NCBI GenBank assembly: GCA_965228485.1
Contig: OZ245819.1
Span: forward strand, 30,001-62,000
Length of the DNA: 32,000 nucleotides
Direction: 5' to 3'
Origin: Candidatus Saccharimonadota bacterium
GTDB taxonomy: Bacteria; Patescibacteriota; Gracilibacteria; UBA4473
In this document: positions 1 through 32,000 of the stretch, piece by piece
Position numbering within the stretch: position 1 is the stretch's first letter
Layout: each line of letters starts with the position of its first letter
Made by a program: the position numbers and the translations under genes
The notes under the pieces: generated by a model
Database searches by the model: none
What the model was told of the DNA's origin: nothing
What the model saw: only the letters and a program-made list of their open reading frames with translations

Positions 1-124
1 TTAAAAAAATCCTTGCTGCAGCTTTTGCTGTTTCAAGACACCTAAAGATGGGGCAATTGACTGCCTTTCATGGGTGTCCGCAAGGAAATTCTAGAAAAGG
101 GTTGCCAGTTCAGTTGCCCCTTTT

Positions 125-412
125 TTGATGAAAAATTTAGGTATCGGATTCGGCATTATGGTGTTGGTGTTTGCACTTTCCCTCATAAACCCATTCATAA
201 GCATGGTTCTGTTTTTTCCTGCTATGATTTTCATATCCATCTTCTTCCCCATTAGATTTTTCCCTAATAAACCAGAGGAAGAATCTGAAGAAGAAATTTC
301 TGATGATGTGAAAGCCGCTCAAGAGGTTATGAATAAGCCATCAAACCTTGTTTTTAGATTTGTCTTACTGATAATAATTACACTGGTGGCTTACCTTTTC
401 CTTAATTCATGA
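125..412 (+). CDS. small membrane protein, about 3 predicted TM helices with an acidic loop; likely ATG at 128
   Basis: ORF with hydrophobic stretches (GIGFGIMVLVFALSL, MVLFFPAMIFISIFF, FRFVLLIIITLVAYLF). Its TGA stop overlaps the next ATG (ATGA at 409-412), suggesting translational coupling. No family recognised. Confidence 0.4.
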   Translation: MMKNLGIGFGIMVLVFALSLINPFISMVLFFPAMIFISIFFPIRFFPNKPEEESEEEISDDVKAAQEVMNKPSNLVFRFVLLIIITLVAYLFLNS

Positions 413-645
413 CAGAGAAAGTAGATACGCCTTATCATGAGATTAGGAGGATCAGAAAAGAACAGAGGGAAGCCATCAAAACCTTTAAGCTAGTAGATCA
501 AAAGTATCTCAGAGTCTTTTACCCAGACTATGCTTCTAAAATTATCAAAGAAGCTCAGAAAGGAAGCTTTCCAAGAATTAAGCACAAGGGGAAATGGTAT
601 TACAACAAACAACAGATTAGTTTTTATTGTAGAGGTCTTGAATAG
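409..645 (+). CDS. small basic protein, possibly excisionase/MerR-type HTH-like
   Basis: 78 aa. The C-terminal 'GSFPRIKHKGKWYYNKQQISFY' resembles the 'G.lP..K.G..w.....i' wing pattern of excisionase-family DNA binders. The start is coupled to the upstream ORF and the 3' end converges on and overlaps the 1244-aa gene. Weak, by eye only. Confidence 0.3.
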   Translation: MTEKVDTPYHEIRRIRKEQREAIKTFKLVDQKYLRVFYPDYASKIIKEAQKGSFPRIKHKGKWYYNKQQISFYCRGLE

Positions 646-3600
646 AATTATTAGCTAGGAATATGCCGTTTCTATCATAAAGAGGATCTATTTCGGTTGA
701 GTAAATGTCTAGTTGATGCTTTAGAAGTTTTATCTTCTCCTCGGCTAAAAAGCTAACATCAATGTCTTTTTTCCGATTCTTTTCAAGAACCAGATCAAAG
801 TGCTTTTTAAGTATTGCACTTACTAACTCACGATCTCTACTACGGAGAAGGGGAGGAATTATCTCAGCGAAAATCCTACCACACATTTCAACTGTTAAAC
901 TATCATCTAGAACAATACCTCTCATAAATTGGCATACAAACCCTAAAGCTGTCTCTAAATTCACACCATAGTTCTCAGAAAGAGTGAGGTCTAAATGTAG
1001 GTGTTTTATGTTTTCGGGCGTAAAAACATCTACAGCACCATTTCCAAAAACGGCTTTGGATAGATCATCAACTTTTAACTGTAAGAAAAACAACCTGTAA
1101 CCACATAAATAGCTGAAAAACTCTAAATACTCTTGAAATGATACTTTCTTTTCCTCACACAAGGCTCTTACAATAAAAATGATGGATGCAAATTTAGGGG
1201 CTTCGCTCTCAGTTTCTACTGCATTTGCACGCACATATAAAAAGTCTTCTGTAATAACACAGGCTCCATTATTTTTAGCTAGGATGGTTGCATCACATAG
1301 TTCTGGTGGAACTTCTTTCTCGGTAAAAGCTTCTGCTTTGTTTACAGGGGAAATTGTTTCAACCTTAGCCTTGTTTTCTAGGTAACTAATGAAGTTATTA
1401 AAATTATCTTTTACCTTTTCATATTTGGAAGGATCTATTTCGTTTAATCTTATCCCACTATCATCGGAATAACTCATATGCCCTGCCTGATTTGGTGAAG
1501 ACTCAAATCTATCCCTAACGGAAAAGAGGTATTTAATAACAGATTGGGGCACCCTTAGATCCGCAATGTGATCTAAAACACGAGTTAAGTTTCGTTCAGC
1601 TAAAAACAGAGCAGAGGTAGCATCTAAATAGACAGGTGAGCCTTCTAGTATCTTAGAAGAATTTTCTTCTTGTTCTTGGATAGCTTGCACTGTGTTGTGT
1701 GAGCATTTCACGAAGCCTTTTTGTTCTTGGCTTATTCTTCCTACAGCACTTGTTAGTCCTCCTTCACTCATTGCTAAAAATGCTAAAGGAACAGGCGTTG
1801 TACAGTAGCTTTGGAAAAAATCGGAACTTCCTGATTGTGATTGCAAAGCTTTAACAAGATAAGTGGTGTCAATGGAATCTCCATCCATTGGTACTTCCAC
1901 TAAAAATCCATGAGGCCAGCTAGGTTCTTTACAGAGCTTCATAAAAGACTCTCTAGATTGCCAAAGGATGTACTGTTCTCTAGAAAAAATCAGTTCAATA
2001 ACTTCTTCACTTTTTTCAGAAGTAAAGGCTCCTACCTCTCTTTCTACCTTATCTCCTAGTTCTTTACCCAAGAAGGATTGTTCCTCATAGGGTTGAATCT
2101 TGGTGGCATCTAACACATTACCATTACCTAGATAATAAAACCGGTCTTGGTCTTTAATCTTTAGGAAAGTTTCCTGATCTACTACATCTAGAGAGTTTAG
2201 ATTAGGAGCTTCATCTTTTAATAAACCTTCAATCTGAGTAAAGGGCATAAAGAGTCTGGCATAATCTTCGGGAGTGTGAGTAACTGCAATGTCAACAGAC
2301 TCAATCAAAGAATCAAGAGCTTTAGCTCCATCGGCATTTCTTACATGTAGTGAAGACTCAAGTAGCTTAATGTTTTCAGAGCTAACTATGTGGCCAAATT
2401 TTTGTATAAGGTCTAAGGCTTTGGATACTTCCCCTCGTTCGGCTAATGATTGTAAAGTTTGACCTAATACAGCCTCTTTATTATGTCTATCCAAACTGTC
2501 TACTAGATCTGGAGTGTCTAGTATTTTTTCTCCCAATTCCGCCGCTTCCTTATTGTTATCAGCTTTCAATAACGCAGAAAAAAGCATCAGTTCTGCATTC
2601 TTAGTTTTTGTTTCATTAGTCCCTATGGAAATGGCTCCCTTTAGACATGCTATCTCTATGTCCCATGCTTCATTTTTGTTTGCAACTTCCGCAAAAAATA
2701 GAAGTTCTTCTTGAAAACGAACCTGTTCCAAATTAATGGTTCGTAAATGTGGTAATGCTAACTCAAATTCTCCTTTCTTACAGTGATCTCTAAGTAAAAG
2801 CTTATTAGTTTCAATTTCGGGAAATTCGCTTGTTTTTTCAATAACTATCCGTGAAATTTCACCGAACTCTGAAGGCAGTAGATTAGCAACTACAGCACCG
2901 AACAACATATCTTCCTCTAAAATTTTAACACTAGCTTCAACATCGGGCTTTTCTAAAGCTTCAATGAGTGAAACGAATGTCTCGCACTCTAGTTCTTTGT
3001 AAAAACTTTTGGCATCACTAAACAAGCGATCCCTTGAAATAAACTGAAAAAATAAGACCTGTGAAAGTTCTTTAAGTAGTTTCGGCTTGCTTGCTACGAT
3101 ATGATTAATCAGTTGGTTAAAAGTATCTTCAGGAGGACAAAGTATTTTTAAGAAGCTTGCCAATGCTTCTTGCATTGATCTATCCAAATTACAACGAGGG
3201 ATTAAATCAAAAACCGTAGTTCCAGTACTTTCATAAACTGAATTTGGTGGGTTATTATTGTGTTTGGCATTCTCAAGATTGAACCTAAATGCTGTCAGAT
3301 TTAACTTTTTTCTCGGATTGTTTTCTTTGGAAATGCCAAAATCAGCCTCAATTTCAGACATGTAGGCTAGAAGTTTTTCTATTTTTTCTACAGGCACTAG
3401 GTCTTGCTGAAGATCTTCAATAATTTCATCTTGATCAAAACTGATTCTTGCCATCTTATTCTCTAATCTATCTGGGTTTAAGTGTTCAGCTTTCTCAATA
3501 AACTCAACTGATTTTTGAGGAGCATTTTTTTGTAAAAGTATTGAGTATAGCCGGTATAAATTGGCCTTAGATCTTTTTTCCGTAGGAAATAAACTTTCAT

Positions 3601-4351
3601 CTACATCTTCTGTGGAAAGTGATTCTTCTAATCGGCATGAACGAACTAACTTTTGAGCCTGTAATAAAGAATCTTCTGGAGCTATTACTTCAACATGCAC
3701 TAATAACTCATTATTTCTATCAAAATCTCCATTATTTAGAGCTTGACCAGCTAAATACAAAAAGGCTCTGGGATCTTCAGGAAAGCGTTTGCTTAGGCTG
3801 TCATAGATGTCTTGTGATTCTCCAGTTCTCTCTAACAAAGATAAAGCTCTAGCCTGTATAATCTCAAAATCCAATTCAAGCGAATCATCTCTAGCAAAGG
3901 TAAAGCTAAGCTTTATGGCTTCCAGTATTTTAAGTACATCAAGAGCCTGTTCTCTATCAAGAAGAGTCTCTAAGTACTCAATTTGTAGATTGAGTAGATC
4001 TGAGTTAATCCTAGATGCGTTTTTAGATTTTTGAGCTTCTGCCTCTGCCTTCTTTTTCCATTCTAACAATAGTTCTTTGGGATAATCAGATTCTTCCCCT
4101 TTATCAACAAGAATATGACATGTTGGACATAATGCAATTAAGTTGGAGGCACTGTTTCTTTGTTCTTCTGTTAGATTTGGATCGTACCTTTTGGCAGTTG
4201 GTCTTTCTCCGCATATATGTGCGGCTTCTCCAATGAGAGTGCTATTTTGGGTTAAGTGGTTAGAACAATCTGGATGACAACATTTTCCACCACAATTTAT
4301 GTAGAGAATTAGTTTTTGGGGATACGATATGGACTTTCTGTTTTCGCTCAT
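617..4351 (-). CDS. 1244-aa multidomain protein: N-terminal HNH nuclease motif, helical/TPR-like repeats, GreA/B C-terminal-like segment, PIN-like domain, helical tail
   Basis: Uninterrupted 3.7-kb ORF. HNH at aa 20-80 (CGGKCCHPDC...GEAAHICGERP...NLIALCPTCH, nt ~4097-4309). GreAB-C-like at aa ~725-790 (QPYEEQSFLGKELGDKVEREVG...EEVIELI, nt ~1982-2179). PIN-like acidic residues at YLDATS (D910), CDATILAKNNGACVITEDF (D1020, D1036), nt ~1217-1639. Confidence 0.85.
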   Translation of the reverse strand: MSENRKSISYPQKLILYINCGGKCCHPDCSNHLTQNSTLIGEAAHICGERPTAKRYDPNLTEEQRNSASNLIALCPTCHILVDKGEESDYPKELLLEWKKKAEAEAQKSKNASRINSDLLNLQIEYLETLLDREQALDVLKILEAIKLSFTFARDDSLELDFEIIQARALSLLERTGESQDIYDSLSKRFPEDPRAFLYLAGQALNNGDFDRNNELLVHVEVIAPEDSLLQAQKLVRSCRLEESLSTEDVDESLFPTEKRSKANLYRLYSILLQKNAPQKSVEFIEKAEHLNPDRLENKMARISFDQDEIIEDLQQDLVPVEKIEKLLAYMSEIEADFGISKENNPRKKLNLTAFRFNLENAKHNNNPPNSVYESTGTTVFDLIPRCNLDRSMQEALASFLKILCPPEDTFNQLINHIVASKPKLLKELSQVLFFQFISRDRLFSDAKSFYKELECETFVSLIEALEKPDVEASVKILEEDMLFGAVVANLLPSEFGEISRIVIEKTSEFPEIETNKLLLRDHCKKGEFELALPHLRTINLEQVRFQEELLFFAEVANKNEAWDIEIACLKGAISIGTNETKTKNAELMLFSALLKADNNKEAAELGEKILDTPDLVDSLDRHNKEAVLGQTLQSLAERGEVSKALDLIQKFGHIVSSENIKLLESSLHVRNADGAKALDSLIESVDIAVTHTPEDYARLFMPFTQIEGLLKDEAPNLNSLDVVDQETFLKIKDQDRFYYLGNGNVLDATKIQPYEEQSFLGKELGDKVEREVGAFTSEKSEEVIELIFSREQYILWQSRESFMKLCKEPSWPHGFLVEVPMDGDSIDTTYLVKALQSQSGSSDFFQSYCTTPVPLAFLAMSEGGLTSAVGRISQEQKGFVKCSHNTVQAIQEQEENSSKILEGSPVYLDATSALFLAERNLTRVLDHIADLRVPQSVIKYLFSVRDRFESSPNQAGHMSYSDDSGIRLNEIDPSKYEKVKDNFNNFISYLENKAKVETISPVNKAEAFTEKEVPPELCDATILAKNNGACVITEDFLYVRANAVETESEAPKFASIIFIVRALCEEKKVSFQEYLEFFSYLCGYRLFFLQLKVDDLSKAVFGNGAVDVFTPENIKHLHLDLTLSENYGVNLETALGFVCQFMRGIVLDDSLTVEMCGRIFAEIIPPLLRSRDRELVSAILKKHFDLVLEKNRKKDIDVSFLAEEKIKLLKHQLDIYSTEIDPLYDRNGIFLANNSIQDLYNKN

Positions 4352-4456
4352 TATTGCTCATTTTTTCCAAACAAAATCTACTTAGCTTGGTATTTAGAAG
4401 TGTATTCCTAAAACCTAGTCTAGACAAAAAAATCCACAGATTGTTTTAGTGCAAAC

Positions 4457-7400
4457 TTAATCTCTTTTCTGCACCACTCCAAACAACACCGGAATTACGA
4501 CCATAGTCATGAACACAGAGGTGATGAGTCCACCTACAACGACAATAGCCAAAGGTTTTTGTACTTCAGAACCTGTCCCAGTAGAGAGGAGCATCGGCAT
4601 GAGACCAATGATGGATGTAAAAGCCGTCATAAGCACTGGACGAAGTCGTTTGGTGGCTCCTTCAAGGATGGCAGACTCAATTTGGTGAGAGGTGATTGTG
4701 TGGAATTTCTCTCTGGCTTTTTTCACCGCTTGATCCAGATACAAGACTATCACGACTCCAGTCTCAACTGCATTCCCAAAGAGAGCGATAAATCCGACCC
4801 ATACGGCTACAGAAAAATTGTACTGAGCTAAAAATAAAGCCAATAATCCTCCAATAAGACTTAGCGGAATAGCGAGCATTACCACTGAAACCAGTTTCAG
4901 ATCTGCATAGGTGAGGTAGAGCAGAATAAATATGATCACGATAACACTTGGAACAACCCAAGAGAGTTTTTCCTTGGCTCGTACTTGATTCTTGTACTGA
5001 CCATCAAATTCAATTGTGTAACCAGCGGGCAGCTCTAGGTTTTCTTGGAGATACTGCTCAGTCTCTTTCACAAAGGAAACTAAATCACGACCACTTACAT
5101 TCATCTGTACCGCAGAGCGGAGCTTTCCGTCTTCTGATTGAAGCACAGCTGGGCCATTTTCAACGGTGATGTCTGCTACTTCTGATAAAGCGACTTTTTG
5201 TCCATTCATGCCCATAAGCATGAGTCCTTTTATGTCTGGGATCTCGGCTCGTTGATTGCGAGTAAAGCGAACTTCAATGCCGTATTTTTCTCGCCCCTGA
5301 ATGGTTTGACTGACTGTTTTGCCACCAGTTCCGATGGCGATAGCATTGAGGGCTTGGCTTTTGGGAATACCATAGGCGGCCAGTTTACCTTCATCTAGGT
5401 CTACATTGAGGTATTTGAGGCCCGAGGTGCGGATAGCGACCGTTCCAACGGCTCCAGGGACATAAGCCATCATGCCTTCAATTTCTATGGCGAGGTCTTC
5501 TAGCTTCTTCGCATCATCTCCAAATACTTTGATTCCTACCTGTGCTCTGATTCCAGTAGAGATCATATCAATCCGACCAATGATCGGTTGCGTAAATCCA
5601 TTCCAGAGATTCGGGAAGTTTACTTTACGGTTCATCTCCGTGATGAGCTTTTCTTTGGTCATACCAGCTCGCCATTCTTTCTTGGGCTTGAGGGTGATGA
5701 AAGTCTCAATCATAGCCAAAGGAGCCGGATCAGTGGCGGTTTCTGCTCGCCCCACTTTCCCAACCACCGTTTCTACTTCTGGAAACTCAGATAAAATTTT
5801 ATTCGTCTCAATCAGTAGTTCTGTGGCTTTTCGTTCTGAGACATCTGGTACGGTCATAGGCATGTACATAATCGCTCCTTCATCTAGTGGAGGCATAAAT
5901 TCAGACCCAATTTGCGTTCCCACACCAAGAGCGATTAGGAGAGCAACAACAGCCGCACCGATGGTTTTCTTTGGGTGCTGGAGAGCTTTCTTCAGAAAAG
6001 GCTCATACCAACGCTGAAACCAAAAGACGGTTGGGATGTTTTGATCTTCATAAAGTTTTCCCTTCAGAAGATACGCACACCCAAGTGGTACAAAAATCAG
6101 AGAGGCCACTAAGGCTCCTAGCATCGCAAAGATGTTGGTGAAAGCGAGTGGACGAAACAGTTTTCCTTCCATGCCTTCTAAAGCAAAAATAGGAACGAAA
6201 GACAGCATGATAATGAGGATGGCAAACAAGAGTGGCACTGCTACCTCAGAAGTTGATTCGTAGACAATTTTAAGCCGTTCTGTGAAACTCTGTGTTTTCT
6301 GTTCCCCGGCTTTGATGAGTTTTTGATACGCATTCTCTGTCACCACAATGATAGAATCCACCATGGTTCCAATGGCAATAGCAATCCCTCCCAGAGACAT
6401 AATGTTAGAAGGAATCCCGAATAATTTCATGACTAGGAAGGTCATCATAACTCCAAATACGAGAGCAACGGAAGTCACGAGCGTAGCTCCACGATGACGA
6501 AGAAATAGCCACATCACAATGGCGGTAATAACCAGCATCTGTAGGAGAACATCTCGCATAGTTTTGATCGCCCGACTGATAAGATCGGTTCGGTCATAGA
6601 ATGGGACAATAGAGGTTCCTTCCGGCAGAGCTTGCTCAAGTTGATCTATCTTTGTTTTCACTCGCTCAATAACCTCTAGTGGATTTTCTCCGTACCGCAT
6701 CACTACAATCCCTCCAACTTTCTCGGTATCTTTATCGGCTAATACTCCTCGCCGAGAAGCTCCACTAACTCGCACTGTTCCAATTTCTGAAAGCAGTAAA
6801 CTGCTCCCATTCGCTTTTTTTCCAACAATCAGATCTTTAAGAGCTTCTTCTGAGTCAAAGAAACCAAGTCCCTGAACTGAGATCTCTCGTTCTCCATACT
6901 CTAACACTCGCCCAGAAACATTATTGTTGCTGGCTTTGATGGTACTCACAACACCCATGAGATTGAGGTTGTGGTCATTGAGCTTGATAGGATCAAGAAT
7001 GACTTGGTACTGCTTCTTATACCCACCAATAGAGGCCACTTCCGCAATGCCTCCAAGACTCTCTAGCTCTAGTTTGACGGTGAAGTCTTGTAGGGTTCGG
7101 AGGTCTGTCAAAGACATGTCAGGATTCTCCAGCGTGTACATCAAGATGTGTCCAAGCCCCGTAGCATCTGGTCCCAGGCGAACCATAGCTCCATCTGGAA
7201 AAGTAGACTGAAGTTGAGAGAGTTTTTCATTTACCCGATCACGGGCAAAGTAGATCCCTGTATCATCCTCAAAGATGACCGTCACCATAGATACGCCGAG
7301 CATAGAGCTACTCCGCACCGTCCTTACTTTAGGCAGGGACTGCATGGCTGTTGTCAGAGGATAAGTGATTTGATCTTCAATGTTTTGGGGTGATTGCCCC

Positions 7401-7558
7401 GACCACTGAGTCACTACGATCACTTGATTTTCTGATAAATCAGGCAAGGCATCTACTGGGGTATTTTTAATCGCCCAGATTCCCATCCCTGATAAGATCA
7501 GGAAGAGTAAAGCGGTTAAAAATCGGTTTCCGAGAAGGTATTTTAGGAGTGCGTTCAT
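4457..7558 (-). CDS. cusA: heavy-metal efflux RND permease, CusA/HME family, monovalent Cu(I)/Ag(I) type
   Basis: 1033 aa. The N-terminus (NTPVDALPDLSENQVIVVTQWSGQSPQNIEDQITYPLT) closely parallels CusA. The TM4 motif AIAIGTMVDSIIVVTEN is the CusA-type rather than the CzcA-type DFG..DGA..VEN. Three Met at CusA-equivalent positions (YMPM, PLAMIET, RIDMISTG). ATGA overlap with the upstream adaptor gene. Confidence 0.93.
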   Translation of the reverse strand: MNALLKYLLGNRFLTALLFLILSGMGIWAIKNTPVDALPDLSENQVIVVTQWSGQSPQNIEDQITYPLTTAMQSLPKVRTVRSSSMLGVSMVTVIFEDDTGIYFARDRVNEKLSQLQSTFPDGAMVRLGPDATGLGHILMYTLENPDMSLTDLRTLQDFTVKLELESLGGIAEVASIGGYKKQYQVILDPIKLNDHNLNLMGVVSTIKASNNNVSGRVLEYGEREISVQGLGFFDSEEALKDLIVGKKANGSSLLLSEIGTVRVSGASRRGVLADKDTEKVGGIVVMRYGENPLEVIERVKTKIDQLEQALPEGTSIVPFYDRTDLISRAIKTMRDVLLQMLVITAIVMWLFLRHRGATLVTSVALVFGVMMTFLVMKLFGIPSNIMSLGGIAIAIGTMVDSIIVVTENAYQKLIKAGEQKTQSFTERLKIVYESTSEVAVPLLFAILIIMLSFVPIFALEGMEGKLFRPLAFTNIFAMLGALVASLIFVPLGCAYLLKGKLYEDQNIPTVFWFQRWYEPFLKKALQHPKKTIGAAVVALLIALGVGTQIGSEFMPPLDEGAIMYMPMTVPDVSERKATELLIETNKILSEFPEVETVVGKVGRAETATDPAPLAMIETFITLKPKKEWRAGMTKEKLITEMNRKVNFPNLWNGFTQPIIGRIDMISTGIRAQVGIKVFGDDAKKLEDLAIEIEGMMAYVPGAVGTVAIRTSGLKYLNVDLDEGKLAAYGIPKSQALNAIAIGTGGKTVSQTIQGREKYGIEVRFTRNQRAEIPDIKGLMLMGMNGQKVALSEVADITVENGPAVLQSEDGKLRSAVQMNVSGRDLVSFVKETEQYLQENLELPAGYTIEFDGQYKNQVRAKEKLSWVVPSVIVIIFILLYLTYADLKLVSVVMLAIPLSLIGGLLALFLAQYNFSVAVWVGFIALFGNAVETGVVIVLYLDQAVKKAREKFHTITSHQIESAILEGATKRLRPVLMTAFTSIIGLMPMLLSTGTGSEVQKPLAIVVVGGLITSVFMTMVVIPVLFGVVQKRD

Positions 7559-9249
7559 TCTGATTTTCTAAATAAAGTCACAGAAGGATTGCTGATAATC
7601 AGGTCTTCTGTGTTTAGTTCTTGGCTGAAGACCTGAGAAAACTCACCATCTTCTGCCACTACTTCTACTTGGATTTGTTGAGGCTTTTCATCCTCCATTT
7701 TCCAAAGAAAGTAGGTATTGCTTCGTTTTTTGAGAGAAAGGGTTGGCACAGTAAAGATTTGATTATCCGTGGCCGTGACGGAGACAAACAAGCTCTGTCC
7801 ATGTGGGAAGTTGATTGGTGTTATCACTTCTTGTTTTTCGGCCCTTACCTCAGCTCCTGAATCTTCAACCTCTGCCTCTATCAATTCATAAGTGGGCTCA
7901 AAAGCCGTAGCCGTAGCCATAATGCTGTTGGTATTTAGATCAATCTGTTCACTGAGTCGGAAAATTTTCCCCTCAAAAGACTGTCCTTTCAGAGATTTGA
8001 TCGTAACCGAATCTCCAACTGATACTTTGCCTCGCCATGATTCTGGGAGATTAAAGTGAATTTCAGACATTGATTCTTGGCTACGAGCCGTTTGTGCTCC
8101 TTCTAAGTAGAAAAGAGGCATGTTCATAGTGACGGCCTGTCCAACTTCAGCCATCCGGGCAGTAATGATGCCATCAAAAGGAGAAGTGATGGTCTGGTGT
8201 CCAGCCTTCACAAGAGCCGCATTGTAATTAGCCAAGGCCACCGTCACATTCTTCTCTGCTTGGGTCGTGCTCAAGTTTTGCTGTGATTGCACAAGATCAA
8301 GAACCTCTCTAGATCGTTCTGCTCCAGCTTCACGCTCTGCTTGTACTGAAGAAAATCGTTTACTCTTTTCCTCCAAGGCTAAGATTGCTTGCTTAACCTG
8401 AGAGACTCTAAGCTGTTGTGTCTGGATGGTGCTGAGATTGCTACTGATTTGAGAAGCGGTAACACCACTGCCTTCACGAGCATTCTTATAGAGTGTTTCA
8501 GCCTGAACTAAAAAGTTTTCAAGGTGAGAAAGATGTTCAACAATTTTGTCTGGATTATTCCACTGTCCAGACTCTTCCATTCGCTGTATTTCATCTGCTA
8601 GGTTATCTACTTTGTTTTCTTGAATAGAGTCAGAAAAGTTTCCTTGAACATAGCGTGAACCACGATTATTACCAGTTCCAAACAGAACCAGCTTTGTGTT
8701 TTCCCAAGCTTGAGTAGCTACGAGAACTGCTTCTGACTTTTTCTCAGCCAGTTGCTTTTGTGTCTCTTGATCTAGCGTAGCTTGCGTTTTTGATTGGAGA
8801 TTGCTTTCTCGCCATTGCTTGGTTGCAACAGAGACCGCATCCACAGCTACTCCTTTAGCTTGAGCCAGCTCCGCTCTTGCTTTTTGGAGTCTGGCACTAG
8901 CTTCGTTGATAGCCGCTGAACTTTGACCTTCTACTCCTTCAGGCAACATAGAACCAATGGTCTGGCCTTTGGAAACTTCGTCCCCAATGTCTACCAGTAA
9001 GTCTTGGATAATTCCTGTTCTCCGAGGAGCGATAACGGCAAATTGATTAGATTTAACTTTGGCTGGGAGTTTGATAGAAGCAAAGTCTTGAGCGGTTTTA
9101 ACCTCTACGGTTTGCCACTGCTTATCTTTACGGGCAAAGCTCTTGGTTGGTTCTTCTTTGGATAAGAAATTCCAACTGAGAACCCCAATGAGGATAAGCC
9201 CTACTAATCCAGCCAGTAAATACCGTTTCTGATTACTAAGTTTTTTCAT
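7555..9249 (-). CDS. efflux RND periplasmic adaptor (membrane fusion protein, HlyD/CusB-like) with an extended coiled-coil hairpin
   Basis: 564 aa. N-terminal TM anchor (YLLAGLVGLILIGVLSW). Lipoyl-like motifs (GIIQDLLVDIGDEVSKGQTIGSM; ITSPFDGIITARMAEVGQAV) flank about 240 aa of Q/A/E/K-rich helical sequence. Translationally coupled to cusA. Confidence 0.85.
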   Translation of the reverse strand: MKKLSNQKRYLLAGLVGLILIGVLSWNFLSKEEPTKSFARKDKQWQTVEVKTAQDFASIKLPAKVKSNQFAVIAPRRTGIIQDLLVDIGDEVSKGQTIGSMLPEGVEGQSSAAINEASARLQKARAELAQAKGVAVDAVSVATKQWRESNLQSKTQATLDQETQKQLAEKKSEAVLVATQAWENTKLVLFGTGNNRGSRYVQGNFSDSIQENKVDNLADEIQRMEESGQWNNPDKIVEHLSHLENFLVQAETLYKNAREGSGVTASQISSNLSTIQTQQLRVSQVKQAILALEEKSKRFSSVQAEREAGAERSREVLDLVQSQQNLSTTQAEKNVTVALANYNAALVKAGHQTITSPFDGIITARMAEVGQAVTMNMPLFYLEGAQTARSQESMSEIHFNLPESWRGKVSVGDSVTIKSLKGQSFEGKIFRLSEQIDLNTNSIMATATAFEPTYELIEAEVEDSGAEVRAEKQEVITPINFPHGQSLFVSVTATDNQIFTVPTLSLKKRSNTYFLWKMEDEKPQQIQVEVVAEDGEFSQVFSQELNTEDLIISNPSVTLFRKSE

Positions 9250-9261
9250 GGTTTAGGAGGA

Positions 9262-9624
9262 TTAGTGACCGGGATGTCCGGCAGCTTCGTGTTCTTCAAG
9301 CGTCATTCCCATTTTTGCAGCCGCTTTTTCGTGAGAATCCATTTCATCATGGTGATCCATAGCTTCAGTTTCTGATTCTTCTTGATTCATGTCATCATGC
9401 TTCATGTCTCCGTGATCCATGTTTTCGTGGTCACCTCCATGTCCCATGTTAAGGTGATCTTCAATGCTCATGTTCATCCGAGCAGCGGCTTCTTTTTGTT
9501 CTTGGTATTCTTCAAGTGAGAGTCCATACTGAGCGGCCATGTCGGCATCAGTCATTGGTTTTTGTCCACATCCCACAAGTGTGAGTGCGACAAGAGAAAG
9601 GAGAGCGATAAAAAGAGTTTTCAT
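9262..9624 (-). CDS. His/Met/Asp-rich lipoprotein, putative extracytoplasmic metal-binding protein
   Basis: Signal peptide with lipobox (LVALTLVGC). Mature part has HxxM/HGGDH/MDHHDEMDSH clusters and two related segments (AARMNMSIEDHLNMGHGG / AAKMGMTLEEHEAAGHPGH). Lies 12 nt upstream of the adaptor gene. Confidence 0.7.
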   Translation of the reverse strand: MKTLFIALLSLVALTLVGCGQKPMTDADMAAQYGLSLEEYQEQKEAAARMNMSIEDHLNMGHGGDHENMDHGDMKHDDMNQEESETEAMDHHDEMDSHEKAAAKMGMTLEEHEAAGHPGH

Positions 9625-9683
9625 GTGTAAAAAAATTAAAAATAAACAAATAAATAAACCCTAAAAACAACTGTTTCTGGGTA

Positions 9684-9720
9684 CAAAAATACTCTTACAA
9701 ACCTAAAAAGATCGTAAGAG
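9684..9720 (-). terminator. possible intrinsic terminator or attenuator between the 131-aa gene and the lipoprotein gene
   Basis: 7-bp stem ctcttac (9692-9698) / gtaagag (9714-9720) with a 15-nt loop. On the minus strand it is followed by tatttttg. Short stem and large loop make this weak. Confidence 0.3.
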
Positions 9721-9731
9721 AGGGAAACTTT

Positions 9732-10127
9732 CTAAACAAGCAGTACGATTGTCTTGGTTGTTGGTGTAACGGCTTTATACACTACATCTGGCGGTGGATA
9801 ATACGCCTCATAGACTCCAGCCAGTGGTTTTAGTTCAATCTCAAAACTTTGCACCAGGTTTTCTGTGGTAAACTGAAGGTCTATGACTTTTACCAATACA
9901 TTTTCAACACTCGTGACAGCGTTTTCTTCCCAAGCTTCAAGAGCTGTTTCGCACATCTCACATGGTTCTTTGGCTTCATCTTCTTGTGCTACTTCTTGAT
10001 GACAAGGACTAGGCTGTGCGGCCATAGATTCTTGCACCGTGCCCATAAAACCCATACAACTCACACATAGAAGCATGGCGAGCTTGGTAGATAGGGCGGT
10101 TAGAGCAAAGGTTGTTTTCATCATCAA
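9732..10127 (-). CDS. secreted acidic protein with Cys/His cluster (possible metal-binding), unknown family
   Basis: N-terminal hydrophobic signal-like region, then PSPCHQEVAQEDEAKEPCEMCE. Located inside the metal-resistance operon. No family recognised. Confidence 0.5.
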   Translation of the reverse strand: MMMKTTFALTALSTKLAMLLCVSCMGFMGTVQESMAAQPSPCHQEVAQEDEAKEPCEMCETALEAWEENAVTSVENVLVKVIDLQFTTENLVQSFEIELKPLAGVYEAYYPPPDVVYKAVTPTTKTIVLLV

Positions 10128-10161
10128 CAGGCTGGAGGGTAAGGTTTTATTTGATTTTTGT

Positions 10162-11211
10162 CTAGTAGTACTGGTTTATAAGCCAAGCAATAAGAATTAC
10201 TTGAGGCAGAGTTATAAGAGGTAAAAACCACGCAATTCGCCAAGACTTAGTCGTGTCCTTAATAGACATAATTTCTGTGTAATCAGTTGAGACCCCTGTC
10301 ATAAGAAAAGCAAAGCCATTCCCAGGAGCATTAGCTCTAGTGACAATGTCAGCCGCTATCGGTGTTGAACCTTCACTACAAACTTCAAGTACGGTTGCCA
10401 CAAGGATTGTAAGTCCAAGCCCTGCTAAAGTCGGCCCAAAGGCTGTCTCAAAGTGTTCTGGACTCAAAAAGGTGCGAATCAAACTCGCAAGAATTACTCC
10501 AAAGAATACCCACTTAAGCACCATTTTGGACCCTCTGAATCCTGCGGTAAAAATGCTGGTAAAGAATGGAAGATTAAACCGGGTTTTCTTCCAATGCATT
10601 TTTACATTCGGCCAAAATCTAAAATCAGGATTTACTTCTAAATGATTCGGATTGGAGGGAAGCTTTTTAATTTTCACCAACCAATCAAATAAGACTCCAG
10701 AGATAAGGGCTATCACCATAGACAAAACTAGAAAAGCAAACATCCACTTAAAGCCAATAAGTGCCCACAAGATGAGTGTGAGAGAGAAAGAGTTCCACGG
10801 ACTGGCAATCAAAAAAGCCATTACTTGCCCAAGTCTTACCCCTCGTTCATAGAGTTTCATCCCTACCATAAGGATCCCATGAGAACAAAGATCTAGTAGT
10901 ACTCCTGCAAATACCGCACGCAAAATACCAGAAAGCCCTTTTCGCCCGAGGATTGATGTGACTAATTCTTTAGGGATTTTGTCTATCAACCCAACAAAAA
11001 TAATCCCTGCAACAATTCCCCAAGCCATTTTATTGAGAAGCTCAAAGCTAGACTCTGCGAATGTGGGGAGGTAAGAAATATGAGAAATTTGCTCTGAAAA
11101 CTGCCAAAAGAGTAAATAACAAACAGCTACTGTTCCAACACTGCCCCAAAGTAGCCAGTCAAATCTTGGCTTTTTATGTACATGGCAGGAAGTATGTTCT
11201 AGATGATCCAT
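10162..11211 (-). CDS. multi-pass permease of the DUF318/ArsP-like (UPF0718, 'SO_0444 Cu/Zn efflux'-like) type
   Basis: 349 aa with about 8 or more TM helices and an N-terminal HTSCHVH His/Cys motif. Sits 9 nt downstream of the CsoR-like gene. Family assignment is from overall architecture and context, not from a search. Confidence 0.7.
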   Translation of the reverse strand: MDHLEHTSCHVHKKPRFDWLLWGSVGTVAVCYLLFWQFSEQISHISYLPTFAESSFELLNKMAWGIVAGIIFVGLIDKIPKELVTSILGRKGLSGILRAVFAGVLLDLCSHGILMVGMKLYERGVRLGQVMAFLIASPWNSFSLTLILWALIGFKWMFAFLVLSMVIALISGVLFDWLVKIKKLPSNPNHLEVNPDFRFWPNVKMHWKKTRFNLPFFTSIFTAGFRGSKMVLKWVFFGVILASLIRTFLSPEHFETAFGPTLAGLGLTILVATVLEVCSEGSTPIAADIVTRANAPGNGFAFLMTGVSTDYTEIMSIKDTTKSWRIAWFLPLITLPQVILIAWLINQYY

Positions 11212-11220
11212 TATTTTTCT

Positions 11221-11496
11221 TTAAGAAGACCGATGGATAACTTTTACAAACTCATCAATAAAGGCATCTCGCTTTTCTTCGTCAGAATTGGCAAGGCATT
11301 TTTGACCACAGGTTTGCAGATGATTTTTCACCATAACACGGTTAAAGCCGTCAAAAAGACCTCTTCCTGCATTTCCTTGTTGAAGAACTTCCATACAGTA
11401 GGCATCTTCATCAACCATCTTTTCAAGGCGATCACAAAGCCCTCTAATCTTTTTCAGTGAAGTCTTAAGCGATTTTTTGTTATCGGAGGTAATCAT
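11221..11496 (-). CDS. csoR: CsoR/RcnR-family metal-sensing transcriptional repressor with Cu(I)-type C-H-C signature
   Basis: 91 aa. LKKIRGLCDRLEKMVDEDAYCMEVLQQ...KNHLQTC gives C34, H59 and C63. The spacing (25 and 4) is the same as the C36-H61-C65 Cu(I) ligands of M. tuberculosis CsoR. First gene of the metal operon. Confidence 0.85.
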   Translation of the reverse strand: MITSDNKKSLKTSLKKIRGLCDRLEKMVDEDAYCMEVLQQGNAGRGLFDGFNRVMVKNHLQTCGQKCLANSDEEKRDAFIDEFVKVIHRSS

Positions 11497-11513
11497 AAGA
11501 GTATTTTTAATGA

Positions 11514-11531
11514 CCTACACCATGGTATAGG
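11514..11531. promoter_or_regulatory. 18-bp near-palindrome cctacaccatggtatagg, candidate CsoR operator overlapping the putative promoter
   Basis: 16 of 18 positions are self-complementary, centred on CCATGG. It lies 18-35 nt upstream of the csoR start. On the minus strand a TTGACT hexamer sits about 16-17 nt upstream of a TACCAT inside the palindrome. Confidence 0.4.
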
Positions 11532-11557
11532 TATATAGGTTGAAGTCAAGACAAAGA

Positions 11558-11902
11558 TTATAGTCCCAGCTTTTTGAGTTCGTCATGAGCCATTCCAAAC
11601 ATGGATACAGAGGTTGATACCTCTACTTGGTTTTTCATGAGTCCTTTGATCTTAGCGGCTAATTCCAGTTCACCTCTTCGGCCACCCGGCTTGTTTACGA
11701 TGTCAAAGACAAGACTGGTGAGGATAAGTTCATCTGTGAGTCCACATTCATCACATAGCTCCCGAAAGCCTTTAGACTCAGTGAGCTTCTGTGGAGTCTT
11801 GGCAGTATTTGGACTATAGCCAGCATCTTTCATGGCTTGGCTTGCATTTCCACCATTTTCCACCATATTTTTGACGGCCGCTTTTTGTTTCTTGGTTACC
11901 AT
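11558..11902 (-). CDS. small HTH protein resembling the N-terminal DNA-binding part of phage terminase small subunits
   Basis: MVTKKQKAAVKNMVENGGNASQAMKDAGYSPNTAKTPQKL matches the 'KQ..F...Y...GNAT.A...AGYS..TA' pattern of Terminase_2-type small subunits. No other phage genes are nearby. Confidence 0.45.
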   Translation of the reverse strand: MVTKKQKAAVKNMVENGGNASQAMKDAGYSPNTAKTPQKLTESKGFRELCDECGLTDELILTSLVFDIVNKPGGRRGELELAAKIKGLMKNQVEVSTSVSMFGMAHDELKKLGL

Positions 11903-12263
11903 GCTTGAGCGTAAGATCTTTGTAAAAATAAGGTTCTAAGCTCCAACAAGATCCTGTACCAAAAATCACTTGTTCCCATGAGGGGCCAAGTGATTTTTAT
12001 TATTCTGGAATGAGAACTGTTTAAGGTTTGATAGCAATCCCAAATCTTTGGTTTGGTTCTGAAGGCTTGGGTGAGTTGAAAGCGAATAAGAAGGATCCTA
12101 TCGCGTATTAATTTCTAATAATTATTTTAGTTTTTTTGTCCTTGGAGAAACCCTTTAAAACTTAGGTTTTCTTTTTTTAATATTAACTTCTTATTAATAG
12201 TGTGAGTTGTTGGAAATATCAAGTTTGTGTTAGTCGTTTATTGCAAAATAACCTATTTATTTC

Positions 12264-12833
12264 ATGAAAAAATTTTTAAAGTCGTTTTCGGTTGTTGGGG
12301 GAATAGGCTTTGGTCTTGTTTTAGGTGTGTTTTTTACCACCACGGGGATGGCTCAGGAAAGTACCCAAGAAAATATTCTAATTCAGAAAATTGATGATTT
12401 AGTGACAGCCCTTCAGGGAGGATCAAATCAAATTCCAGATGAAAATGTTCAATTACAATCAGGTTTTGGCTTTATTGAGCCTAATTGTCTTCAAGATATT
12501 ACGACCTTACCAAAATCTCGATATAAAAAGGATTCAGATTGGGACATATCAAAACTTCCAGTCCCGACTAATTCATCCTCAAGTGAAAAACAGCATAATT
12601 TTTTAGACCTTAATGGAGATGGTCTCCTTGATGTCTTGTATTATAAAGCAAAAACAGGAGGAACCCCTAATTATATAAAATCTCAAGATGATTCCTCTAC
12701 AGGTAATTATTACTGGGCTTACGATACTTGTGTAATGCTTAATAATGGAGCAGGGTGGGACGTTGTTTACAGATGTTCGGTTTATGATTCCAGTTATAAA
12801 GTTTGGTTTTATGGAGACTGTGCGGATATCTAA
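12264..12833 (+). CDS. secreted mini-protein, paralog A, with a single FG-GAP/VCBS-like blade signature and 4 conserved Cys
   Basis: Signal peptide ending GMA|QE. Motifs LDLNGDGLLDVLYY, CVMLNNGAGWDVVYRC and C-terminal YGDCADI. The 5' ~120 nt and last ~30 nt are near-identical to the next gene. Confidence 0.7.
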   Translation: MKKFLKSFSVVGGIGFGLVLGVFFTTTGMAQESTQENILIQKIDDLVTALQGGSNQIPDENVQLQSGFGFIEPNCLQDITTLPKSRYKKDSDWDISKLPVPTNSSSSEKQHNFLDLNGDGLLDVLYYKAKTGGTPNYIKSQDDSSTGNYYWAYDTCVMLNNGAGWDVVYRCSVYDSSYKVWFYGDCADI

Positions 12834-12842
12834 TTTTTAAAT

Positions 12843-13442
12843 ATGAAAAAATTTTTAAAGTCGTTTTCGGTTGTTGGGGGAATAGTCTCTGGTCTTGTTT
12901 TAGGTATCTTTTTTACCACCACAGGGATGGCTCAGGAGAGTAGCCAAGAAAATGTTTTGATTCAGAAGATAGAGAGCTTAGTTGATTCTTTGAATAAACT
13001 CTCATCAGCTGCTTCTAATGATGAAAACACAAATGAATTAGGATTTCAGAATTATTTTGCTGATGTAGCAAATCCTTGGTGTACTGATGGTTATTTGTCT
13101 TGGCCTAGTTCTAGATTTAAAAAAGAAGATCGCCCTTGGAATATCGAATTTATGGTGGGGATACATCACCAATATAATAAATCGACACAAATGATTGATC
13201 TCAATGGAGATGGACTAATTGATTATTTTTATAGGGCGAATGCTTCTTCGTACCCCAAGCTAACGGATACATATGATGGGTACAATAATCAAATCCCGTT
13301 TAGAGAAGGGCATGAGGAATGTGTCTACCTGAATAATGGTAATGGGTGGGATCCTGTATATAGATGTGTGGCAAATACTGTCTATGATCAGTCAGCTAGT
13401 AAATATAATATTACTTACTACGGAGATTGTGCGGATATCTAA
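12843..13442 (+). CDS. secreted mini-protein, paralog B of the 12264-12833 gene
   Basis: Same signal peptide (first 43 nt identical). Motifs IDLNGDGLIDYFY, CVYLNNGNGWDPVYRC and YYGDCADI. The central region is divergent. 12 nt upstream of the RHS shell gene. Confidence 0.7.
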   Translation: MKKFLKSFSVVGGIVSGLVLGIFFTTTGMAQESSQENVLIQKIESLVDSLNKLSSAASNDENTNELGFQNYFADVANPWCTDGYLSWPSSRFKKEDRPWNIEFMVGIHHQYNKSTQMIDLNGDGLIDYFYRANASSYPKLTDTYDGYNNQIPFREGHEECVYLNNGNGWDPVYRCVANTVYDQSASKYNITYYGDCADI

Positions 13443-13454
13443 TTTTTTAAATTT

Positions 13455-16400
13455 ATGAAAAAGTTATTTCTCATTTACGTATTTTTACTACTTCCCCTTC
13501 AAGGTTTTGCTCAGGAAGCTGAATCAGAATCTTCGGAACCTGTGGAAGATCAGAATCTTGCTGAAGAAATTGTTGTAGAGCCAGAAATAGTACCTGATAC
13601 TCCAGGGATAAGTTTGCTGGCGTATCCGCCACCGCCTCCACCAGAACCACCCAAACCTATTCCACCAGACCCTTTGGCTATGATGAAGGGGTTTGGAGGA
13701 AAGTCTGATGTAGGGCTTTTTAGTGGGAGTTTGAATTTTGATTATCCTCTTTCTTTGCCCGCTGGACGAGTCGGAATGCAGCCCAGTTTGTCGCTTGTTT
13801 ACAGTAGTAATGAAAGAAAATTTGGTGGAATTACTGGATTTGGATGGGATATTCCAATGAGTCAGATTTATCGAAGTACAGAAAAAGGAATTGATAATCT
13901 TTACACTCAAGATGACTTTGTGGCGAGTGTAAATGGCCAAGCTTCGGAATTATTGCCGGTTGATTCTGTGAATAATTTGTATGGAGCGAAAATTGAATCT
14001 AATTTTACCAAATTTGAATTTACCAATGGTTATTGGCTTGCTACCGATACTAGAGGTTGGAAATATTATTTTGGTCAAACGATTGCTAGCCAACAAGTTG
14101 ATCCCAATGATAGTACTCGAGTCTATAAATGGTTAATTGATCGAGTAGAAGAACCCAATGGGAATTATATGACTTTTACCTACACGAAAGATCAAGGACA
14201 GATATATCCCGAAACAATTCGTTATACTGGACATGCTAATGTAGATGCAGGGAATTACGAAGTGAAGTTTGTACTTGCCAATCGACCAGCTTACACCGAA
14301 TACCAAAGAGGGTTTAGAGTGGTAACGGCTAAACAGATAAAAGAAATTGAGATTTATCACTATGATTCGGGAAGTCCCGTTTTGGTGAATGAGTATGTGC
14401 TTGATTATTTTTCTAAAAACAATGCGACTCAATTATTAACGGGGATTACTCAGCAAAAGGGGAGTAACATTTTGCCTTCGACAAACTTTGCTTATTTTGA
14501 TGGAACAGAATCTGAAACAAATAAAAAAATTAATCTTCTCAAAACTATTAACTATCCGTATGGGGGGATAGAAAATTTTACGTATAAACCTTCTACGGCC
14601 TATAAAGTTGGAAACGATTTAGCCAATAAAGTGCCGTTTGTAATTCATACTCTCTTTGAACGAAAATTACAGGCAGGGAGTACTGATCCAATCCATACTA
14701 CTCAGTATGAATATGAGGGAGGACACTACTATTATGATAATCTTGATGCTTATAAAAAAGAGTATGCAGGGTTTCATAAAGTAGCCGTGATTGATCCAGA
14801 GTTGAATGTTTCTCGACATTATTTTCATCAGAGTGAGTTTTCTTTTGATGGGAGTTTGATGGGAGAATATCAGGATAATATTGCTAAAAAAGGTCGTGAA
14901 TACCGCATTGATATTTTTAATGATAGTAACAATCTGTATCAGACAACTTGGCAAAAATGGGATAGGTTGGTGCTTACCGATGAGCATCCGACTAAAGAAC
15001 GAAATTTTGTGTTTTTATCAGAAACGGTAACTTCTGATTTTGACGGTGATGTCAATGCTCGTTCCCGAGCTAAAAGTTTCCTTTATGATGCATATGGGAA
15101 CGTCACAGAAGATAAGAATTTTGGCGAGGTGACGGTAAATGATGATGCAGGAAACTTTACTGATATTGGTTCTGATCTCACAAAAGAAGAAACTACTTAC
15201 GCTTACAATCCAACTGATTACTTAGTAGCGTTTCCAAAACAAATTGAGAGTTTTGACCAAAATAATACGGTTATAGCTTGGCAACGTCGTCACTATGATC
15301 TTCTGACTTGGGCGAATACAGATTCTCTAACAAAGGGTAATGAAACCACTCGAAGTATTCGTTATAAAACGAGTCCTGATGAAACCTATGAACTTGATTG
15401 GAACTACACATTAGAAGGGAATTTAGATTGGACGAAAGACGCATTAGATAACCAAACAACCTACGCGTATGACGCGAAGAAACTTCAGCCAACTCAGATT
15501 ACCAATGCCAAAAGTCAGGTGAGTCATTTAACTTATGATTACCGTTTTGGTCAGGTGTCTGAATCAGAAGATCCCAACGGACATAAATTTATTACGGTTT
15601 ATGATGATTTTGGTCGAGCAATTGAGACAAAAGTTACGAGTCCGAGTAATACAGCGATAGAGGTGACTCAGAGTCAGACTGTTTTTGATCTGGTGAATCA
15701 GCCTGTCTCTATTACGCAAAAACTCTTTACTCAAAATGCGGGTATTGTGGCGGAATCTATTAACTATTTGGATGGACTTGGAAGAGGGATTCAAACTCGA
15801 ACCGAAAGTGAAAGTCCAAACTTTGTCGTAAAAAATACGGTCTATGATAGCCGTGGAAATGTCGCAAAAGAAATACTCCCAGTTCATGCTTTGGGTAGCG
15901 CTTTTGAGACGATCGATGCTAATGGAGTGGGGAATAGTTTTGCCTATGATCCATTAGGGAGACAAACTCAGATTTCTAATGTGCTGGGAACGACCAATAT
16001 TGTTTATGATCAGTGGGAAGTTCAGACGACCGACAGTGAGAATAACCGTCGAGATTTACTTTATGATGGACGGGAAAGATTGGTTGGGGTTCGAGAATAT
16101 TTGGGAGGAACACCTTACACAACCGATTATGTTTATAACACTTTAGATCAGTTAATTCAGATCGAGGATGCTTTGGGGAATCAGAAAGATTTCACCTATA
16201 ACTTAGCGGGGTGGAAGTTATCGGAATCAGATTTTCATCGAGTGGTAGATACGACCGTAGGGATCAAAAACTTTACGTACGATCTTAATGGTGACTTACT
16301 TTCTCGTACCGATGCAAAAGCTCAAACGGTTAATTGGACGTACGATGAATTACGTAGAATTTTGACCGAAGACGATCCATCTGAAACAGGAATAGAAGTG

Positions 16401-17384
16401 ACCTATACTTATGATTCTGGAACGAATGGGATTGGTCGTTTATCGAGTATCGATGCACCAGATAGTGATAAAAATTTCACCTATGATAGTCTTGGAAGAG
16501 CGACTGAGATTCAACAAACAATTGATGGTCAGACCTTCAACCTGAACTTTACTTATGATCTTCTTGGGCAACCGTTAAACATAACCTATCCAAATGGAAA
16601 TGTGGCCAACTATACCTACAACTCGGCAGGACAACTCAGTGGTGTAAGCTCAGGTATTGACCCAGTGGTTTCGAATATTGACTACGCTCCAACGGGAAGT
16701 GTGAGTCAGATAGATTTTGCTAATGGGGTTACGACTCAGAATACCTATGATGTTAATCAGCTTTACCGATTAACTAACAAGCTCACTCAATACGGAACGA
16801 CTAAGTTACAAAATCTGGCTTACACTTATGATTCGGTGGGGAATATTACTCAGATTGTTGATGGGAGTGATACCAATACCGCGAAAACCACGATTTATAC
16901 TTACGATGATCTCTATCGATTGATTCAGGCGGTTGTGAGTAATAGCGCGAATAATACCGACTACAGTCGGACTTATACCTACGACATTATTGGAAATATG
17001 TTAACTCGTTCAGATGTGGGAAGTTATAGTTATGCGGGGAATGTGAGTAGCACTTCGAGTGGTACAAATGCAACTCCGCATGCTGTAACCGATGTGGCTG
17101 GAACGACATACCTCTATGATGACAATGGAAACCTGGTTTCTGATAGCGTATGGACTCATGCTTGGGATTATCAGGATAGACTGGAAAGTTCTACGAATGG
17201 AACCGATACGATTAATTATCAGTACGATGAAACTCGTGATCGAGTACTCAAGCATAACACGGTTACTGGTAAGAAAACCTACTACATTGATAAATACTAT
17301 GATCTAGAAGATACCACGGCAAAAGCTCATATTTTTGCAGGGAATACGAAAATTGCGACTCATAAAACTGACATGACTCAATAA
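13455..17384 (+). CDS. secreted RHS/YD-repeat shell protein with N-terminal SpvB/TcdB-N-type domain (TcB-like), lacking the conserved RHS C-terminal core
   Basis: Signal peptide and a poly-Pro linker (PPPPPPEPPKPIPPDP). SpvB-type motif GSLNFDYPLSLPAGRVGMQPSLSLVYSSNERKFGGITGFGWDIPMSQIYRSTEKG. TcdB-mid-like YKWLIDRVEEPNGNYMTFTYT...IRYTG. Many YD repeats (YDAYGN, YDSRGN, YDPLGR, YDSLGR, YDSVGN, YDDNGN) from ~15078 to ~17325. Ends ...HIFAGNTKIATHKTDMTQ at TAA 17382-17384. Confidence 0.9.
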   Translation: MKKLFLIYVFLLLPLQGFAQEAESESSEPVEDQNLAEEIVVEPEIVPDTPGISLLAYPPPPPPEPPKPIPPDPLAMMKGFGGKSDVGLFSGSLNFDYPLSLPAGRVGMQPSLSLVYSSNERKFGGITGFGWDIPMSQIYRSTEKGIDNLYTQDDFVASVNGQASELLPVDSVNNLYGAKIESNFTKFEFTNGYWLATDTRGWKYYFGQTIASQQVDPNDSTRVYKWLIDRVEEPNGNYMTFTYTKDQGQIYPETIRYTGHANVDAGNYEVKFVLANRPAYTEYQRGFRVVTAKQIKEIEIYHYDSGSPVLVNEYVLDYFSKNNATQLLTGITQQKGSNILPSTNFAYFDGTESETNKKINLLKTINYPYGGIENFTYKPSTAYKVGNDLANKVPFVIHTLFERKLQAGSTDPIHTTQYEYEGGHYYYDNLDAYKKEYAGFHKVAVIDPELNVSRHYFHQSEFSFDGSLMGEYQDNIAKKGREYRIDIFNDSNNLYQTTWQKWDRLVLTDEHPTKERNFVFLSETVTSDFDGDVNARSRAKSFLYDAYGNVTEDKNFGEVTVNDDAGNFTDIGSDLTKEETTYAYNPTDYLVAFPKQIESFDQNNTVIAWQRRHYDLLTWANTDSLTKGNETTRSIRYKTSPDETYELDWNYTLEGNLDWTKDALDNQTTYAYDAKKLQPTQITNAKSQVSHLTYDYRFGQVSESEDPNGHKFITVYDDFGRAIETKVTSPSNTAIEVTQSQTVFDLVNQPVSITQKLFTQNAGIVAESINYLDGLGRGIQTRTESESPNFVVKNTVYDSRGNVAKEILPVHALGSAFETIDANGVGNSFAYDPLGRQTQISNVLGTTNIVYDQWEVQTTDSENNRRDLLYDGRERLVGVREYLGGTPYTTDYVYNTLDQLIQIEDALGNQKDFTYNLAGWKLSESDFHRVVDTTVGIKNFTYDLNGDLLSRTDAKAQTVNWTYDELRRILTEDDPSETGIEVTYTYDSGTNGIGRLSSIDAPDSDKNFTYDSLGRATEIQQTIDGQTFNLNFTYDLLGQPLNITYPNGNVANYTYNSAGQLSGVSSGIDPVVSNIDYAPTGSVSQIDFANGVTTQNTYDVNQLYRLTNKLTQYGTTKLQNLAYTYDSVGNITQIVDGSDTNTAKTTIYTYDDLYRLIQAVVSNSANNTDYSRTYTYDIIGNMLTRSDVGSYSYAGNVSSTSSGTNATPHAVTDVAGTTYLYDDNGNLVSDSVWTHAWDYQDRLESSTNGTDTINYQYDETRDRVLKHNTVTGKKTYYIDKYYDLEDTTAKAHIFAGNTKIATHKTDMTQ

Positions 17385-24117: not shown

Positions 24118-25671
24118 GTGCTTTCCGATATAAACCTAATAAGAATTATGTTTAAGGATTTTTACTTTTGGCGTGATTGGACACAGACAAAGAATGATGT
24201 GCTTTCCGGGCTTACCGTCGCTTTGGCTCTTGTGCCAGAAGCGGTGGCTTTTGCTTTTGTGGCGGGCGTGCATCCATTAGTAGGAATTCATGCAGCGATT
24301 TTGATTGGATTTTTTGCCGCGTTGCTCGGAGGAAGACCAGGGATGATCTCTGGGGCGACAGGGGCTCTAGCGGTGGTAATGGTGAGTTTGGTAGCGGAAC
24401 ACGGTGTAGAATATTTATTTGCAACGGTGGTTTTGATGGGGATTATTCAGATACTGGCAGGAGTCTTGCGACTCGGGAAATTTGTCCGATTTATTCCGCA
24501 TCCGGTGATGCTTGGGTTTGTGAATGGTCTGGCGATTGTGATCTTTTTGTCTCAATTGGAGATGTTTAAAACCGAAGAACATTGGATGACGGGGATGCCG
24601 CTCTTGATGATGCTCGGGTTTGTGGCTTTGACGATGGCGGTGATTTTTTGGCTTCCAAAGCTGACAAAATCGGTTCCCTCGTCTCTGGCAGCAATTGCTC
24701 TGGTCACGGGAATTGTAGCATTTTTTGGATTTGAGACGAACACGGTAAAGGATTTTATCGTTGATATGGGGGGAACAGGATTTAGTGGAAGTTTACCGAT
24801 TTTTCATATTCCGATGGTGCCGATTAATCTAGAAACTCTGCAGGTTATTTTGCCTTATGCACTGATCTTGGCGGCGATTGGTCTGATTGAATCCCTGATG
24901 ACGTTGACCTTGATTGATGAGATTACGGAAACTCACGGGAATACAAACCGGGAATGTTTTGGACAGGGGATTGCCAATGTGATTACTGGATTTTTTCAGG
25001 GAATGGGAGGTTGTGCGATGATTGGTCAGAGTATGATCAATATTAATTCTGGCGGACGAGGTCGTCTGTCTGGGATTTCTGCAGCGACGTTCTTGTTATT
25101 GTTTTTGCTCTTTGCTTCTAAGCTGATTGAAATGATTCCTCTGGCGGCATTGGTCGGAGTGATGTTTGTAGTCGTGATTAAGACTTTTGCTTGGGGAAGT
25201 TTCCGAGTGATCAACAAGGTTCCACGAACCGATATTCTTGTGATTGTTCTGGTTACGGTCGTAACGGTTTTGACTGATCTAGCTATCGCGGTGGCGTGTG
25301 GAGTGATTGTTTCGGCGTTGGTTTTTGCCTGGGAAAAAGCGCATCATATTTACGTGACGACTGAGATGAAAGGGAAGATGAAATACTACTATTTAGATGG
25401 TCCAATCTTCTTTGCTTCAACGACAAAATTTCAGTCGCTTTTTGATCTGAAAAATGATCCTGATGAGGTCTATATCGATTTCAAAAATTCTCGGGTCTAT
25501 GATCATTCAGCTTTGGAGGCGATTAATACGCTTACTGAAAAATATAAGAAACGAGGGAAGAAACTGCATTTAGTACATCTCAGTACAGATTGTCAGAATC
25601 TACTCAAAAATGCAGAGGGAATTATTGAGGTGAACTTTGATGATCCAGAGTACACGGTATCGAGTCATTAG
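24118..25671 (+). CDS. SulP-family inorganic anion transporter with C-terminal STAS domain
   Basis: About 12 TM helices with SulP-type motifs (LSGLTVALALVPEAVAFAFVAGV, GQGIANVITGFFQGMGGCAMIGQS). The C-terminal YYYLDGPIFFASTTKF...HLVHLS is STAS-like. The track start is GTG 24118; ATG 24148 is an alternative. Confidence 0.9.
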   Translation: MLSDINLIRIMFKDFYFWRDWTQTKNDVLSGLTVALALVPEAVAFAFVAGVHPLVGIHAAILIGFFAALLGGRPGMISGATGALAVVMVSLVAEHGVEYLFATVVLMGIIQILAGVLRLGKFVRFIPHPVMLGFVNGLAIVIFLSQLEMFKTEEHWMTGMPLLMMLGFVALTMAVIFWLPKLTKSVPSSLAAIALVTGIVAFFGFETNTVKDFIVDMGGTGFSGSLPIFHIPMVPINLETLQVILPYALILAAIGLIESLMTLTLIDEITETHGNTNRECFGQGIANVITGFFQGMGGCAMIGQSMININSGGRGRLSGISAATFLLLFLLFASKLIEMIPLAALVGVMFVVVIKTFAWGSFRVINKVPRTDILVIVLVTVVTVLTDLAIAVACGVIVSALVFAWEKAHHIYVTTEMKGKMKYYYLDGPIFFASTTKFQSLFDLKNDPDEVYIDFKNSRVYDHSALEAINTLTEKYKKRGKKLHLVHLSTDCQNLLKNAEGIIEVNFDDPEYTVSSH

Positions 25672-25842
25672 TGAGGGGAGAAAATTCTGGCTGAAACTTA
25701 TGTTAAAGTCCTTGCGTCCAGAATCTTGAGAGAAAGAGACTCTGAACAAGCCAGAGATTTAGATTAATTGTCATGAGAAGTTAAAAATCTTTACGAAGAT
25801 TGAATCAGTCAAGTAATTGGGAAGCATGATAATTTCTTGAAT

Positions 25843-25918
25843 ATGTCATCCTGAACTTGTGAAGGATCTACAATAACGAGAGATTCTTCGCTTCACTCAG
25901 AATGACATAGGTTTTTTT
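25843..25918 (+). terminator. long imperfect hairpin plus T-run; a REP-like element that may act as a terminator
   Basis: Arms atgtcatcctgaacttgtgaaggatct / agattcttcgcttcactcagaatgacat pair at atgtcat/atgacat, ctga/tcag and gaaggatct/agattcttc. The loop is acaataacgag, followed by ggttttttt (T-run 25912-25918). It lies about 170 nt downstream of the SulP stop. Confidence 0.4.
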
Positions 25919-25952
25919 CTAGTAATTTTTTTAATCCTGTTTTATAAGTACG

Positions 25953-26159
25953 TTGATGAATCGTCTAGAATCTCAAAGTTCGTCTGTAGGAGAAAGATTT
26001 AAATCTATTGTACACCTTACCAGTGCGGCTATTTTTGGTTTTTTGGGGTATGAAATTGTGGCAGATGCGGGCGGTAGTTTTGCTGAAAAAGCGCTGGGAG
26101 TTATCGCTGGAGCGTTTATTGGGAATGAAGTTGGAAAAGGGATTACGAAGACGGCTTAA
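25953..26159 (+). CDS. small Gly-zipper-like membrane protein (hypothetical)
   Basis: 68 aa with AAIFGFLGY and GVIAGAFIGNEVGKG. TTG 25953 or ATG 25956 could be the start. The 3' end overlaps the convergent DCC gene by 17 nt. Confidence 0.35.
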   Translation: MMNRLESQSSSVGERFKSIVHLTSAAIFGFLGYEIVADAGGSFAEKALGVIAGAFIGNEVGKGITKTA

Positions 26160-26532
26160 TTTTTTTAATTCGTAAGATTTTTAGGAGTAAATTTCTACCG
26201 AATTTTAGAAAAGGGTAGCAGATTTTTGATCGTGTCTTTGAACGGAAAATCCAGTGATTAAATTTATTAAAAAATCCAGATTTAGTACTCATGATTGCCA
26301 GATGGTGAATAGCTTCTGGTCCGTAGTAAAATTCTTCATCCACCACAAAAACAAAACCTTCATCCAGATCGAGGTTTCTTTTTTTTGTTTCTTGTACGAG
26401 TGGGTGGTTGGTTTCTCGAGCATTAACGAGTTTTAAATCACCCAGGTCTTTTCTGATCCGAACCAGACGTGCGTAGTTTCGGCAGGCCGGGCAATCTTTG
26501 TCGTATACAAGAGCGAGTGTTTGTTTCGTCAT
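26143..26532 (-). CDS. DCC-family (DUF393) thiol-disulfide oxidoreductase
   Basis: N-terminal LVYDKDCPACRNYARLV carries the CxxC in the characteristic 'YDG.C.lC' context of DUF393/DCC1. ATGA start/stop overlap with the upstream gene. Confidence 0.75.
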   Translation of the reverse strand: MTKQTLALVYDKDCPACRNYARLVRIRKDLGDLKLVNARETNHPLVQETKKRNLDLDEGFVFVVDEEFYYGPEAIHHLAIMSTKSGFFNKFNHWIFRSKTRSKICYPFLKFGRNLLLKILRIKKIKPSS

Positions 26533-27029
26533 GATGGATATTGGCCACTGTCTTCGTGAATTTTATCTTGGCAGTATTCCATTTGGTAATTGTACTGGGT
26601 CGAGTTTTTCCATCGAACTCTTATGGTTGAAATTGTTTTTATAACCCTTTCGATTGGCTTAGTGGTCATGAATTGACCTTTTACTTTTAGGTTGATATTT
26701 TTACCGACAAACTGAGGATTGTCTTCAAGAAATATATTTAGTTCGTCTGGAGTTACAGTTTTGCAGTAAAAATTATAATGGTAATTAGCCTGTTTGTATC
26801 GGTAGAGTCGGAGTTGTTCCCTTGGGATTTTTTTGAATTCGCCGTCACTATTTTCCTGGTAAACTTTCAGGCTTGGTCGTGGAGAAGGGCCTGTGTACAT
26901 ACCGTATCCACCCATTTTCCAAGGATTTATTTTTCCGTTTGCCACTAAGCACATATGGGTTCCAATCCAGTAGGTGTGAATGATTAGAAGTCCATATAGA
27001 ATCCATGATCGATAATCTTTTTTCATCAT
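26529..27029 (-). CDS. membrane-anchored protein, unknown function, operonic with the DCC gene
   Basis: One N-terminal TM helix (WILYGLLIIHTYWIGTHMCLV) followed by NPWKMGGYGMYT and a globular region. Overlaps both neighbours by 4 nt. Confidence 0.5.
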   Translation of the reverse strand: MMKKDYRSWILYGLLIIHTYWIGTHMCLVANGKINPWKMGGYGMYTGPSPRPSLKVYQENSDGEFKKIPREQLRLYRYKQANYHYNFYCKTVTPDELNIFLEDNPQFVGKNINLKVKGQFMTTKPIERVIKTISTIRVRWKNSTQYNYQMEYCQDKIHEDSGQYPS

Positions 27030-27865
27030 TTCAGGATAAAGTTATCGAGGAAAAAGCCGATCTGGAATACATCAATAATCAGGAGTGATAGACAAATAAT
27101 AAAGAGCCAACGTGGCATTCCATACTGGAAAACAATGCAGAGAATAGCGATGTTTAGAACCTGGAAATTCATTTCGTCCGCATACAGTCCAGCGCCGAGT
27201 AAAAAACCGATTTCGGTGAATAGTATCCACCAATTTCTAAATCCTAAAATAAGAAGTATTCCTACAAAAACCTGCCAGACGATGATAAAAGTTCCAAGGG
27301 CTTTATGTGGTAAGCAGGAATTATAAAGGCTGCTATCGTCACACATAAATTGGAACATGTGTTCGGTGGTACTTCCGAAGTGACTGAAGAAGGTGAAGAA
27401 GGTTCCGTCGATATAATTTCCAGCGATAATTTTTTGTGCGGCGGCGGCAAGCATTACCAGCCCAAGGGTTAATCGGAGATAGTGACCATAGCTTTTCTCT
27501 TTCCACCATTCTGTAAATAGTAATGATGGAGCAATAGCCCAGAGTGCTAACCAGCTGTGATTGGCCTGTGATGGCCAGTTTTGCCAGGACTGAATAATCA
27601 TACCGATAACAAAAAACAGGGTCGCCGTATAACGGTATTTGGGATTGAAATACAGAAATAACATTCCTGCCATCATTACCGTGATAACTGAAATGTAATT
27701 TTGTTCGGTGTAGAGATACTTTAGAAAATTATCAGACTCTTCAAAGACTACCGATAGCATTGCCATCCAAAGCGCCAATTGCATTAGTTTTGGAGAAGCT
27801 TTTTGACTGAATAGTTCAGCAATAAACTTAAGGGGTTTGTAAAAAATTAGCATAAGTGAAGTCAT
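27026..27865 (-). CDS. polytopic membrane protein, possibly HTTM-like (vitamin-K-dependent carboxylase-type TM domain)
   Basis: 279 aa with about 7-8 TM helices. 'QANHSWLALWAIAPSLLF' resembles the HTTM 'NH.YL..ll' motif. The HTTM call is tentative. Confidence 0.5.
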   Translation of the reverse strand: MTSLMLIFYKPLKFIAELFSQKASPKLMQLALWMAMLSVVFEESDNFLKYLYTEQNYISVITVMMAGMLFLYFNPKYRYTATLFFVIGMIIQSWQNWPSQANHSWLALWAIAPSLLFTEWWKEKSYGHYLRLTLGLVMLAAAAQKIIAGNYIDGTFFTFFSHFGSTTEHMFQFMCDDSSLYNSCLPHKALGTFIIVWQVFVGILLILGFRNWWILFTEIGFLLGAGLYADEMNFQVLNIAILCIVFQYGMPRWLFIICLSLLIIDVFQIGFFLDNFILK

Positions 27866-27970
27866 TATATACGGTTGGTTTATTTGGACGAATTTTTTCT
27901 GGTAAGGCGAAGTAAAAAATGGGTTTACTAAAATCTAGATTTTTAAATTAAACCAGTATATCATGCCCGT

Positions 27971-28537
27971 ATGAAAACAAAATTAATCGTGTCGGCCTTG
28001 GGTTTGATTTTTGTTGGTACGGTAACAGCTCAAGTGACTTCTTTTCCGGATGTAAAGCCGGGTCAGTGGTTTTATGAATATATTATGGAAATAAAAAATT
28101 GGGGGGTGGTTGATGGAAATGATGATGGAACTTTTGCTCCGGAAAGAAATATTAATCGGGCAGAATTTTCTAAAATGTTGGTTCGATATGATGAGAGAGT
28201 AGATCAGAAAATTGATGCAGCGGTTGGTGGAATTTCTGTTCCAGAAGTAGAAGTACCAGAAGTAAAATATTTACCTTCGGTGATGCATCTGGATCGAGAT
28301 AATGGAGTTCCAAATGATTGCCCAACTGATTGGGAAGAGGTTCAGTATGGAAGAATTTATGAAAACGATAATAGTCTCAATCGTCGAACTTGTACGACCG
28401 AGAGTGCTTGTCGAGTTATGAATCTTCGTAATCGTGATGTTGAGCCAGCCTCTTGCCCAGAAGGTTGGTCAGAGGCTGATTTTGGACAGACAGATAATCG
28501 AGAGAAACAGAGAGTTTGTTTTGTTTGTGTGAATTAA
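27971..28537 (+). CDS. secreted SLH-domain protein with Cys-rich C-terminal region
   Basis: Signal peptide, then FPDVKPGQWFYEYIMEIKNWGVVDGNDDGTFAPERNINRAEFSKMLVR, a classic SLH pattern. The C-terminal part has 6 Cys. Confidence 0.7.
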   Translation: MKTKLIVSALGLIFVGTVTAQVTSFPDVKPGQWFYEYIMEIKNWGVVDGNDDGTFAPERNINRAEFSKMLVRYDERVDQKIDAAVGGISVPEVEVPEVKYLPSVMHLDRDNGVPNDCPTDWEEVQYGRIYENDNSLNRRTCTTESACRVMNLRNRDVEPASCPEGWSEADFGQTDNREKQRVCFVCVN

Positions 28538-28542
28538 GTTTA

Positions 28543-29448
28543 ATGCGGAAACTTCTTTTTCTACTGTGTTTTTTTATTGGGCTTCAAGGGGCTTATGCTT
28601 TTGAAATTCCAGAAAACAGTAATCAAACAGTTTTGGATCAGGCGAATGTTTTTTCACTTGATGAAGAGCGAAGTTTACGTCAATTGATTTATAATATTGA
28701 AGAAGAAACAACGGTTGAAGTAGCGGTTTGGACCGTTGGCACTTTGGATGGGTATCCAATCTTTAATGCGGCTTTGGAAGCCGGAAGAAAATGGGGAGTT
28801 GGTCAGAAAGAAAATAATAATGGACTGGTGTTATTGATTGCGGTTGATGATCGCGATTGGTTTATGGTCACAGGATATGGAGTGGAAGGAACACTGCCAG
28901 ATGTTACAGTCAAAAGAATTGGAGAACGGTATTTTCCTCCAAATTTTAGGCAGGGGAATTACGCTCGAGGAGTAGAGTTGGCTTTAAATGATATTAAGGC
29001 TTTGTTGGTGGCTGATCCAACGGTGGTAGCTGAATATGATCGTTCTCTTAGTTTTTTGGATTTTATTCGTACTGTAGTGGCGGTTTTACTGTTTTTTGTT
29101 TTTTCAGTAGTTGGGAAAAAATACTTTGAACTTTCTAGCGATATTGATACGATAAAGACGGTTTTTTATTTTATATTTTCACCCTTTGTTTACGGACTTG
29201 TTTTACTTGGTCTATTTATGGTTTTTGAAGTCGCTTTGTTTGGATTTGTAGCGCTTGTTTTTGCTTTGATTCGTTTAATGTTTCCTCGTATTGAGGGGGG
29301 AGGTGCTGGAAGAGGCGGGGGAGGTTCGGGGCGTTTTAATAATTCATCTTGGTCTGATAGTAATTCTTGGTCTTCAGGGGGAGGGTTTAATAGTGGCGGA
29401 TTTGGTGGAGGCTCCTTCGGAGGTGGAGGTGGGGGCGGTAGTTGGTAG
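28543..29448 (+). CDS. TPM-domain (YgcG/DUF477-like) membrane protein with Gly-rich tail
   Basis: Signal peptide MRKLLFLLCFFIGLQGAYA. TPM motifs (VLDQANVFS...EVAVWTV...GVGQKENNNGLVLLIAVDDRDWFMVTGYGVEG), two TM helices and a GGGxG-rich C-terminus. The track start 28516 overlaps the upstream gene; ATG 28543 is preferred. Confidence 0.85.
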   Translation: MRKLLFLLCFFIGLQGAYAFEIPENSNQTVLDQANVFSLDEERSLRQLIYNIEEETTVEVAVWTVGTLDGYPIFNAALEAGRKWGVGQKENNNGLVLLIAVDDRDWFMVTGYGVEGTLPDVTVKRIGERYFPPNFRQGNYARGVELALNDIKALLVADPTVVAEYDRSLSFLDFIRTVVAVLLFFVFSVVGKKYFELSSDIDTIKTVFYFIFSPFVYGLVLLGLFMVFEVALFGFVALVFALIRLMFPRIEGGGAGRGGGGSGRFNNSSWSDSNSWSSGGGFNSGGFGGGSFGGGGGGGSW

Positions 29449-29473
29449 TGCTTAAATCTTATTTTTTATATCT

Positions 29474-30124
29474 ATGGAAAAAATAACAATACGGCTTCAG
29501 GAAATTTTCAAAAGAAATTTACTCGCTCTGTATGAATATGGTTATACAGAGGAAAAATCCTTAATTATTATTCTTAAGAAAGCGGACTTTTTTCGTTTGG
29601 AAAAAGCTCGGAAAGATCTCAAGAAGTATGATTTTGTGATTTTATCAGAAGAAGATTTGAAAGAAGGTGGGGATGTTTTTCCGGTTGAGTTTTTGCGTTT
29701 TCAGACTTCAGTGAAACTTTTGAAAGGGAAGGATGTGTTGGCGGATATCAAAATTAAACCTGCTCAGCTTCGTCCACACCTGGAGTATGAGCTTCGAAAC
29801 AAAAGAATTTATCTGCGAATGGAATATTTGAGACAACCTCGTGGAGAACATTTTTTGCCCTTGATTATGCCGACATTTGAAGGTTTCCTGGATGGACTTT
29901 TACATCTTAAACGGGTGAAGAATTTATCAGAACTTTCTACAGAAGAAAAAATTGAGCAGGTACAAAAAAAATACGAAGTAGATCTGAGTGTGTTCTTTCA
30001 GCTTCATGCTTTTTCTGATCGATCGGTGCGGAGACGGCAGCTTGTCAAAGACACGATTCCAGCTATGATTCAGGAGGTGGATACAGCCTTTTATCTACTC
30101 ATTAAAAAAGTTAATAATCTTTAA
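29474..30124 (+). CDS. hypothetical cytoplasmic protein
   Basis: 216-aa ORF in an operon-like position between the TPM and LemA genes. No motif confidently recognised. Confidence 0.5.
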   Translation: MEKITIRLQEIFKRNLLALYEYGYTEEKSLIIILKKADFFRLEKARKDLKKYDFVILSEEDLKEGGDVFPVEFLRFQTSVKLLKGKDVLADIKIKPAQLRPHLEYELRNKRIYLRMEYLRQPRGEHFLPLIMPTFEGFLDGLLHLKRVKNLSELSTEEKIEQVQKKYEVDLSVFFQLHAFSDRSVRRRQLVKDTIPAMIQEVDTAFYLLIKKVNNL

Positions 30125-30129
30125 ATCCT

Positions 30130-30720
30130 ATGAAATTACTTAAAACTTATGGATGGCTAGCGGCGATAGTTATTGGTCTAATTGTGATCTATTCTTTGGT
30201 GACAGGACCTTACAACAAGATGGTGCAAATGGATGAAGAAGTTCTCACGGCTTGGGCTCAAGTAGAGAATCAGTATCAACGGCGAGCTGATCTTATTCCA
30301 AATTTAGTGGAAACGGTTAAGGGAGTTGCCAACTTTGAGCAAGACACTCTGACCGCTGTAATCGAAGCTCGAGCAAAAGCTACTAAGACAGAAATTGATA
30401 TTAAAGATGCTCAAGAAATGATCGAATATCAACAAGCTCAAAGCGGATTAAGTCAGGCTTTGAGTCGTTTGATGATGATTACAGAAAATTACCCAGAGCT
30501 AAAAGCGACTCAAAATTTTTCTGATCTACAAGCACAGCTAGAGGGAACGGAAAATCGAATTACCGTTGCTCGGCAAGATTTTAATGAACAGGTGAAAGTT
30601 TATAATACCTTCGTTCGGCAGTTTCCAAATAACATTACGGCTATGATCTTTGGATTTGAAAAAGCTAATCGTTTTGAAGCGACAGAAGGAGCAGAAAACG
30701 CTCCAGCGGTACAGTTTTAG
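30130..30720 (+). CDS. lemA: LemA family protein
   Basis: N-terminal TM helix, then YNKMVQMDEEVLTAWAQVENQYQRRADLIPNLVETVKG...ENYPELKATQNFSDLQAQLEGTENRITVARQDFNEQVKVYN, the typical LemA sequence. Confidence 0.9.
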   Translation: MKLLKTYGWLAAIVIGLIVIYSLVTGPYNKMVQMDEEVLTAWAQVENQYQRRADLIPNLVETVKGVANFEQDTLTAVIEARAKATKTEIDIKDAQEMIEYQQAQSGLSQALSRLMMITENYPELKATQNFSDLQAQLEGTENRITVARQDFNEQVKVYNTFVRQFPNNITAMIFGFEKANRFEATEGAENAPAVQF

Positions 30721-30740
30721 TCTGGTTTTATTTGTCTTGA

Positions 30741-30778
30741 AAAAGAACGATGCTTAAGTCATCGTTCTTTTTTATTTT
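30741..30778 (+). terminator. rho-independent terminator after lemA
   Basis: 12-bp stem aaaagaacgatg (30741-30752) / catcgttctttt (30760-30771), loop cttaagt, then a T-rich tail. Confidence 0.7.
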
Positions 30779-30790
30779 TGGTCAATTTTA

Positions 30791-30799
30791 TGCTATAAT
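30791..30799 (+). promoter_or_regulatory. extended -10 promoter element (TGcTATAAT)
   Basis: tgctataat lies at 30791-30799. The next ORF's ATG (30806) begins 7 nt after the hexamer, leaving no room for a 5' UTR or SD. Confidence 0.4.
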
Positions 30800-30805
30800 G
30801 GTGGG

Positions 30806-32000
30806 ATGAGTGCGCCTAATCAACAGCCTAGAATTCCAGAAGGGGATAACCGAAGTTGGTTTGACGTGTTTAAGTTTGGGCGTGGTTTTAAGGATGAAAC
30901 GTCTGATTTAGGCGCTGATATTTTGAGTAGAGGGGTCGAAAGAGCTCGTAGTGCAGGGAATAATGTCATTGATTTTGAGACTGGTCGAGAACGGGTTAAA
31001 GGACAGAGTGAGAGAGAAAGGGGATGGGTAAAAAATCATGTATTGGATCGTTTTATTGTGGATGCGGGGACTGATTCTGAGAGAACTATTTTGCGTCGAG
31101 ATTTGGAATCTGCAGGAACTACAGCGAGACATACACTCGATGTAGCGAATGATAATTTTCCAGATTTAACCGATGAAAGAGCCCTTAAAGCTCGATTAGA
31201 TCGATATGAAAATTTGGAAGATGGTTTGCGACAGAGAAGAGAAAAGAGTGGACTCGCTACTGATGTAGCGTCTATGAGAGTGGCTTTTGATCAGGAATTA
31301 GATCGATTTGCTCCAGACAATGACAATCATCGTCGGAGAATGATGGGAAGAGGAGATGTCTTGAGAGCCAATTGGGAACAATACCGAAATGGGGGACTAA
31401 ATTTTTTTCAATTCTTGAAACGAAGTTTTGTGGACATGACTTTTGAATATAGCGCTGTTTCTCAGGCCGTGCCTGTTTGGAATGCGGGAGTGGAATTAAA
31501 TCGTCGAAAAGAACAAATAGAAGATGTGGCCGATCCGTACCTTGATGCAACGAAGACTGGGGCACGGAGAGCGAAGAAAGGATTACGAGCTAAGCGTGAA
31601 GCTGAGATAGAAGGGACAGCGGTAATGCTGAAAGTAAAAGATTGGACGGTTAATTTTTCTCAATCAGTTAAGCAAGTAGCTCTTGATGTGGCGAGGGGGA
31701 GACGTCAACCAGCAGAGATATATGATTTGGCAAAAGGGCAGTTGGATACTTTTAGAAGAAGTTCGCCAGAAGCTTTCAATGCGTACTTGATAAGTCGTCG
31801 AGCTCAGTTTTTGGATTTGCAGAAAAGGGAGACAGTAGCGGGTTTAATCTACAGAACATGTGATTGGTATCTCAAACCTCAGTATAGAACGAATGATTCT
31901 TTGGTTGAAGAGTTGGCAGAGGCACTCCCTTTTTATGGAACTTATGCCGCCATTCGAGATGTTAATGATGAAAATGGGTTGCCCGCTTGGATGCGTTATG
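30806..32000 (+). CDS. hypothetical Arg/Asp/Glu-rich protein, partial (runs off the window end)
   Basis: I translated this frame manually from ATG 30806 to 31999 and found no stop (MSAPNQQPRIPEGDNRSWFDVFKFGRGF...). It is absent from the ORF track, probably because it has no stop in the window. The upstream in-frame stop is at 30755. Confidence 0.6.
   Translation, partial: MSAPNQQPRIPEGDNRSWFDVFKFGRGFKDETSDLGADILSRGVERARSAGNNVIDFETGRERVKGQSERERGWVKNHVLDRFIVDAGTDSERTILRRDLESAGTTARHTLDVANDNFPDLTDERALKARLDRYENLEDGLRQRREKSGLATDVASMRVAFDQELDRFAPDNDNHRRRMMGRGDVLRANWEQYRNGGLNFFQFLKRSFVDMTFEYSAVSQAVPVWNAGVELNRRKEQIEDVADPYLDATKTGARRAKKGLRAKREAEIEGTAVMLKVKDWTVNFSQSVKQVALDVARGRRQPAEIYDLAKGQLDTFRRSSPEAFNAYLISRRAQFLDLQKRETVAGLIYRTCDWYLKPQYRTNDSLVEELAEALPFYGTYAAIRDVNDENGLPAWMRY

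Follow-up and report, generated by a model that had tools for sequence, protein, structure and literature searches.

The gene at positions 617..4351 of the window (the whole 32,000-nucleotide stretch of Candidatus Saccharimonadota DNA analysed here) is a genuine but divergent member of the described TPR–GreA/B-C–PIN (TGP) family and not a new type of system. We consider it probable that the gene encodes an HNH-headed TGP protein, a single-polypeptide candidate anti-phage protein for which we infer a sensor-effector mechanism. The 1244-aa ORF is present on the minus strand exactly as the first-pass annotation placed it. Since full-length homologs (P0025, P0026 and P0027) align with it end to end (33-34% identity, E values of about 1e-190 to 1e-183), the alignments starting at aa 1-7 and reaching about aa 1195, it is not a chance ORF. 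The features of the gene and its left flank are as follows.

617..4351, minus strand: complete TGP-family HNH-TPR-GreA/B-C-PIN gene, stop codon included (ORF list and end-to-end homologs)
4025..4330, minus strand: N-terminal HNH nuclease head, aa 8-109 (Pfam HNH_2, PADLOC, PDB matches and conservation)
2204..4024, minus strand: linker and helical/TPR-like region, aa 110-716 (sub-threshold TPR matches; homologs above threshold)
1976..2182, minus strand: predicted GreA/B C-terminal-like (FKBP-like) beta domain, aa 724-792 (AlphaFold2 and Foldseek)
1691..1975, minus strand: conserved helical connector, aa 793-887, motif PLAxLAxSEGGLxxAxGRI (AlphaFold2 helices and conservation)
1187..1690, minus strand: PIN nuclease domain, aa 888-1055, with acidic D910, D1020, E1035 and D1036 (PF20698, Foldseek and conservation)
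689..1186, minus strand: all-helical C-terminal domain, aa 1056-1221 (AlphaFold2 and conservation)
125-412, plus strand: small ORF (ORF list)
409-645, plus strand: small ORF (ORF list)

Domain architecture of the protein

The four domains originally read from the letters (HNH, TPR, GreA/B-C and PIN) are now backed by profile or structure evidence, and every quoted motif was located in the 1244-aa protein. The HNH motifs are CGGKCCHPDC (aa 20-29), AAH45I and LC75PTC78H79, the GreA-like stretch PYEEQSFLGKELGDKVERE...EVIELI spans aa 755-789, and the PIN motifs are YLD910ATS, CD1020ATILA and ITE1035D1036F. The distance between HNH and PIN, given as about 800 aa, was found to be about 780 aa. An NCBIfam search of the protein gave nothing useful.

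Judged by sequence, the head is a Cap5-type HNH DNase with intact catalytic residues, and it occupies the slot taken by other heads in relatives. Pfam HNH_2 scored 24.9 bits against a gathering score of 21. PADLOC matches included PDC-M68A (3.9e-29), a CBASS endonuclease effector (2.6e-22) and SAVED_HNH (3.7e-21), and the PDB matches were 9om4 and the Cap5 structures 7rwm, 7rwk and 8fm1. The catalytic residues are H45, N70 and H79, with C24, C29, C75 and C78 as zinc ligands; C24, C29, H45, N70, C75, H79 and D83 are at least 90% conserved across 26 HNH-TGP proteins. The zinc site takes the form C..C/C..C-H (LCPTCH) in this protein, whereas most HNH-TGP proteins have C..HH. The PADLOC and PDB matches are confined to aa 2-190, ending at about aa 160-190, and the remainder of the chain corresponds to the TGP core.

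The helical stretch that follows was proposed to be TPR-like, a reading that its homologs uphold. The protein's own Pfam matches at aa 167-212, to TPR_16 (E = 0.066) and TPR_14, fall below threshold, while the aligned segment of its homologs exceeds the gathering scores of TPR_16, TPR_19 and TPR_14. The region is about 35% identical across the family, and its putative repeats stand before the GreA/B-C-like domain as they do in the TGP system.

An AlphaFold2 model built with 19 close homologs reached a mean pLDDT of 56 and failed to resolve the Gre-like region; a diverse 69-sequence alignment raised the pLDDT to 90 and resolved it. In the latter model the Gre-like segment has a pLDDT of 83-96, and Foldseek matched it to Rnk (3bmb_A, prob 1.00, E 0.085, 82 columns) and GreA/GreB (2pn0_D, prob 0.91, E 0.75, 77 columns, rmsd 4.0). 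Because Foldseek gives no query coordinates, these matches of about 80 columns were placed on aa 724-792 by size and fold. At the level of predicted structure, and with weak Foldseek E-values, a GreA/B C-terminal-like domain thus appears to lie directly before the PIN domain, consistent with the original GreA/B-C call. An hhalign comparison with E. coli GreA was weak (E = 0.019, probability 2.5%) and paired WFYIG...LDA...IGKxxGD with GreA YRIVGDDEAD...LIGKEEDD. A profile search of PDB sequences with the segment returned noise and no Gre-family match, and the protein has no GreA_GreB_N or GreA_GreB Pfam match at E <= 1. At least 90% of 69 relatives keep W738, G742 and Y794, and the same holds for P855, L859, A869 and G879 of the helical connector.

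The PIN call is supported by both profile and fold. PF20698 (PIN-TPR-GreABC), titled "PIN domain associated with the TPR-GreAB-C-PIN system", covers aa 908-1040 with 28.4 bits and E = 2.2e-6, a margin of only 0.6 bits over its gathering score of 27.8. Foldseek matched the predicted structure to the known PIN structures 3ix7 (E 1.3e-3, prob 1.0, TMt 0.60), PINA, SMG6, 3i8o and PAE2754. D910, D1020 and D1036 are at least 90% conserved in the 69 relatives, and the AlphaFold2 model places them where beta1, beta3 and beta4 end. The all-helical domain behind the PIN (pLDDT 84-98) lies outside the Pfam PIN model and belongs to the constant core; at least 90% of the same relatives share its residues R1086, S1125, Y1128 and G1129 (LTLSExYG). 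Foldseek gave no specific structural match for this tail, and a search of a viral structure library returned nothing specific. The protein carries the constant core of the family, comprising TPR-like helices, the Gre-C-like fold, the family-specific PIN with its acidic residues intact and the conserved helical tail, and relatives that share it align at E = 1e-190 to 1e-40.

Known systems and a proposed mechanism

The survey architecture of TPR, GreAB-C and PIN mentioned in the first-pass annotation is a real, named system (PF20698; PMC8195603; "TGP" in 10.1101/2024.11.07.622273). Kaur, Iyer, Burroughs and Aravind (eLife 2021) described a TPR–GreA/B-C–PIN core with 13 alternative N-terminal effectors, HNH included, and their source data hold a standalone 1234-aa "HNH+TPR+GreAB-C+PIN" protein (PMC8195603). 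The HNH head had been regarded as a further twist; it was already part of that description, and 26 more such proteins were found here. Our protein resembles the published system in domain order, size, system-specific PIN, standalone gene and variable N-terminal effector, and differs from it in its highly divergent sequence.

Agp, from the Bab/Agp pair of E. coli ECOR25, is the only TGP family member with experimental evidence and was shown to be an abortive-infection sensor (Ibarlosa et al., bioRxiv 2024, 10.1101/2024.11.07.622273). It protects against T5 in a manner dependent on its GreA/B-C domain, in which S628L and L634P were designed after GreA substitutions that change how GreA interacts with RNA polymerase; no effector-independent activity was seen, and the PIN mutant is uninformative because the protein was destabilised (10.1101/2024.11.07.622273). 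Agp shares the TPR-GreA/B-C-PIN core but has a BASS11 amyloid motif at its N-terminus and passes its signal to Bab, a separate pore-forming protein with a Bell domain, whereas here an HNH effector is fused in cis, with neither amyloid motif nor partner gene. The HNH takes up the N-terminus from about residue 8, the place of BASS11 in Agp, and the adjacent small ORFs have no family matches that would indicate a Bell-domain gene. With the effector in cis and no partner, signal transfer would therefore have to be intramolecular or occur by oligomerisation. In the literature searched, we found no experimental test of an HNH-headed TGP member.

Homology to CBASS Cap5 and to other PADLOC endonuclease effectors identifies the head, on sequence grounds, as the effector module. 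Cap5 (SAVED-HNH; 7rwk, 7rwm and 8fm1) has a homologous HNH with the same H-N-H and zinc ligands. It differs in its C-terminal SAVED sensor, which is absent here, where the PADLOC and PDB matches stop within aa 2-190 and the TGP core replaces the cyclic-nucleotide sensor as regulator; no cyclase partner was identified. The Cap5 nuclease is switched on by ligand-driven oligomerisation, which suggests, by analogy, how the HNH head of our protein may be controlled. The beta domain of about 70 residues resembles, in the model, the C-terminal RNA polymerase-docking domain of GreA, GreB, Rnk and Gfh1. Unlike Gre factors, the protein lacks the N-terminal coiled-coil finger with its acidic tip, the region upstream of the Gre-like domain being TPR-like, and the sequence similarity is not significant.

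Combining Kaur et al. 2021 with the Bab/Agp experiments and knowledge of Cap5, we infer the following mechanism. The core would act as the sensor, with the GreA/B-C-like domain docking at the secondary channel of RNA polymerase or sensing phage-perturbed transcription in some other way, and the PIN domain may cut transcript RNA at the polymerase. Activation of the core, probably by oligomerisation, would join HNH heads and turn on non-specific DNA cleavage, so that the infected cell would die or arrest ahead of phage release (abortive infection). No TGP protein is known to bind RNA polymerase directly.

An appreciable though clearly minor chance attaches to another reading, in which the TPR array binds a phage protein directly, as in Avs/STAND-type systems, oligomerises and activates the HNH, leaving the Gre-like and PIN domains as structural or scaffolding relics. 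The helical repeats do account for about half of the chain, and their low identity among relatives indicates rapid evolution. In P0024 an HNH head 42% identical to ours is joined to a STAND NTPase and TPRs, so the same head can serve a repeat-based sensor. The Agp substitutions S628L and L634P could also merely break the fold, but they were modelled on GreA changes that affect RNA polymerase interaction. Moreover, conservation of the three PIN aspartates in 69 diverse relatives argues for catalysis rather than a relic, and the Gre-like domain retains its near-invariant W738, G742 and Y794.

A bolder elaboration of the transcription-sensing mechanism, which we hold to be somewhat less likely again, is an immune nuclease acting in two tiers within one chain. 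In the first, the Gre-like domain would sit as a plug in the secondary channel of a phage-hijacked RNA polymerase while the PIN cleaves the nascent transcript being extruded; in the second, reached only if the first fails, the HNH would be released to destroy DNA. The conserved, previously undescribed helical tail (aa 1056-1221) would be the switch or oligomerisation element. To our knowledge, transcription-coupled immunity has never been demonstrated for any defence system. With its effector in cis and an easy DNase read-out, this class of proteins would be the cleanest test bed for the model.

Relatives, head swapping and genomic neighbourhood

Our exhaustive search turned up 26 further HNH-headed relatives, the nearest about 34% identical to our protein, which remains a singleton in 90% identity clustering. 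The nearest relatives found were 33-36% identical. Heads among 111 near-full-length relatives were LmuA-like (72), HNH (27, counted by phmmer), Mrr-like (5), SIR2-like (2), transmembrane (2) or unassigned (3). A pattern scan of genome contigs, itself based partly on the LmuA-like head, returned only LmuA-like heads and provides no basis for head frequencies. The core is thus constant and the N-terminal head variable, and because head types (LmuA-like, Mrr-like, SIR2-like and transmembrane) are polyphyletic and interspersed on the core tree, we conclude that heads are swapped. The family is scattered over unrelated phyla with several decayed copies, and its neighbours include transposases, an HsdM methylase, an integrase and a HEPN gene; no partner is conserved. 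The suggestion of an accessory or defence gene agrees with this patchy distribution, with the swapping of heads and with the mobile or defence surroundings of the homologs. Our gene's singleton status and its DNA, lower in GC (0.35-0.37) than the adjacent pump genes (0.44-0.47), are further defence-like traits.

Both small ORFs reported beside the gene exist and overlap by 4 nt. The excisionase-like label given to ORF 409-645 was rejected, as neither ORF has a match in Pfam, PHROGs or PADLOC. The description of the TGP gene as monocistronic is unsupported too: it follows a same-strand RND pump gene by 105 nt, and the gap holds no terminator-like or strong promoter-like site. The window contains no tRNA, no meaningful direct or inverted repeats flank the TGP gene, and no phage or integrase hallmark lies beside it in the window, where the left flank is truncated at 617 nt. 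No neighbouring gene is common to the window and three HNH-TGP homolog loci, in keeping with the mostly standalone TGP genes.

We regard it as improbable that the protein serves a mobile element as a selfish or addiction-type nuclease (a homing-type HNH or a toxin) rather than acting as an immune sensor. HNH and PIN domains are both frequent in homing endonucleases and toxin-antitoxin systems, and the transposases and integrases near homologs, together with the patchy distribution and decayed copies, point the same way. However, the top matches of the head are regulated defence effectors (Cap5, PDC-M68A and SduA) and not homing enzymes, and the gene lacks flanking insertion repeats or a tRNA. 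The PIN is internal to a 1244-aa protein, unlike VapBC-type toxins, with no antitoxin-like neighbour here and no conserved antitoxin-like partner in the loci examined. Interchangeable heads on an unvarying regulatory body of about 1100 aa follow the grammar of immune sensors, and anti-phage activity has been demonstrated for one family member.

Least probable of all is housekeeping surveillance of RNA or DNA coupled to transcription (stalled or backtracked polymerase, R-loops), for which a Gre-like domain with an RNase-type PIN could do transcript quality control, perhaps co-expressed with an upstream efflux operon, since the gene follows the RND pump gene on one strand with no predicted terminator between them. 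Against it, relatives occur sporadically in different phyla, are often pseudogenes and never show synteny; killing modules (SIR2-like, LmuA-like and Mrr-like) are found among the heads; the GC content differs from that of the pump genes; and an efflux operon adjoins none of the homolog loci examined.

Significance for the TGP family

Of the TGP family, one of the many defence architectures predicted by computation, only Bab/Agp has experimental support. The gene leaves the picture of TGP systems unchanged and adds to it a divergent, apparently intact HNH-headed example that illustrates effector swapping on a constant putative sensor. With effector and sensor in one chain, DNA cleavage could read out sensor activation directly, which makes the protein a specimen for testing the RNA-polymerase-surveillance model.

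Domain composition of the TGP protein

The 1244-codon open reading frame described in the first-pass annotation was recovered at exactly the same coordinates (617..4351, minus strand), and it is accepted as a real gene because its homologs extend over the full length at E values of about 1e-190. The motifs quoted there were likewise found in the protein: CGGKCCHPDC (aa 20-29), AAH45I and LC75PTC78H79 for the HNH nuclease, YLD910ATS, CD1020ATILA and ITE1035D1036F for the PIN nuclease, and the GreA-like stretch at aa 755-789. Both nucleases retain their predicted catalytic residues, and it is very probable that the protein belongs to the TPR-GreA/B-C-PIN (TGP) family.

Pfam HNH_2 matches aa 39-85 over its gathering score, and much stronger matches were obtained with PADLOC models over aa 2-190.

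PADLOC models matching the HNH head
PDC-M68A, aa 2-190, 3.9e-29
CBASS endonuclease effectors, aa 2-190, 2.6e-22
SAVED_HNH, aa 2-190, 3.7e-21
SduA, aa 2-190, 1.7e-10

Among solved structures, this head comes closest to 9om4 and to the Cap5 effectors of CBASS (7rwm, 7rwk and 8fm1). In 26 HNH-headed relatives, conservation reaches at least 90% at C24, C29, H45, N70, C75, H79 and D83, so the earlier choice of H45 and H79 as mutation targets was correct. By itself, the head is also similar to genes labelled "lysogenic conversion" in P2-like phages (AJ512680.1 and OM140653.1, 34-39% identity). In the 791-aa protein P0024, a head 42% identical to that of the query is joined to an NB-ARC/STAND NTPase and TPR_10/12 repeats, and the same HNH head therefore serves another sensor class.

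Behind the head, TPR matches in the query fall below threshold, whereas the corresponding aligned segment of the homologs clears the TPR thresholds. The Pfam model PF20698, which bears the title "PIN domain associated with the TPR-GreAB-C-PIN system", covers aa 908-1040 with a score of 28.4 bits (threshold 27.8). Its aspartates D910, D1020 and D1036 do not vary among 19 close homologs, and across 69 diverse ones each is at least 90% conserved. An AlphaFold2 model of aa 700-1244 was poor when built from a shallow alignment (mean pLDDT 56), whereas the 69-sequence alignment gave a mean pLDDT of 90.4 and a pTM of 0.83. In a Foldseek search of this model against the PDB, PIN domains were matched: 3ix7 (E 1.3e-3, probability 1.0, TMt 0.60), PINA, SMG6, 3i8o and PAE2754. 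The same search returned the Gre-family C-terminal domains of Rnk (3bmb, probability 1.00, 82 columns) and GreA/GreB (2pn0, probability 0.91, 77 columns, rmsd 4.0); Foldseek reports these without query coordinates, and they were provisionally assigned to aa 724-792 of the model by size and fold.

Two further conserved stretches form part of the constant core, a helical connector (aa 793-887) and an all-helical C-terminal tail (aa 1056-1221; window 689-1186, minus strand). The tail lies outside PF20698 and is unnamed in the published description of the TPR, GreA/B-C and PIN regions. It carries the motifs YRxxFL, DDxxKAVFG and LTLSExYG, with R1086, S1125, Y1128 and G1129 at least 90% conserved, and the Foldseek search of the model against the PDB found no specific structural match to it.

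Head replacement across the TGP family

Kaur et al. 2021 (PMC8195603) defined the system by a constant TPR, GreA/B-C and new-PIN region; in other examples any one of 13 effectors, "such as DNase (REase, HNH)...", takes the place of its N-terminal EAD10. The query is a divergent example of a known architecture with its HNH head included; the observation and interpretation of the first-pass annotation were essentially right, except that the HNH-headed form had already been described.

A word-indexed search recovered 22 proteins with a related core (about 35% identity), and every one of them has a head of about 170 aa unlike that of the query. An exhaustive HMMER search recovered 139 proteins at E <= 1e-30, and the heads of 111 near-full-length members were classified.

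Head types among 111 near-full-length TGP proteins
LmuA-like, 72
HNH (query included), 27
Mrr-like, 5
SIR2-like, 2
Transmembrane, 2
No type assigned, 3

Head types are mixed within both major clades of the core tree (neighbour-joining, without bootstrap), which indicates repeated head replacement. The HNH-headed proteins nearest to the query, P0025, P0026 and P0027, share only 33-34% end-to-end identity with it. The head of about 170 aa, the commonest in the clade, bears the pattern GDxGNDGYR...IYYQVYAP...FVFNDK; in P0002-P0023 and loci L001-L025 it has no Pfam match but is recognised by PADLOC's model of Lamassu LmuA (1.4e-11). This head appears to be an effector domain, so far without annotation, that TGP proteins have in common with Lamassu.

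The distribution of this modular family is defence-like, with loci in CPR, Desulfobacterota, Bacteroidota, Bacillota, Chloroflexota and other taxa. In seven metagenome-assembled loci (L004, L014, L016, L017, L019, L023 and L024) the TGP ORF is cut short or broken relative to its tblastn match, which suggests frameshifts or pseudogenisation, or else assembly errors. A distant core annotated only as a hypothetical protein was also seen on the Fluoribacter dumoffii Tex-KL plasmid (NC_009966.1, 53940-56600; 24% identity over aa 320-1224, E = 7e-45).

Genomic context

Features of the window around the TGP gene
125-412, hydrophobic ORF of 95 aa
409-645 (+), ORF of 78 aa, a gene call in public collections
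11558-11902 (-), ORF of 114 aa
13455-21504 (+), Rhs/SpvB-type polymorphic-toxin-type locus, encoding a protein of 1309 aa (SpvB, RHS-repeat, DUF6443), an S8 subtilase of 870 aa and a protein of 305 aa that carries an Ntox24 toxin domain

TGP genes are for the most part standalone (Kaur et al. 2021, PMC8195603). The earlier description of the present gene as monocistronic lacks support, because genes for an RND pump and the membrane-fusion protein that partners it lie upstream on the same strand and the 105-nt gap to the pump gene holds no terminator-like site. GC content is 0.35-0.37 in the TGP gene against 0.44-0.47 in the pump genes. Two small ORFs lie downstream of the TGP gene. The 78-aa ORF, in convergent orientation, overlaps the gene's 3' end by 29 nt and is coupled to the 95-aa ORF upstream of it by a 4-nt overlap; neither ORF matched a family in Pfam, PHROGs or PADLOC. 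No tRNA was found in the window and no flanking repeats around the TGP gene, and every window protein looked up was a singleton at 90% identity.

About 9 kb separates the polymorphic-toxin-type locus from the TGP gene, and this genome stretch therefore includes several conflict genes. The first ~35 residues of the 114-aa ORF match the helix-turn-helix of the terminase small subunit (phrog_51, 3e-7; Pfam Terminase_2, 7e-4, sub-threshold), and this ORF, which lies between the ArsP permease and the Rhs locus, may be left over from a mobile element. About 12 kb into the window, GC skew turns from negative to strongly positive where genes switch from the minus to the plus strand.

Among the loci of the three closest HNH-headed relatives no common partner gene was found: P0025 is neighboured by IS66/IS4 transposases, an HsdM methylase and an HTH_17 gene, P0026 by an integrase and a HEPN gene, and P0027 by nothing notable.

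Proposed function

The model of Kaur et al. 2021 (PMC8195603) has three steps: engagement of the secondary channel of the polymerase by the Gre-like domain, cleavage of the extruded transcript by the PIN, and suicide through the head as a reserve effector. Ibarlosa et al. 2024 (10.1101/2024.11.07.622273) reported that the TGP protein Agp and its partner Bab provide abortive infection against T5, that GreA/B-C mutations in Agp abolish defence, that the PIN mutant protein was destabilised and hence uninformative, and that effector-independent Agp activity was not observed. For the present protein, we consider it somewhat probable that the TGP core would do the sensing, that oligomerisation would switch on the Cap5-like HNH, and that the resulting DNA degradation would lead to abortive infection. 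Direct sensing of a phage protein by the TPR array appears unlikely. That the TGP protein is a selfish nuclease seems very improbable, and a housekeeping role is more improbable still. With core and HNH effector in one chain, the protein would be a useful system in which to test the still unproven model of polymerase surveillance.
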